Virus record (IMG/VR): IMGVR_UViG_3300037851_000058 | Coordinates: 1 to 45,981 of that record | Reading direction: 5' to 3' (one strand) | Origin: a virus | Taxonomy: Duplodnaviria; Caudoviricetes | Length of the DNA: 45,981 nucleotides | Shown: piece by piece, positions 1 to 45,981 of the stretch | Position numbering within the stretch: the first letter of the stretch is position 1 | How the letters are laid out: every line of letters begins with the position of its first letter | Notes under the pieces: generated by a model | Told to the model about the DNA's origin: nothing | Database searches by the model: none | The model's input: the letters and a program-made list of their open reading frames with translations, nothing else | Translations under genes and position numbers: made by a program

Positions 1-100
1 TCTCAACGGCGGAGGAGGGTCCAACGTATGAAAACTAAACTGATGGCGGCGGTGTTGCTGGGGATGTTGATCGGTCAGAATCTCGTCGGGCTGGCGGCGG
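1..100. repeat. Terminal direct repeat, left copy (circular overlap)
   Basis: 1..100 equals 45882..45981 except G11 vs A45892; ORFs run across the junction. Confidence 0.95.
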
Positions 101-186
101 CGGGATCTCCCGCGCTGATCACGTTCAGCGATGTTCAGAGGATCATCCGGGTGCTTGAGCGGATCGAAGCGAATACGCGCCGATGA
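28..186 (+). CDS. Small hypothetical protein with hydrophobic N-terminus (52 aa)
   Basis: Read by hand: MKTKLMAAVLLGMLIGQNLVGLAAAG...; SD GGAGGG upstream; ATGA coupling at both ends. Confidence 0.7.
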   Translation: MKTKLMAAVLLGMLIGQNLVGLAAAGSPALITFSDVQRIIRVLERIEANTRR

Positions 187-350
187 CCGCTCAAGAGCGT
201 AGCGACGCGATTGCGAAGACTCTCTACATGGGCATGGTCCCGGACATCTGGACGATGATGGCACAAGCCGTGGTCATGCGACATCTGGAGGAGGCGTGGA
301 AGGAAGGATACGAAGCCGGAAAAGCGGCTCAAAAAAACAGGGGGGACTGA
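183..350 (+). CDS. Hypothetical protein (55 aa)
   Basis: Read by hand: MTAQERSDAIAKTLYM...; ATGA overlap with previous gene. Confidence 0.65.
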   Translation: MTAQERSDAIAKTLYMGMVPDIWTMMAQAVVMRHLEEAWKEGYEAGKAAQKNRGD

Positions 351-351
351 C

Positions 352-573
352 ATGAAAATGTATTGCACTTCATGCGGGACAATCGACAAGCCGAAGAAAT
401 TGATCAAGGGATCGTTCGTGGTCGAGCTTCTAATGTGGCTGATGTTCATCTTGCCGGGGCTGATCTATTCATGCTGGCGGGTCGCCGGAGCGGAGATGGT
501 GTGCCGGAAATGTGGCAAGGCGACGATCATCCCGGAGGATTCGCCGATCGCGCGTAAGGCGCTCGCCGCATGA
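352..573 (+). CDS. Zn-ribbon membrane protein
   Basis: CTSC and CRKC flank a hydrophobic segment (LLMWLMFILPGLIYSCW). Confidence 0.7.
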   Translation: MKMYCTSCGTIDKPKKLIKGSFVVELLMWLMFILPGLIYSCWRVAGAEMVCRKCGKATIIPEDSPIARKALAA

Positions 574-722
574 CCTGTCCATCCTGCCACCGCTTCGTGC
601 GTGTGAAAGAGATCCGGATGCACGGCGGAGCGGTGGAGGAAGTCGAGGCGACGTGCGAAAAGTGCGGGCCTGTTCTGATCACCGACTGGGAATGGGAGGA
701 TCTATTCGGCCCGAATGAATGA
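570..722 (+). CDS. Small Zn-ribbon protein (50 aa)
   Basis: Read by hand: MTCPSC...CEKCGP; ATGA overlap. Confidence 0.65.
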   Translation: MTCPSCHRFVRVKEIRMHGGAVEEVEATCEKCGPVLITDWEWEDLFGPNE

Positions 723-1239
723 CGCGCTTGCTCCTCCCGCATCCTTCGTGGGAACCCCCAGCGTGACCGCGATTCAAATGCTGGCCCTGATTCCCGACCT
801 CTCATGGTATGAGTGGGCCGGGGTCGGGCTGGCGATCTTCGTTGTCTGGGCGATCCTCGCCGCGCTGGGCTGGTATCTATTCCTCGAGTATTTCGACAAG
901 CGCGACGCGCGCACGCGCGCCATTGATCGGCTGGAGGAGGACAAGGATCAAGCCGCCTACCTCCGGGAGTGGGCCCGGACGCATGGCGCGCCCGCCTTCA
1001 CGCCAGCGGACAAGGCTTTTCTCAAGGGCCTACAGAGCATGGTCCCGGATAGCGGGGAAGGGCCCAAAATGCTGTTGTTGGAAGCCCGGGAGCTGGCGAA
1101 GGCTTACCAGCTCAGGCCCGGCGGGTTCGCCCTTGTAAGGGGCGACTACTCGCTGGTGGAAGCCTATTTCCGCTATCGGGGGTGGGAGCGCCTTCCCTTC
1201 CTCTGGCGGGATCGCCACATTTACCGGAAGCCGAAGTAA
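715..1239 (+). CDS. Hypothetical membrane-anchored protein
   Basis: One long TM segment; in operon; start uncertain. Confidence 0.6.
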   Translation: MNDALAPPASFVGTPSVTAIQMLALIPDLSWYEWAGVGLAIFVVWAILAALGWYLFLEYFDKRDARTRAIDRLEEDKDQAAYLREWARTHGAPAFTPADKAFLKGLQSMVPDSGEGPKMLLLEARELAKAYQLRPGGFALVRGDYSLVEAYFRYRGWERLPFLWRDRHIYRKPK

Positions 1240-1256
1240 CGAAAGGAGCCGCGCCC

Positions 1257-1478
1257 ATGAGTGAGAGTCAATGCAAGTGCGGGAAGCGGATCGTCTGGGG
1301 CTTGTTGGATGATGGGAAAAGAGTCCCGCTTGATCCGGTCCCGCCCGTCTATACTTACGACGAAGCAACCGGAAAAAGCACGCGCGTGAAATTCGCGGTC
1401 GTCTATGTCAATCACTTCGCCACCTGTCGATTCGCGAATGAATTCTCAAAATCGAAAAAAGAGGAGCCGACCGCATGA
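1257..1478 (+). CDS. Hypothetical Cys/His protein
   Basis: SD AAGGAG then ATG 1257; CKCG...VPLD...NHFATC pattern. Confidence 0.7.
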   Translation: MSESQCKCGKRIVWGLLDDGKRVPLDPVPPVYTYDEATGKSTRVKFAVVYVNHFATCRFANEFSKSKKEEPTA

Positions 1479-1699
1479 AGACTCAAATTATGTTCTCGCT
1501 TCACCACAACGATCACCTGATCTGGACCGCCTACCGGGAAGTCACTCCGGATCTGGCGCGCCTCATGACCCCGCATGATCTCGAAGCGCTCGGAGTGAAA
1601 GCCGAAGCCGCGCTCCGCGAAGTGCTGGGCAATGCGAATGTTCCAGAAGATCGACCGCTGGTCGAAACGAAGCCGCTGAAAAAATCTTCCCGTCGATAG
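1475..1699 (+). CDS. Hypothetical protein
   Basis: ATGA overlap, SD GAGGAG. Confidence 0.65.
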   Translation: MKTQIMFSLHHNDHLIWTAYREVTPDLARLMTPHDLEALGVKAEAALREVLGNANVPEDRPLVETKPLKKSSRR

Positions 1700-1736
1700 A
1701 TTCGCACAGGATTAAAAAACCTGTTACGCTTTCAGG

Positions 1737-1913
1737 GTGGCGCGCTCGCCGATCCTGATGGACGTGCGGTGTGAGAATTGCGACCGCCGCTGGCGCGCGC
1801 TGTTGCCGTATGGATGGGATGGGGTCAAGCTGGAATGTCCTTCGTGCTGGACGGCTTCCGGGATACCCGACCCAGATCTCGGGGGGCCTAATGACAATGC
1901 CGGAGTCGATTGA
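1737..1913 (+). CDS. Small Zn-ribbon protein (58 aa)
   Basis: Read by hand from GTG: ...CENC...CPSC; alternative start ATG 1758. Confidence 0.55.
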   Translation: MARSPILMDVRCENCDRRWRALLPYGWDGVKLECPSCWTASGIPDPDLGGPNDNAGVD

Positions 1914-2184
1914 ACACTGTAAGCTCTGCGGCTCTTTATGCCGCCGGGGAGTCGGTAAGGATGGCGACTGCTATTATGCGCCCTTCCTCGAGCACGCCGA
2001 GACTCCCGAAGCGAAGGACAAGCTCGCGAAGATGCTCCGCGACGCGAAGTTCTGCCAGCACAAGCTCGAACGCGCGGTCGAAGCCTTAAAGCACGTCGGC
2101 GAATTTCTTCAATCGAAGGGCCACAAGATCATGTATCTACAGGTCAAGGAAACTCTGCGAATGGTGGAGGAAACTTCCGAATGA
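1891..2184 (+). CDS. Hypothetical protein
   Basis: ATG 1891 after GGGGGG; CKLC motif; coupled to next gene. Confidence 0.6.
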   Translation: MTMPESIEHCKLCGSLCRRGVGKDGDCYYAPFLEHAETPEAKDKLAKMLRDAKFCQHKLERAVEALKHVGEFLQSKGHKIMYLQVKETLRMVEETSE

Positions 2185-3479
2185 AAATCATTTCCCGGAT
2201 GATGGCGTGGGGCATACAGGCGGCGGACGCGGTGACCTCGATTACGGAGCCGTGGGAGAAATTCACGCGCCCGATGATTCGCAAGACCGACCGATCGCTG
2301 GAAGATCGCGAGGCGGAATGCTGGGTCGATATGGCGGACTTCTGGCGATTCGACAAGCTGTTCATCCACCGCATTCCCCAGCCGCCGGGCTCGCCGCTGG
2401 ATCTGGGCGATCAATGTATCTGGCATGGGATCTATACCGCCATGCTGGCGATGAAGTTCGCGCTCAACCCCAACGACGGCCTGAAAGAATGGCTCGAGAA
2501 GGCGGTCGAAGGATTGCGCCTTCACCAACAGTGGGCGATCATCAAGCTCGGAGAAAAATATCCGCGCCTCATCCGGGGCTATGATGAAATCACCGGGGCA
2601 TGGGAAGATGACGCGAGCAATGACAGCCTGACTGGACATCTCGCCGGGATCTATTTCACCTACCGCTATGGGCCCGCCTCGACCCGGATGCGATGCGTGG
2701 AGCTGATTCAACAGCTCTCGGCGGCGCTGATCATGAATGATTACAAGCTCGTCAAATCAAACGGCGAACCCACGAAGCACGGCAAGCTGATCAACGGCGC
2801 GCTCACCGACCCGCTCCAGTTCACGCTGGTCATGGCGATCCTCACTTTCGCGGAGCGGTTCAATTTCGACCCGCGCATTCCGGAATTCCGGCACGATCTC
2901 TGGGACCGCTATGGCGCGATGACTCCCTACCCGAAGGTCGCGTTCATGAATAAAGAGAATTGGAACGATGAACATCGGGCGGCGATCCACCTCGCGATCC
3001 TCGCGCTGGAAGACAAGTCCCCCCGGATGCAATCGCGGGTGCAAGCCGGACTCCGGCGGCTCTGGAAGCTGGTGGATAAGCGCGCGAACATCTGGGTCAA
3101 TGCGCTGATCGCCCTCGGGCTGGGGCATGATCTCCCGGAAGACTGGCGCGCCGAGATGAAGCGTCAAGCCGAGATCGTCCTCGGCGAGTTTGAGCTGGCA
3201 GACAAGCGGTGGGATACCGAAGTGATCAACAGTAACAAGACCCTCACCGGGATAGATGGGGTCGCATGGACCCCGAAGGTCATCGAAGTGAACGGGAAGA
3301 AGCGCGCCACCCAGCCGCTCCCGATCTGGGCCTATGGTGTCCAAGACTTCATCTGGCAACGCCACCGCTACTCCTGCGATGATCGCTTAGGCCAGCATCA
3401 ACCCAGCTCTCAGCATAACGGCGGCGACTTCCTCTGCGCCTACTACCTGTCCAAAATCGCCGGAGTCCTCAACCCCTAG
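2181..3479 (+). CDS. Uncharacterised helical enzyme-like protein, possibly (alpha/alpha)6 barrel
   Basis: 432 aa; motifs GDQCIWHGIY, WEDDASNDSLTGH, NGEPTKHG, GGDFLCAYY; function unassigned. Confidence 0.6.
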   Translation: MKIISRMMAWGIQAADAVTSITEPWEKFTRPMIRKTDRSLEDREAECWVDMADFWRFDKLFIHRIPQPPGSPLDLGDQCIWHGIYTAMLAMKFALNPNDGLKEWLEKAVEGLRLHQQWAIIKLGEKYPRLIRGYDEITGAWEDDASNDSLTGHLAGIYFTYRYGPASTRMRCVELIQQLSAALIMNDYKLVKSNGEPTKHGKLINGALTDPLQFTLVMAILTFAERFNFDPRIPEFRHDLWDRYGAMTPYPKVAFMNKENWNDEHRAAIHLAILALEDKSPRMQSRVQAGLRRLWKLVDKRANIWVNALIALGLGHDLPEDWRAEMKRQAEIVLGEFELADKRWDTEVINSNKTLTGIDGVAWTPKVIEVNGKKRATQPLPIWAYGVQDFIWQRHRYSCDDRLGQHQPSSQHNGGDFLCAYYLSKIAGVLNP

Positions 3480-3507
3480 TCTTAATATATAACCTGATCT
3501 CAACCCC

Positions 3508-3536
3508 TTGTAATAATTACGCACGCGAGGTATATT
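3508..3536 (+). promoter_or_regulatory. Sigma70-like promoter of the packaging/late operon
   Basis: TTGTAA-17 nt-TATATT in an AT-rich gap, 9 nt before the terS ATG. Confidence 0.6.
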
Positions 3537-3545
3537 ATTTTCAGT

Positions 3546-4118
3546 ATGCCCTCAAGGAACCCCCGGAAAGCTCGCGCGCCTTTTCCTCTCCCGAAAGAAA
3601 TTGAAGACAGACAAGACTTAAAAAAAGAGACCCCTCTCTCGACGCTGGCAGATCGCAAGCAAGCCTTCCTCGACAATTTCATCAAGTGGGGCACGCACTA
3701 TCACACCGCGAAAGCGATCGGTGTCGATGCGCCGACCGTGAGCGGCTGGAAGCACGACGACCCGGAGTTCAAGAAAGCGGTCGATGCGCTGGAGATGGTC
3801 CCGATCTACATGATCGAGCGCTCCGCCATGCGCCGCGCCATTGAAGGCAAGAGCGATGTGCTCTCGATCTTCATGCTCAAGTCCCGGATGCCGGAGAAGT
3901 ACGGAGAGAGGCAGAAGCAGGAAATCGAGATCACGATCCACAACGTCATGACTTCCCAGTTCGTCGCGTTGATCAGGCAGACCGTCCCGGACACCTGTCC
4001 GCACTGTCAGTCTTTTCTCGGGCTAACCGGAAAACTCGCGCAAGAGCTGAACAGCCTCAGCGCACGATTAGACCCGGAGGGTCACGCGATTGCCACCCGA
4101 AGTCCTCAACCCGAATAA
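3546..4118 (+). CDS. terS: Terminase small subunit (putative)
   Basis: HTH-like KQAFL...AKAIGVDAPTVSGWKHDDPEF and IFMLKSRMPEKYGE; directly upstream of TerL. Confidence 0.75.
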   Translation: MPSRNPRKARAPFPLPKEIEDRQDLKKETPLSTLADRKQAFLDNFIKWGTHYHTAKAIGVDAPTVSGWKHDDPEFKKAVDALEMVPIYMIERSAMRRAIEGKSDVLSIFMLKSRMPEKYGERQKQEIEITIHNVMTSQFVALIRQTVPDTCPHCQSFLGLTGKLAQELNSLSARLDPEGHAIATRSPQPE

Positions 4119-5619
4119 CGAACGAGTCGCGGTCGCCTTCGCCGCGAAGGGATTCCGCTCCCTCTCCTCGGCGCTCACGCTTCCCCGGTATGATTACCGG
4201 GATTTTTTATCGCAAGCGTGGCCGATCCTCGAGCCCGCGAACCCTCTGCTTCACGATTGGTACATCGACGCTATATGCGAACACCTCCAGCTCGTCACCG
4301 ACGGGCAGATCCAGAAGCTCCTGATCAATATCCCGCCGAGATTCGGGAAGTCGAACCTCGTCACGATCCTCTGGCCCGCATGGACGTGGACGGTGAAGCC
4401 GTTCTTGCGTTTCATTTCCTGCTCGTACTCGGCCTCGCTCTCCGTCAAGCACAGCGTGGACCGCCGAAGGGTGATTGAATCGCCGTGGTATCAGGATCAA
4501 TGGGGCTCGCTCGTTAATTTCCGCGATGATCAGAACATGAAGAACGAATACGAGAACACCGCGCGCGGGCACATGCTGGCGACCTCGGTCGGCGGAACGC
4601 TCACAGGCAAGGGCGGCGACGTGATTATCGAGGACGATATGATCAATCCCAGCGAAGCCGAGTCCGATGCTTCGCGCTCTCATGCGATCACCATGCACCA
4701 GTCAGTCCTCAGCTCCCGGCTCGACAATCCGAAGCGCGGGATCAGGGTCGTGGTCGAACAGCGCACGCACCACCGGGATCTCACCGGGCACATCCTCGCG
4801 ACTGAAACCGGATGGACCCACTTGAACCTCCCGCTGATCGCCGAGAAGCGCTCGGTCGTGGTCCTGCCAGTCTCAAAGCGCGAGATCATCCGCGAGGAGA
4901 ACTCGATCCTCAACCCTTCCCGCTATGGTCGGAAAGAATGCGATGACCTGAAACAGATCATGGGCACGCGCACCTTCACCGCGCAATGCCAGCAGAACCC
5001 CACCGCCGAGATCGGGAACATTCTCAAGCGATCGTGGTGGAAGCGCTGGAAAGTCCTTCCGTCCGGATTTAATTTCCTCGTCACGTCATGGGACATGAGC
5101 TTCAAAGAAACCGAGAGCGGATCGTATGTCGTCGGGCAAGTCTGGGGTCGGCGCGGCGCTGATTATTTCCTCCTCGCCCAGACCCGACAGCGGATGGATT
5201 TCACCGACGCGCTCAATGCCCTGATCAATCTCTCTCGACAGTATCCGCTGGCGACCGGACACCTCGTCGAAGATAAGGCGAACGGGCCCGCGATCATCTC
5301 CGCCTTGCAGGGAAAAATCTCCGGGATCGTGCCGATCGAACCGCATGGTTCGAAGATCGCCCGCGCGCAAGCCGTGAGCCCGATCGTGGAAGCAGGGAAT
5401 GTTCACCTTCCCGACGAGAGCACTTGCGCTTGGGTCGCGGATTTCATAGAAGAATGTGCGGCCTTCACCGGAGGCGACGGGGAAATCAACGACCAAGTGG
5501 ACGCCGCCACTCAGGCGCTTTTCTGGATGTCTCAAGCCCGATTGATTGACGCTTCTGAGCTGGCAGACGAAGGTTCGTTCATCGAAGACTCGAACTTTGG
5601 GGGAGGGTTCTCGGCATGA
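4090..5619 (+). CDS. terL: Terminase large subunit
   Basis: Walker A NIPPRFGKS, Walker B IIEDD, nuclease SWD...EDKANG...DQVDA; TTG start. Confidence 0.95.
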   Translation: MPPEVLNPNNERVAVAFAAKGFRSLSSALTLPRYDYRDFLSQAWPILEPANPLLHDWYIDAICEHLQLVTDGQIQKLLINIPPRFGKSNLVTILWPAWTWTVKPFLRFISCSYSASLSVKHSVDRRRVIESPWYQDQWGSLVNFRDDQNMKNEYENTARGHMLATSVGGTLTGKGGDVIIEDDMINPSEAESDASRSHAITMHQSVLSSRLDNPKRGIRVVVEQRTHHRDLTGHILATETGWTHLNLPLIAEKRSVVVLPVSKREIIREENSILNPSRYGRKECDDLKQIMGTRTFTAQCQQNPTAEIGNILKRSWWKRWKVLPSGFNFLVTSWDMSFKETESGSYVVGQVWGRRGADYFLLAQTRQRMDFTDALNALINLSRQYPLATGHLVEDKANGPAIISALQGKISGIVPIEPHGSKIARAQAVSPIVEAGNVHLPDESTCAWVADFIEECAAFTGGDGEINDQVDAATQALFWMSQARLIDASELADEGSFIEDSNFGGGFSA

Positions 5620-7379
5620 TTCGACTCATTCAATCGTGGTACGAAAGAAAGCTCGCCGAGAATAAAACCTCCACCGCCGCCCTCACCGCTGAATCCCGAA
5701 TCATCGAAGAAGCGTCCCAGCTCGTCACGGAGCGCCCGGATCAGGACGGTTTCGTCCGGGTCTATGGGATCAATGATCGCGAGAAGGGCCACCTCGAAAC
5801 CAACCAGCTCGACATGATCAAGCAAGCGCGGAAGATGGAGCGCTTCGATCCGCACGCGCATGGAATCCTGATGACGATGGTGAACTACATCATGGGCCGG
5901 GGCCTCTCGATCACGCCGAAGTCCGAGGACCCGCTGATCTGGTACATCTGGCGGGAATTCTGGACCGCGAAGCGGAACAACATGGCGATCCGCCAGTTCG
6001 AAATCGTCCGCCGCCTGTTCCGGGATGGCGAGATCTTCATCGAGTTTTTCGACAAGGATGATCAGGGAGCCTCGACGGGAAAGACCACCATCCGATTTAT
6101 CGACCCGCTCCTCGTGCGCGATGACCCGAAGACCACAGCGGGCCAGCCGACCACCGTCGCTCGGGTGGGAATCACCACCGACCCGAATGATGTCGAAAAG
6201 ACGATCAGCTATACCGTGCAGGATCGCAACGACGAGAATAAATTCCGCATCGTCCCCGCCGAGAATGTCCTCCACGTGAAGATCAACGCCGACTCCGATC
6301 AGAAGCGCGGCGAGTCGTTCTTGCAATGCGTGATGAATTACATCCGGAACTACCAGCAATGGCTCGAGAACCGAATCATTCTCAACAAGATGCGCTCGGC
6401 GATCGTGATGATCAAGAAAGTCGAAGGCACGCCGACCGAAGTCGCGAAGCTGGCGAACACGATCGCGAATGCCACCAATACCGCCAGCGGTGAAACGAAG
6501 CGCCAGCAGATCCGGGGCGGCACGGTGATCACCGAAGGGCCGGGCGTGACCTATCGCATGGAAGCGCCGAACATCAACGCGACCGACGTGAAAGAGGACG
6601 GGCGCAACATCAAGATTGCAATGGCGGCGGGGTTGAATCTCCCGGAGTATGTCTTCGGCGATGCGTCGAACGCCAACTACGCCTCGACCCTGATCGCGGA
6701 GTCGCCCTTCGTGAAGGCGATCGAATACTGGCAGATCTACATTGAGCAAGCCTTCTCGGAGATCTACAAGCGGGTCCTCGAGAATGCGGTCAATGCCGGA
6801 GTGATTGAAGCGCCGAACGACGATGAATTTATCGCCCAGCTCAAGCAAGTGCGGATGCTGGGAGAAGCCGAGGAAGTCCCGCCGCCAGCGGAAGGAGAAG
6901 AAGCGCCGAAGCCCGGGGAAGAAACCGAGGAGCCGGAAGATCCGAAGGAAGCCGCGCTCAAGGAACTGATGCCCAACGGGAAGATGGAAATGCCCAGCGA
7001 AGTCTTTTACGGGTGCGACATGATGTGGCCCGAGATCATCCACCGTGAATTCAAGACACAAGTCGAAGGGCTGGTGCTGGCGCGCGAAGCGGGGTGGGTG
7101 AGCGATCCGACCGCTTGCTCGGCGATCGGCTACGACTACTCCGAGGAAGTGCGGAAGCAGAATCAAGCCGAAGAAGATGCCGAGAAGAATGACAACGCGC
7201 TTCTCGGGAAGCCCGGGGACGATGCCGAGATGGGCGCGGAGTTTGATTCGGTGATGAAATCGCTCACTCCCGAGGAGCGCCAGAAGGTTATGACCGGGAC
7301 TCCCGAGGAAGTGTCCGCTTTGGTGAAACAGAAATCCGCCGCGATGAAGATGGCGGCAACGAATGGCGAGGAGGACTGA
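5616..7379 (+). CDS. Portal protein
   Basis: Follows TerL; RDGEIF, QKRGES, GDASNANYAS motifs typical of lambda-like portals. Confidence 0.9.
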   Translation: MIRLIQSWYERKLAENKTSTAALTAESRIIEEASQLVTERPDQDGFVRVYGINDREKGHLETNQLDMIKQARKMERFDPHAHGILMTMVNYIMGRGLSITPKSEDPLIWYIWREFWTAKRNNMAIRQFEIVRRLFRDGEIFIEFFDKDDQGASTGKTTIRFIDPLLVRDDPKTTAGQPTTVARVGITTDPNDVEKTISYTVQDRNDENKFRIVPAENVLHVKINADSDQKRGESFLQCVMNYIRNYQQWLENRIILNKMRSAIVMIKKVEGTPTEVAKLANTIANATNTASGETKRQQIRGGTVITEGPGVTYRMEAPNINATDVKEDGRNIKIAMAAGLNLPEYVFGDASNANYASTLIAESPFVKAIEYWQIYIEQAFSEIYKRVLENAVNAGVIEAPNDDEFIAQLKQVRMLGEAEEVPPPAEGEEAPKPGEETEEPEDPKEAALKELMPNGKMEMPSEVFYGCDMMWPEIIHREFKTQVEGLVLAREAGWVSDPTACSAIGYDYSEEVRKQNQAEEDAEKNDNALLGKPGDDAEMGAEFDSVMKSLTPEERQKVMTGTPEEVSALVKQKSAAMKMAATNGEED

Positions 7380-7412
7380 CAATGGGTCCACGAAAGCCGA
7401 TGGGGTGCTGAT

Positions 7413-7613
7413 ATGGCGACATCAAAAATTGGACAAGTCTCGTCAAACGCGGTCTCGGATCTCATGCAACAGCATTGGGATCTGGACCGAAAGATCGGTG
7501 AGCTTCTGACCACCGCTTCGCTGGATCTCAAGCGCAAGCTGGCGGCGCGGCTCCCGACCATCTTGAGTGAGCTTGAAGCGGAGCTGAATCGCGTGGAGAT
7601 GCCGACCGCATGA
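7413..7613 (+). CDS. Hypothetical protein
   Basis: 66 aa, ATGA-coupled to next gene. Confidence 0.6.
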   Translation: MATSKIGQVSSNAVSDLMQQHWDLDRKIGELLTTASLDLKRKLAARLPTILSELEAELNRVEMPTA

Positions 7614-8575
7614 ATTTGACGGAGCGCCGATCCAACGCTGAGAACAACGCTCTCGAGGTTGTCGCTCGAAGGCTCCGTATTCAGCGGGTCGAGCTGTTCG
7701 CTCGCCTAGTGGCCGCCCAGCGCGGTCTGAGCGCGATCTTCGCGCCTATCGCTGAGGATCTGGCAAGCTGGGTGGAAGGGCACGGAACCCCCGCCGGGAT
7801 CAGGTCCATCAATGAGCGCATCCGCCAGAACATGATCCTCATGCGCCAGCGGCTTAATCCGTGGCTTCATTCGATCGTGCGCGACTCCTCGAAGATGAGC
7901 TTGCGTCATGCTCAGGACGCGCTGGTTCCGATCTTCGAGGACAATCAAGAGGCGCTTCGCAAGATCGCGGTGGGCGTGGTGCTGGCGGAAGCGAAAATCT
8001 CAATCGGGCTCGCCGCCGACTTCGCCTCGAAGAACAGCCCGAAGATCAAAATGTCCTCGGACAAGTGGCAGGGGAAGCAGATGAAGGTCATCAATCAGGT
8101 CATGAAAAAGCCGATGGCTGGGCTCAAGCCTTCGGACCGGATCTGGGAATTGACCCGCCGATCGGAAGCCGAACTCAAGCGGCTGGTGGTCTCGGGGATC
8201 GCCGAGGGACAGCATCCGACGGTGATCGCGAAGAAGATCAAAAAATATGTGAGCCCTCAGAAGACGAAGTTCGCCGAATCGCCGGGCGCTGGAGTCTATA
8301 AGAGCCCGTTCAAAAATGCGATGAGGATCGCCCGGACCGAAGCGATCAAGGCGTACAACCTCGCCTCGGCGGAGTTCGCGAAGGACAAGGACTGGATCAC
8401 CGGGATTCAGGTCAAGCTGTCTCCGAATCATGAAGTCGAGGACGAGTGCGACGGATGGGCCAACGGCGAGATTATTTCTCCGGAAGAATTCGCGGACAAT
8501 TTCCCGCTCCACCCCCATTGTATGTGCATGGGGGTCTACGTCATCGACAAGAAATTCCTCGGGGAGGAAAAATGA
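7610..8575 (+). CDS. Head morphogenesis / minor capsid protein (MuF, SPP1 gp7-like)
   Basis: RIARTE and PLHPHCMC motifs; lies after portal. Confidence 0.85.
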   Translation: MNLTERRSNAENNALEVVARRLRIQRVELFARLVAAQRGLSAIFAPIAEDLASWVEGHGTPAGIRSINERIRQNMILMRQRLNPWLHSIVRDSSKMSLRHAQDALVPIFEDNQEALRKIAVGVVLAEAKISIGLAADFASKNSPKIKMSSDKWQGKQMKVINQVMKKPMAGLKPSDRIWELTRRSEAELKRLVVSGIAEGQHPTVIAKKIKKYVSPQKTKFAESPGAGVYKSPFKNAMRIARTEAIKAYNLASAEFAKDKDWITGIQVKLSPNHEVEDECDGWANGEIISPEEFADNFPLHPHCMCMGVYVIDKKFLGEEK

Positions 8576-8673
8576 CTGACGGGATCATCGGCGGATTTTT
8601 TATGGGCATGGGCGCGACGCTCGGATACTTCGTGATGAAGCTGATCCTCGGGCTATTCGGGGCGCACGTCTAA
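8572..8673 (+). CDS. 33-aa hydrophobic peptide
   Basis: SD GGAGG; ATGA and TAATG coupling on both sides; MTDGIIGGFFMGMGATLGYFVMKLILGLFGAHV. Confidence 0.65.
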   Translation: MTDGIIGGFFMGMGATLGYFVMKLILGLFGAHV

Positions 8674-9797
8674 TGCCCTATGCCAGCGGATCAGACCCGA
8701 AGCTTCCGGAGTACGTGCGGGCGCTCGGGAGCAACAAGCGGAAGCGGTGGGTCGCGATCTTCAACAATGTCATGAAGCAATCCGGGAGCGAGAAGAAAGC
8801 GTTCGCGGCGGCGAATGCGGTGATCAAGGAGGCGAAGATGTCGAAAAAGAAAAATGAATTTACGCCGTTCCAGTTCGAGTCGGATCTGGCGGAGGCGCTG
8901 GGCGGCTCCGTCGTCGATAAGAGCATGGGCGTGATTGAAGGAGTCGTTCTCCTCACCGGAGAGAAGGTCTCGAAGAACAAGACCTTCTATACCAAAAAGG
9001 CGCTGGCAGAAGCGGTCACCCGCTATGAAGGCGCGAAGATGTTCCTCGACCATCCGAAGCCGGACGAAGGTGAAGTCCGCTCGGTCCGGGACTTCGGGGG
9101 CATATACAAGCGTGTGCGGATAGAAGAAAATAGATTGAAGGCGGATCTACATCTTGTGCCGAACACAGAAATCAGGAACATCGTCATACCGATCGCGGAA
9201 GCGAAGCCGTCGGGGGTGGGACTCTCCATCCGCGACCGAGGTCATGGTCGGGAAGAAGGCGGGGTATTTCTCGTCGAAGGATTCTCGAAAGGGAATGCTT
9301 ATTCCATCGACCTTGTGACTGAGGCGTCGGTCAACGAAACGCTGTACGAATCCACTCAAGGAGGTCAGGACATGGACGAAAAAGAAATCATCGCCAGTCT
9401 GAACCTCGAAAAACTTCAAGAGGGGAACGCGGCTCTCGTGGACGCGATCAAGTCCGCCGAGCGGCAGACCGTAGTGAAGGAGTTCGAGGAGAAGATCAAG
9501 GCAGGGGAAGAAGCGCCGAAGATTCTCGCACAAGCGAAAAAGATGGTCGCTCTGGCAGAGTCCGGGCTCCCGAAGGAAGTCACGGAGAAATTGAAGCCCG
9601 TTATCGAGAAGGCGGAAACGTCCCTCGAGCTGACGGAGAGTTTGATCAAGACGCAGAAAGAACTCATCGAATCGCTGAAACCAGCGCCCGCGAAGACCGA
9701 GCCGGTCGTCAAGGGTCATGGAGCATCGAAGGATGAGCCGTTGAGCGAAGGCGAACTTCCTAAACCGGAAGAACTCGCACAGGCCCTCATCGGATAA
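8673..9797 (+). CDS. ChaB-like domain + prohead protease + scaffold fusion
   Basis: N-term MPY...LPEYVR...WVAIFN...AFAAANA; middle FLDHP, GLSI, SIDLVTEAS; C-terminal charged coiled coil. Confidence 0.8.
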   Translation: MPYASGSDPKLPEYVRALGSNKRKRWVAIFNNVMKQSGSEKKAFAAANAVIKEAKMSKKKNEFTPFQFESDLAEALGGSVVDKSMGVIEGVVLLTGEKVSKNKTFYTKKALAEAVTRYEGAKMFLDHPKPDEGEVRSVRDFGGIYKRVRIEENRLKADLHLVPNTEIRNIVIPIAEAKPSGVGLSIRDRGHGREEGGVFLVEGFSKGNAYSIDLVTEASVNETLYESTQGGQDMDEKEIIASLNLEKLQEGNAALVDAIKSAERQTVVKEFEEKIKAGEEAPKILAQAKKMVALAESGLPKEVTEKLKPVIEKAETSLELTESLIKTQKELIESLKPAPAKTEPVVKGHGASKDEPLSEGELPKPEELAQALIG

Positions 9798-9818
9798 AAC
9801 GACAAGGAGGACAATGCA

Positions 9819-10250
9819 ATGGCTGATAAGTTCAAGTTCGTCCGAGGGGTTGAAACCCTTCAAGCCTTGCCCATTGGTTCCGGGGTCGTCGTTGAAATCG
9901 GGGATCACCTGAAACTCAGCGGCGGGCTCGTGGCTCCAGTGAGCGCGGCAACGGATAACCTCGCCTTCATCGGCGTGGCGCGTGAAGCACATCGCGCGGT
10001 AGATAAAGCAGGGAAGATCACGGTGAGCATTCAGAATGCTTCCGCGATTTTCAAGAATGAGCTGGCGGCTTCTTCGACGTGGGTCGTCGGAGACTTGTTC
10101 CAGCTCTCGGGAGCGCAGAAGCTCGCGAAGAACACCACCGACCCGGTCGCTGTCGCGATGAATGCAGGAACCAACGAAACGGAAGCGGAAGTGCTGTACA
10201 TGCTCCCGAACACCGCCGCTGGCCTGAAATTCGTCGGCGATGCGTCCTAA
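9819..10250 (+). CDS. Capsid decoration/cement protein (putative)
   Basis: Small beta-rich protein between protease and MCP; FIGVA motif; strong SD. Confidence 0.7.
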   Translation: MADKFKFVRGVETLQALPIGSGVVVEIGDHLKLSGGLVAPVSAATDNLAFIGVAREAHRAVDKAGKITVSIQNASAIFKNELAASSTWVVGDLFQLSGAQKLAKNTTDPVAVAMNAGTNETEAEVLYMLPNTAAGLKFVGDAS

Positions 10251-10272
10251 TCTGAGAAGGAGGAACTGAGAA

Positions 10273-11355
10273 ATGCGTGCTCTAATTGACCTCGTGGAAG
10301 CATACGAGCGAAAGCACAACCCCTCCGGGACTCAGGCGGGGGTGCGTGCGGCACATCGAGCCATTGGCGAAGATGTGAAAAAGCTCGTCGAAGAAAAGAA
10401 GCTTGATCCGATGAAGATCAGCTTCAAGGGATTGTTCGAACAACTGGTGGCCGAGAAAGACCTCGAGGAAAATCTTTCCTCGTCGGCTTTCCCAACCATC
10501 GCCGGAGAGATCATCTCCTCGGTGATGATTCAGGCGTATCAAGCGTTCCCGAAGGCTGGGGACAGGCTGGTCCGCACGGTTCCCTCGAGACTCAAGGTGT
10601 CCATGATCGCCGGGTGGAAAGCGATCGGTAAAGTGGCCCAAGTCAACGAGCGCCAGCCATACGGACAGGTGGTTCCGCCGGACGAAAAGACCATCACCAT
10701 CGACAACAAGAAGTACGGTGGGCTGATGGATCTGACGAAGGAAAGCATCTTCTTCGATCAGACTGGCGAACTCATCGACCGGGCCCGTGGGCTCGGCGAA
10801 GAAGGCGCGCGGTTCCGTGATGAAATCATCATGAACACCGTGTGCGACATCAACGGGACAGCTCTTGGCGGAGCCGCGCTCTATTCGGGCGGCAACGACA
10901 ACCTGATCACGACCAACCCCCTCGGGACAACCGGGTGGGAGAACGCGCACGTCGAGCTGTTGGACAAGAAGGACGACAACACCGGGAAGCCGATCTGGGT
11001 TTTCGGTGAGCGTCCGATTATGGTGGTTCCGGCGGGTCTTTATCCGACCGCATGGAAGCTCCAGCAGAACGAATACGGACCGCAGGGGACCGCGAATCTG
11101 GACCGGAACATGGCCCAGAATATGTACGACATCGTGGTCAATCCGTATCTGACGAAAGCGTCAACCGACTGGTTCTATGGCGGATTCAACCGCCAGTTCC
11201 GGTGGGAAGAAGTGTGGCCTCTCGAGGTCTTCACCCGCGTGGGTCAGGACACCGAGGAAGGGTTCAACAAGGACATCATCCAGCAGTTCAAAGTGTCCCT
11301 GTTTGGCGGATGCGGCGCGGTGGATACGCGCTACGTTCTCAAGAACCAAGCCTAA
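10273..11355 (+). CDS. Major capsid protein (Mu gpT-like)
   Basis: SSSAFP, KYGGLMDLTKESIFFD, MVVPAGL, VVNPYL; position; strong SD. Confidence 0.9.
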   Translation: MRALIDLVEAYERKHNPSGTQAGVRAAHRAIGEDVKKLVEEKKLDPMKISFKGLFEQLVAEKDLEENLSSSAFPTIAGEIISSVMIQAYQAFPKAGDRLVRTVPSRLKVSMIAGWKAIGKVAQVNERQPYGQVVPPDEKTITIDNKKYGGLMDLTKESIFFDQTGELIDRARGLGEEGARFRDEIIMNTVCDINGTALGGAALYSGGNDNLITTNPLGTTGWENAHVELLDKKDDNTGKPIWVFGERPIMVVPAGLYPTAWKLQQNEYGPQGTANLDRNMAQNMYDIVVNPYLTKASTDWFYGGFNRQFRWEEVWPLEVFTRVGQDTEEGFNKDIIQQFKVSLFGGCGAVDTRYVLKNQA

Positions 11356-11372
11356 TCACGGAGGATAAAACC

Positions 11373-11642
11373 ATGAAGCGAGTGCTCTTAGCATTCCTTC
11401 TGGCCTTCGGGATGGCTTCGCTGGCGTATGCGGCGGCGACGAAGTTCACGGATGTAGAAGCCCGTGATCTCACCGTCACCCGGACGCTGTCCGTCACCCT
11501 CGGGGTTCCTCTACCCGTCGTGGACGTGGCGGTGACTTCGCCAACCGTGGCTGGCGTTCTGGTTCGCACTTCGGCTTATGTCGTCTATATCTCGACGGCA
11601 ACGGGCGCGGTGTCGAATTGGTCGAAGGTCGGAGGACAGTAA
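11373..11642 (+). CDS. Small protein with Sec-type signal peptide (89 aa)
   Basis: SD GGAGGA; MKRVLLAFLLAFGMASLAYA. Confidence 0.75.
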   Translation: MKRVLLAFLLAFGMASLAYAAATKFTDVEARDLTVTRTLSVTLGVPLPVVDVAVTSPTVAGVLVRTSAYVVYISTATGAVSNWSKVGGQ

Positions 11643-11652
11643 TTCAAGCGAT

Positions 11653-11690
11653 GGGGGAGGGTGGGCTCCACAAGGGGTCCGCCCTCCCCT
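11653..11690 (+). promoter_or_regulatory. Strong RNA hairpin after capsid genes (no U-tract)
   Basis: GGGGAGGGTGGGCTCC-ACAA-GGGGTCCGCCCTCCCC, 16 bp with three G.U pairs. Confidence 0.7.
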
Positions 11691-11713
11691 GCTTCGCCTA
11701 AAGGAGAATTTCT

Positions 11714-12079
11714 ATGGCGGCTGAGATCAAGAAAGTCATCGAGAACAAGGAGTCGTCGGTTTTTCTGTTGACGAACGACGCCGCCTCGGGTGGAGAGTCG
11801 GCGATCACGAAGGTAGATATTTCCACGCTCCCGGGCGCGCCCACGCGCGTGAAGGTCAACCGATTGTGCTGGAGCTTGCGGGATCTCTCGGCGGTGCTTT
11901 ATTACGACCGCTCCTCCGCGATCCGAATCGCCGTCCTTTCTGGGGATGGAGAGCTGGATCTCCCGGAAGGAATCGAGGATACAGGATCAGGCGGGACCGG
12001 GGACATCAAATTGACCACGGTCGGCGCTTCAACGAATTCGACGTACACGATCGTCCTCGGATTCAAGGCTGACGCTTGA
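11714..12079 (+). CDS. Hypothetical protein, probably virion-associated
   Basis: SD AAGGAG; beta-rich; GGTGDIKLTT. Confidence 0.7.
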   Translation: MAAEIKKVIENKESSVFLLTNDAASGGESAITKVDISTLPGAPTRVKVNRLCWSLRDLSAVLYYDRSSAIRIAVLSGDGELDLPEGIEDTGSGGTGDIKLTTVGASTNSTYTIVLGFKADA

Positions 12080-12327
12080 GCATTGACGAACTCTTAGCAC
12101 AGGTCATCTTCTCGGCTTCCGGCAAGGAAGTGCGGATCGCCTATACGACGATCAACACGAAGAAGGTGATCGAATACGTGGGGGTCACGAATGCGGTCAA
12201 CGCCGCGACCTCCGCGCCGTGCTGGTTCATCACGAAGCTCGAATACGATGCCGATCCGTGCGTGATCAGGAGCCGGAGCCTATCGCCGCAGAAGGCGTGG
12301 GACGACCGGGCGACGCTGTTTCCGTGA
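12076..12327 (+). CDS. Hypothetical phage protein
   Basis: TTGA overlap; YVG...TSAPCWFI...WDDRATL pattern. Confidence 0.65.
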   Translation: MSIDELLAQVIFSASGKEVRIAYTTINTKKVIEYVGVTNAVNAATSAPCWFITKLEYDADPCVIRSRSLSPQKAWDDRATLFP

Positions 12328-12330
12328 CCT

Positions 12331-12741
12331 ATGCCATGCGGCTACTCATTCGTCTACAACCCTCTGACCGGGCGGCTCGATCTGGTAGGAACCGGATCGG
12401 GCGGAGGGGGTGACGTGCCGCCGCCGCCTTCCTCGGTGCTGGCGAAATCCATCGCCACCACGGTTCCCTCGGCGATCAAGACGACGGTGGTCACATTCAC
12501 CGCCGCCGCCGATACGTTCATCACCGCGATTTATTGCTCGGGGATGGAATACGGAAAGTGGTATCTGGTGAAGAACTCCACCGATGAGATCATCCAGCGC
12601 GGCGGGCCGGATCGGGATCAAGCGTTCACTTTTCCGAACCCTTGGAAAATCTTGTCAGGCGATGTAATAGACGTGAAGGTGGAGCATTTCGTATCGGGGC
12701 AGACTCCGAATTTCGAGGCTACCATCATGGGGTATATCTGA
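12331..12741 (+). CDS. Hypothetical protein, probably virion-associated
   Basis: YNPLTGRLDLVG, Gly/Pro linker, then beta domain. Confidence 0.7.
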   Translation: MPCGYSFVYNPLTGRLDLVGTGSGGGGDVPPPPSSVLAKSIATTVPSAIKTTVVTFTAAADTFITAIYCSGMEYGKWYLVKNSTDEIIQRGGPDRDQAFTFPNPWKILSGDVIDVKVEHFVSGQTPNFEATIMGYI

Positions 12742-13028
12742 TGGGCGACATCGGATTGAAACAGCAATGGCTCGTATCTCCGACGAAAGAAGTCGAAGAT
12801 ATGTGGCTTGCCGTTCGATTGCAGGAAAAGCGGTCGATGATCAACCGCTACCGTCAGGACATTGAAGACCTCACGAAGGGCCGGATGGTCGAGCTAACAG
12901 CGAAGATCCGAATGCTGGAGCTGGAGATCCGGACTCTAGAGACACAGATCAATTCTTCTCAGGCCGTAGAGACATCGTCCATCGACGCTGAGATCATCCA
13001 ACCTAAAGGAGGACTCTCAAATGGCTGA
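12741..13028 (+). CDS. Coiled-coil hypothetical protein
   Basis: TGATG coupling gives start 12741. Confidence 0.65.
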   Translation: MGDIGLKQQWLVSPTKEVEDMWLAVRLQEKRSMINRYRQDIEDLTKGRMVELTAKIRMLELEIRTLETQINSSQAVETSSIDAEIIQPKGGLSNG

Positions 13029-13947
13029 CGGACATTTCCCTACGCTAGTCTCGAAAGATCGTGATCCAAATGCAGTAGCGAACCCGATGTGGCTCGAGCT
13101 TTCCGACGGAGCGGTCGCCCTTCACAAGGCGGTCGATACGGCGGCTGGCGCGGCTGATTCGGGCGTGGTGCTTCTCGCCCAGCGCGACGACACCCTCTCA
13201 ACGCTGACCCCGGCGGACGGAGATTATGTTGGACTCCGCACCGACGCGAATGGCGCTCTCTGGGTCACGCTGACGGCGGCTGGCAATTCAGAAGTGAAGC
13301 AGGATGACACCGCCTTCACTCCGGCGACGGATTATGTCGGAGTGGCTGGATTCTTCGCGGATGAAACCGCGACGGATCTGGTGGACGAAGGCGATGTGGG
13401 CGCGGCTCGCATGACTCTCGACCGGAAACAGCTCATGGTCTTGGTCGATGCGACAACCGATACGAATCGCCTCGCGATTGACTCGAGCGGATACGCTCAG
13501 GTCGATCTGGCGGCGGTGTCGGTGACAGCGGTTCCAGTTTCGAGAGATGGGAATGCGAACTCCCAGACGAACCCGATCTATGTGCAGGTCGTCACGACCG
13601 CCGTATCGGCTTCGGAAGTCCACTTCTACTCGACAACCGCGAACGTGGCGGCGGATACCGCGACGAACCATGATTACACCGTGACGGGAACGACCTTCCT
13701 GCTCAAGAGCGTGATCTGGGCCAGCTCGGGCGGGAGCAAGGTGGTCATCTCGACGGGGCCGCTGGCCTCGCTGGCGACAATCGCGGTCGGGTTCATTCAG
13801 AAGGCGGGTGGATTCGGACAGATGTTCTTTGATCCTCCTCGCGAAGTCCCGGTCACCTCGACGGGCACGGTGCGAGTGGCGATCACGAACATGCAGGGGC
13901 AGACGCAGGACGTATATAGCACGATCATCGGGAACGACATTCCGTAA
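13021..13947 (+). CDS. Hypothetical structural protein
   Basis: SD AAGGAGG; A/T/D/V-rich 308 aa. Confidence 0.7.
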   Translation: MADGHFPTLVSKDRDPNAVANPMWLELSDGAVALHKAVDTAAGAADSGVVLLAQRDDTLSTLTPADGDYVGLRTDANGALWVTLTAAGNSEVKQDDTAFTPATDYVGVAGFFADETATDLVDEGDVGAARMTLDRKQLMVLVDATTDTNRLAIDSSGYAQVDLAAVSVTAVPVSRDGNANSQTNPIYVQVVTTAVSASEVHFYSTTANVAADTATNHDYTVTGTTFLLKSVIWASSGGSKVVISTGPLASLATIAVGFIQKAGGFGQMFFDPPREVPVTSTGTVRVAITNMQGQTQDVYSTIIGNDIP

Positions 13948-14010
13948 ATAGATTCTGGAGTGGGGGGATAACCAGTCAAAAAACTTCCCTGTTTTTACCG
14001 AGGAGGAATC

Positions 14011-14262
14011 ATGGCAGATCTGAAAGAGGACGGCACGCCGCTGGAGGTCAAGGGAGAAGCAGTTCCTCCTACCGAAACCAGCGTGTCGAAGGAAGAAAAA
14101 GAAATCCCGGCGACGGAAGCGAAGGCGGGAATTGAGCTTCGCCCGAGCTATGTGCAGAGCGGGAACGAGCTGGTCGTCATTGTGAAGATGCTGGAATCTC
14201 TCAACAAGAATCTGGCCTTCCTCGCGACGACGATTCATAAGCACCTAAACCCGGAGAAGTAA
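14011..14262 (+). CDS. Hypothetical protein
   Basis: SD GAGGAGG. Confidence 0.65.
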   Translation: MADLKEDGTPLEVKGEAVPPTETSVSKEEKEIPATEAKAGIELRPSYVQSGNELVVIVKMLESLNKNLAFLATTIHKHLNPEK

Positions 14263-14852
14263 TGGCTGATATCAAGCCCAACGATAAAGACGAGTTCGTA
14301 ATCAGCGATCGGACCTATCCGGACCGATCGCTTGAGATCGACTTGCTCGGGAGATCCACCGCAAGATCGGCGATCCATCATGCCGCCGGAACGCTCAAGG
14401 TTTACAGTACGGCGGTTAATGTAAACCTTCCCACCAGCGGGACTGAGACTCGTATCCTTCTGCTTCGCAATCCATCCGGGAGCGGAAAGACGCTCCGGCT
14501 CCATTCAATCTCTGGGCTTTTAACCAACACGGTTTCAGCGATCGCAATTCTTCGGGCCTATATCGGGCCAACCATCACCGCAACCGGGACCGCCGCGACC
14601 ATCTTCTCGAATGCTCAGGGCGGAGGAGCCGCCGCGACCGCGATGCTGGCCTATTCCGGGCCCACCGCGACCGCTACAGGGAGCCGCATCTCCGGGGCGC
14701 TTCTCCTCAGCGGGACCGCCGGAGGCAGGGAAGTCACCCAGATTTTTGACGGGAGCGTCACGCTGGCGGCGAATCATGATCTTCTGATCACCGGGCAACC
14801 GGACGGGACCAACCGCGCTTCGGAAATCACCGTGACGTGGGTGGAGGAATAA
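14262..14852 (+). CDS. Hypothetical structural protein
   Basis: TAATG coupling; LLRNPSGSGK...TWVEE; Thr/Ala-rich. Confidence 0.7.
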   Translation: MADIKPNDKDEFVISDRTYPDRSLEIDLLGRSTARSAIHHAAGTLKVYSTAVNVNLPTSGTETRILLLRNPSGSGKTLRLHSISGLLTNTVSAIAILRAYIGPTITATGTAATIFSNAQGGGAAATAMLAYSGPTATATGSRISGALLLSGTAGGREVTQIFDGSVTLAANHDLLITGQPDGTNRASEITVTWVEE

Positions 14853-15473
14853 ATGCAGGGAATGGAACTATCGAGCTGGTCCAGTTTTGAAGCGCTGATC
14901 GCAAGCAAGAAATTACTGATGCAGTATGTCGAGACTCCGACCGCCTTCGAGATCTACGCGCCGGAAGCGGACACCTTCTTGTGGCACATCACCCTTCTAA
15001 AAGGGACTTCCGACGGCGACGATTTTGAGAACAACCACAAGGCGACCGCGAATGCTCCGCTTGAGATTAAGGCGGGGCCGGGCCGTCCCCAGCGGGTCTG
15101 TATCAGTCCCCAGCCGGACGGGACCTACTGGCATGAGAAGGGCTATGTCCTCGAATGCGGGGCGAATGATTCCACCGCCGAGCTGATTGTCAGTTTCTCG
15201 GCGAAGGTTTATCTGAATGGCGGAGAGATTGTCTCGCCCAGCGTCGTCGAAGGGGACAAGTTCAAGGGCGAGGTTCAGACCCAGATCGGCGGGAATTGGA
15301 CGACGATCCTCGCGCCGCTCGAGGATATTTACATGCTCCCGAATTTGAAGTCGGTGGTGCGATCGGACGAATGTATGGAAATGCCGACGACCTATCGCTT
15401 GAAGATCACCTTTACCCCGGCGGCGACCGGGACGGCAAAAAAACTTTACGTGAAGCTCGACTATTTTCAATGA
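14853..15473 (+). CDS. Hypothetical protein
   Basis: SD GGAGGA; 206 aa in operon. Confidence 0.7.
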   Translation: MQGMELSSWSSFEALIASKKLLMQYVETPTAFEIYAPEADTFLWHITLLKGTSDGDDFENNHKATANAPLEIKAGPGRPQRVCISPQPDGTYWHEKGYVLECGANDSTAELIVSFSAKVYLNGGEIVSPSVVEGDKFKGEVQTQIGGNWTTILAPLEDIYMLPNLKSVVRSDECMEMPTTYRLKITFTPAATGTAKKLYVKLDYFQ

Positions 15474-15476
15474 CCG

Positions 15477-15962
15477 ATGAATCTCGAACCCGGAGACCTA
15501 CTGTTTTACCCGGACGACGGAAAGTGGAAACACGCGATCTTCGCGAAAGCGCAGGAGTGGGCGGGAGAAATGGGAGAGGTCAAGAGTCCCGGCATGACGC
15601 ACGTAGCGCTGGTGGCGTTTCCATCCGATCTAGGCGTGGACATGAAGTGGCCGAAGCCCGCCTTTCGATTCATGGCGGACGACTCTCGACCGAAGCGGAT
15701 TATGAGACCCGGGTGCGATGAGCGCACGAAGCTACGGGCGATCTATTGGTGCTACATGAACATCGGTGAACATTATTCGTTCGTGGACATGCTCCTCGGA
15801 AAGATGGGGCTGGTCCGGTGCTACAAGGTCTGCTCCGCATGGGTGGATCGGGCCTATAAAGAGGCGGGCTTTCCCTTAACCTCTGAGAGCGACAAGCTGG
15901 TTAGCCCGAACGAATTGTTCAGCTCGAAGCGATTGACGGAGGTGACCGACTATGCCGCTTGA
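15477..15962 (+). CDS. Permuted papain-like NlpC/P60 (YiiX/YaeF-type) enzyme
   Basis: LEPGDLLF, THVAL (His before Cys), VCSAWVDRAY..AG, VSPNEL. Confidence 0.8.
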   Translation: MNLEPGDLLFYPDDGKWKHAIFAKAQEWAGEMGEVKSPGMTHVALVAFPSDLGVDMKWPKPAFRFMADDSRPKRIMRPGCDERTKLRAIYWCYMNIGEHYSFVDMLLGKMGLVRCYKVCSAWVDRAYKEAGFPLTSESDKLVSPNELFSSKRLTEVTDYAA

Positions 15963-16218
15963 TCAAGCTACTCTTGAAGCCCAGCTCACCGCGATTCAGG
16001 CGGCGATTACGACCGCGCTGGCGAATCCTAGACCCAACTGGCAAGTCGGGCACGTGCGGTTCGATCATCAAAATTATTTGAAGTGGCTCTATGACGCTCA
16101 GGATCAGCTCGTCGAACAGCTTCGCTCGATTCCCAGCGAGTCGATCGACACCCACGAAAACAAGATCGACGCATTCGGGCGGGACGGGAACGAATATCAC
16201 CATGAGGAGAACGGATAA
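15952..16218 (+). CDS. Head-tail adaptor (gpW-like, putative)
   Basis: helix-hairpin-helix pattern; first of the joining genes. Confidence 0.6.
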   Translation: MPLDQATLEAQLTAIQAAITTALANPRPNWQVGHVRFDHQNYLKWLYDAQDQLVEQLRSIPSESIDTHENKIDAFGRDGNEYHHEENG

Positions 16219-16586
16219 TGGCCTATCCTCCGCGAGTCGAGATCAGGGCGGAAGCCGCCGCCGAGATCGACGCATGGGCGACCCCTTGCACCGTGAAGCG
16301 GTTCGTCTCCACAACCGATGCTTCCGGGCGAAAGGTCGGGTCTTACGTGACCCAGACGACGACGGAAAAGCTATGGATTCAGCCCGCCGGAGGGTTCGCG
16401 GATACGAAGGACTTCGGAATCGGAGCCGAAACAACGCATCTCGCGTTTCAAAATTATTCAGGGTACGTGCTCGAGGCGAAGGATCGAATCGTGCCCAGCG
16501 GTCAGACTTACGAATACGACGTGCTTCGCGCGCTGGTCTATGAGTCGCACAGGCTGGCGGAGCTGAGGCAAGTCCCGAGGGTTTAG
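16218..16586 (+). CDS. Head closure protein (putative)
   Basis: Size, position, DASG...WIQP...DRI...Y.V pattern. Confidence 0.7.
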   Translation: MAYPPRVEIRAEAAAEIDAWATPCTVKRFVSTTDASGRKVGSYVTQTTTEKLWIQPAGGFADTKDFGIGAETTHLAFQNYSGYVLEAKDRIVPSGQTYEYDVLRALVYESHRLAELRQVPRV

Positions 16587-16587
16587 G

Positions 16588-17043
16588 ATGGCGAAAGAAA
16601 TCGAGGTCAAGGGAGTCGAGCGGGTGGTGAAAAACCTCTCCGATCTCAGCGACCGGACCTTCAAGAATCTGGTGAATGCGGCGGAGGCGGTGCAGGCGAT
16701 GGTGATCAATACCGCCCGGGATCTTGCTCCGAAGGTCACGCACAACCTCGAGAAGTCGATTCAGGCCGGGGATGTGATCGTGAGCGATGGCAATGTCACC
16801 GCCGAGATCATCGCCAACGCCGACTATGCGTCCTATGTCGAGGAAGGGACGCGCCCGCATTTCCCGCCGCTGGAGCCGATCAGGGAGTGGGCCTCACAGG
16901 TTCTCGGCGATCCGGGCGCGGCTTTCCCGATTGCCCGGAAGATTGCGGAGCGCGGGACGAAGGGCGTTCACTTCCTCGAGAATGCCCGCAAGGCGAATGT
17001 GCAGACCTTCATCCGGGCGATTCAAAGGGCGGCGAAATTATGA
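16588..17043 (+). CDS. HK97 gp10-like tail completion protein
   Basis: APKVTHNLEKSI, YASYVEEGTRPH. Confidence 0.85.
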   Translation: MAKEIEVKGVERVVKNLSDLSDRTFKNLVNAAEAVQAMVINTARDLAPKVTHNLEKSIQAGDVIVSDGNVTAEIIANADYASYVEEGTRPHFPPLEPIREWASQVLGDPGAAFPIARKIAERGTKGVHFLENARKANVQTFIRAIQRAAKL

Positions 17044-17471
17044 AAGAAGTCGAGCAACTGGTTTATGCGCGCATGATCGCCGACACCGTGACGGGCGGGC
17101 TCGTCCCGCTTCTCGGGAGCGTCGATCGGATCTTGCACGCCTATCAATCGAACGTTCCGCCAGCGCCGGGGTTGACCTTCCAGATCTGGAACAGCGTCCC
17201 CGGGACTTTGACGGGCGACTTCATCCGCACCCATGAGATTTTTATTCAGTTCAATATCTTCTCGAATAGCTATCCGGACATTGCGTTCCGGCTCAAAAGA
17301 TTGTTCGATGGATACTGCTTTACGGTTCCGGGAAATTATCTCGAGATCGGCGCGGTGTCGTCGGTTTTCGATTGGGAAGACACAGACGGGTTCGACGAAC
17401 AGCTCCAGATACAGCGGAAGGATCTTCGGTTCCGATTCTTCGTTGTACCAAAAGCTCAGAGCCCTATCTAA
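17040..17471 (+). CDS. Tail terminator protein (putative)
   Basis: Start MKEVEQ overlaps previous stop; lies just before tail tube. Confidence 0.7.
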   Translation: MKEVEQLVYARMIADTVTGGLVPLLGSVDRILHAYQSNVPPAPGLTFQIWNSVPGTLTGDFIRTHEIFIQFNIFSNSYPDIAFRLKRLFDGYCFTVPGNYLEIGAVSSVFDWEDTDGFDEQLQIQRKDLRFRFFVVPKAQSPI

Positions 17472-17489
17472 TGCAAGGAGGAAAGAGCC

Positions 17490-18260
17490 ATGAGTGGAAG
17501 TAATGCTAATGCCTACGCCGAATCCCGTCGGCTCCTGCTGGGGCTTGGGGATCTCTACATCAACAATGAGTTCGTGGGAAACTTGAAGGATGCGGTCACG
17601 CTGACGGTCACGCGCGAGTATGCGTACCAGCGCGCGGGGAACAACATCGCTGATCAGAAGGGTGAAGCGACTCGGGAAGAAGTCACGCTTGAGGCGACGA
17701 TCTGCGACTTGAAACTGGCGCAACTTCGCCGCGCCTTCGGAATTGATACCGCCGTGGATGCGACCACCGACAAGGTGATCCGCAATCGCGAGGTCTTGAA
17801 GCTGACCGGGGTCACCTTCACTTCGCCCGCCGAGACAATGGTGAGCGGGTCGATCAAAGTCTGTTCGCTGGATCGCAAGACGGATTATGTCGTGACGACC
17901 GACTGGCTGTTGTCCGGCGGGGATATTCGCCGAGTCTCTGGCGGCGGAATTTCCGACGGGCAGTTCGTCGCTCTGGAGTACAACTTCTCGGATGCTGGCG
18001 CGCAATCGCTGGCCTTCGGCGGAGAAACGAAAGCGCCGAATACGTTCCGGATGGACTTCACGCACAAGGATTCGACCGGGAAGCTCTGGCAGATCACGTT
18101 CTTCAAGGCGATGACGATGACGGAATTCGAGATGGCCTTCAATGAGCGCGAGAGCGGAGACTATACGGTGCACAACATTTCCTTCAAGGCGCTGGTGGAT
18201 ACCACCAAGCCCGAAGGTCAAAATCTGATGGAGATCGTCCAAGAGGACGCGGCTGTTTAA
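17490..18260 (+). CDS. Major tail (tube) protein
   Basis: LLLGLGDLYIN..VGNL; strong SD AAGGAGG; position. Confidence 0.8.
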   Translation: MSGSNANAYAESRRLLLGLGDLYINNEFVGNLKDAVTLTVTREYAYQRAGNNIADQKGEATREEVTLEATICDLKLAQLRRAFGIDTAVDATTDKVIRNREVLKLTGVTFTSPAETMVSGSIKVCSLDRKTDYVVTTDWLLSGGDIRRVSGGGISDGQFVALEYNFSDAGAQSLAFGGETKAPNTFRMDFTHKDSTGKLWQITFFKAMTMTEFEMAFNERESGDYTVHNISFKALVDTTKPEGQNLMEIVQEDAAV

Positions 18261-18304
18261 GAGCTGAACTCCACAAGACTCCGGCAAGGGGGGACGCAAG
18301 AGCC

Positions 18305-19348
18305 ATGAGCCTATCGTCCGAGGTTGACAGACAAGTCGAGGCGTTAAAAGAATTCGGGGTTCCGATTAAATCCGGGGCTCGCGTGATGCGCCCGGAAACC
18401 GCGAAGGCGAGCGTCGGGGATCTGGCCTCGGGGGTCTGGGTCCATCGCTGGGCGCGCAATGCCTGTCAGAATTATCAGACCGTGATGGCAGGGGAAGGAA
18501 TTCGGTTCCTCAACGACGCTTGTCTGGGGCTTCCAGCGTTCGTGTGCGGTGTCGGGCCTTCCCTCGACGATATCATCCCGGAGCTGAAACAGGCGGAGAA
18601 GCGGGCGATCCTGATCGCAACGGATGCGGCTTTCCGACCGCTTCTCGCGAATCAGATCCGCCCGGATCTGGTGATCTCGTTCGATTGCAAGGCGGAGCAA
18701 TCGACCTTGTGGGAAAGCGCCCCGGATCATGGAATCCCGGCGCTGTTTGATTCATGCGCGCACCCCAGCGCGTACCGGAGCTGGAAGGGCCCGGTGCTCT
18801 TTTACAACCACTGGCATCAACAGGACCAATTCTCCGCGAACCTCCTTCCGTATATCTTCCCGAATATCGGACAGCTCCCCAGCGCCGGGACGGTCGGCAA
18901 CATGGGGCTCCTCGCCGCGCGGCTGATGGGATGCAACCCGGTTTATGCGGTGGGGATGGACTTCTGCTATCGGCAGATTGAGGGCGGATGGCGGTATCGG
19001 GCGATAGATTATCGGATCGTCAATGATGGCGAGGGCCAGCATTGGAGAGAGACAGAGAACAAGGTGCTCTATAACAACGATGAGCGGGTGGCGCGGACAT
19101 TCGATTTGGAAGTCGGCGGGAAAAAGTTCAAAACCGACCCGGAGCTGTCCCATTATTACGAGGCGTGCATTCGGGTATGCAAGGAGTACAAGGTCAATCT
19201 GATGAATGTCTCGCCGGGTTCCATGCTGGCGGATCAGGTTCCTTTCTCGACCCTCGAGAGCGCGCTGGACACTTACGCGCGATTCCCGATCATGGGCGGG
19301 CGGCACATCCTCCCGTTCCTCGACAAGATTCTGGGCCGGGTGCGATGA
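18305..19348 (+). CDS. Maf/DUF115-family glycosyltransferase
   Basis: PAFVCGVGPSLD, ILIATDAA, IRPDLVISFD, GTVGNMGL...MGCNPVYAVGMDFCY. Confidence 0.85.
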   Translation: MSLSSEVDRQVEALKEFGVPIKSGARVMRPETAKASVGDLASGVWVHRWARNACQNYQTVMAGEGIRFLNDACLGLPAFVCGVGPSLDDIIPELKQAEKRAILIATDAAFRPLLANQIRPDLVISFDCKAEQSTLWESAPDHGIPALFDSCAHPSAYRSWKGPVLFYNHWHQQDQFSANLLPYIFPNIGQLPSAGTVGNMGLLAARLMGCNPVYAVGMDFCYRQIEGGWRYRAIDYRIVNDGEGQHWRETENKVLYNNDERVARTFDLEVGGKKFKTDPELSHYYEACIRVCKEYKVNLMNVSPGSMLADQVPFSTLESALDTYARFPIMGGRHILPFLDKILGRVR

Positions 19349-19551
19349 AATGGATACAGGGAATAACGGTGGAGCTTCCGATCGACTGGATCAACGCGAT
19401 CTTTGGGCGGGTGTCGAAAAAAGGCTCGGTGAGGCTCAGAGTCGGGGAGCGTTTGACGATCAAGGGCGAGCCCTTTCGCGTCCTCCTCCTGTCGAAAGAA
19501 GGGCTGATGCTCCAGCCCGAGAAGGGCGTGACCATCGTGGAGGACAAGTGA
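19345..19551 (+). CDS. Hypothetical protein (68 aa)
   Basis: ATGA/GTGA coupling on both sides. Confidence 0.65.
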   Translation: MKWIQGITVELPIDWINAIFGRVSKKGSVRLRVGERLTIKGEPFRVLLLSKEGLMLQPEKGVTIVEDK

Positions 19552-20117
19552 GAAACGGAAACGAGTGGCCGCAATCCACGAAGCCTTACCGGACCAACCC
19601 TCCCGACGGAACGGTGGGGCTGGTCATTCCCATGCGCGACAATTTGAAATTCTTCAAGCTCTGCTATCACTCGATCCTCGACTTCACCGACTACCGCTAT
19701 ATGCTCACGATCGTCGATAATATGAGCACCTTCACGACCCGGCAATATCTGGACTCCATCCGCCGCAACCACAACGTGAACATTCTCAGCTATCAGAAGG
19801 ACCACAATTTAGTCGAGGAGATCCGCCTCGCGATGCAGTTCATGTTCGCGTTCGATACCGTCAAATATGGATGCGTGGTCTTGCCCTATACCGTCGTCGA
19901 GCCCAACTGGTTGTCGAGGATGGTCCATGCGCTGAACTCCACCGAATGCGACGCGCTCGAGCCGATCTTCGTGCCCAACGGACAAGAGGCGAAGCCGATC
20001 CTTCTGTTCAAGAGGGAATCCTTCAAGCCCGAGGAGGGGCTGGGATTGACGAACATCATGACGAGCGAGATCATCGCGCACCGATTTTCGAGAGTGCCGA
20101 CAGCGGTGGCTGAATGA
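19548..20117 (+). CDS. GT2-like glycosyltransferase, short and degenerate
   Basis: GTG start after GGAGG; LVIPMRD...CYHSI...IVDNMST; no DxD before VEPNWL. Confidence 0.7.
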   Translation: MRNGNEWPQSTKPYRTNPPDGTVGLVIPMRDNLKFFKLCYHSILDFTDYRYMLTIVDNMSTFTTRQYLDSIRRNHNVNILSYQKDHNLVEEIRLAMQFMFAFDTVKYGCVVLPYTVVEPNWLSRMVHALNSTECDALEPIFVPNGQEAKPILLFKRESFKPEEGLGLTNIMTSEIIAHRFSRVPTAVAE

Positions 20118-20662
20118 AGCCGCTCGCCCAGCTCTACGCGGAGCTGTCCACGACGGACGTGCGGCACAAGGACATGATGCAGTTCCTCTCGATCCATGCG
20201 CGAGGGAATGTCGTGCAGATCGGGATGGTCAACGGAGCCGGGACCGCCGCGCTCCTCTATGGGGTGGAGCATAAAGGCGGGCACGTCTGGACGATCAACC
20301 CCAGCGATGACTCGGCGAATTATTTTATCGGGCATCCTCAGTGGACGATGGTGGAGGCGGACCCGACCCAGATGGAATACATACGGGGAGCGGGCGTTCC
20401 CGAGGAAGCGAACTTGCTCTACATTCGTGCAGAACCTACGATGATAGAGACAGCGACGATCCTGAAATGTCACGGACACACGCTCAAGCTGGCGGGACTC
20501 ATCATTGTCGCGGCGGCGCGCGCGAACCTCAGCGTTCGGCAGGCCTGCGAGGACTACGCCAAAAGCTTCGGGATGCGGTTTCATATCAGGCCCAGCGAAG
20601 CGGACCTCGGTGTGATCTTCTACCCAGACAACAAGGAGGTCATTCAAGATGTCGGAGCTTAA
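20114..20662 (+). CDS. Class I SAM methyltransferase-like protein, degenerate
   Basis: VVQIGMVNGAGT..LL.G...GGHVWTIN; expected acidic/His motif residues substituted. Confidence 0.65.
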   Translation: MKPLAQLYAELSTTDVRHKDMMQFLSIHARGNVVQIGMVNGAGTAALLYGVEHKGGHVWTINPSDDSANYFIGHPQWTMVEADPTQMEYIRGAGVPEEANLLYIRAEPTMIETATILKCHGHTLKLAGLIIVAAARANLSVRQACEDYAKSFGMRFHIRPSEADLGVIFYPDNKEVIQDVGA

Positions 20663-21065
20663 AGCCGGAGATCAAAAAGTGTTCGAGGTGGGAGATAAAA
20701 CCCTGACGATCGAGCCCGTCCCGTATGGGAATGTGAAAAAGATCTTTCGCATTATCGGGAGCGCCATGACGGATATCACCGCCGGGAAGAATGCGGTCAC
20801 GGATATCCCGGACACGATCGACAAGTATATGCCGGAGTTCTTTCCGCTCTTGTTCCGGAAAGGGACGCACGATTTCGTGACGACGGAATGGATCGAGGAC
20901 AACCTGACCATCATGACGATGAAGGAAATTCTCGAGACCGCGATCAAAGTGAATGGGCTAGAAGATTTTTTCACAAGGAAGGGGGCGGCGGTGGTAAATC
21001 CTCCGGGGACCAGTACATTTACCACATCTTCGCCCTTGCCTACGGCTGGCGACCTTCCGAAGTAG
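20649..21065 (+). CDS. Tail assembly chaperone (gpG-like)
   Basis: Upstream of TMP; contains slippery site. Confidence 0.8.
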   Translation: MSELKAGDQKVFEVGDKTLTIEPVPYGNVKKIFRIIGSAMTDITAGKNAVTDIPDTIDKYMPEFFPLLFRKGTHDFVTTEWIEDNLTIMTMKEILETAIKVNGLEDFFTRKGAAVVNPPGTSTFTTSSPLPTAGDLPK

Positions 21066-21235
21066 AAGAAGAAACGTGGCCCATGCTCAAGGGCCTGTTG
21101 GAGTGCATGAAAGAAATGCCGCCGACGGACTTCATCGCCGGGGCATGGGCGAAGTCGAAAGCGCCGAAGCCGATCGCGCAACAAGCGGCGGCGCTGGGGA
21201 AAGTGAAAAAGGGCAAGGTGAAAAAGCGTGGCTGA
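20966..21235 (+). CDS. -1 frameshift extension of tail chaperone (gpGT-like)
   Basis: In-phase T TTT TTC at 20966-20972; -1 frame open to 21235 with YHIFALAYGWRPSEV. Confidence 0.8.
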   Translation, partial: FFHKEGGGGGKSSGDQYIYHIFALAYGWRPSEVEEETWPMLKGLLECMKEMPPTDFIAGAWAKSKAPKPIAQQAAALGKVKKGKVKKRG

Positions 21236-22997
21236 TGCTGGCGAAATTAGCGTAACACTCACCGTTAAAGCGGAGGAGTTCAAGAAAGCTCTCGACGGGA
21301 GCAAGAAAAACCTCGAGGACTTCGGGAAGAAAACCGAGAGCTTTTTCAGCGCCCAGAACATCGCGATCGGGGCGGCGATTGCCGCCGTCGGGAAGTTCGC
21401 GAAGGATTCCGTCGCCGCCTACATCCAGTCCGAGAATGCCAACGCACGCCTGACGCAAGCGCTCGCCAACCAAGGGCTCGCCATTGAGGAGAACGTCACG
21501 CGCATGAATGAGCAAGCGCTGGCGCTCCAGCAAGTCACCGGGGTGGAGGATGACGCGATCATCTCCGGGCAAGCGCTCCTGACCACCTTCGGGCTTCAAG
21601 GCGCACAGATGGAGAAGGCGACACAGGCGGCGCTGGATCTTTCAGCGGCGACCGGGATGGATCTCCAGTCGGCTTTCATGGCGATGTCGAAAGCGGCGGC
21701 TGGCAACATGGGCGCGCTCACCCGCTACATCGGCGAGATCGACAGCTCCCTACCGAAGCAGGAACAGTTCGCGGTCGCGGTCAAACGGATCGGCGACACG
21801 ATGGGCGGCGCGGCGGCGAATCAAGCGAAGACCTTCGGCGGTCAGATCCAGATTATGTCCGCCAACTTCAACAATCTACAGGAAGAAATCGGCAAGCTCA
21901 TCGCGGGCCCGGGCGCTGGGGTTGTGCAATGGATCAACGGGGCAATCCTCGCCTTCACGACCTTCATGCAGACGGTCAATTCCACGATCGCCTACTTCGG
22001 CGGGCTGGGGACGGTCTTCCAACTGATCGTGATCGGAGCGCTCCGGGATTTCATGAATGCGCTGACCCTCGTCGGAGTGCAGATGACGAATGTGATCGGG
22101 ATCATCCCGGGGCTCGGCGGGTCGATGGACGTGCTTCGCCAGAAGATCATCGCTGGGAATGCCGAGATTCAGAAGCGCATCACGTGGACGGAAATCGAAA
22201 TCGAAGAAACCGGGAAAGCCGCCGCCGCCGCGAAAGCGGCGGAACAGACGAAGGTTCAGGCGAAGCGAACCGCCGCCGTACAGGAAGTCGCCATTATCGA
22301 CGGGCTCTCGACCTATACCTCAGAGATGATGAAGAAGGAACTCGAGGAGCGGAGAAAGCAAGCCGAGGAGAAGGCGAAGATTCAGCAGGACTGGTTCGAC
22401 ACCTTCACCACCACCGAGGCGGAGATGAACGCCTTCGCGATCCAGGAAACGAACCGCTTCTTCGACGGATTCGGGACCGCGATGGCGGACATGATCGTCG
22501 ATGGTAAAGATTTTGGCGAGTCGATGAAGAAGGTTTTCAAGGATATGGCGAAGCAGATCATCTCCTATCTGGTGCAGATGATCGCGAAGATTATCGCCTT
22601 CCTGATCTTGCGGGAAGCCGCGCGCCAGTTCGGCGGGGCGTATGGGCAAGCGTCCGCCGCCGCGATGACCGCCGCCGCGAATGCGACGGACTGGGGCGGA
22701 TCGGGGATGGCGAGCGGAGGCATGATCAACGAGCCTTCGATTATCACCGGGCTCCGGAGCGGGCGCTCTCACATGGCAGGGGAAGCCGGGCCCGAGGCGG
22801 TCGTTCCCTTCGGCAATGTCTCCAACGCTGAGATGGCGGGCGGTGGCGGGATCACGATCAACATTTCCGGGCATTTCATTCAAGGCGACGATGCGTCATG
22901 GCAACGGCTGATGCGGGAGCGGATCGTTCCGGAGATCCGGCGCTTCACGATGGCTTCTCCCGTCGGACCATTCAATAGGCGAAGGGGCATTTCATGA
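21228..22997 (+). CDS. Tape measure protein
   Basis: 589 aa Ala-rich helical; C-terminal MASGG...AGEAGPEAVVP. Confidence 0.9.
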   Translation: MADAGEISVTLTVKAEEFKKALDGSKKNLEDFGKKTESFFSAQNIAIGAAIAAVGKFAKDSVAAYIQSENANARLTQALANQGLAIEENVTRMNEQALALQQVTGVEDDAIISGQALLTTFGLQGAQMEKATQAALDLSAATGMDLQSAFMAMSKAAAGNMGALTRYIGEIDSSLPKQEQFAVAVKRIGDTMGGAAANQAKTFGGQIQIMSANFNNLQEEIGKLIAGPGAGVVQWINGAILAFTTFMQTVNSTIAYFGGLGTVFQLIVIGALRDFMNALTLVGVQMTNVIGIIPGLGGSMDVLRQKIIAGNAEIQKRITWTEIEIEETGKAAAAAKAAEQTKVQAKRTAAVQEVAIIDGLSTYTSEMMKKELEERRKQAEEKAKIQQDWFDTFTTTEAEMNAFAIQETNRFFDGFGTAMADMIVDGKDFGESMKKVFKDMAKQIISYLVQMIAKIIAFLILREAARQFGGAYGQASAAAMTAAANATDWGGSGMASGGMINEPSIITGLRSGRSHMAGEAGPEAVVPFGNVSNAEMAGGGGITINISGHFIQGDDASWQRLMRERIVPEIRRFTMASPVGPFNRRRGIS

Positions 22998-23758
22998 CCT
23001 CGATGATCAACGATGTCATCTGGAATAACGAGACATTCAATGGACCCTCGATTCCTCCGGCAATCCCGGGGTCGGCGAAAATCCTGTTCAATCAGACCGG
23101 GATCACTCTCGACTGGACAATCGTTCCGGCGGCTTCAACCTATCGCGTGCAAGTGAGCATGTTCCCCGATTTCCGCACGGTCTTTATCGACGATCCGACG
23201 CTCACCGTTTCACAGATCAGCTTCACCGATGGCGAGGCGGACAATGCCCGGCGCTACTGGCGCTGGCGACCCTCGATCACTCCGGGCCCGATTTACATCG
23301 AGCCGTGGTCGGAGGTTGGCTCTTACTGGCTGGATACCGGAGCGGCGCAGGAGATCACCCTCCCTCGGCATACGTGGGCGATCTTCGATGTGGCGGATGT
23401 GACCGACATTTATGAGCTGGAGATCCATCCGGTCTATAAAATCGTGCCGATGAATCTCTACCGATCGCAAGAGCGGAACCGCCTCGGCGAACTTCTCTCG
23501 GAATTCTTGACGGTGAAGAATGAGATCACGCTCAATTTCACAGGGCAACAATACGTCACGCACGCGATGTTGAATGAATTCCGGAGATACCACAATTCGC
23601 TGAGGACTTTTTATCTGGCGACGTTGAAGGACGGAGTTCGCGAACGTCCTATGCCGCATATCTGGAGAGTCCAATTCACACAGGACCCCGCAATGAACAT
23701 GATCGCCGCAGGGCGGGGCGATCTTGTCTCGGGAATCCTGTTGTTGACTGAGGTTTAA
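22994..23758 (+). CDS. Distal-tail-like protein with FN3/Ig-like N-terminal domain
   Basis: Follows TMP; LDW...YRVQVS..PDF...YWRWR...WS. Confidence 0.6.
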   Translation: MTSMINDVIWNNETFNGPSIPPAIPGSAKILFNQTGITLDWTIVPAASTYRVQVSMFPDFRTVFIDDPTLTVSQISFTDGEADNARRYWRWRPSITPGPIYIEPWSEVGSYWLDTGAAQEITLPRHTWAIFDVADVTDIYELEIHPVYKIVPMNLYRSQERNRLGELLSEFLTVKNEITLNFTGQQYVTHAMLNEFRRYHNSLRTFYLATLKDGVRERPMPHIWRVQFTQDPAMNMIAAGRGDLVSGILLLTEV

Positions 23759-23768
23759 GGAGGCTGTC

Positions 23769-26708
23769 ATGGCATTTTTTCCGTCATCCGTCGCAACCGC
23801 GCTTGAGCTTTTAGAGGCGCGCAACAACAAGTCGGCCTCGCTGGATATCGCGGTCAATCAATTCGCGACGACTCTGGATCTGGACGACTCCACGCCTTTC
23901 CCGGCTTCCGGGTACGTGACCTTCGCGGACAATAAAGAGATCGTCCAATATACGGGGAATGCCGCGAATCAGCTCACCGGATGCACGCGCGGGGCGGATG
24001 GCACGGTGGCGACTTCCCATTCCGCCGGGGTGTCGATTGAGCAGAGGCACAACGCCGCCTATCACAACACCCTCACGGACGAGATCATCGCGATTGAGAC
24101 TTACCTTCAATCCGCCTTCGGCTTAACCCCGATTCCGCTCCTCCTCCCAGACGGGAGTGTGGGCGCTCCGACCTATAGCTGGGCCTCTGATCCGGATTCG
24201 GGGATCTACCGGGTGGGATCTGGATCGCTGGGAATCGCCGTAAATGGGGCTCCCGGGGCTCAAATTAGCGCGGCGGGCATCCAAGCCTTCCAAGGGGCGA
24301 TTGTCGCGCCAGATGGCACAGCGGCTTCGCCTACGTTCGCTTTCAGCGGCTCTGTCACCACCGGATTGTACCGGGCGGCTGGGCTTCTGGGTCTTTCGGC
24401 CTCTGGGGTGGGGATTGCGACCGCCTCGGCGGCTGGCCTGACTGTCCTGACCGGGGCTTTCCTTGCTCCCAACGGGACGGCTGGGGCTCCGACCTTCTCT
24501 TTCACAGGATCGCCGACCGATGGAATCTATAAAGCCGCCTCTGGGGTAGGCATTGCGGCGGCTGGGGTTCTGGGCCTCGAAGTCAACGCGACCCAGCAAG
24601 TGCTGGTTCCGAAGGTTACGGATCAGCTTGTCCTTGGGACGACCAACACGATCACGCTGACCGCGCCCGCGCCCGCCGCCTCGCGCACGTACACAATCCC
24701 CGATGTTCTGGCGGCGGCTTCTTTCGTCATGACCGAAGGCAATCAGACCATCAACGGGGTCAAGACTTTGGCTGGGGCGAACTTGATCGCGCTGGCGGAT
24801 GGGCTTCTCGCAACCCCGAGTCTCTACTTCGCCTCGGACATTGATTGCGGAATTTATAGGTCCGCCTCGAATAGCTGGAACCTTGTGGCTGGCGGAGTCG
24901 CGGTCGTGAACATGGTGGACACCTACTTCAATGTCCTTCTGACGGAATTCCATCCCAACGGATCGGCGGCGGTCCCTTCGGTCGCCTTCGCTTCTGATCA
25001 GACCACCGGGCTCTATCGCAACGGGGCGGGAATCCTCGGGATCTCCAACGCTGGAGTCTCGAACTATTTATTCGGCGGGTCCGGGGCGACCTTCTCTCAG
25101 GCGCTCCATGTTCCCGATGGGACAGCGGCGCTTCCCGGTCTGACCGGAGTCGATACCGATACCGGGGTTTATTTCAGCACCAACGTGGTCGGCCTCGCGA
25201 CCAACGGGCTCTCGCGCCTATTCATTGATTCCACGAAGATCACTTCCCAGCTCCCGATCTGGAATGTGGACGGGGCGGTCGGCGCTCCGGCTTATTCCTT
25301 CGGAAGCGATACCGACAGCGGGATCTACTGGGCGGGCGCGAATGATTTTCGCCTTGCGGCTGGCGGCGCGGATGCGCTGGGCCTCTCGAGCGTGGTCACG
25401 GCTTATCTGGATCTCGTTCCGAATGCGAACGTCACCCGGGATCTGGGGACCACCGCGCTCGCATGGCTCAACATCCATGCGAAAAACAGCCGATTCATGG
25501 AAACAGGCGGCGCTGATTACGTGCAGATGGAAGGGCCAGCGGCGATCACGACTTCGTATCGGGTCGCGCTTCCTCCCGATGCGCCAGCAACCGTCGGACA
25601 TACGATGCGGGTCGCCTCGCTCGGCACTCCGAATGTCCTCGAGTGGGGACCTTCCGGCGGGAACGGAGTCGCGGAGTACGTCGCCTATACGGTCGGCACT
25701 CCCTCCGGATCTTATTCCGGGAGCACCACGGTCTTTGATCTTCCGTTCACCTACACGGCGGACGGTAAAAATATGCGGGTTTTCTATAACGGGCAACAGC
25801 TCAAGCTGACAACCGACTATACGGAAACCTCGACCTCTCAGATCACCACCACCGCGCCGCTGATCGCCGGGCAATCCATCTGGTTCCGCACGGTGACAGG
25901 AGTCGGCGCTCCGACCTCGGTGAATCTCTACCGGGAAGATTATGTCGTCGGGACCGCGCTCAATAATTACACCGGATCGACGACGGTCTTCAACCTCGTC
26001 AATTCATACAACGTCGGCGGAAACGTCATGCTCGTCACCCTCGATGGCGATGTGCAGACGAAAGGCGCGAGCGTGGATTATCTCGAGACGAATTCCACGA
26101 CCGTCACCTTCAACAATGCGCTGGTCGCGGGCCAGAAGGTGAGCTTCATCTGGGCCAACACGAACGGGACGAGTGGGGTCAATTCAGGGACCGCCGGGCA
26201 AGCCGCCTATTATTCGGCGAGCGGTGGAGTGGTGAGCGGGACTAATGCAGTAACCGTCGGGAGCAATGGTCCGAATGGGATCATCACAGGAACGAACACG
26301 AACGATAGCGCGGCGGCGGGGAAAGTTGGGGAATATGTATCGGCTTCGGATAGCGCCGGGACCAATTTTCCAGCATCAACCGTATTCGGAGACCTTCTTT
26401 CCATTTCCTTAACCGCCGGAGATTGGGACGTAACCGGAATTGTGGAAGCTGAATTAAACGGAGCAACCCTGACGAATTGGCTTATGGGAATCGGCCTCGT
26501 CGCTGGCAATAATCAAACTGGGCTGAACAATGGCGACAATCGCGTCGAGGGATTTAACCCCACCGCAAGCTCGCGAAGCACTTATACATGCCCGGGCTGG
26601 CGGTTATCTATAAATGCAACAACCACTGTCTATCTGAAGTATTTCGCGAATTATTCAGCGGGAACGCCGAAAGCGTATGGACGCCTGTCGGCCCGGAGGG
26701 TAAGATAA
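23769..26708 (+). CDS. Tail fibre protein with repeated shaft
   Basis: 979 aa; seven DG/NG-x4-P...GIYR-type repeats; LTGCTRGADGT N-terminal motif. Confidence 0.85.
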   Translation: MAFFPSSVATALELLEARNNKSASLDIAVNQFATTLDLDDSTPFPASGYVTFADNKEIVQYTGNAANQLTGCTRGADGTVATSHSAGVSIEQRHNAAYHNTLTDEIIAIETYLQSAFGLTPIPLLLPDGSVGAPTYSWASDPDSGIYRVGSGSLGIAVNGAPGAQISAAGIQAFQGAIVAPDGTAASPTFAFSGSVTTGLYRAAGLLGLSASGVGIATASAAGLTVLTGAFLAPNGTAGAPTFSFTGSPTDGIYKAASGVGIAAAGVLGLEVNATQQVLVPKVTDQLVLGTTNTITLTAPAPAASRTYTIPDVLAAASFVMTEGNQTINGVKTLAGANLIALADGLLATPSLYFASDIDCGIYRSASNSWNLVAGGVAVVNMVDTYFNVLLTEFHPNGSAAVPSVAFASDQTTGLYRNGAGILGISNAGVSNYLFGGSGATFSQALHVPDGTAALPGLTGVDTDTGVYFSTNVVGLATNGLSRLFIDSTKITSQLPIWNVDGAVGAPAYSFGSDTDSGIYWAGANDFRLAAGGADALGLSSVVTAYLDLVPNANVTRDLGTTALAWLNIHAKNSRFMETGGADYVQMEGPAAITTSYRVALPPDAPATVGHTMRVASLGTPNVLEWGPSGGNGVAEYVAYTVGTPSGSYSGSTTVFDLPFTYTADGKNMRVFYNGQQLKLTTDYTETSTSQITTTAPLIAGQSIWFRTVTGVGAPTSVNLYREDYVVGTALNNYTGSTTVFNLVNSYNVGGNVMLVTLDGDVQTKGASVDYLETNSTTVTFNNALVAGQKVSFIWANTNGTSGVNSGTAGQAAYYSASGGVVSGTNAVTVGSNGPNGIITGTNTNDSAAAGKVGEYVSASDSAGTNFPASTVFGDLLSISLTAGDWDVTGIVEAELNGATLTNWLMGIGLVAGNNQTGLNNGDNRVEGFNPTASSRSTYTCPGWRLSINATTTVYLKYFANYSAGTPKAYGRLSARRVR

Positions 26709-27580
26709 TGGCACGCACACAGATTCATCAATCGCTGGTTCCGTCAATCGCGAACATCACAGGATATCGCCGACCTCAGCTCACGTGGAGTTCAGTCACC
26801 ACCGTTAATACCGCGATCAACAGCGCGGACAATACTCACCGGATCATGGTCTTTCCCGATGGAAATATCCGATCCAACGATACGGCGACGCACGTGGAAT
26901 ACTCGCGCATGAACATCACGCGCGCGGCGGTGCTGACTGGCACGAAGCTGGGTGGGCTTCGCTCGGGAGAATCCGAGGCGACGAACACGTGGTATGCGTG
27001 CTATGCGGTGAAGTCTCAGGACGATACCGCGACGTGGGTGATTGTGGCGACGACCACGCTACCGATCAGCGGGACTTCAACCCTCGACGGATACTTTGGG
27101 GCGAACAACTGGACGTACCTCGGGCTCATTCGGAATGGGGACAATGCGGCGGCGACAGGAGATATCCTTTCCTTCGTCCAGTCCGGCGATACAACCATGC
27201 TCTACAACACTTGCACTCCGACGAACTTCGCCGGGAATCAGGCGGGCCTTATTTTGGCCGACCCCGGAGCGACGACAAGCTTGATCTATACCTACTCCGC
27301 AGGGACCGGGACAACGCAGATTCCGAACAATGTCGGGATGGCATGGTACGCCGGGTCAGTCAATGCTGGAGCGTCCGAATTGTCGGCACTTCGAGATGGA
27401 GGAGCATCGGTTCAGCACTTGTCGATTGTTTCCGTTTCGGCGGCACGCCACTATGGGCGTATATTTATCGCCGCTTCGTTGGGAGCAAGCGTCACTCCGG
27501 CGGCTTCTCATCCGTGCTGTATCGCTCTGACAGGATTCACGGACCTCGTTCTTGGAAATGGAATAGCCACAATCCAGTAA
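26708..27580 (+). CDS. Tail fibre-associated protein
   Basis: TAATG coupling gives start 26708; GGLRSGESEATNTWY; Thr/Ala/Gly-rich. Confidence 0.7.
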   Translation: MARTQIHQSLVPSIANITGYRRPQLTWSSVTTVNTAINSADNTHRIMVFPDGNIRSNDTATHVEYSRMNITRAAVLTGTKLGGLRSGESEATNTWYACYAVKSQDDTATWVIVATTTLPISGTSTLDGYFGANNWTYLGLIRNGDNAAATGDILSFVQSGDTTMLYNTCTPTNFAGNQAGLILADPGATTSLIYTYSAGTGTTQIPNNVGMAWYAGSVNAGASELSALRDGGASVQHLSIVSVSAARHYGRIFIAASLGASVTPAASHPCCIALTGFTDLVLGNGIATIQ

Positions 27581-27589
27581 GGAGACTAT

Positions 27590-29515
27590 ATGTCACTCAC
27601 CAAAATCGACGCATCGCAGATTTCCGGCAACATCGGCGGCGGGATCAATTACATCTCGAACAATATCGCGGAGAATGACACCTCCGGCTGGGTGACGTAT
27701 AACGACGGCTCGGCGATTCCCGTCGATGGCACAGGCGGGAGCCCTGTCATTACATGGACGCGCACGACCTCCTCGCCATTGCGCGGCGGCGCTTCATTCC
27801 TGTTCACGAAGGATGCGGCGAACCGGATCGGGCAAGGCGTGAGCTATGACTTCACCATCGACTCGACCGACAAGGCGAAGCCCATCTATGTGAGCTTCGA
27901 TTATCTTCCCTCGGGATTCACCGACGATTGGTTGAGCGTCTGGATTTATGACGTGACGAATGCCGCGCTGATCCAGCCCGCGCCCTATCTGATCAAGAAT
28001 GTGGTCAATACGGAATCCTTCGCGGCGGTCTTTCAGTCCTCGTCGAATTCCACAAGCTACCGCCTGATCATCAACAATACGACGACCAGCGCCAGCGCCT
28101 ATACGGTCAAGTTCGATAATTTCAAGGCGGGACCCAGCTATGCGGTGATGGGAAGCCCGGTGACGGACTGGCAGAGTTATACCCCAACCACACAAGGCTT
28201 AGGAACTCTCGGCGGTGGGTCGAATGCTTACTGGCGACGCAACGGAGACTCCATCGATATTATGGCGAGGCTTCTTACCGGAACGGTGACAGCGGTCGAA
28301 GCCAGAGTTTATCTTCCATCTGGGCTAAGTGTTGATACTTCTAAGCTGGCAGGGGGTCGCACAGTTATCGCTCCGCTTGCAAGGGAAACAGCGACAGCAG
28401 GGAATATCGTCGCCGTTCAAGCGAACTCTGGAGCATCGAACTATTTAACATTCGGAACATGGACGAACGCCGGATCTCCATTCGTCGTATCGACTGGAAC
28501 TGGATTATTCGGGAACTCGGAACAGATTTCATTTTTAATCACGATTCCCGTTCTCGGCTGGTCCTCGTCGGTCCTCATGTCCGACAACGCAGACACGCGG
28601 GTGGTGGCGTTGAATCGCCTAAAAACGGGAAGCCAGTCCATCAATCAATCCGTAAACTCTTACCTAGATTTCCCCTCGGCACAAGTGGATACGCACGGGG
28701 CATGGGTCGCCGGAACGGGTTACGTTTCAGGCGCGGGAACATGGACGGTCTCTCCTAAATTTATCTGTCCTGTTTTTGGAGTTTACGAAGTCGAGGCATC
28801 CGTCTTATGCACGCCAGCGGCGGCGTGGACCGTTAATAATGCGGCGGCTCTGTCGATTCATAAGAACGGCTCATCGATCATTGCTGGAAGCGCGGCTTAT
28901 GCGTGGGCCGCGACAACATCACCGGTCCCCTTGATTGTTCACGGAAACATTCAATGCAACGCTGGAGACACTCTCCAGATTTCGGGTGTGGCGAATATGG
29001 ATCCGTCATGGTCTGCTGAAACCGGAGCGTTAAGAATCAATCGCCTCTCCGGTCCCTCGCAAATCGCCGCGACGGAGACGGTGGCGTGTCGAGTATATGC
29101 TTCCTCGGCAACATCTGTATCCGACAATACGATAACTAAGGTTGCGTATAATTCTAAGTCATTCGACAGCCACGGATCATTCAACACTTCCACGAATACT
29201 TTTACGGCTCCTGTAGGTGGAGTTTATTTGGTCATTGGACACATTGAATGGGCGGTCGGGAGCTTCGCGTCTGGAGGAACTGGGCAAATTTACCTCTATA
29301 AGAATAGCGGGCAAACATCATTGCTAAACAACAATGACCAGCCGGGAGTAACTTCGGCGACGAAAGCATTTACTCAGGAAGGCTCAGATATGGTTAGGTT
29401 GATTGCTGGGGACACCCTTGATATTCGAGCCTATCAAGTAAATAACGGGGGGACTCGCAACACGAATTCCGGAGAATATAGAGTTTATGCAAGCTTCGTC
29501 AGAATTGCGAACTAA
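27590..29515 (+). CDS. Tail fibre / receptor-binding protein with C1q-like domains
   Basis: DSHGSFNTSTNTFTAPVGGVY, LYKN, L.AGDTL; a second similar domain upstream. Confidence 0.75.
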   Translation: MSLTKIDASQISGNIGGGINYISNNIAENDTSGWVTYNDGSAIPVDGTGGSPVITWTRTTSSPLRGGASFLFTKDAANRIGQGVSYDFTIDSTDKAKPIYVSFDYLPSGFTDDWLSVWIYDVTNAALIQPAPYLIKNVVNTESFAAVFQSSSNSTSYRLIINNTTTSASAYTVKFDNFKAGPSYAVMGSPVTDWQSYTPTTQGLGTLGGGSNAYWRRNGDSIDIMARLLTGTVTAVEARVYLPSGLSVDTSKLAGGRTVIAPLARETATAGNIVAVQANSGASNYLTFGTWTNAGSPFVVSTGTGLFGNSEQISFLITIPVLGWSSSVLMSDNADTRVVALNRLKTGSQSINQSVNSYLDFPSAQVDTHGAWVAGTGYVSGAGTWTVSPKFICPVFGVYEVEASVLCTPAAAWTVNNAAALSIHKNGSSIIAGSAAYAWAATTSPVPLIVHGNIQCNAGDTLQISGVANMDPSWSAETGALRINRLSGPSQIAATETVACRVYASSATSVSDNTITKVAYNSKSFDSHGSFNTSTNTFTAPVGGVYLVIGHIEWAVGSFASGGTGQIYLYKNSGQTSLLNNNDQPGVTSATKAFTQEGSDMVRLIAGDTLDIRAYQVNNGGTRNTNSGEYRVYASFVRIAN

Positions 29516-29531
29516 TTTCATCGGAGGAAAA

Positions 29532-29837
29532 ATGAAACAGTTCATTGTGCTTCAAGTAATTTTGAGCGCGATTGTGTGTATGGAAGTGGAGTGGACGCGA
29601 TTCTCCGGAACCGTGAAGGCGACGAATCAGCGAACGCAGACCGTGACGATTCAGAACCGCGACGGGGATCTGATCACCATTCCGGTAGATTATCAGGTCA
29701 CGATCATGCACAAGGATGAGCTTCGCCAGCTCAAGGATCTACAGCTCGACGAAAAAGTAACCCTGATGCGAACGCCGAAAGAGCGCCCGCTGTCAGAGGA
29801 ACCCCCGGTCCCCGAATGGGAGCCGAAGAAAAAGTGA
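29532..29837 (+). CDS. Small exported OB-fold-like protein
   Basis: SD GGAGG; hydrophobic N-terminus; GTVKA...TVTI...LKDLQLDEKVTL. Confidence 0.6.
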   Translation: MKQFIVLQVILSAIVCMEVEWTRFSGTVKATNQRTQTVTIQNRDGDLITIPVDYQVTIMHKDELRQLKDLQLDEKVTLMRTPKERPLSEEPPVPEWEPKKK

Positions 29838-29844
29838 GGATCAG

Positions 29845-30153
29845 ATGAAAATCAAAAACCTGAACGATAAGATTAAACCCCTGACCGGAGAAGATGACCC
29901 GAAGGCGGCGGACGCAATGCCGACCTACAAGCGCGTCCTCCTGCTATGCGTCGGCAATATCGCCGCCGACAATGCTCAGGAAACCGAATCCTGTTTCCGG
30001 CTGGTGAATCAGATCAAGGCGGCGGATGACAAGCTGGAGCTGGACGATTCCGATGCGGCGGTCTTGCGCGCGGTGCTGGGGCGGAATCCCCTCCGATTGC
30101 CCGTCGCGATCATGGGCCCGGTACTTGAAAAACTGAACGACGCGGAGAAGTAA
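29845..30153 (+). CDS. Hypothetical protein (possible fibre chaperone)
   Basis: SD GAGGA; small helical protein in fibre cluster. Confidence 0.6.
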   Translation: MKIKNLNDKIKPLTGEDDPKAADAMPTYKRVLLLCVGNIAADNAQETESCFRLVNQIKAADDKLELDDSDAAVLRAVLGRNPLRLPVAIMGPVLEKLNDAEK

Positions 30154-30156
30154 CCG

Positions 30157-31836
30157 ATGGCTTCGGTCGCCTTCCTTGCCGAGATGGAGCGCAAGCGAGG
30201 AAGCAACCCTCGCACGAAGATCGAATTCATCGACAAGACCAACACCGTCACCGACATCTCCCGGTATTTCCTTTCGATAGCATCCTTCGAGCAAGTGAAA
30301 GAGCGCGCGCCCGACGAGATTCAGGCGGGCGAATTCGATGTGGCGCTCTCGAATGTGGACGACACCTTCTCGGAATACAAGGTCGGCTCGCTCTTTTACG
30401 GGCTGGACTATCATGGGTCGCGCATCCGGGTGAGTGAAGGATTCCTCCTCCCGGACGGGACTGAGGAATACGAAGTGCAGGGGGTGGGGTATATCGACAT
30501 TCTCAGCACCGATCCGCAGGAATCGCGGGTCATGCTTCGATGCCGGGACATTCTCTGGCGGATCATGGATCAGAAGATCCACCCGCGCCCAGCGGATGAA
30601 GTCGTTATGGCGGGCCTCGGGAATACCGGGGATGGAGTCGTCACCGGAGTGGGCAAGCTTCCCTTCGCGACCGTGACTGAGAGCTGGACCCTCACGTGCA
30701 CAACTCCCGGCGGCGATGCAGTCGCGATCTTTTCGGTGGTCGGATCGGTGTCGGGCAATATCGGCAACGCCACCAGCGGAACCGAGTTCGTGGACTCGAC
30801 CGCTGGCATTCGCTTCACGATCCGGGCGGGCCCGACGAACTGGGCGGCGGCGGACACCTTTCAATTCGATCTTCTCCAGCATCCCGAGTGGACCGATCTC
30901 AACGCTGGGAAAATCATCTGGTCGATTCTGACCGGGTACGATTGGGACACCAACGTTCAGGAGTCCTTCTCGGATCTGGTTTTCGATTTCGACAACACGC
31001 AATCTTCCGCCAACACCGAACTGGATTACGATTCTTTCGCGACCGCGATTTCGATCATTGATTCTATCGGGGTCTATGATGTGAAGGGATTCGTCCCTTA
31101 CGATTCGGACGCGATCGGATATATTCAGTCCCTCCTCGTCATGTTCCTCGGCTCGCTCTATACCGGGAGTGATGGAAGGATCAAGCTATCGACCTATGTG
31201 CCGCCTTCTTCACCCAGCTTCACGCTATTCTCAGACGATAAAAAGATCAAGGCGCTCTCGATCAAGCGGAGCGTGGACGAGATCATCAATTCCGTGACGG
31301 TCCTCTACAAGGGCTCGGACATCTGGCAATGGTCGGCGGAAGGGGTTTATCTGGATGGCTCCTATGTTCTGACTGATCCGACTTCGGTGACGAAATATAA
31401 ATTGCTCCAACAGGTTTTTGAAATTCCGTGGTATTCGACTTCCCGGAATCATGTTCAGGACTTCGCCGACAAGCTGATCAAGCGCTTCGCGGAGCCGCCG
31501 CTCAACATCGAATTCCAGACCGGGCTGGACGCGCTTCTCACCCAGATCGGCGATCGGGTGCAGATCATCGACACGAAGACCGGGATCGACACCATCGCGG
31601 AAGTCACCGCCATGTCGAAAACCTTCGATCAACCGATGGCGGCGATCTCGATGAGATGCCGGGTGGATCAGAGCACGAACACCGTCTTCGGAGCGATCGG
31701 GTCCGAGATCGACGAAGGCGACGGATTGAGCCCGCAGTCGGACGATTACGATACCGCCAGCGTATCGGACAAGAGCATCGCCGCCTATTTCTCACAGGTC
31801 GGCGATACGAATCCGCCTCAATACAGGATGTTCTAA
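30157..31836 (+). CDS. Tail tip / baseplate hub protein (putative)
   Basis: LSNVDDTF, DGRIKL, IINSVTVLY, QIGDRV hub-like pattern. Confidence 0.7.
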   Translation: MASVAFLAEMERKRGSNPRTKIEFIDKTNTVTDISRYFLSIASFEQVKERAPDEIQAGEFDVALSNVDDTFSEYKVGSLFYGLDYHGSRIRVSEGFLLPDGTEEYEVQGVGYIDILSTDPQESRVMLRCRDILWRIMDQKIHPRPADEVVMAGLGNTGDGVVTGVGKLPFATVTESWTLTCTTPGGDAVAIFSVVGSVSGNIGNATSGTEFVDSTAGIRFTIRAGPTNWAAADTFQFDLLQHPEWTDLNAGKIIWSILTGYDWDTNVQESFSDLVFDFDNTQSSANTELDYDSFATAISIIDSIGVYDVKGFVPYDSDAIGYIQSLLVMFLGSLYTGSDGRIKLSTYVPPSSPSFTLFSDDKKIKALSIKRSVDEIINSVTVLYKGSDIWQWSAEGVYLDGSYVLTDPTSVTKYKLLQQVFEIPWYSTSRNHVQDFADKLIKRFAEPPLNIEFQTGLDALLTQIGDRVQIIDTKTGIDTIAEVTAMSKTFDQPMAAISMRCRVDQSTNTVFGAIGSEIDEGDGLSPQSDDYDTASVSDKSIAAYFSQVGDTNPPQYRMF

Positions 31837-33609
31837 ATGGCTTACCTGAATCTTGTCGGGACGTTCATCTATCGCGAACCGCTCTACCGGGCAAAGGTGG
31901 ACGCGCTCGCCGAAAATGATGACTTCCTGAAAGACAACGGCTGGCAGACCGCAACCGAAGCCCTGTTCTTTCAAGCCTCAGTCCCGACCGGATGGACTCA
32001 GGATGTGGCGAATAACAACCGCTATCTCCGGGTTGTGTCCTCGCTCGGAGGCGGAGGGACCGGAGGATCGCATACCCCGACGACCGCGATCCCGCTGGCG
32101 CATAGCGCGCATTCCATCACCGCCGCTCCCACGCACACGCACAGCGCGGGTGCGCATACTCACAACATGGATTATGTCGCCGACAAGCTCCAGATGACCG
32201 GAACCCAGCGGGTCATGGTGGAGGATGGCGGCTTTATGATGTTAAGCGACCGCTCGATTTCGAGCCCGAATCTTCCGCGCATCTATCCGTACACGGACCA
32301 GTCCTCGAGCATTACCAGCGGCGCGGATGGCGCGCACGATCATGGCGGGGCAACGATCAATTCCCCACTGGCGGATCTCACCATCTCTTATTGCGACATC
32401 ATCCTCGGGACGAAGGATGCGGGCGGCGGAACCTATACCGATTACACCAGCTACTTCGGGTCCGGCGACAAGATCGACTTCGACCCGTTCGACGGCATGG
32501 CGGACAATGATGCCTACAACAATACCCGGCTGATGCCCGCGACGACCGTGATGATCTGGGGACAGGCGACCGCGCCGCTGGCATGGACGAAGCTTACGTC
32601 GGTGGATGATCGGATGCTCCGGGTGGTATCGGGCGCTGGCGGCGGAGTGGGCGGGAGCTATGGCCCGCAGTTCGAGGTCACGGTCCAGCATATCCACGCG
32701 ACCAGCTCGCAAGCGGGGCATTCTCATACCGTCCCGTCGCATGATCACCAGCTCGCGGTGAGCGCTCCGACCTTCCATTGGGACTATACCCCGTTCTGGG
32801 GCGATGAGCGGCGCTATGTGCAGAGCGATGGAACCTACCTCCGGCCTTCCGATTTCGTAGGCCCGACCGCCAGCCGGACGGTTTATAAATCGAGCGTCAA
32901 TAATGTCGCGACGACGACGCAATCGAACGTCGCGCACACGCACGTCATCCAACAGGCGGGCACGAATTTCACCCTCGCGTATGTGGATGTGATCGCTTGC
33001 TCGAAAGATTCCGCCGGGGCTCCGTATCCCTACGATGATCTCACGGCGGTCTTCGCGTTTAAGAAGCTGGTGAGCAAGCAACGGCTGAATCGGATGGCCC
33101 AGAATGACGAGCATCTGAAATACCACACGACCCCGGCTGGATCGCGGACCTTCTTCATGATGGCGAGCCCGCCACTCCTCTGGACGAAGATCTTCTCGTA
33201 TCATGATCTCGGGCTCCGCCTGACGACTGGAGGGTCTGGTGGGACTCAGGCTGGCGGGACTCAATTCATGAGCGCGCCGATCGTGCTCGCGCACACGCAC
33301 GGAATCGACGGGGTGACGCATGATCATCAATTCACGAATCACGTCCACAGCCTGAATACCGATACCCGGACCGCGAATCCGATCTATGCCGACCGATATA
33401 TCGGCGCTCAATCCGGGGATCTCCCGGTCCCGTATCTTCGAGAAGGATTCGGGCCAACGACCATCAACAATAACCGATTCAAGACGACGACTACCGGGAC
33501 GACCGGGACAACAGGAACGAATACGCACACTCACGGCGGAGTCACCGGATCTCAGCTCGCGAACATTTCGCTGGCTTATCTCGACGTGATTTATTGCCAG
33601 AAGGATTGA
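31837..33609 (+). CDS. Tail fibre tip protein with three tandem collar/His-needle units
   Basis: Three ~190-aa repeats each with P..WT, LR, Gly-rich turn, HxH motifs and Y.D.I...KD end. Confidence 0.85.
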   Translation: MAYLNLVGTFIYREPLYRAKVDALAENDDFLKDNGWQTATEALFFQASVPTGWTQDVANNNRYLRVVSSLGGGGTGGSHTPTTAIPLAHSAHSITAAPTHTHSAGAHTHNMDYVADKLQMTGTQRVMVEDGGFMMLSDRSISSPNLPRIYPYTDQSSSITSGADGAHDHGGATINSPLADLTISYCDIILGTKDAGGGTYTDYTSYFGSGDKIDFDPFDGMADNDAYNNTRLMPATTVMIWGQATAPLAWTKLTSVDDRMLRVVSGAGGGVGGSYGPQFEVTVQHIHATSSQAGHSHTVPSHDHQLAVSAPTFHWDYTPFWGDERRYVQSDGTYLRPSDFVGPTASRTVYKSSVNNVATTTQSNVAHTHVIQQAGTNFTLAYVDVIACSKDSAGAPYPYDDLTAVFAFKKLVSKQRLNRMAQNDEHLKYHTTPAGSRTFFMMASPPLLWTKIFSYHDLGLRLTTGGSGGTQAGGTQFMSAPIVLAHTHGIDGVTHDHQFTNHVHSLNTDTRTANPIYADRYIGAQSGDLPVPYLREGFGPTTINNNRFKTTTTGTTGTTGTNTHTHGGVTGSQLANISLAYLDVIYCQKD

Positions 33610-33611
33610 CC

Positions 33612-34001
33612 ATGCAGAATACCGACGAACGAAGGATCATGGTGTGCCCGCTGAATGGCGGGCGATGCTATGAAGGGCGGCGCGATGATTTTCCCACGAC
33701 CGCCGACAAGATGCCGCTCACGTGCCGCTGGTGGGTGCATCTCTACGGGAAAGATCCTCAGAGCGAAAAGATAATGGACCAGCACGATTGCGCGATCGCA
33801 TGGCTTCCGGTGACGACGATCGAGACTTCCCAGAATGTCCGGCAGACCGCCGCGAGCGTGGACAAGACCGCGAATGTGCTCAATGAAGTCGGGAAGCAGA
33901 TCGCGAATGTCCAGAAGGCGCTCTATATCGAGGCGGTGAAGCAGGGCCAGATCTCGGGCGGGAACCCCTCGCTCAACCCGCCGCCGGAGCCGGAGGATTA
34001 A
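33612..34001 (+). CDS. Cys-containing phage protein after fibre tip gene
   Basis: CPL...C...CRWWVHLYGKDPQ...CAIAWLP. Confidence 0.7.
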   Translation: MQNTDERRIMVCPLNGGRCYEGRRDDFPTTADKMPLTCRWWVHLYGKDPQSEKIMDQHDCAIAWLPVTTIETSQNVRQTAASVDKTANVLNEVGKQIANVQKALYIEAVKQGQISGGNPSLNPPPEPED

Positions 34002-34002
34002 A

Positions 34003-34371
34003 GTGGCGAAATACCGATACTTCAAGGATTCCGAAGTCGAAGGACTCGTCCATGATTTCGTCAAAAAACTGGACGACGCTCGAGGCATGGCGGGAATTCC
34101 ATTCGTGATCACCAGCGGGAAGCGCACGAAGGCGAAGAATGCCAGCGTGATCGGGGCGGTCGCGAACTCCGCGCATCTGAAAGGGCTCGCGGTGGATTTG
34201 AGGGTGCGCTCAACCCGGGAAGTCGCATTGATTCTCGACGCTTGCTATGAAGCCGGGATCAAGCGGCGCGGGATCTATGTGAATGAATTCATGCACCCGA
34301 TACACTTGCACGTCGATGACGATTCCGAGAAGGTGAGCCCGGTTATCTTCATCAAGCGGGAGGAGAATTGA
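34003..34371 (+). CDS. Endolysin, peptidase M15 family
   Basis: ITSGKR, SAH-x6-D (SAHLKGLAVD), HLHVD. Confidence 0.9.
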   Translation: MAKYRYFKDSEVEGLVHDFVKKLDDARGMAGIPFVITSGKRTKAKNASVIGAVANSAHLKGLAVDLRVRSTREVALILDACYEAGIKRRGIYVNEFMHPIHLHVDDDSEKVSPVIFIKREEN

Positions 34372-34733
34372 CCGCTCCCCAGATTGATCATGTTGCGGTA
34401 GAGCTTTACAAGCACGCCGACGCGAAGATTGAATCCTTGCGCGGGGACATCGGCGAAATGGTCCGGCATGATGTGGAGCTGGGGGTAAAGATCGACCATC
34501 TGGCGGAGCGGGTGGATCAGGGCGTGGCGGTGACCGGACAGAAAACCCTCGAGCAAGTCATGACCCTTGTGAATAAGCTCTCCGAATATAAAGTGCAGAT
34601 GGATCAGCAGGGCCTCGAGCTGGGCAATCATCGGAAGGAAATCGACCGGATCAATACGGCGGTCTTCTGGGTCGCGACGACCGGGGTGCTCGGAGGGATC
34701 GTCACGCTGGTGATCAAGTGGATTCATCCTTGA
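34368..34733 (+). CDS. Coiled-coil protein with C-terminal TM (holin/antiholin candidate)
   Basis: TTG start overlapping endolysin stop; single C-terminal TM. Confidence 0.6.
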   Translation: MTAPQIDHVAVELYKHADAKIESLRGDIGEMVRHDVELGVKIDHLAERVDQGVAVTGQKTLEQVMTLVNKLSEYKVQMDQQGLELGNHRKEIDRINTAVFWVATTGVLGGIVTLVIKWIHP

Positions 34734-34748
34734 CGGAAGGAGCCGCAC

Positions 34749-34958
34749 TTGTTTGACTATACGCTTAAAATGCTATGGAGACCCGACAGCCCGACCTTGT
34801 GCTCAGAAACCAACCACGTATTCTTATCCGCCGGGTCATCGTCCACGATTCGCGAGGGCGTGTCCTGCCAGTGCGGAAAAACCATTTCGACATTAAGGAC
34901 GTGCACGGAGTGCGGATCATTTCAGTTTACCGCTACCCCGAAAAAGGAGCTGTCATGA
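34749..34958 (+). CDS. Small Zn-binding protein
   Basis: SD AAGGAG; CQCG and CTEC. Confidence 0.6.
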   Translation: MFDYTLKMLWRPDSPTLCSETNHVFLSAGSSSTIREGVSCQCGKTISTLRTCTECGSFQFTATPKKELS

Positions 34959-35224
34959 ACATCGCTGAAATGCTGAACCCGAAGAAGTGGCTCGAGGGAG
35001 TAATCGTCACGAAGGTGCTCGGAAAATTCGCGAAGCACGCGACAGGCGCGGTGATCGGATTTCTGACCGGGCCGTGGTTCGCGAAAGTCGTCGCGCCGAT
35101 CTTAAATCAGGTCGGGATCAGCATCGACTTCTCAAAGTTCGAGGAGGGAATGACCGTCCTCCTGATCGGAGCCTTCGGTGCGCTCTGGAACTATATCCAG
35201 CATCGGTTCTTCAAAAAAAGCTAG
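34955..35224 (+). CDS. Holin candidate
   Basis: SD AAGGAG, ATG 34955; two hydrophobic segments, basic C-terminus. Confidence 0.6.
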   Translation: MNIAEMLNPKKWLEGVIVTKVLGKFAKHATGAVIGFLTGPWFAKVVAPILNQVGISIDFSKFEEGMTVLLIGAFGALWNYIQHRFFKKS

Positions 35225-35582
35225 TTACGCTTCGCTCCTCCGGAATGCGGAGGGGTCTAAGTGGGAGCGGGCGCTCGAGCTGTTAGTGCGCTGGTTCCAG
35301 CTCCCGAAGCCGGAGCGGTCCTACCGATTCCATCCGGAGCGGATGTGGAAGGCGGACTTCGCATGGCCCGCCCAGAAGCTCATCGTGGAATGTGAGGGCG
35401 GGATCTGGAAGCGCGGCGGCGGCGGGCATTCGCACCCGCTGGGGATTGAGCGAGACATCGAAAAGTACAACGCCGCGACGCTTTTGGGCTGGCGCATCCT
35501 TCGCTTGACTGATAAAATGCTGGCGAAGAAAAGGCTCGGCGAGACCGCCCAGCTCTTGCGGTCGGCGCTGAATCTGTTATAA
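35178..35582 (+). CDS. DUF559/Vsr-like endonuclease
   Basis: YRFHPERMWKADFAWP..KLIVECEGG...H...RDIEKYNAATLLGWRILR; start uncertain. Confidence 0.85.
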   Translation: MRSGTISSIGSSKKASYASLLRNAEGSKWERALELLVRWFQLPKPERSYRFHPERMWKADFAWPAQKLIVECEGGIWKRGGGGHSHPLGIERDIEKYNAATLLGWRILRLTDKMLAKKRLGETAQLLRSALNLL

Positions 35583-35583
35583 T
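35556..35583 (+). promoter_or_regulatory. Strong sigma70 promoter with extended -10
   Basis: TTGCGG-16 nt-TATAAT with TGn directly before the -10. Confidence 0.75.
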
Positions 35584-35589
35584 CCGTCC

Positions 35590-35690
35590 TGTACAGGGCG
35601 CGCTCGCGTTTGACCCTCCAGTTGCCGCGACCGCCCACTATATCGAGCAAGAGAGCCCTCCGTCGAAAGCCGGGGGGCTTTCTTTTTTTT
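35590..35690 (+). ncRNA. Putative ~100-nt sRNA with exposed anti-RBS loop
   Basis: Bounded by promoter and terminator; stems GGGCG/CGCCC and TCGCG/CGCGA close loop TTTGACCCTCCAGTTGC. Confidence 0.65.
35651..35690 (+). terminator. Intrinsic terminator
   Basis: 12-bp stem GAGAGCCCTCCG/CGGGGGGCTTTC followed by T8. Confidence 0.9.
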
Positions 35691-35695
35691 GAAAA

Positions 35696-36307
35696 ATGTT
35701 ATTTGATCAACAAGCTCTAATTTCGCAACAGGAGGGGCCAGCCATTTCGATTAAAAAAGTTTTTCCCCAGACCATCATTCTCACCCCCGAGAACATCGAG
35801 GCGTGCAAGGAATACACCCGGCTATGCGCGGGTCGCGTCGATGATCATGTGATGGAGCATCAAGATGTGATGCCGACCGCCGAACAGAACAAGCCCAGCT
35901 ATACGATGCTCACCGGAGCATGGGGCGAAGCGGCGGTGTCTCAATTCACTAAGATTCCGTGGGATCAAAAAGGCGAAACCCGCCACCGCCCGGATATGGT
36001 GATCAATGGGATCAAGGCCCAGATCCGCAACACCCGGATGGGCTGGCGCTTGCTCGTCCGAACATGGGACGCGAATTATGGCGCGCGCTATGTGATCGGG
36101 TGCTTCGGGACCGCGCCAGAGATCACGATCAAGGGGTGGATCTGGATCGAAGAAGCTTTCAAGATGAAGGAATGCTTCGGGCAACATCCGTTTCCGAAAC
36201 ACTTTTTAATTCCATACACTCAGCTCCATCTCGAAGCCTTTCCGGATGGTCAGCTCGAGCTACCGATTTTGGCGGGCTCGTCCCGCGACAGTCAAACGGT
36301 CCTGTAA
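35696..36307 (+). CDS. PD-(D/E)xK-like phage protein; true start may be ATT 35744
   Basis: GAWGEAAVS...RPD...AQIRNT...IKGWI. Confidence 0.6.
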   Translation: MLFDQQALISQQEGPAISIKKVFPQTIILTPENIEACKEYTRLCAGRVDDHVMEHQDVMPTAEQNKPSYTMLTGAWGEAAVSQFTKIPWDQKGETRHRPDMVINGIKAQIRNTRMGWRLLVRTWDANYGARYVIGCFGTAPEITIKGWIWIEEAFKMKECFGQHPFPKHFLIPYTQLHLEAFPDGQLELPILAGSSRDSQTVL

Positions 36308-36310
36308 GTA

Positions 36311-36480
36311 AAGAGTCGAATTCCTGCGGCGCAAGCCATAGTCAATTCTTAACCTGATCGAGAATTGAACGGAGCAGAGGGTGACTGGTACCTGATTATT
36401 CCTACGTGTGGGAACGGGGAACATCAAAACCACTACGAGTTCGTCGCGAGATGAGTCAAAAGCCCTGATCGTTCAGGGAG
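36311..36480 (+). ncRNA. Structured non-coding element (ncRNA, leader or origin)
   Basis: Five hairpins, two with GNRA loops, in a 258-bp gene-free gap. Confidence 0.4.
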
Positions 36481-36565
36481 GACAGATTTTTTGAAAAAGA
36501 ACCGCAATAGACGAACCCCTGAAAAATAACAGGCTTCGCTATTCGGCACGAAAAATGGAGGGATC

Positions 36566-37117
36566 GTGAAGCCGTACTCATTACCAGATCCTCAGAAACA
36601 GCCGGAAGCCTTTCTTGTATTGCTCTACAAGACTTTGAAGCGAGTGGAATTTGACGACCGGGCGTGGGACAAGATCTTCTTCGGTCGGTGCATGAAGCGG
36701 GTGCAGGAATTGGCGGGCGCTCTCGACAACGATTTCATGGCGACCGCGCTCTGTATGAAAGATCTCGCCGAGAAATTCTACGAAGCCGGGCTCGACTGGA
36801 CGATTGAAACCATCATCTCGCACAGCTTCGAGTGGAAAGCCGATCGCCAGCGAAAGTCAGAGCGCGAGTGCTTCCAACGGCTCATGGGCGCGTATGCGGG
36901 CGGGGACCTGAAACAGCTCGCGCGCGTGGACCCGAGCGGGATCGTGGCCGCGCTGGCGGAGAATTCGATTCGGATGATCGCGCCTCCGCCGAAGAAGATT
37001 CGGGAGCCCGATCCGGTCTTGAGCGAGGAAGATCGAGAAGAAGCGCTTCGCGTGCTGGCAGAAGCGAAGGAAAAATTTAGTAAAAATAAGCGCTTGAAGG
37101 AAGCAGAAATTATATAA
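36566..37117 (+). CDS. Hypothetical protein (replication-associated by position only)
   Basis: GTG start, SD TGGAGGG; precedes recombination genes. Confidence 0.6.
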   Translation: MKPYSLPDPQKQPEAFLVLLYKTLKRVEFDDRAWDKIFFGRCMKRVQELAGALDNDFMATALCMKDLAEKFYEAGLDWTIETIISHSFEWKADRQRKSERECFQRLMGAYAGGDLKQLARVDPSGIVAALAENSIRMIAPPPKKIREPDPVLSEEDREEALRVLAEAKEKFSKNKRLKEAEII

Positions 37118-37153
37118 TAGCCCGTCGGTAAGATTCAAAAAACAGGAGGGTAT

Positions 37154-38020
37154 ATGCAACAGGAAGAAGCGATAGAAGTTCCCGCCACCGCTCCCGCCAT
37201 TCTTAAACCCAACGAAGCCGTCGAACGAGTCAGTCGCGAATTGAACATGAATGCTGATTCACTCTGGGTCATGTTCGATCGGGCGATGAAATATCCGCGC
37301 GACATCGAGAAGGTTCTGGCGACCGCGATGCGCGAGCTGATCATCGTGCCGGAGCTGGCGGCGCGCTCGTATTATTCGATTCCCTACAACCTCGGGAAGC
37401 AGAACGAGTCGCGCGTTGAAGGGCCCGGGATCAAGGCGGCGATGACGCTCGCCCGGAACTGGGGAAACTGTCTCAATCAAGGCAAGATCGGCGGAGAGGA
37501 CAAGAGTTCGATTCTGGCGATTGGGGTCTTCATGGATTTTGAGACGGGCGCGCATTCCTACCGCGAGCTTCGAGTCTCGAAATTCTACAAGCCGCGCGGG
37601 TCGCAAGGCGTGGTCCCGAAGAATGCCGACATGATGTATAACTCGACGCAAGCCGGAGTCTCGAAGGCGGTCCGGAACGTGACGCTGGCGATGCTCCCGG
37701 ACTGGCTGGTGAATTCCTATTACGAGAAGGCGAAGGATCTTGTGATCAATCCGCCGAAGAAAATCGGCGCGACGGTCGAGTCGATTCAGAACCGCCTGAT
37801 GAAGGGCAAGCAAGCGATCTGTAAAGCCTTCGGGGTGAAGCCCGAGGAAATGGAAGCTTACCTCGCCGACAATGCCGACTCGATCGAGGACGACGCATCG
37901 CTTCTCAAGCACATCATCGGGTTATATACTGGATTGAAAGAGGGGCACTATACGGTGGATCAAGTCTTCCGGGGCGGGGAAGCGCCGACCGCCGCCGGGA
38001 TGCCTCAAGAAAAACGATGA
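37154..38020 (+). CDS. Putative ssDNA-annealing/recombination protein
   Basis: YYSIPY...VEGPGIKAA..LARNWGN; coupled to exonuclease; function inferred from context. Confidence 0.55.
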   Translation: MQQEEAIEVPATAPAILKPNEAVERVSRELNMNADSLWVMFDRAMKYPRDIEKVLATAMRELIIVPELAARSYYSIPYNLGKQNESRVEGPGIKAAMTLARNWGNCLNQGKIGGEDKSSILAIGVFMDFETGAHSYRELRVSKFYKPRGSQGVVPKNADMMYNSTQAGVSKAVRNVTLAMLPDWLVNSYYEKAKDLVINPPKKIGATVESIQNRLMKGKQAICKAFGVKPEEMEAYLADNADSIEDDASLLKHIIGLYTGLKEGHYTVDQVFRGGEAPTAAGMPQEKR

Positions 38021-38598
38021 CCTTCGTCTATGACGATGAGAAGCACGAGTACCGCCTCGATGGTCGGAAGCTCGTTTCCGTCACCGGAGTCTTAAAGGCG
38101 GCGGGGCTCCTCGATCAGATCTGGCCCGACGATGATGCGCGCTGGCGCGGCGAGGCGACGCATAAGGCGGTGGAGCTTTACGCGAAAGGGACGCTCGATC
38201 CGGCGACGGTGGACCCGCGCATTCAACCCCGGCTCGATGCCTTCGCGAAGTTCCAGCGTGACACCGGGTTCCGGATGATCGAGAGCGAGAAGCCCTACTA
38301 CAACCCGGCCTATAACCTCGCGTGCAAGCCGGATCTATTCGGGATCTTCCCGGATGGCTCCGAGGGGTTGGTGGAGATTAAGAGCGGCGGGCTGGCGAAG
38401 TGGGTGCGCTTGCAAGTCGCCGGACAGGACATCACGCTCGGCGGCGGGCGACCGCGCTCGCGCTGGGGCCTTTCGCTCGCCGGAGGAAAACCCAGCGTTC
38501 AGCGCTATAATGACCCCGACGACATTTCGATCTTTATGTCGGCAATGAATGTGGCCCATTGGAAAATAAAATACGCGAACTGGAGGGATCATGACTGA
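38017..38598 (+). CDS. PD-(D/E)xK exonuclease
   Basis: HEY...SVT.VL, RG...H, E, KPDL, VEIKSG, LQ. Confidence 0.85.
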   Translation: MTFVYDDEKHEYRLDGRKLVSVTGVLKAAGLLDQIWPDDDARWRGEATHKAVELYAKGTLDPATVDPRIQPRLDAFAKFQRDTGFRMIESEKPYYNPAYNLACKPDLFGIFPDGSEGLVEIKSGGLAKWVRLQVAGQDITLGGGRPRSRWGLSLAGGKPSVQRYNDPDDISIFMSAMNVAHWKIKYANWRDHD

Positions 38599-39313
38599 TC
38601 TCATGACGCAAGACGTACCGTTGAAAGCCTACGAATCGAATTACCGAGAGCACTTGAGCATCGAAGAACAGTCCCGCCGCCTCGCTCTCCAAATCAAAAA
38701 CCAAGAAACTTACGAAGCCGCCTCAGCGTATCTGCTTCGCATTAAAGATATGCGGAAGCGCTGGGCGGAGGTCATCAAGCCCGCCGTGAAAGCCGCGCAC
38801 GAAGCGCACGCGCGGATCAAGGACGTGGAGAAGGTCGTCGATGGACCGCTGGCCCGGTCGGAATCAGAAATCCTCAAGCCCGCGCTGGTGCGCTGGACCG
38901 AGGCGGAGGATCTGCGCCGCCGGGAGGAACAGGAGCGGGTGAACCGGGAGCTGAGGAAGCAGGAGGAAGACCGGAAGATCGCGCTCGCTGAGGAGCTGGC
39001 GAAGTCGGGCAAGACCGAGCTGGCGGACGCGGTGCTGGAATCGCCGATGACCATGCCGGAGGTTGTTCTCCCTAAGGCGGCGGAGGTCAAGGGAATCAAT
39101 TACCGGACCCGCTATTTCGCCGAGGTCGTGGATCTCAAGAAATTATGCGCGGCGGTCGCGGATGGAACCGCGCCGCTCGAGTTCGTGGTCGCGAATGGTC
39201 CGTGGCTCAATCGGGTCGCGGCGGAGATGAAAGAGGCGGTCAACCCGCAATGGGAGAAGTGGGGCTTGCGGGTGGGATCAGAGAAGATTGTGAGCGCTGG
39301 CGGCGGGAGGTAA
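38591..39313 (+). CDS. Coiled-coil protein of the recombination module
   Basis: Long charged helices then short beta C-terminus; Gam/Gp157-like architecture by inference. Confidence 0.6.
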   Translation: MTDLMTQDVPLKAYESNYREHLSIEEQSRRLALQIKNQETYEAASAYLLRIKDMRKRWAEVIKPAVKAAHEAHARIKDVEKVVDGPLARSESEILKPALVRWTEAEDLRRREEQERVNRELRKQEEDRKIALAEELAKSGKTELADAVLESPMTMPEVVLPKAAEVKGINYRTRYFAEVVDLKKLCAAVADGTAPLEFVVANGPWLNRVAAEMKEAVNPQWEKWGLRVGSEKIVSAGGGR

Positions 39314-39315
39314 AA

Positions 39316-39627
39316 ATGTTCATGAACCTCGACGAATTCCTTCGCTTCCTGAAAGTCCAGAAGATGAAGGCGGACTTCTCGGCATGGTCGCAAGTCGGAG
39401 TGATGAGCCCGCAAGAAAAGCTTCGGCACAAGGCGCTCCTGAACAACAATCTTCACAAGGTGCGTGAGATCGAAATGCTGGTGAAAAAGGCGATGAATCT
39501 ACAGGGGCAAGTGGAGGTCGCGCGCGACGAGTTCTGGAATGATCTTTACAATAAGCACGGCCTTCCGCCCGAGGGAAATTACCATATCACCGACGACTCG
39601 CGCATTCTGATGGAGCCGAAAAAATGA
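39316..39627 (+). CDS. Hypothetical protein
   Basis: SD GGAGGT, ATG 39316. Confidence 0.65.
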   Translation: MFMNLDEFLRFLKVQKMKADFSAWSQVGVMSPQEKLRHKALLNNNLHKVREIEMLVKKAMNLQGQVEVARDEFWNDLYNKHGLPPEGNYHITDDSRILMEPKK

Positions 39628-39845
39628 AATATACCGAAAACCTTCACGAAGCGTACAAGGTGACCGGGTTCTTTTCGGATGGCGAGCGCCGGGTCATTCG
39701 GATCATTCCATTCCTCGACAATACGGAAAATCAGGTCTGCGAGGATATGTACAAGACCTACCCGGATCTCTGGTGGATCGAGTTCGATACTGTCTTCGCG
39801 CCCGAGTCTTCGTTCTGGAAACCCTCCGATGACCGCAAGGGCTAA
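39624..39845 (+). CDS. Hypothetical protein
   Basis: ATGA overlap. Confidence 0.6.
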   Translation: MKYTENLHEAYKVTGFFSDGERRVIRIIPFLDNTENQVCEDMYKTYPDLWWIEFDTVFAPESSFWKPSDDRKG

Positions 39846-40050
39846 GTCGAGCCGGGGGTATCTTGAGGGCTGGATTGTCTCTAAGGAAGATACGCTCCTT
39901 CGCGCGAAGCGGCTCCAGAAACACGGCGACTTTCTTCTGGCGCGGCTGATTGATACCCGCTCGCGATTCCGGAAATCCATGAAGCGGGTGGAGATGATCG
40001 ACGGGATTATTGCGCGGCTCAAGCGGAATATCCGAGGAGGAGCGAAGTGA
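39829..40050 (+). CDS. Basic hypothetical protein
   Basis: Fills operon; GTGA-coupled to next gene. Confidence 0.5.
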   Translation: MTARAKSSRGYLEGWIVSKEDTLLRAKRLQKHGDFLLARLIDTRSRFRKSMKRVEMIDGIIARLKRNIRGGAK

Positions 40051-40304
40051 TTTCATTCACAGATTCCAACCTAGCCAGTCTAAAAGAAAATGTGAAACAC
40101 GATGATTTCCGCTGGACGAAATCATTCGATAAGGACGTGGGGCTTGATCAGCTTAGGGCTCTTTTGAATCGTCTGGAAGCCGCCGAGAAAATTGTGAATC
40201 TGAATCACGGTTGCGAGGCTCCAGAGAATCCGACAGAAAACGGGCATTGCTGTATTGAAGCCGAAAAGGCGGAAGAAGCATGGCGTAAGGCGGCTGGCAA
40301 GTGA
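40047..40304 (+). CDS. Hypothetical protein
   Basis: SD GAGGAG, GTG start. Confidence 0.65.
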   Translation: MISFTDSNLASLKENVKHDDFRWTKSFDKDVGLDQLRALLNRLEAAEKIVNLNHGCEAPENPTENGHCCIEAEKAEEAWRKAAGK

Positions 40305-40897
40305 TCGTTAAAGCGAAGTGCGGGTGCTATATCGACGACAACTGTCAATGCGATCTCGCGCCTCAGCGCCCGATCCTTTTTTCCGCGCCGATGGTGCGCG
40401 CAATTCTGGCGGGCAAGAAATCTCAGACCCGGCGGCTGATGCGCCTCGGCGGAGAATACGACGGGGGCGGGCAATATCTGACCCGGGACGATGAGTGGGT
40501 GGACATCTGGCGAATGTGTCCGTATGGAGTCCCCGGCGACCTTCTTTGGGTGAAAGAGACTTTTCTTCCGTGGGATGCCAGCGGCGGAGTCGAGAAATAT
40601 ATCTATCGAGCGACTGAGGATCTTCCAGCTTACAGCGGGTCATGGAAGCCGTCGCTGTTCATGCCGAGGAAGGCGAGCCGGATCACACTCAAAATAACCG
40701 GGGTGCGGGCGGAGCGATTGCAGGAGATCTCGAGCGGAGATATTCTGGCGGAGGGCGTGGATCTTTCCCAGCCACCGCACGATACGGACCGGCTGGCCTT
40801 CGCTCGATTGTGGAATTCCATCAATGCGGAACGTGGGTATGGATGGGACAAGAATCCGTGGGTCTGGGTGATCAATTTCAAAAGGATTGAACTATGA
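40301..40897 (+). CDS. ASCH/PUA-like conserved phage protein
   Basis: PILFSAPMVRAILAGKKSQTRR, GDLLWVKET, WKPSLFMPRKASR, NPWVWVI.F. Confidence 0.85.
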   Translation: MIVKAKCGCYIDDNCQCDLAPQRPILFSAPMVRAILAGKKSQTRRLMRLGGEYDGGGQYLTRDDEWVDIWRMCPYGVPGDLLWVKETFLPWDASGGVEKYIYRATEDLPAYSGSWKPSLFMPRKASRITLKITGVRAERLQEISSGDILAEGVDLSQPPHDTDRLAFARLWNSINAERGYGWDKNPWVWVINFKRIEL

Positions 40898-40912
40898 AAT
40901 CAGGAGGGAAAA

Positions 40913-41293
40913 ATGCCGCCAAAGCAGGAAAAAACATTCGAGGAAAAGGTGTGGCACATCATCGCGGAGTCCAGCAACGACCGGGGCGGAGGGTCCGTCC
41001 TTCGGGTCATGAGCTGGATCGTGGACGGAAAGATGGGGAAGCCGTGCATCGACAAGCGGGACTGGTGGATGACCGAGGACAACGAGAAGCGGGTCGGAAA
41101 AGCGAAGGGCCTGACCGGGTACGATCTTCTGACCATTCTCCGAACGCTCGACGTGGTGGCGAAGGCGCTCCAGATTCCGGCGGAGGACATTCGCCTCGCG
41201 CTGGACGTGGAGCGGAAAGCGTCGAACAATCCGGAAACCGCGCCAGAGACAGCGGCGGCGGGCGGGGAGAAAAAAGCCGACCCGTGGGGGTAG
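40913..41293 (+). CDS. PC4/YdbC-like ssDNA-binding protein
   Basis: LRVMSW...P.IDKRDW...GKAKGLT; flexible tail ending DPWG. Confidence 0.7.
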   Translation: MPPKQEKTFEEKVWHIIAESSNDRGGGSVLRVMSWIVDGKMGKPCIDKRDWWMTEDNEKRVGKAKGLTGYDLLTILRTLDVVAKALQIPAEDIRLALDVERKASNNPETAPETAAAGGEKKADPWG

Positions 41294-41922
41294 TTCCTCC
41301 GATCGTCAATGAAACGCTTCTTCCCTTCCTGATCGGGCTCGGCGAGCTGGTCACGGACCCGAAGAATGCGCGGACCCATGATGAGCGGAACATTGCGGTG
41401 ATCATGGAATCGCTCGCGCAATATGGACAGCAGACCCCGATAGTTTATCTGAAAGACGGGAACGTGGTGATCAAGGGGAACGCGACTCTGGAAGCGGCGA
41501 AGCGCCTCGGCTGGTCCCAGATCGCGGCGATTCCATTCGACCGGGATGCGCTCAAGGCGGCGGGCTATAAGCTTACCGACAACCGGGCGGGCGAGCTGTC
41601 CGGCTGGGGACCGCTTCTGCGGGACAGTCTGGAGGAGCTGGTCGGCTGGGGGGTGGATCTCTCCCGGCTGGGCTGGGCGGACGAGGAGCTGAAAGAGTTC
41701 ATCACCGACCCCCAGATCCTCAGTCAGATCGGGCTCCCGGACATCGAGAATAATCTCCGGGAATGCACCTTCATTCTCTCGGAGGCGCAATACCTCACGG
41801 TGAGCGAAGCGATCCGGGAAGCGAAGAAGAAGGCGGGAGAGCCCGAAGAAGATAACGAGAACACCAACGGGAACGGACTGGCGGCGGTATGTCGATTCTA
41901 TCTACAAGCGGTCAAGCAATAG
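41284..41922 (+). CDS. ParB N-terminal domain protein
   Basis: PKNARTH...SL.QYGQQTPI...VIKGNATLEAAKRLG...DNR..ELS.W; GTG 41284 preferred over 40894. Confidence 0.85.
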   Translation: MGVVPPIVNETLLPFLIGLGELVTDPKNARTHDERNIAVIMESLAQYGQQTPIVYLKDGNVVIKGNATLEAAKRLGWSQIAAIPFDRDALKAAGYKLTDNRAGELSGWGPLLRDSLEELVGWGVDLSRLGWADEELKEFITDPQILSQIGLPDIENNLRECTFILSEAQYLTVSEAIREAKKKAGEPEEDNENTNGNGLAAVCRFYLQAVKQ

Positions 41923-42581
41923 ACGTAAAGGACATCCGGATCGACCGGATTGATTCAACCTCGGCGAACGCCTTCGTGCGCCGCTGGCATTACTCCGGGA
42001 CGGTGACGAACAATTCTCAGCTCCACTTCGGGGCTTTCTTTTCCGGGAAGCTTCACGGAGTGATGAGCTTCGGCCCGCCGATGGATCGCCGCCGCATTCT
42101 CCCGCTGGTGGAGGGGACGGGCTGGTCCCAGATGGTCGAATTGAACCGGATGGCCTTCGATGAAACGCTTCCGAAGAATTCGGAGTCGCGGAGTCTTTCG
42201 ATCGCGCTCCGGCTGATCCGCAAGCACGCGCCGCACGTGAAGTGGGTGGTGTCTTTTTCGGATGCGTGCCGCTCTGGGGATGGGACGATCTATCGGGCGT
42301 GCGGATTCCTGCTTACCCAGATCAACCGGAACAAGACGATCCTCCGGCTCCCGGACGGGACGATCCGGGCGAACCTCGCTTTTCATCTGGGGAAGCACGC
42401 GCTCAAGACCGGGAAGGCCAGCGAGCCCGAAGGCGCGGTCCCGATCCCGGGGTTTCAGCTCCGGTATATTTATTTTCTAGACCCGGCATGGCGGGCCCGG
42501 CTCACGGTTCCGGTCCTGCCTTATTCCGCGATCGCTGAGGCGGGCGCGAAAATGTACCGGGGTCAATCGCTGGCAAAGTGA
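41889..42581 (+). CDS. mom: Mom-family adenine-modifying enzyme (GNAT fold)
   Basis: ANAFVRRWHYS, GVMSFG, ELNRM, PKNSESR, VVSFSD, GTIYRACGF. Confidence 0.88.
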   Translation: MSILSTSGQAIDVKDIRIDRIDSTSANAFVRRWHYSGTVTNNSQLHFGAFFSGKLHGVMSFGPPMDRRRILPLVEGTGWSQMVELNRMAFDETLPKNSESRSLSIALRLIRKHAPHVKWVVSFSDACRSGDGTIYRACGFLLTQINRNKTILRLPDGTIRANLAFHLGKHALKTGKASEPEGAVPIPGFQLRYIYFLDPAWRARLTVPVLPYSAIAEAGAKMYRGQSLAK

Positions 42582-42642
42582 ACAGGGTCACGCGCGGGGT
42601 CCACCCGCGAAAGGGCGGTTCGAGTCCGACCTGCCAGCTCCA
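42569..42642 (+). tRNA. Atypical tRNA-Gly(TCC)-like RNA overlapping mom stop
   Basis: Full cloverleaf: GCTGGCA/TGCCAGC, GTGA/TCAC, CGCGG/CCGCG around TCC, GGCGG-TTCGAGT-CCG(A)CC, T discriminator, encoded CCA. Confidence 0.85.
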
Positions 42643-42673
42643 TTTTGAAAGCCTCGCCAGAACCCCGCCAGAT

Positions 42674-42692
42674 AGCCGGAAAGCGGCTTTTT
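42674..42692 (+). terminator. Probable intrinsic terminator after mom-tRNA
   Basis: AGCCG-GAAAG-CGGCT then TTTT. Confidence 0.55.
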
Positions 42693-42824
42693 AGGGCCGA
42701 ACCCCGGGCCGTCCTCCTCCTGCCTTCCCCCTGCCATGTAAAGGACAACCGAAATACGCACCCTAGTGCTTATTTTAATACGCACTACAATGCGCCGCAA
42801 ATTCCCCAGACCAGTCGAAAAGCC

Positions 42825-42855
42825 TTGCAGAGTGCTATATATCCTGATATATAAT
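42825..42855 (+). promoter_or_regulatory. Early promoter with palindromic operator candidate
   Basis: TTGCAG...TATAAT (17-19 nt spacing); TATATATC-CT-GATATATA at 42836-42853. Confidence 0.65.
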
Positions 42856-42894
42856 AGTGTGGACGGAAGGATTCAGCAACAGGAGGGCTCGAAA

Positions 42895-43113
42895 ATGGAA
42901 ACAATGGAATGGTTCAAAACTGCCTGCGAGCCGGGGACCTGCTCCGGGAGATTCTGCGCGGATTCAATCAAGACTGACCACTCTGGCCGCTGGTACATCA
43001 CTATGGGCCACCCGGGATTTAATAGCCCAGCCAATAACCGCATGGGCTACGCTTCCCGGGCGAAGGCGGAAGCGGCGCGCCGCCACTATGCCGAGCGGAT
43101 GGTGAGACCATGA
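42895..43113 (+). CDS. Hypothetical protein
   Basis: SD AACAGGAGGG, ATG 42895. Confidence 0.7.
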   Translation: METMEWFKTACEPGTCSGRFCADSIKTDHSGRWYITMGHPGFNSPANNRMGYASRAKAEAARRHYAERMVRP

Positions 43114-43316
43114 GCCGCCGGGAAATCGCTCCCTGCCTCTGCGGGGCTTATGCTCACCGGGACGGGGCTTGTTTCGATGGGCGGGTGTGCGAGGCGAAGG
43201 CTTGCGAATTTGAAGCCGAGAAGGGCTCGCGATTCTGCGAGGAGCACGGATTCAAAAATGAACGCCACCTGATGATTCCCAACAAGGGGCGAAAAACTGG
43301 AGGGACCAAACAATGA
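43110..43316 (+). CDS. Cys-rich small protein
   Basis: CLC, C-x4-C...FCEEH; ATGA coupling. Confidence 0.6.
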   Translation: MSRREIAPCLCGAYAHRDGACFDGRVCEAKACEFEAEKGSRFCEEHGFKNERHLMIPNKGRKTGGTKQ

Positions 43317-44278
43317 GTGCGAACGTGAACACGATGATGTATGTGGGCGAGAAACCGTGGCATGGGCTGGGAGTGAAGCTCGAGAAGGCGGCTACCTCGG
43401 CGGAAGCGATCACCGCCGCTGGGCTGGACTGGGCGGTTGAGAAGCGCCCGGTGACCTTCCTCGACAACGAAGGGAAGTCCCGGGAAGTCCCGGGGAAATT
43501 CGTAACGGTCCGGGCGGATACCCAGAAACCCCTCGGGGTGGTGGGCTCCGATTGGACCCCGATCCAGAATCGAGAAGCCTTCTCGTTCTTCGATGCGGTC
43601 GTTGGCGAGAAGCTGGCGATCTATCACACCGCCGGGGCTCTCGGCGATGGACAGCGGGTCTGGATTCTCGCGAAGCTTCCCGGGCACATTCGGGTCATCG
43701 GTGATGACGTGGTTGAGAAATTCCTGCTTCTCTCGAACGGGCATGACGGCGGGCTGGCCTATCGAATGGGCTTCACGCCGATCCGGGTTGTCTGCCAGAA
43801 CACGCTGAACATCGCCCTGAAAGAGGGGTCCATCCTCTCGGCGAAGCTCCGGCATACCTCCGGGATCGGGCTCCGGGTCAACGAAGTCCGGGAACAGCTC
43901 GGGATCGTGGCGGGCCTCTACCAGACCTTCGAGGAGCTATCGAAGCGCCTTGTTCAGGTTCCCATGAGCGTGAGCCGGGCCTCGGACTTCTTCAAGGGGA
44001 CGATCATCCCAAAGCCGAAGGAAGGCGAGACAGAGCTGGGCGCGCGCTCGAAGAAAATGCTCGAGGACGTGCTGAACCTGTTCGAGCATGGGCGCGGGAA
44101 TGACCTCCCGGGAGTGAAGGGGACCGCATGGGCGGCTTTCAATGCGGTGACGGAATTCGCCGACTACCGCCCGGTGCGCGGCGGGGATGAGGCGAGCCGC
44201 GCTCATTCGATCCTCTGGGGCTATGGTGCGGATATCAAACAACGCGCTTGGGATGCCGCCCTTGCGCTGGCGAAATAA
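43313..44278 (+). CDS. DUF932 (TIGR03299-type) phage/plasmid protein
   Basis: PWHGLG, AGLDW.V, IQN.EAF.FFD, TAGAL, HDG, TPIRVVCQNTL, GTAWAAFNAVTE. Confidence 0.92.
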   Translation: MSANVNTMMYVGEKPWHGLGVKLEKAATSAEAITAAGLDWAVEKRPVTFLDNEGKSREVPGKFVTVRADTQKPLGVVGSDWTPIQNREAFSFFDAVVGEKLAIYHTAGALGDGQRVWILAKLPGHIRVIGDDVVEKFLLLSNGHDGGLAYRMGFTPIRVVCQNTLNIALKEGSILSAKLRHTSGIGLRVNEVREQLGIVAGLYQTFEELSKRLVQVPMSVSRASDFFKGTIIPKPKEGETELGARSKKMLEDVLNLFEHGRGNDLPGVKGTAWAAFNAVTEFADYRPVRGGDEASRAHSILWGYGADIKQRAWDAALALAK

Positions 44279-44295
44279 AACAGGAGGGACTGAAA

Positions 44296-44661
44296 ATGGA
44301 AAATGAAAAAAAGGACAACTCGGTGCTGAATTACTTCGACCGGATGATCGGATCGCTCCAAGGCTTGCCGGACGTGGTGAAAACCAAGCCGACAACCATG
44401 CGGGTGGTTCCGACCTTCGGGCTGGGCTCCTACGTGTATGTGGTCCAGACCTTCCGCCAGAAGGAAATCGGGGACATCATCTTCCTCGAGAATGTCTCAG
44501 AGAATGGAACCGTGCGGGTGGTGATTCCGCCAGCGGTCGCCGACGTGATCGCGCGACAGCGGGACCAGCTCTCGAAGCGAAACCGGAGCCGCGCCAGCCG
44601 ACAGGCGATGGCGGACCGGATGGCTCGAGGCGAGAAGCCCGGGTTCATGAAGCACAAGTAA
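44296..44661 (+). CDS. Hypothetical protein
   Basis: SD AACAGGAGGG, ATG 44296. Confidence 0.7.
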   Translation: MENEKKDNSVLNYFDRMIGSLQGLPDVVKTKPTTMRVVPTFGLGSYVYVVQTFRQKEIGDIIFLENVSENGTVRVVIPPAVADVIARQRDQLSKRNRSRASRQAMADRMARGEKPGFMKHK

Positions 44662-44670
44662 AGCCTTCCC

Positions 44671-44709
44671 CGCTGGGCCTCGCGTCCGGAAGGCGCGCGG
44701 GGCTCGGCG
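44671..44709 (+). promoter_or_regulatory. Intergenic RNA hairpin (no U-tract)
   Basis: CGCTGGGCCTCGCG/CGCGGGGCTCGGCG, 14 bp with three G.U pairs, GGAA loop. Confidence 0.6.
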
Positions 44710-44742
44710 ATGGACGGCCAAGTCAAAAACTGGAGGGCGGTC

Positions 44743-44910
44743 ATGGTTGAGATCATTTATCACCTATGCCGAGAGTGCGGGCGGAGGATTCAGGACACCT
44801 CGGACATTCTCGAGGCTTTCTGCTCGCATGAGTGCCGAGAACAGCACGAGTACGAGAAAAGGAAATTGATCGAGTGGAGCGAAAAAAATTCATGGAGCCA
44901 AGGAATCTGA
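44743..44910 (+). CDS. Small Zn-finger protein
   Basis: SD AACTGGAGGG; CREC...FCSHEC. Confidence 0.65.
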   Translation: MVEIIYHLCRECGRRIQDTSDILEAFCSHECREQHEYEKRKLIEWSEKNSWSQGI

Positions 44911-45053
44911 ACGAGACCGTTCGCCTCTGCTTCGCTTGCGGGTGCGAAGTCGGCGGAGAGCATGATCACGAAGGGGCGGTTCGTTACGTCCCTCTCGCCT
45001 TCATTCCTCCGGAGCTGAGAGCCGGAGGGTTCGACGATCTCGACGACGAATGA
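44892..45053 (+). CDS. Small hypothetical protein
   Basis: CFAC...HDH; acidic tail. Confidence 0.55.
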   Translation: MEPRNLNETVRLCFACGCEVGGEHDHEGAVRYVPLAFIPPELRAGGFDDLDDE

Positions 45054-45065
45054 ACTGGAGGGCTT

Positions 45066-45326
45066 GTGAGAATATCAACGACGTGGGACTATTTCCACCG
45101 GGAGTGCAATCTGCGTGATTGTGAGCGGCGCTATTGCTCCGCGCACCGCCTTCTCTGGAGGGATTGCGAAACCGCGAAGGCGGGGCTCGAAGGCGATCGA
45201 GATGTAATCGGCGGGCTCCATGAGATCTACGAGCTGGGGGACTGCCCCGAATGCGAGAGGGAAGCGGAGGGACGAAAGTATGGGTATGCGCCGAAGATTC
45301 ACGAAGCTTCTCCGGGAAGATCCTAA
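45066..45326 (+). CDS. Cys-rich hypothetical protein
   Basis: SD AACTGGAGGG, GTG start; C-x4-C, CSAH, CPEC. Confidence 0.65.
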   Translation: MRISTTWDYFHRECNLRDCERRYCSAHRLLWRDCETAKAGLEGDRDVIGGLHEIYELGDCPECEREAEGRKYGYAPKIHEASPGRS

Positions 45327-45645
45327 CCGACAGAAGCTTTTCCCGGTGGTCCTGACCCCGGAGGAGCACGAGTATTTGATCCGCGCCGCGCGGGCCTACA
45401 ATGTCATGGCCTCGATGCTGGTGCGCTCTCGGACCTTCTTCCGGGGCTGGCGGCGGGAGCTGGACGAATTGCGGGCGGCTCAGGGCAACGAGCCGATCGA
45501 AAAATGGGACGCGCGCCGAAGCTGGCGAGGGAGGAAAAAAGCGCATGAACTGGACATGCCTAATCAGGGGACACCAGAAGCGGACAGTAGACGGAACGGA
45601 GCGGGCGCTGGTTTACCAGAAGGGCGGGAAGCGTCCGACCGTTGA
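45280..45645 (+). CDS. Putative ribbon-helix-helix DNA-binding protein
   Basis: KLFPVVLTPEEHEYLIRAARAYNVMASMLVR; SD GGAGGG. Confidence 0.55.
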   Translation: MGMRRRFTKLLREDPNRQKLFPVVLTPEEHEYLIRAARAYNVMASMLVRSRTFFRGWRRELDELRAAQGNEPIEKWDARRSWRGRKKAHELDMPNQGTPEADSRRNGAGAGLPEGREASDR

Positions 45646-45757
45646 GTATTTCTCCGGGCGCTACAGCTATTGCCAGCGCCGGGGGTGTGAGTGGACCAGC
45701 TACGAAGGATCAAGCGCGCCTTATAAGCGCGAAGTCAAAACTGGGGGTGTTCAATGA
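45545..45757 (+). CDS. Small Zn-binding phage protein
   Basis: SD GGAGG; MNWTCLIRGH...CQRRGC. Confidence 0.6.
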   Translation: MNWTCLIRGHQKRTVDGTERALVYQKGGKRPTVEYFSGRYSYCQRRGCEWTSYEGSSAPYKREVKTGGVQ

Positions 45758-45912
45758 GCGGGTGGGTTTACGTCAAGAGCGAGCCTCATCTATGGACCGT
45801 CGGGTTTTATTCGCCCGACGGGAACTGGCACACGGACAGCGATTGGTCGAGGCAGGAAGAAGCCGCCCGGAGGGTTCATTATCTCAACGGCAGAGGAGGG
45901 TCCAACGTATGA
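45754..45912 (+). CDS. Small phage protein (52 aa)
   Basis: Read by hand: MSGWVYVKSEPHLWTVGFYSPDGNWHTDSD...AARRVHYLNG; ATGA coupling at both ends. Confidence 0.75.
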   Translation: MSGWVYVKSEPHLWTVGFYSPDGNWHTDSDWSRQEEAARRVHYLNGRGGSNV

Positions 45913-45981
45913 AAACTAAACTGATGGCGGCGGTGTTGCTGGGGATGTTGATCGGTCAGAATCTCGTCGGGCTGGCGGCGG
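45882..45981. repeat. Terminal direct repeat, right copy
   Basis: 99/100 identical to 1..100. Confidence 0.95.

What the first reader, a model, noticed from the sequence alone, without database searches (positions are those of the whole stretch)
35556..35690. Candidate RNA repressor: sRNA whose loop is antisense to the shared RBS of the early genes
Seen: an extended -10 promoter (TTGCGG-16-TATAAT) and a T8 terminator bound about 100 nt with no gene. A GC stem (35596-35608/35626-35636) exposes a 17-nt loop containing CCCTCCAGTT (35614-35623). This is the exact reverse complement of AACTGGAGGG, the RBS at 38578, 43295, 44728 and 45053, and is one mismatch from AACAGGAGGG at 35727, 37141, 42878 and 44279. 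Variants at 336 and 45739 change A to G where G.U pairing is kept. The terL RBS (GGAGGGTCA) also matches 9 nt of the loop. Established: C-rich-loop sRNAs (S. aureus RNAIII, RsaE) block SD sequences, and P4 CI and P1 C4 are RNA immunity factors. Inference: one sRNA silences a whole phage regulon through a standardised RBS, acting as immunity factor or early-to-late switch in a genome with no recognisable CI.
Basis: partly seen in the sequence, partly recalled or inferred. Interest (0 to 1): 0.9.

Follow-up and report, generated by a model that had tools for sequence, protein, structure and literature searches.

The report
Late-RNA hairpin mirroring early ribosome sites
At the end of its virion and lysis genes, this uncultured phage and seven relatives carry a predicted RNA hairpin whose loop is complementary to the ribosome-binding tag shared by their own early genes, and loop and tag change together between phages, so one RNA likely shuts off early protein synthesis.

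Summary
Loop 35614-35623 is the only exact reverse copy of AACTGGAGGG, which precedes four early genes.

A hairpin sits at the same place, right after the nuclease gene ending the late operon, in 7 of 9 relatives whose DNA covers the site. Its loop follows each phage's own early tag: AACT, ACCT, ACTT or AACC before GGAGG. In all 4 complete genomes the loop's extension is the commonest of 256 four-mers at early sites. Pooled, it matches 19 of 93 early and 0 of 142 late sites. True loop-genome pairing scores best of 5,040 permutations.

The promoter is not conserved, and in four relatives the hairpin is part of the late message's 3' end. An early-to-late translational shut-off is therefore likelier than immunity. 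No transcript or repression has been shown.

Subcluster K1 mycobacteriophages carry a similar loop against their unexplained SAS motif, but without covariation. I found no Rfam family or paper for this. The scan noted this architecture before on other, unrelated DNA.

The parts
35178..35582 (+). DUF559-like nuclease gene, last gene of the structural/lysis gene run; its stop codon lies inside the TATAAT
   Evidence: phrog_503 E 5e-25; DUF559 below Pfam cut-off, E 0.0025; homologue directly upstream of the hairpin in relatives
35556..35583 (+). Possible internal extended -10 promoter (TTGCGG-16-TG.TATAAT); not conserved in most relatives
   Evidence: sequence; TATAAT at the same place in L203, weaker -10-like boxes in G009 and L210, none seen in G010, G011, L207, L201
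35596..35636 (+). Predicted RNA hairpin carrying the anti-RBS loop
   Evidence: folds; same position and fold, different stem sequence, in 7 relatives
35609..35625 (+). Loop UUUGACCCUCCAGUUGC; seed CCCUCCAGUU at 35614-35623
   Evidence: only exact reverse complement of AACTGGAGGG in the genome; covaries with early RBS
35649..35690 (+). Intrinsic terminator (14-pair stem, T8), likely end of late transcription
38578..38587 (+). Exact target RBS of gene 38591-39313 (phrog_10477, exonuclease)
43295..43304 (+). Exact target RBS of gene 43313-44278 (DUF932); best predicted site
44728..44737 (+). Exact target RBS of small gene 44743-44910
45053..45062 (+). Exact target RBS of gene 45066-45326
35727..35736 (+). 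One-mismatch site AACAGGAGGG, followed by in-frame ATT at 35744 (possible non-standard start of ORF 35696-36307)
36553..36562 (+).
37141..37150 (+). One-mismatch RBS of gene 37154-38020 (phrog_3657, unknown function); the orthologous RBS carries the tag in most relatives
42878..42887 (+). One-mismatch RBS of gene 42895-43113, behind a TATAAT at 42850
44279..44288 (+). One-mismatch RBS of gene 44296-44661
45739..45748 (+). Variant RBS AACTGGGGGT of gene 45754-45912 (one G-U pair, one mismatch)
336..345 (+). Variant RBS AACAGGGGGG of gene 352-573
14..25 (+). RBS GGAGGGTCCAAC of gene 28-186; pairs with the 5' half of the loop (11 of 12 letters)
4076..4084 (+). terL RBS GGAGGGTCA, 9-nt match to the loop; a late gene, so an exception to the early-only rule

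Best explanation
The predicted hairpin at the 3' end of the late (virion and lysis) gene run likely acts in trans as a translational repressor: its loop is complementary to a tag built around the Shine-Dalgarno sequence of a subset of the phage's early genes and would block ribosome entry once late RNA accumulates. Shown by sequence: complementarity, position, early-versus-late selectivity and loop/tag covariation. Inferred: that the RNA exists, folds this way, pairs in the cell, represses rather than activates, and acts late. The active form could be the whole late message, a stable 3' fragment, or, in this genome and L203, a roughly 100-nt RNA from the internal TATAAT promoter. Many late genes use the ordinary A-GGAGG context, which pairs only with the 5-nt core, so most would escape.
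For: Position: 7 of 9 relatives covering the site carry the hairpin there (G009, G010, G011, L201, L203, L207, L210).

Selectivity: the loop's 4-nt extension ranks first of 256 among early SD sites in 4 of 4 complete genomes (5/19, 4/16, 3/18, 4/19 early; 0/30, 0/32, 0/34, 0/36 late). Pooled over 9 sequences it matches 19/93 early and 0/142 late sites, Fisher p 7e-9.

Covariation: the base after GGAGG also follows the loop at 17 of 23 tagged sites. True loop-genome assignment is best of 5,040 permutations of 7 lineages, for all three choices of representative. On a protein tree the tag types are interspersed, which implies several separate changes.

RNA rather than DNA: two loop changes inside the core (CUUCC in G010/G011/L207, UCUCC in L201) are both C-to-U opposite G and keep a G-U pair.

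Controls: a generic anti-SD does not separate early from late starts in any of the 4 genomes (p 0.08-0.98). None of 79 other DUF559 loci showed the element (read by eye).

Precedent: unpaired C-rich motifs that block initiation complexes are established for RsaE (PMC2790875, abstract).
Against: No transcript or repression data exist.

The hairpin alone is weakly stable in this genome, G009, L201, L210 and L212 (z -0.3 to -1.6). The alignment-based consensus gives only 4 pairs, so stem covariation is not formally shown.

Only about a fifth to a quarter of early SD sites carry the exact tag. The early-late energy gap over all starts is modest: p 0.015, 0.044, 0.26 and 0.002, and 0.023 with accessibility.

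L207 (3-nt extension) and L212 (0 of 4 sites) miss the 4-nt test. L213 has no separate hairpin, and L211 has a different one. The AACAGGAGGG class in this genome (5 copies) has a mismatch next to the core. The terL RBS, a late gene, ranks 9th of 67 predicted sites.

The loops were picked by eye at the syntenic site, gene starts were called by a rough script, and the genomes are related, so the p-values overstate independence.
Confidence: 0.65

Rival explanations
1. A stand-alone sRNA from the TATAAT promoter, made from the start of infection or in a carrier state, represses early genes as an immunity or feedback factor.
For: TG.TATAAT lies about 12 nt before the stem here. TATAAT is at the same place in L203, with TTGACG-17-TAGGTT in G009 and TAAGAT in L210. 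TATAAT boxes also precede early genes (37113, 42850). No CI-like protein was found in the window.
Against: All four boxes contain the nuclease gene's stop codon, which supplies half the letters. No box was seen in G010, G011, L207 or L201, where the hairpin abuts or overlaps the gene end. No integrase was found, and the ParB-like domain is fused to a DNA methyltransferase in the relatives, so nothing points to lysogeny.
Confidence: 0.15
2. The hairpin acts in cis: as a terminator or processing site, or by pairing with the first early RBS downstream on read-through RNA. The shared RBS is then a translation-strength preference.
For: In G010, G011 and L207 a T-run follows the stem directly. The first RBS downstream is tagged in this genome, G009, G011 and L210. 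The first stem-loop downstream in G011 itself holds the tagged RBS.
Against: It does not explain why tags many kilobases away change with the loop. A terminator loop has no reason to be 10-17 nt and complementary to them. In G010 the first tagged RBS is about 950 nt away, and in L203 and L201 over 1 kb.
Confidence: 0.1
3. The motif is a DNA operator or protein-binding site (stoperator-like), and the loop is simply one copy in the other orientation.
For: Asymmetric repeated 13-mers acting on transcription are known from cluster A mycobacteriophages (mentioned in PMC3203893, passages). In cluster K phages the SAS motif persists where the matching loop has drifted or gone. Small HTH proteins occur in the relatives' early regions.
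Against: The reversed copy always sits in a predicted loop at one fixed place, and its core changes are G-U compatible. The sense copies sit at ribosome-binding distance from start codons.
Confidence: 0.06
4. The loop is a general anti-Shine-Dalgarno decoy aimed at host mRNAs (host shut-off), or pairing enhances rather than blocks translation.
For: The core CCUCC pairs with any GGAGG. Host transcripts were not examined.
Against: The flanks track the phage's own early tags. Pairing covers the whole SD core, which blocks initiation in known cases (PMC2790875, abstract).
Confidence: 0.04

Closest known systems
RsaE and related C-rich-motif sRNAs of Staphylococcus aureus (PMC2790875, abstract read)
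   Same: An unpaired C-rich motif pairs with the ribosome-binding site of several mRNAs and would block initiation.
   Different: Those are host RNAs using a short UCCC seed. Here a phage element has a 9-13 nt seed whose targets share a genome-specific tag that changes with the loop. No Rfam match.
C4 antisense RNA of phage P1 (PMC8198154, passages read); P4 CI RNA (recalled)
   Same: Phage RNA that controls the phage's own genes by base pairing.
   Different: C4 controls one operon (c4-icd-ant) in lysogeny. Here the targets are SD sites of many separate genes, the RNA lies at the late 3' end, and no integrase or Rfam C4 match was found.
Start-associated sequences (SAS) of cluster K mycobacteriophages (PMC3203893 passages; PMC11373665 passages and section 19)
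   Same: A conserved tag at the RBS of non-structural genes, function unknown, with one reversed copy in subcluster K1. In Adephagia that copy is the 10-nt loop of a strong predicted hairpin (z -6) between genes 92 and 93, the interval where late transcription is reported to start.
   Different: Unrelated sequence. The element lies near the start, not the end, of late transcription. No covariation: SAS stays fixed while the loop is exact in 4 of 9 phages aligned, drifted in 3 and replaced in 2.
T4 RegB endoribonuclease (PMC3014915, passages read)
   Same: Inactivates early phage mRNAs through their Shine-Dalgarno motif while sparing late ones; the closest functional parallel.
   Different: RegB is a protein nuclease cutting GGAG with ribosomal protein S1, made early. 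Here the predicted agent is an RNA made with late genes.

Membership tests
Any Rfam 15 family (including C4, RsaE, RNAIII) | Covariance-model score at or above the gathering threshold | tested here: not met
   0 matches in the window; 5 sub-threshold matches, those on the element driven by the terminator
C-rich-loop SD-blocking sRNAs (RsaE type) | Conserved, unpaired C-rich motif complementary to SD sequences | tested here: met
   Core predicted open or cheap to open (1.3-5.7 kcal/mol) and conserved in position in 8 sequences; prediction only, no probing
C-rich-loop SD-blocking sRNAs (RsaE type) | Discrete stable transcript | not testable with these tools
   No RNA run holding the stretch was listed
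C-rich-loop SD-blocking sRNAs (RsaE type) | Blocks initiation-complex formation on targets | not testable with these tools
   Needs toeprinting or reporters
P1 C4 / P4 CI immunity RNAs | Encoded in a lysogeny/immunity region of a temperate element, upstream of an antirepressor or target operon | tested here: not met
   Lies after lysis genes; no integrase or antirepressor family in 72 window proteins or in 67 early-region proteins of three relatives
P1 C4 / P4 CI immunity RNAs | tRNA-like fold processed by RNase P (recalled, not from a call) | tested here: inconclusive
   Predicted fold is one hairpin plus terminator; processing not testable
SAS-type start tags (cluster K) | Conserved asymmetric motif at RBS position, confined to non-structural genes, one orientation | tested here: met
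   19/93 early vs 0/142 late sites
SAS-type start tags (cluster K) | The 13-bp consensus GGGATAGGAGCCC and its upstream inverted repeats (ESAS) | tested here: not met
   The tag here is A(A/C)C(T/C)GGAGG-type; upstream inverted repeats were not searched for
3'-UTR-derived sRNAs (class recalled) | Lies between the last stop codon and the operon terminator, or overlaps the gene end | tested here: met
   True in the window and 7 relatives; release as a separate RNA not testable

The most novel reading that the evidence does not exclude
Phages have an undescribed RNA-only developmental switch: early genes carry a private tag around their Shine-Dalgarno site, and the late transcript carries the matching anti-tag loop, so late transcription itself turns early translation off. 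The switch has arisen in unrelated phages, and the reversed SAS of subcluster K1 mycobacteriophages is a culturable example that would give SAS, unexplained since 2011, part of its function.
Probability: 0.4. Interest if true: 0.92.

Novelty: new variant of a known kind. Interest (0 to 1): 0.8.

Why it matters
Known early-to-late switches in phages use proteins (sigma factors, antiterminators, T4 RegB). A loop on the late RNA that silences a set of early genes through a co-evolving RBS tag would be a new control circuit. The natural loop/tag pairs found here (AACT, ACCT, ACTT, AACC types) give ready-made cognate and non-cognate pairs for a reporter test in a laboratory strain, and could serve as orthogonal translational switches. 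The Adephagia hairpin makes the open SAS question directly testable in a cultured phage with existing RNA-seq.

Tried and rejected
Searches that found nothing useful:
- The pattern scan TATAAT..CCCTCCWGTT in viral contigs gave 119 loci. In the output shown (the middle was cut) none looked like the element; many were one low-GC coding match.
- blastn of the region against phage records gave 3 chance hits, none on the element.
- Single-protein scans for relatives found none. The protein behind site 35727 has no homologue but itself.
- No RNA holder was listed. Laying three DNA runs gave no variant over the hairpin.
- The host 16S 3' end was not found in the one candidate host genome.

Analyses that failed or added nothing:
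- One search had a one-base offset for all loops except the window's; its extension counts and ranks are void and one search replaces them.
- RNAalifold on the MAFFT alignment kept only 4 pairs. The model built from it found only its 8 training hairpins and the G010 duplicate in 57 sources.

Readings considered and rejected:
- The loop as an RBS of a minus-strand gene: no start codon follows it, although a promoter-like site lies upstream on that strand.
- The CCTCCGGTTT in L213: it lies in the codons of the nuclease's conserved WRxxR motif and was not counted.
- G012 and G014 have different early modules, and G006 and G013 stop before the site; none was counted.
- Cluster K as a covarying case: rejected. 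No reversed SAS in an open loop was found in the whole genomes of Pixie, TM4 or AnnaSerena.
- A small screen of 156 sequences found 15 repeated extended-SD 9-mers. Outside this clade 1 of 7 had reversed copies, and those were folded into stems.

Full report
Setting. The window is a whole phage record of 45,981 bases whose ends overlap by about 100 nt with one mismatch. The genes I recognised are on the + strand: terminase to tail at 3546-33609, lysis genes near 34003-35224, a DUF559-like nuclease at 35178-35582, then DNA-metabolism and small genes from 35696 round to 3479. I call the first block late and the second early by gene content; timing is inferred. The only host clue is one 3.6-kb contig of an Elusimicrobia MAG with a 61% identical terminase, which is weak. 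No integrase or CI-like family was found among 72 window proteins.

Observation. AACTGGAGGG occurs exactly four times on +, each before an early start codon, and once on -, as the loop at 35614-35623. There are six one-mismatch copies on +: five at early starts (one followed only by ATT) and one inside a late gene. The predicted fold gives the stated stem, 4 weak pairs inside the 17-nt loop, and a strong terminator. Taken alone the hairpin is unremarkable (z -1.9 and -0.9), and the TATAAT contains the upstream stop codon. The case therefore rests on comparison. Rfam has no match.

Relatives. A capsid alignment gave 40 loci. I fetched whole records for eight relatives and mapped synteny. Three with terminal repeats (G009, G010, G011; CheckV 100, 100 and 80%) share the early module. 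An alignment of the phrog_3657 protein returned these three and 15 metagenome loci. Nine of the 18 cover the end of the nuclease gene.

Seven of the nine carry a hairpin there:
- G009: loop UCCUCCAGGUUU, early tag AAACCUGGAGG
- G010, G011 and L207: loop GCUUCCAGGUU, tag AACCUGGAGG (ACCCUGGAGG in L207)
- L203: loop ACCUCCAAGUUUU, tag AAAACUUGGAGGU (13 of 13 complementary)
- L201: loop CUCUCCGGUUU, tag AACCGGAGG
- L210: loop ACCUCCGGUUG, tag ACCGGAGGU at four starts
L212 has two CCUCC runs in an unclear fold, and L213 has no separate hairpin. L211 lacks the nuclease gene and has a different hairpin; L215 has a different gene order. The other seven hold neither the nuclease gene nor a model hit in the DNA available. 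Fragments found through the terminase (L121, L122, L124) show AACTGGAGG at early starts but do not reach the site.

Statistics. Among script-called SD sites, the 4 bases that the loop predicts before GGAGG are the commonest of 256 four-mers in the early region of all four complete genomes, and are absent from their late sites (5/19, 4/16, 3/18, 4/19 versus 0/30, 0/32, 0/34, 0/36). In the fragments the counts are 1/3, 1/3, 1/9, 0/2 and 0/4. Pooled, this is 19/93 versus 0/142. The base after GGAGG follows the loop at 17 of 23 tagged sites, though for G009 that base is common at late sites too (18/28). With the three identical loops counted once, the true assignment of loops to genomes scores best of 5,040 permutations. 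A tree of the phrog_3657 protein (18 rows) interleaves the tag types: ACCT occurs in two separate starred groups, AACC in L201 and in L210 (a long, uncertain branch), AACT in the window, and ACTT in L203. That suggests about four matched changes. A generic anti-SD (recalled motif) does not separate early from late starts. The loops do in three of four genomes, at p 0.002-0.044. A rough duplex-plus-opening calculation for 67 window starts puts early genes in the top four places, with terL ninth. None of 79 other DUF559 loci showed the element when read by eye. These tests share ancestry, hand-picked loops and rough gene calls, so the p-values are guides, not exact odds.

How it most likely works. 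Complementarity, position, selectivity and covariation are shown. Two loop changes inside the core keep G-U pairs, which points to RNA pairing rather than a DNA site. Pairing covers the whole SD core, which blocks initiation in RsaE (PMC2790875, abstract only), so repression is inferred. In every case the hairpin lies between the last late gene and the terminator, or is itself followed by the T-run (G010, G011, L207), or overlaps the gene end (L201, G011). It would therefore be carried by late RNA whether or not the internal promoter works. TATAAT recurs only in L203, with weaker boxes in G009 and L210, all over the stop codon. With no integrase found and ParB fused to a methyltransferase in the relatives, an early-to-late shut-off fits better than immunity. 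The targets are a subset of early genes, not the whole regulon, and the terL match in this genome is unexplained. The starts of terL reading frames in three relatives show no obvious counterpart (read by eye).

Comparison with what is known. T4 RegB inactivates early mRNAs at GGAG motifs but is a protein (PMC3014915, passages). P1 C4 acts on one operon in lysogeny (PMC8198154, passages). Cluster K mycobacteriophages carry an unexplained 13-bp start tag, SAS, with one reversed copy in subcluster K1 (PMC3203893, passages). Its role was still called ill-defined in 2024 (PMC11373665, passages and section 19). In Adephagia that reversed copy is the loop of a strong predicted hairpin (z -6) between genes 92 and 93. 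The paper places the late start in that interval, but not relative to the hairpin in what I read. The region is conserved in 152 records. In nine aligned phages the stem is kept with different sequences, but the loop is exact in four, drifted in three and replaced in two, while SAS is unchanged in the five such genomes checked. AnnaSerena, with a similar tag (PMC7302621, passages), has no such loop. This is a lead, and it also shows that a tag can persist without the loop. I read no supplements; figure S3 of PMC3203893 lists the reversed sites.

Novelty. Nine literature searches (listings read, six papers opened) showed no description of a phage RNA antisense to a shared tag on its own early RBSs. 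The library lacks most subscription papers. It does have many notes of the same architecture on other DNA (66 findings hold the search words), some already citing SAS. I read these after my own tests, did not check their genomes, and do not count them as support. The pairing mechanism is of a known kind, so I class this as a new variant. The circuit, if confirmed, would be a new way to time phage development.

Noticed in passing
window 35727-35746: The tagged RBS is followed by an in-frame ATT at 35744 and no ATG/GTG/TTG; ORF 35696-36307 may start at a non-standard codon, as its ATG at 35696 has no room for an RBS after the terminator.
   Followed up: partly
L199:1245-1296 (G010): A second, partial copy of the anti-RBS hairpin about 100 nt downstream of the first.
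   Followed up: partly
L199:1902-1957 (G010): Five tandem TTATCCACA boxes (DnaA-box consensus, recalled) upstream of the early genes; possibly a host-DnaA-dependent origin.
   Followed up: no
L296:33660-33720 (Adephagia, JF704105 about 58,660-58,720): The reversed SAS is the loop of a strong hairpin in the interval where late transcription is reported to start; stem kept across cluster K genera, loop exact only in the Anayavirus members seen.
   Followed up: yes
window, about 45283-45551: Small ORF conserved in L121, L122, L124, L128 and G009. The overlapping frames scanned (45220-45645, 45280-45645) had no family match, and I did not confirm they are the conserved frame. A candidate regulator, untested.
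   Followed up: partly
window 41284-42581: ParB-like domain next to a Mom-family gene; relatives carry ParB fused to a DNA methyltransferase at a similar place, so this is likely a DNA-modification module rather than partitioning.
   Followed up: partly
L135 (minus strand; record G008): A distant terminase relative has its own repeated RBS context ATCAGGAGG at three starts; no reversed copy was seen in the DNA examined.
   Followed up: partly
L211:1245-1310: A long hairpin with a pyrimidine-rich loop at the late-early junction of a more distant relative; no match to its RBSs established.
   Followed up: no
G012 (L189-L190): Same structural module joined to an unrelated, oppositely oriented replication module; no hairpin found by the model.
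   Followed up: partly

What the first reader, a model, noticed from the sequence alone, without database searches (positions are those of the whole stretch)
41284..42692. ParB-Mom DNA-modification operon ends in its own aberrant tRNA-Gly: possible dedicated glycyl donor
Seen: a 74-nt cloverleaf (42569-42642) begins inside the last codons of mom and is followed by a terminator. It keeps Gly identity elements (G1-C72, C2-G71, C35 C36, U73, CCA). It breaks translation features: A8 for U8, G33 for U33, a possible G32-C38 pair, a 6-nt D-loop, and a bulged A (42629) in the T-stem. Established: EF-Tu reads T-stem pairs 49-65 to 51-63; staphylococci use EF-Tu-evading tRNA-Gly for FemXAB; several GNAT-fold enzymes use aminoacyl-tRNA; the Mu Mom adduct is a glycine-like two-carbon group on adenine N6. 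I recall reports that Mom uses Gly-tRNA, which should be verified. Inference: the phage supplies a non-proteinogenic tRNA charged by host GlyRS and reserved for adenine hypermodification against restriction.
Basis: partly seen in the sequence, partly recalled or inferred. Interest (0 to 1): 0.88.

Follow-up and report, generated by a model that had tools for sequence, protein, structure and literature searches.

The report
Mom enzyme's private glycine tRNA
Many phages carry, overlapping or beside the gene for a DNA-protecting enzyme (Mom) whose studied relative uses glycine-loaded tRNA, a conserved misshapen glycine-tRNA-like RNA that likely serves as the enzyme's own glycine donor rather than as a tRNA for protein synthesis.

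Summary
A tRNA-Gly-like cloverleaf (42569-42642) overlaps the stop codon of a Mom gene (PF25680) behind a ParB-like gene. Mu Mom is published to use Gly-tRNA-Gly (PMC13219725). A covariance model finds the RNA in 246 of 269 related mom loci. Across 212 distinct copies it keeps G1-C72, C2-G71, U73 and anticodon-loop CC. It carries a T-stem bulge between positions 63 and 64 (202 of 212), backed by covariation, while U8, U33, loop sizes and the D-arm drift. Searching by the RNA alone, 71 of 73 viral loci have Mom nearby, against 0 of 64 for ordinary tRNA-Gly. In other Mom lineages the RNA sits at the gene's 5' end, in frame with Mom (49 of 50). Mu and close relatives lack it. Best reading: a host-charged, non-translating glycyl donor, likely cut from mom's own mRNA. 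Processing, charging, EF-Tu escape and use by Mom are untested. Nine literature searches found no report. This scan had noted the RNA on other DNA (e1-5764572).

The parts
41284..41922 (+).
   Evidence: PHROG 620 E 2.9e-24; a similar gene lies within 1.2 kb upstream in 154 of 191 related mom loci
41889..42581 (+). mom gene, 230 aa, GNAT-fold DNA adenine aminoacyltransferase homologue
   Evidence: Pfam PF25680 E 4.7e-52; PDB 8BV8 Mu Mom E 5.9e-22; H34, Y35, R87, S100, D125, Y135 align to Mu H58, Y59, R111, S124, D149, Y159; Mu R151 is not kept
42569..42642 (+). tRNA-Gly-like RNA (anticodon UCC, U73, encoded CCA); its first 13 nt are mom's last codons and stop
   Evidence: model R1 69 bits (the window was a seed of the model)
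42629..42629 (+). bulged A between T-stem positions 63 and 64
   Evidence: bulged T-stem 97.3% paired versus 76.1% for a contiguous register; bulge column filled in 202 of 212 copies
42674..42692 (+). candidate intrinsic terminator (5-bp hairpin plus U-tract)
   Evidence: hairpin forms; not flagged

Best explanation
This is a conserved tRNA-Gly-like RNA with a bulged T-stem that travels with mom genes, and it is likely cut out of the mom transcript, likely charged by the host's GlyRS, predicted to be a poor substrate for EF-Tu and the ribosome, and so likely serves as a reserved glycyl donor for Mom's adenine modification. Shown: structure by covariation, two-way linkage to Mom, conserved GlyRS identity, loss of decoding features, overlap with mom's coding sequence. 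Taken from the literature: Mu Mom uses Gly-tRNA-Gly, and EF-Tu reads T-stem pairs 49-65, 50-64 and 51-63 and competes with tRNA-dependent transferases. Inferred: RNase P and 3' trimming release the RNA. In the window that cut would remove mom's stop codon, and in the 5'-type lineages it would remove the first ~25 codons or the start site, so one transcript would give either enzyme or donor. Also inferred: the donor spares the translating Gly-tRNA pool, and U73 would shield EF-Tu-free Gly-tRNA from DTD. The product would be restriction-resistant phage DNA (6-NcmdA).
For: Linkage: 246 of 269 loci, 180 of 203 non-seed loci and 195 of 216 clusters at 90% nt; 236 of 246 start within -30..+150 nt of the last aligned Mom residue. 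Reverse: 71 of 73 RNA-pattern viral loci with >=1 kb upstream have a Mom hit within the fetched flanks, versus 0 of 64 for a canonical tRNA-Gly pattern. All 23 neighbours tested are PF25680 above cut-off, from several deep Mom lineages. Structure: 96.4% of cells paired, 19 of 21 pairs with two-sided changes, 0 of 500 shuffles as high, slid controls 38-48%. GlyRS determinants listed in PMC7826273 are kept: G1-C72 212/212, C2-G71 212/212, U73 203/212, CC in the anticodon loop 210/212. Decoding features are lost: U8 96/212, T-loop TTC 43/212, 7-nt anticodon loop 143/212, and of those 143 U33 in 56 and anticodon ACC in 62. In 84 ordinary viral tRNA-Gly: U8 80, U33 84, ACC 2. The bulge lies inside the EF-Tu-read pairs (PMC11231383). 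EF-Tu-GTP competitively inhibits FmhB by sequestering proteinogenic tRNA, and the staphylococcal donors have TGC/TGT T-loops (PMC7826273); TGC is the commonest T-loop here (74/212). U73 protects Gly-tRNA from DTD (PMC6097841 abstract). Eleven copies are antisense to mom, which fits action in trans.
Against: No expression, processing, charging, EF-Tu or Mom-usage data. Mu Mom accepts all three E. coli tRNA-Gly isoacceptors. The RNA was not found near 12 named phage mom loci including Mu, near 26 Mu-like loci, or near 8 Mom loci from phylum samples outside the two centre genomes (some flanks short), so it is not required for momylation in general. 14 of the 269 close loci show no copy nearby. 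Odd T-stems need not block EF-Tu: 8/4 and 9/3 allo-tRNAs are delivered by EF-Tu, and the selC* bulge was dispensable (PMC5389517). 10 of 212 copies lack the bulge and 70 of 212 lack encoded CCA. Mu R151, essential in Mu, is C127 here, so activity of this Mom is unproven. Invariance of G1-C72/C2-G71 is partly circular, because seeds were chosen with GC ends.
Confidence: 0.7

Rival explanations
1. The RNA acts mainly in cis, as a tRNA-shaped switch or processing site that limits how much Mom is made; charging is incidental.
For: It overlaps mom's reading frame at either end. In the window's clade the frame reads through it in 129 of 246 loci and stops inside it in 36. In the 5'-type, the frame is open through the whole RNA in 49 of 50 loci, versus 11 and 6 of 50 for the other two frames. 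40 of 50 have no start codon between CCA and the fold, and 18 of 50 have an in-frame ATG with an SD-like word inside the RNA.
Against: 81 of 246 copies lie wholly after the stop, 11 are antisense, and some are hundreds of bases away. A cis switch does not need C35/C36, U73 and CCA, which are what GlyRS reads. This role may be real in addition to the donor role.
Confidence: 0.12
2. It is a translating tRNA-Gly that refills the pool that Mom drains.
For: Anticodon UCC in the window and in 73 of 143 copies with 7-nt loops; default ARAGORN accepts 31 of 212 copies, 18 of them as tRNA-Gly; unusual tRNAs can translate (PMC5389517).
Against: G33 in the window; U33 in only 56 of 143; anticodon loops of 5-8 nt; ACC anticodons in 62 of 143; D-arm regions from 8 to 20 nt; conserved bulge in the EF-Tu site. 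The control set shows none of this drift.
Confidence: 0.08
3. It is a tRNA mimic that binds Mom and holds it inactive (an antitoxin-like RNA), or a decoy for host tRNA-targeting defences.
For: Strict co-occurrence with Mom. Mom probably reads the acceptor end (speculation in PMC13219725), which is the invariant part of the RNA.
Against: Anticodon CC is kept in 210 of 212 copies although Mom accepts all isoacceptors, which points to GlyRS. A general decoy would not be tied to mom (0 of 64 controls). A glycylated mimic with a normal CCA end would be a substrate.
Confidence: 0.08
4. It is a decaying tRNA pseudogene or an attachment-site remnant.
For: Missed by standard tools; some copies are reduced.
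Against: Compensatory changes in all four stems; fixed position beside mom; the tRNA-Gly genes of five host genomes are canonical and differ in sequence from the mom-linked copy.
Confidence: 0.02

Closest known systems
Phage Mu Mom (PF25680, PDB 8BV8; PMC13219725)
   Same: Same family; six of seven residues named as active-site in the paper align; Gly-tRNA-Gly is the demonstrated donor of Mu Mom.
   Different: Mu uses host tRNA-Gly and has no such RNA near mom. This lineage has a ParB-like partner gene and its own tRNA-like RNA, and lacks R151.
Staphylococcal non-proteinogenic tRNA-Gly NP1-3 for FmhB/FemAB (PMC7826273)
   Same: GlyRS identity kept; T-loop often TGC; altered T-stem at EF-Tu-read positions; partner is a tRNA-dependent transferase.
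   Different: NP tRNAs are chromosomal and weaken EF-Tu binding by A-U pairs (A49-U65, U50-A64, A51-U63), not by a bulge. They serve cell-wall synthesis and are described as staphylococcus-only. This RNA is phage-borne, G-C rich with a 63/64 bulge, overlaps its enzyme's gene and would serve DNA modification.
Allo-tRNAs and selC* tRNA-Cys (PMC5389517)
   Same: Non-standard acceptor/T branch, some with a bulged A; missed by standard annotation.
   Different: Those are 8/4 or 9/3 with the bulge at 51a and can translate. This is a 7-bp acceptor plus 5 (sometimes 4) T-stem pairs with a 3'-side bulge and Gly identity.
Ordinary phage tRNA-Gly genes
   Same: Acceptor identity, U73, CC anticodon.
   Different: They keep U8 (80/84), U33 (84/84) and mostly G51-C63 (84/121), and are not beside mom (0/64).

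Membership tests
Mom family (PF25680) | Profile match above curated cut-off | tested here: met
   177 bits versus cut-off 27.1
Mom family (PF25680) | Catalytic residues of Mu Mom (H58, Y59, R111, S124, D149, Y159) | tested here: met
   H34, Y35, R87, S100, D125, Y135
Mom family (PF25680) | Mu R151 (R151A inactive in Mu) | tested here: not met
   C127 at the aligned column, with R128 adjacent; R occurs at this column only in the four Mu-clade rows
Mom family (PF25680) | Gly-tRNA-dependent formation of 6-NcmdA on dsDNA | not testable with these tools
   needs LC-MS assay
Canonical translating tRNA-Gly (RF00005) | Called by Rfam or default ARAGORN | tested here: not met
   only ARAGORN -ps calls it
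Canonical translating tRNA-Gly (RF00005) | U8, U33, contiguous 5-bp T-stem | tested here: not met
   A8, G33 and bulge in the window; family counts
Canonical translating tRNA-Gly (RF00005) | GlyRS identity G1-C72, C2-G71, U73, C35, C36 | tested here: met
   window sequence; 212, 212, 203 and 210 of 212
Non-proteinogenic tRNA-Gly (staphylococcal NP type) | A49-U65, U50-A64, A51-U63 T-stem signature | tested here: not met
   G49-C65 199/212, G50-C64 164/212, C51-G63 159/212 plus bulge
Non-proteinogenic tRNA-Gly (staphylococcal NP type) | T-loop TGC/TGT instead of TTC | tested here: inconclusive
   window has TTC; family TGC 74, TGT 8, TTC 43, GGC 36 of 212
Non-proteinogenic tRNA-Gly (staphylococcal NP type) | Charged by GlyRS, not bound by EF-Tu, preferred by the partner transferase | not testable with these tools
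   needs biochemistry
Allo-tRNA / selC* (8/4, 9/3) | 8- or 9-bp acceptor stem, bulge at 51a | tested here: not met
   7-bp acceptor 99.6% paired, bulge on the 3' strand

The most novel reading that the evidence does not exclude
A widespread phage RNA class that is at once part of its enzyme's coding sequence and that enzyme's co-substrate: each mom transcript is either translated into Mom or cut into a bulged, EF-Tu-invisible Gly-tRNA. This would set the enzyme-to-donor ratio, and the Mom enzymes of these lineages would prefer the bulged RNA over host tRNA-Gly, forming a near-orthogonal enzyme-tRNA pair for DNA modification.
Probability: 0.35. Interest if true: 0.92.

Novelty: new variant of a known kind. 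Interest (0 to 1): 0.82.

Why it matters
Mom's donor was identified only recently and is described as scavenged host tRNA. If this reading holds, several Mom lineages solve the competition with EF-Tu and translation by encoding a private donor, a strategy known from staphylococcal cell-wall synthesis but, in the searches made, not from phages or DNA modification. The family is large (about 1,400 viral stretches estimated for one pattern) and mostly invisible to tRNA finders (31 of 212 called). It gives a direct test of how a T-stem bulge affects EF-Tu binding, explains nonsense tails on many annotated Mom proteins, and may offer a translation-independent aminoacyl donor for DNA labelling. A cultured phage, Psychrobacter vB_PmaS_Y8A, has two tandem copies.

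Tried and rejected
Rfam and default ARAGORN gave no call for the window; Rfam called 1 of 18 related loci. blastn of the RNA region against cultured phages gave only chance hits: the family is conserved in structure, not long sequence. No RNA holder was listed for the window, which is no evidence either way; read laying was not used. No sigma-70-like promoter in 40000-43500. Contiguous T-stem register rejected (pair 53-67 unpaired in 65 of 66). Attachment-site remnant rejected. ParB as the RNA's partner rejected as a general rule (13/15, 10/27 and 0/14 in three groups by tblastn with the window's ParB; distant ParBs could be missed). The idea that the RNA-encoded peptide (GGxxPTxxLQ) is needed by Mom is not supported: it is not translated in the window or in 83 of 190 loci. 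The classification line was faulty (the profile included the RNA-coded tail) and was redone. The Mom tree is the quick tree, unrooted, with 7 rows dropped for mis-picked starts or a frameshift; no order of gain or loss is claimed. No structure or complex prediction was run.

Full report
Setting. The window is a whole 45,981-base virus record with terminase, head, tape-measure and endolysin genes and no tRNA by default ARAGORN. A ParB-like gene (41284-41922; PHROG 620, E 2.9e-24) overlaps mom (41889-42581; PF25680, E 4.7e-52; PDB 8BV8, E 5.9e-22). H34, Y35, R87, S100, D125 and Y135 align to Mu H58, Y59, R111, S124, D149 and Y159; Mu R151 aligns to C127.

The observation. Rfam misses it; ARAGORN -ps calls it tRNA-Gly(tcc). 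Fold z = -2.28. The terminator is only a candidate.

The premise. PMC13219725 shows that Mu Mom moves glycine from Gly-tRNA-Gly to adenine N6, that all three E. coli isoacceptors work, and that mischarged tRNA-Ala does not. I saw the abstract, parts 1-2 of 12 of the text, sections 13, 14 and 38, and a term search. 'EF-Tu' occurs only in its references; 'neighbor' and 'ParB' do not occur. Supplement file 2 had no 'tRNA gene', 'tRNA-like', 'ParB' or 'EF-Tu'; file 1 is a scan I could not read and could bear on novelty. In the preprint 10.1101/2023.03.24.534169 I saw passages only; its supplements are closed.

Forward linkage. In the first 28 related viral loci a similar cloverleaf was visible by eye at mom's 3' end in 26; one locus was cut off and one had none. 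I fetched 240 more loci, parsed them structurally, aligned 66 copies and built model R1. R1 hits 246 of 269 loci. That is 180 of 203 non-seed loci and 195 of 216 clusters at 90% nucleotide identity. 236 of 246 start within -30..+150 nt of the last aligned Mom residue; 11 are antisense. Of the 23 misses, 5 have under 50 nt downstream, 2 score with filters off, 2 show a degenerate copy by eye, and 14 show none nearby.

Structure. On the MAFFT alignment, 96.4% of cells pair and 19 of 21 pairs have two-sided changes; 0 of 500 shuffles reach this and slid controls give 38-48% (seeds were selected for pairing, so this is favourable). The model-fitted genome set gives 96.8%. The bulged T-stem is 97.3% paired; a contiguous register gives 76.1%. 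Among 212 distinct copies: G1-C72 212, C2-G71 212, G3-C70 190, U73 203, CC in the anticodon loop 210, encoded CCA 142, bulge present 202 (A 170, U 25, C 7). Against that: U8 96, T-loop TTC 43 (TGC 74, GGC 36), anticodon loop of 7 nt 143, D-arm region 8-20 nt. In the 143 seven-base loops, U33 occurs in 56 and the anticodons are TCC 73, ACC 62, CCC 4, GCC 4. In 84 ordinary viral tRNA-Gly, U8 is 80, U33 84 and ACC 2; default ARAGORN calls only 31 of the 212 copies. The end-pair invariance is partly circular.

Reverse linkage. A pattern for the bulged T-arm plus acceptor end gave 120 viral loci from 6 of 64 parts of the collection, about 1,400 estimated. 71 of 73 with at least 1 kb upstream have a Mom hit within the fetched flanks; over all 120, including 40 with about 300-nt flanks, 96 do. 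With a canonical tRNA-Gly pattern the count is 0 of 64; one short-flank locus among the rest had a hit. All 23 neighbours scanned are PF25680 and nearly all keep the catalytic motifs. They fall in the window's clade, in a second large clade and in several further branches (quick, unrooted tree, 7 rows dropped).

Overlap with the coding sequence. In the window's clade the mom frame reads through the whole RNA in 129 of 246 loci, stops inside it in 36 and before it in 81. In other lineages the RNA precedes the Mom fold. Of 53 distinct copies from a second pattern, 50 have Mom downstream and 49 of these have the Mom frame open across the whole RNA, all in one frame, whereas the other frames are open in 11 and 6. 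40 have no start codon between CCA and the fold; 18 have an in-frame ATG with an SD-like word inside the RNA. These copies are related and the pattern fixes their 3' third, so they are not independent. That RNase P cuts before G1, and that stop-less mRNAs are tagged by tmRNA, is recalled knowledge; it implies that releasing the RNA would spoil that mRNA.

Limits. No copy was found near mom in Mu, JD024, PAN70, pAEv1818, Riggi, Q69, HGTV-1, Alsa_1, PX29, Melnitz, DillTech15 or Porphyromonas phage013a (the 30-bit Melnitz hit is an unbulged tRNA with non-Gly ends). None was found in 26 of the 44 Mu-like loci that I gave to the model, nor in 8 Mom loci from two 401-genome phylum samples outside the centre genomes (some flanks are short). 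The RNA is therefore lineage-restricted. Host tRNA-Gly genes in five genomes are canonical and distinct from the mom-linked copy.

Mechanism. The RNA keeps what GlyRS reads (PMC7826273, passages) and lets go of what the ribosome needs. Its one shared novelty sits between pairs 50-64 and 51-63, which set EF-Tu affinity (PMC11231383, passages). EF-Tu-GTP inhibits the transferase FmhB by sequestering ordinary Gly-tRNA, and staphylococci use dedicated tRNA-Gly for it. U73 protects Gly-tRNA-Gly from DTD (PMC6097841, abstract only). The simplest account is a private donor for Mom (0.7). A cis-regulatory role (0.12) may coexist. A translating tRNA (0.08) and an inhibitory mimic (0.08) fit less well; note that irregular allo-tRNAs can use EF-Tu (PMC5389517, passages). 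None of processing, charging, EF-Tu escape or transfer was tested, and no RNA run was listed.

Novelty. Nine full-text searches listed no paper on a mom-linked tRNA; passages in PMC7824862 and PMC12908700 do not mention one. The library lacks most subscription papers. This scan's own notes mention the RNA on other DNA (e1-5764572, read after I had found the linkage) and the ParB-Mom pairing (e1-3642171). It works like the staphylococcal non-proteinogenic tRNA-Gly but fails that family's T-stem signature, so I rate it a new variant of a known kind, with interest 0.82.

Noticed in passing
L269:4623-4690 and 4695-4763 (Psychrobacter phage vB_PmaS_Y8A, OQ059336): Two tandem, unannotated copies with strongly reduced D-arms between mom and the small terminase gene; a cultured test system.
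   Followed up: partly
L125, L130, L176, L232, L296, L327 and others: Two mom paralogues in tandem with one RNA after the second; in L296 and L327 the upstream paralogue has G instead of the conserved D149. L213 has two mom genes, each followed by an RNA copy.
   Followed up: no
L143, L146, L149, L256: Tandem pairs of copies without the bulge and without encoded CCA, some without CC in the anticodon loop.
   Followed up: no
L167, just after mom: A tRNA-like remnant that seems to lack the anticodon arm but ends in ACCA (seen by eye).
   Followed up: no
alignment: Mu's essential R151 is present only in the four Mu-clade rows, the near clade that lacks the RNA.
   Followed up: no
8 of 212 copies (e.g. 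L002, L006, L210, L233, L252): A73 instead of U73, which may reflect hosts with a different GlyRS type.
   Followed up: no
P0002, P0033, P0116 and other annotated Mom proteins: C-terminal tails of the type GGxxPTxxLQ are the tRNA-like RNA read as codons.
   Followed up: yes
window 42770-42860: AT-rich stretch with a TATAAT word ahead of the next gene block; not flagged by the promoter scan.
   Followed up: no
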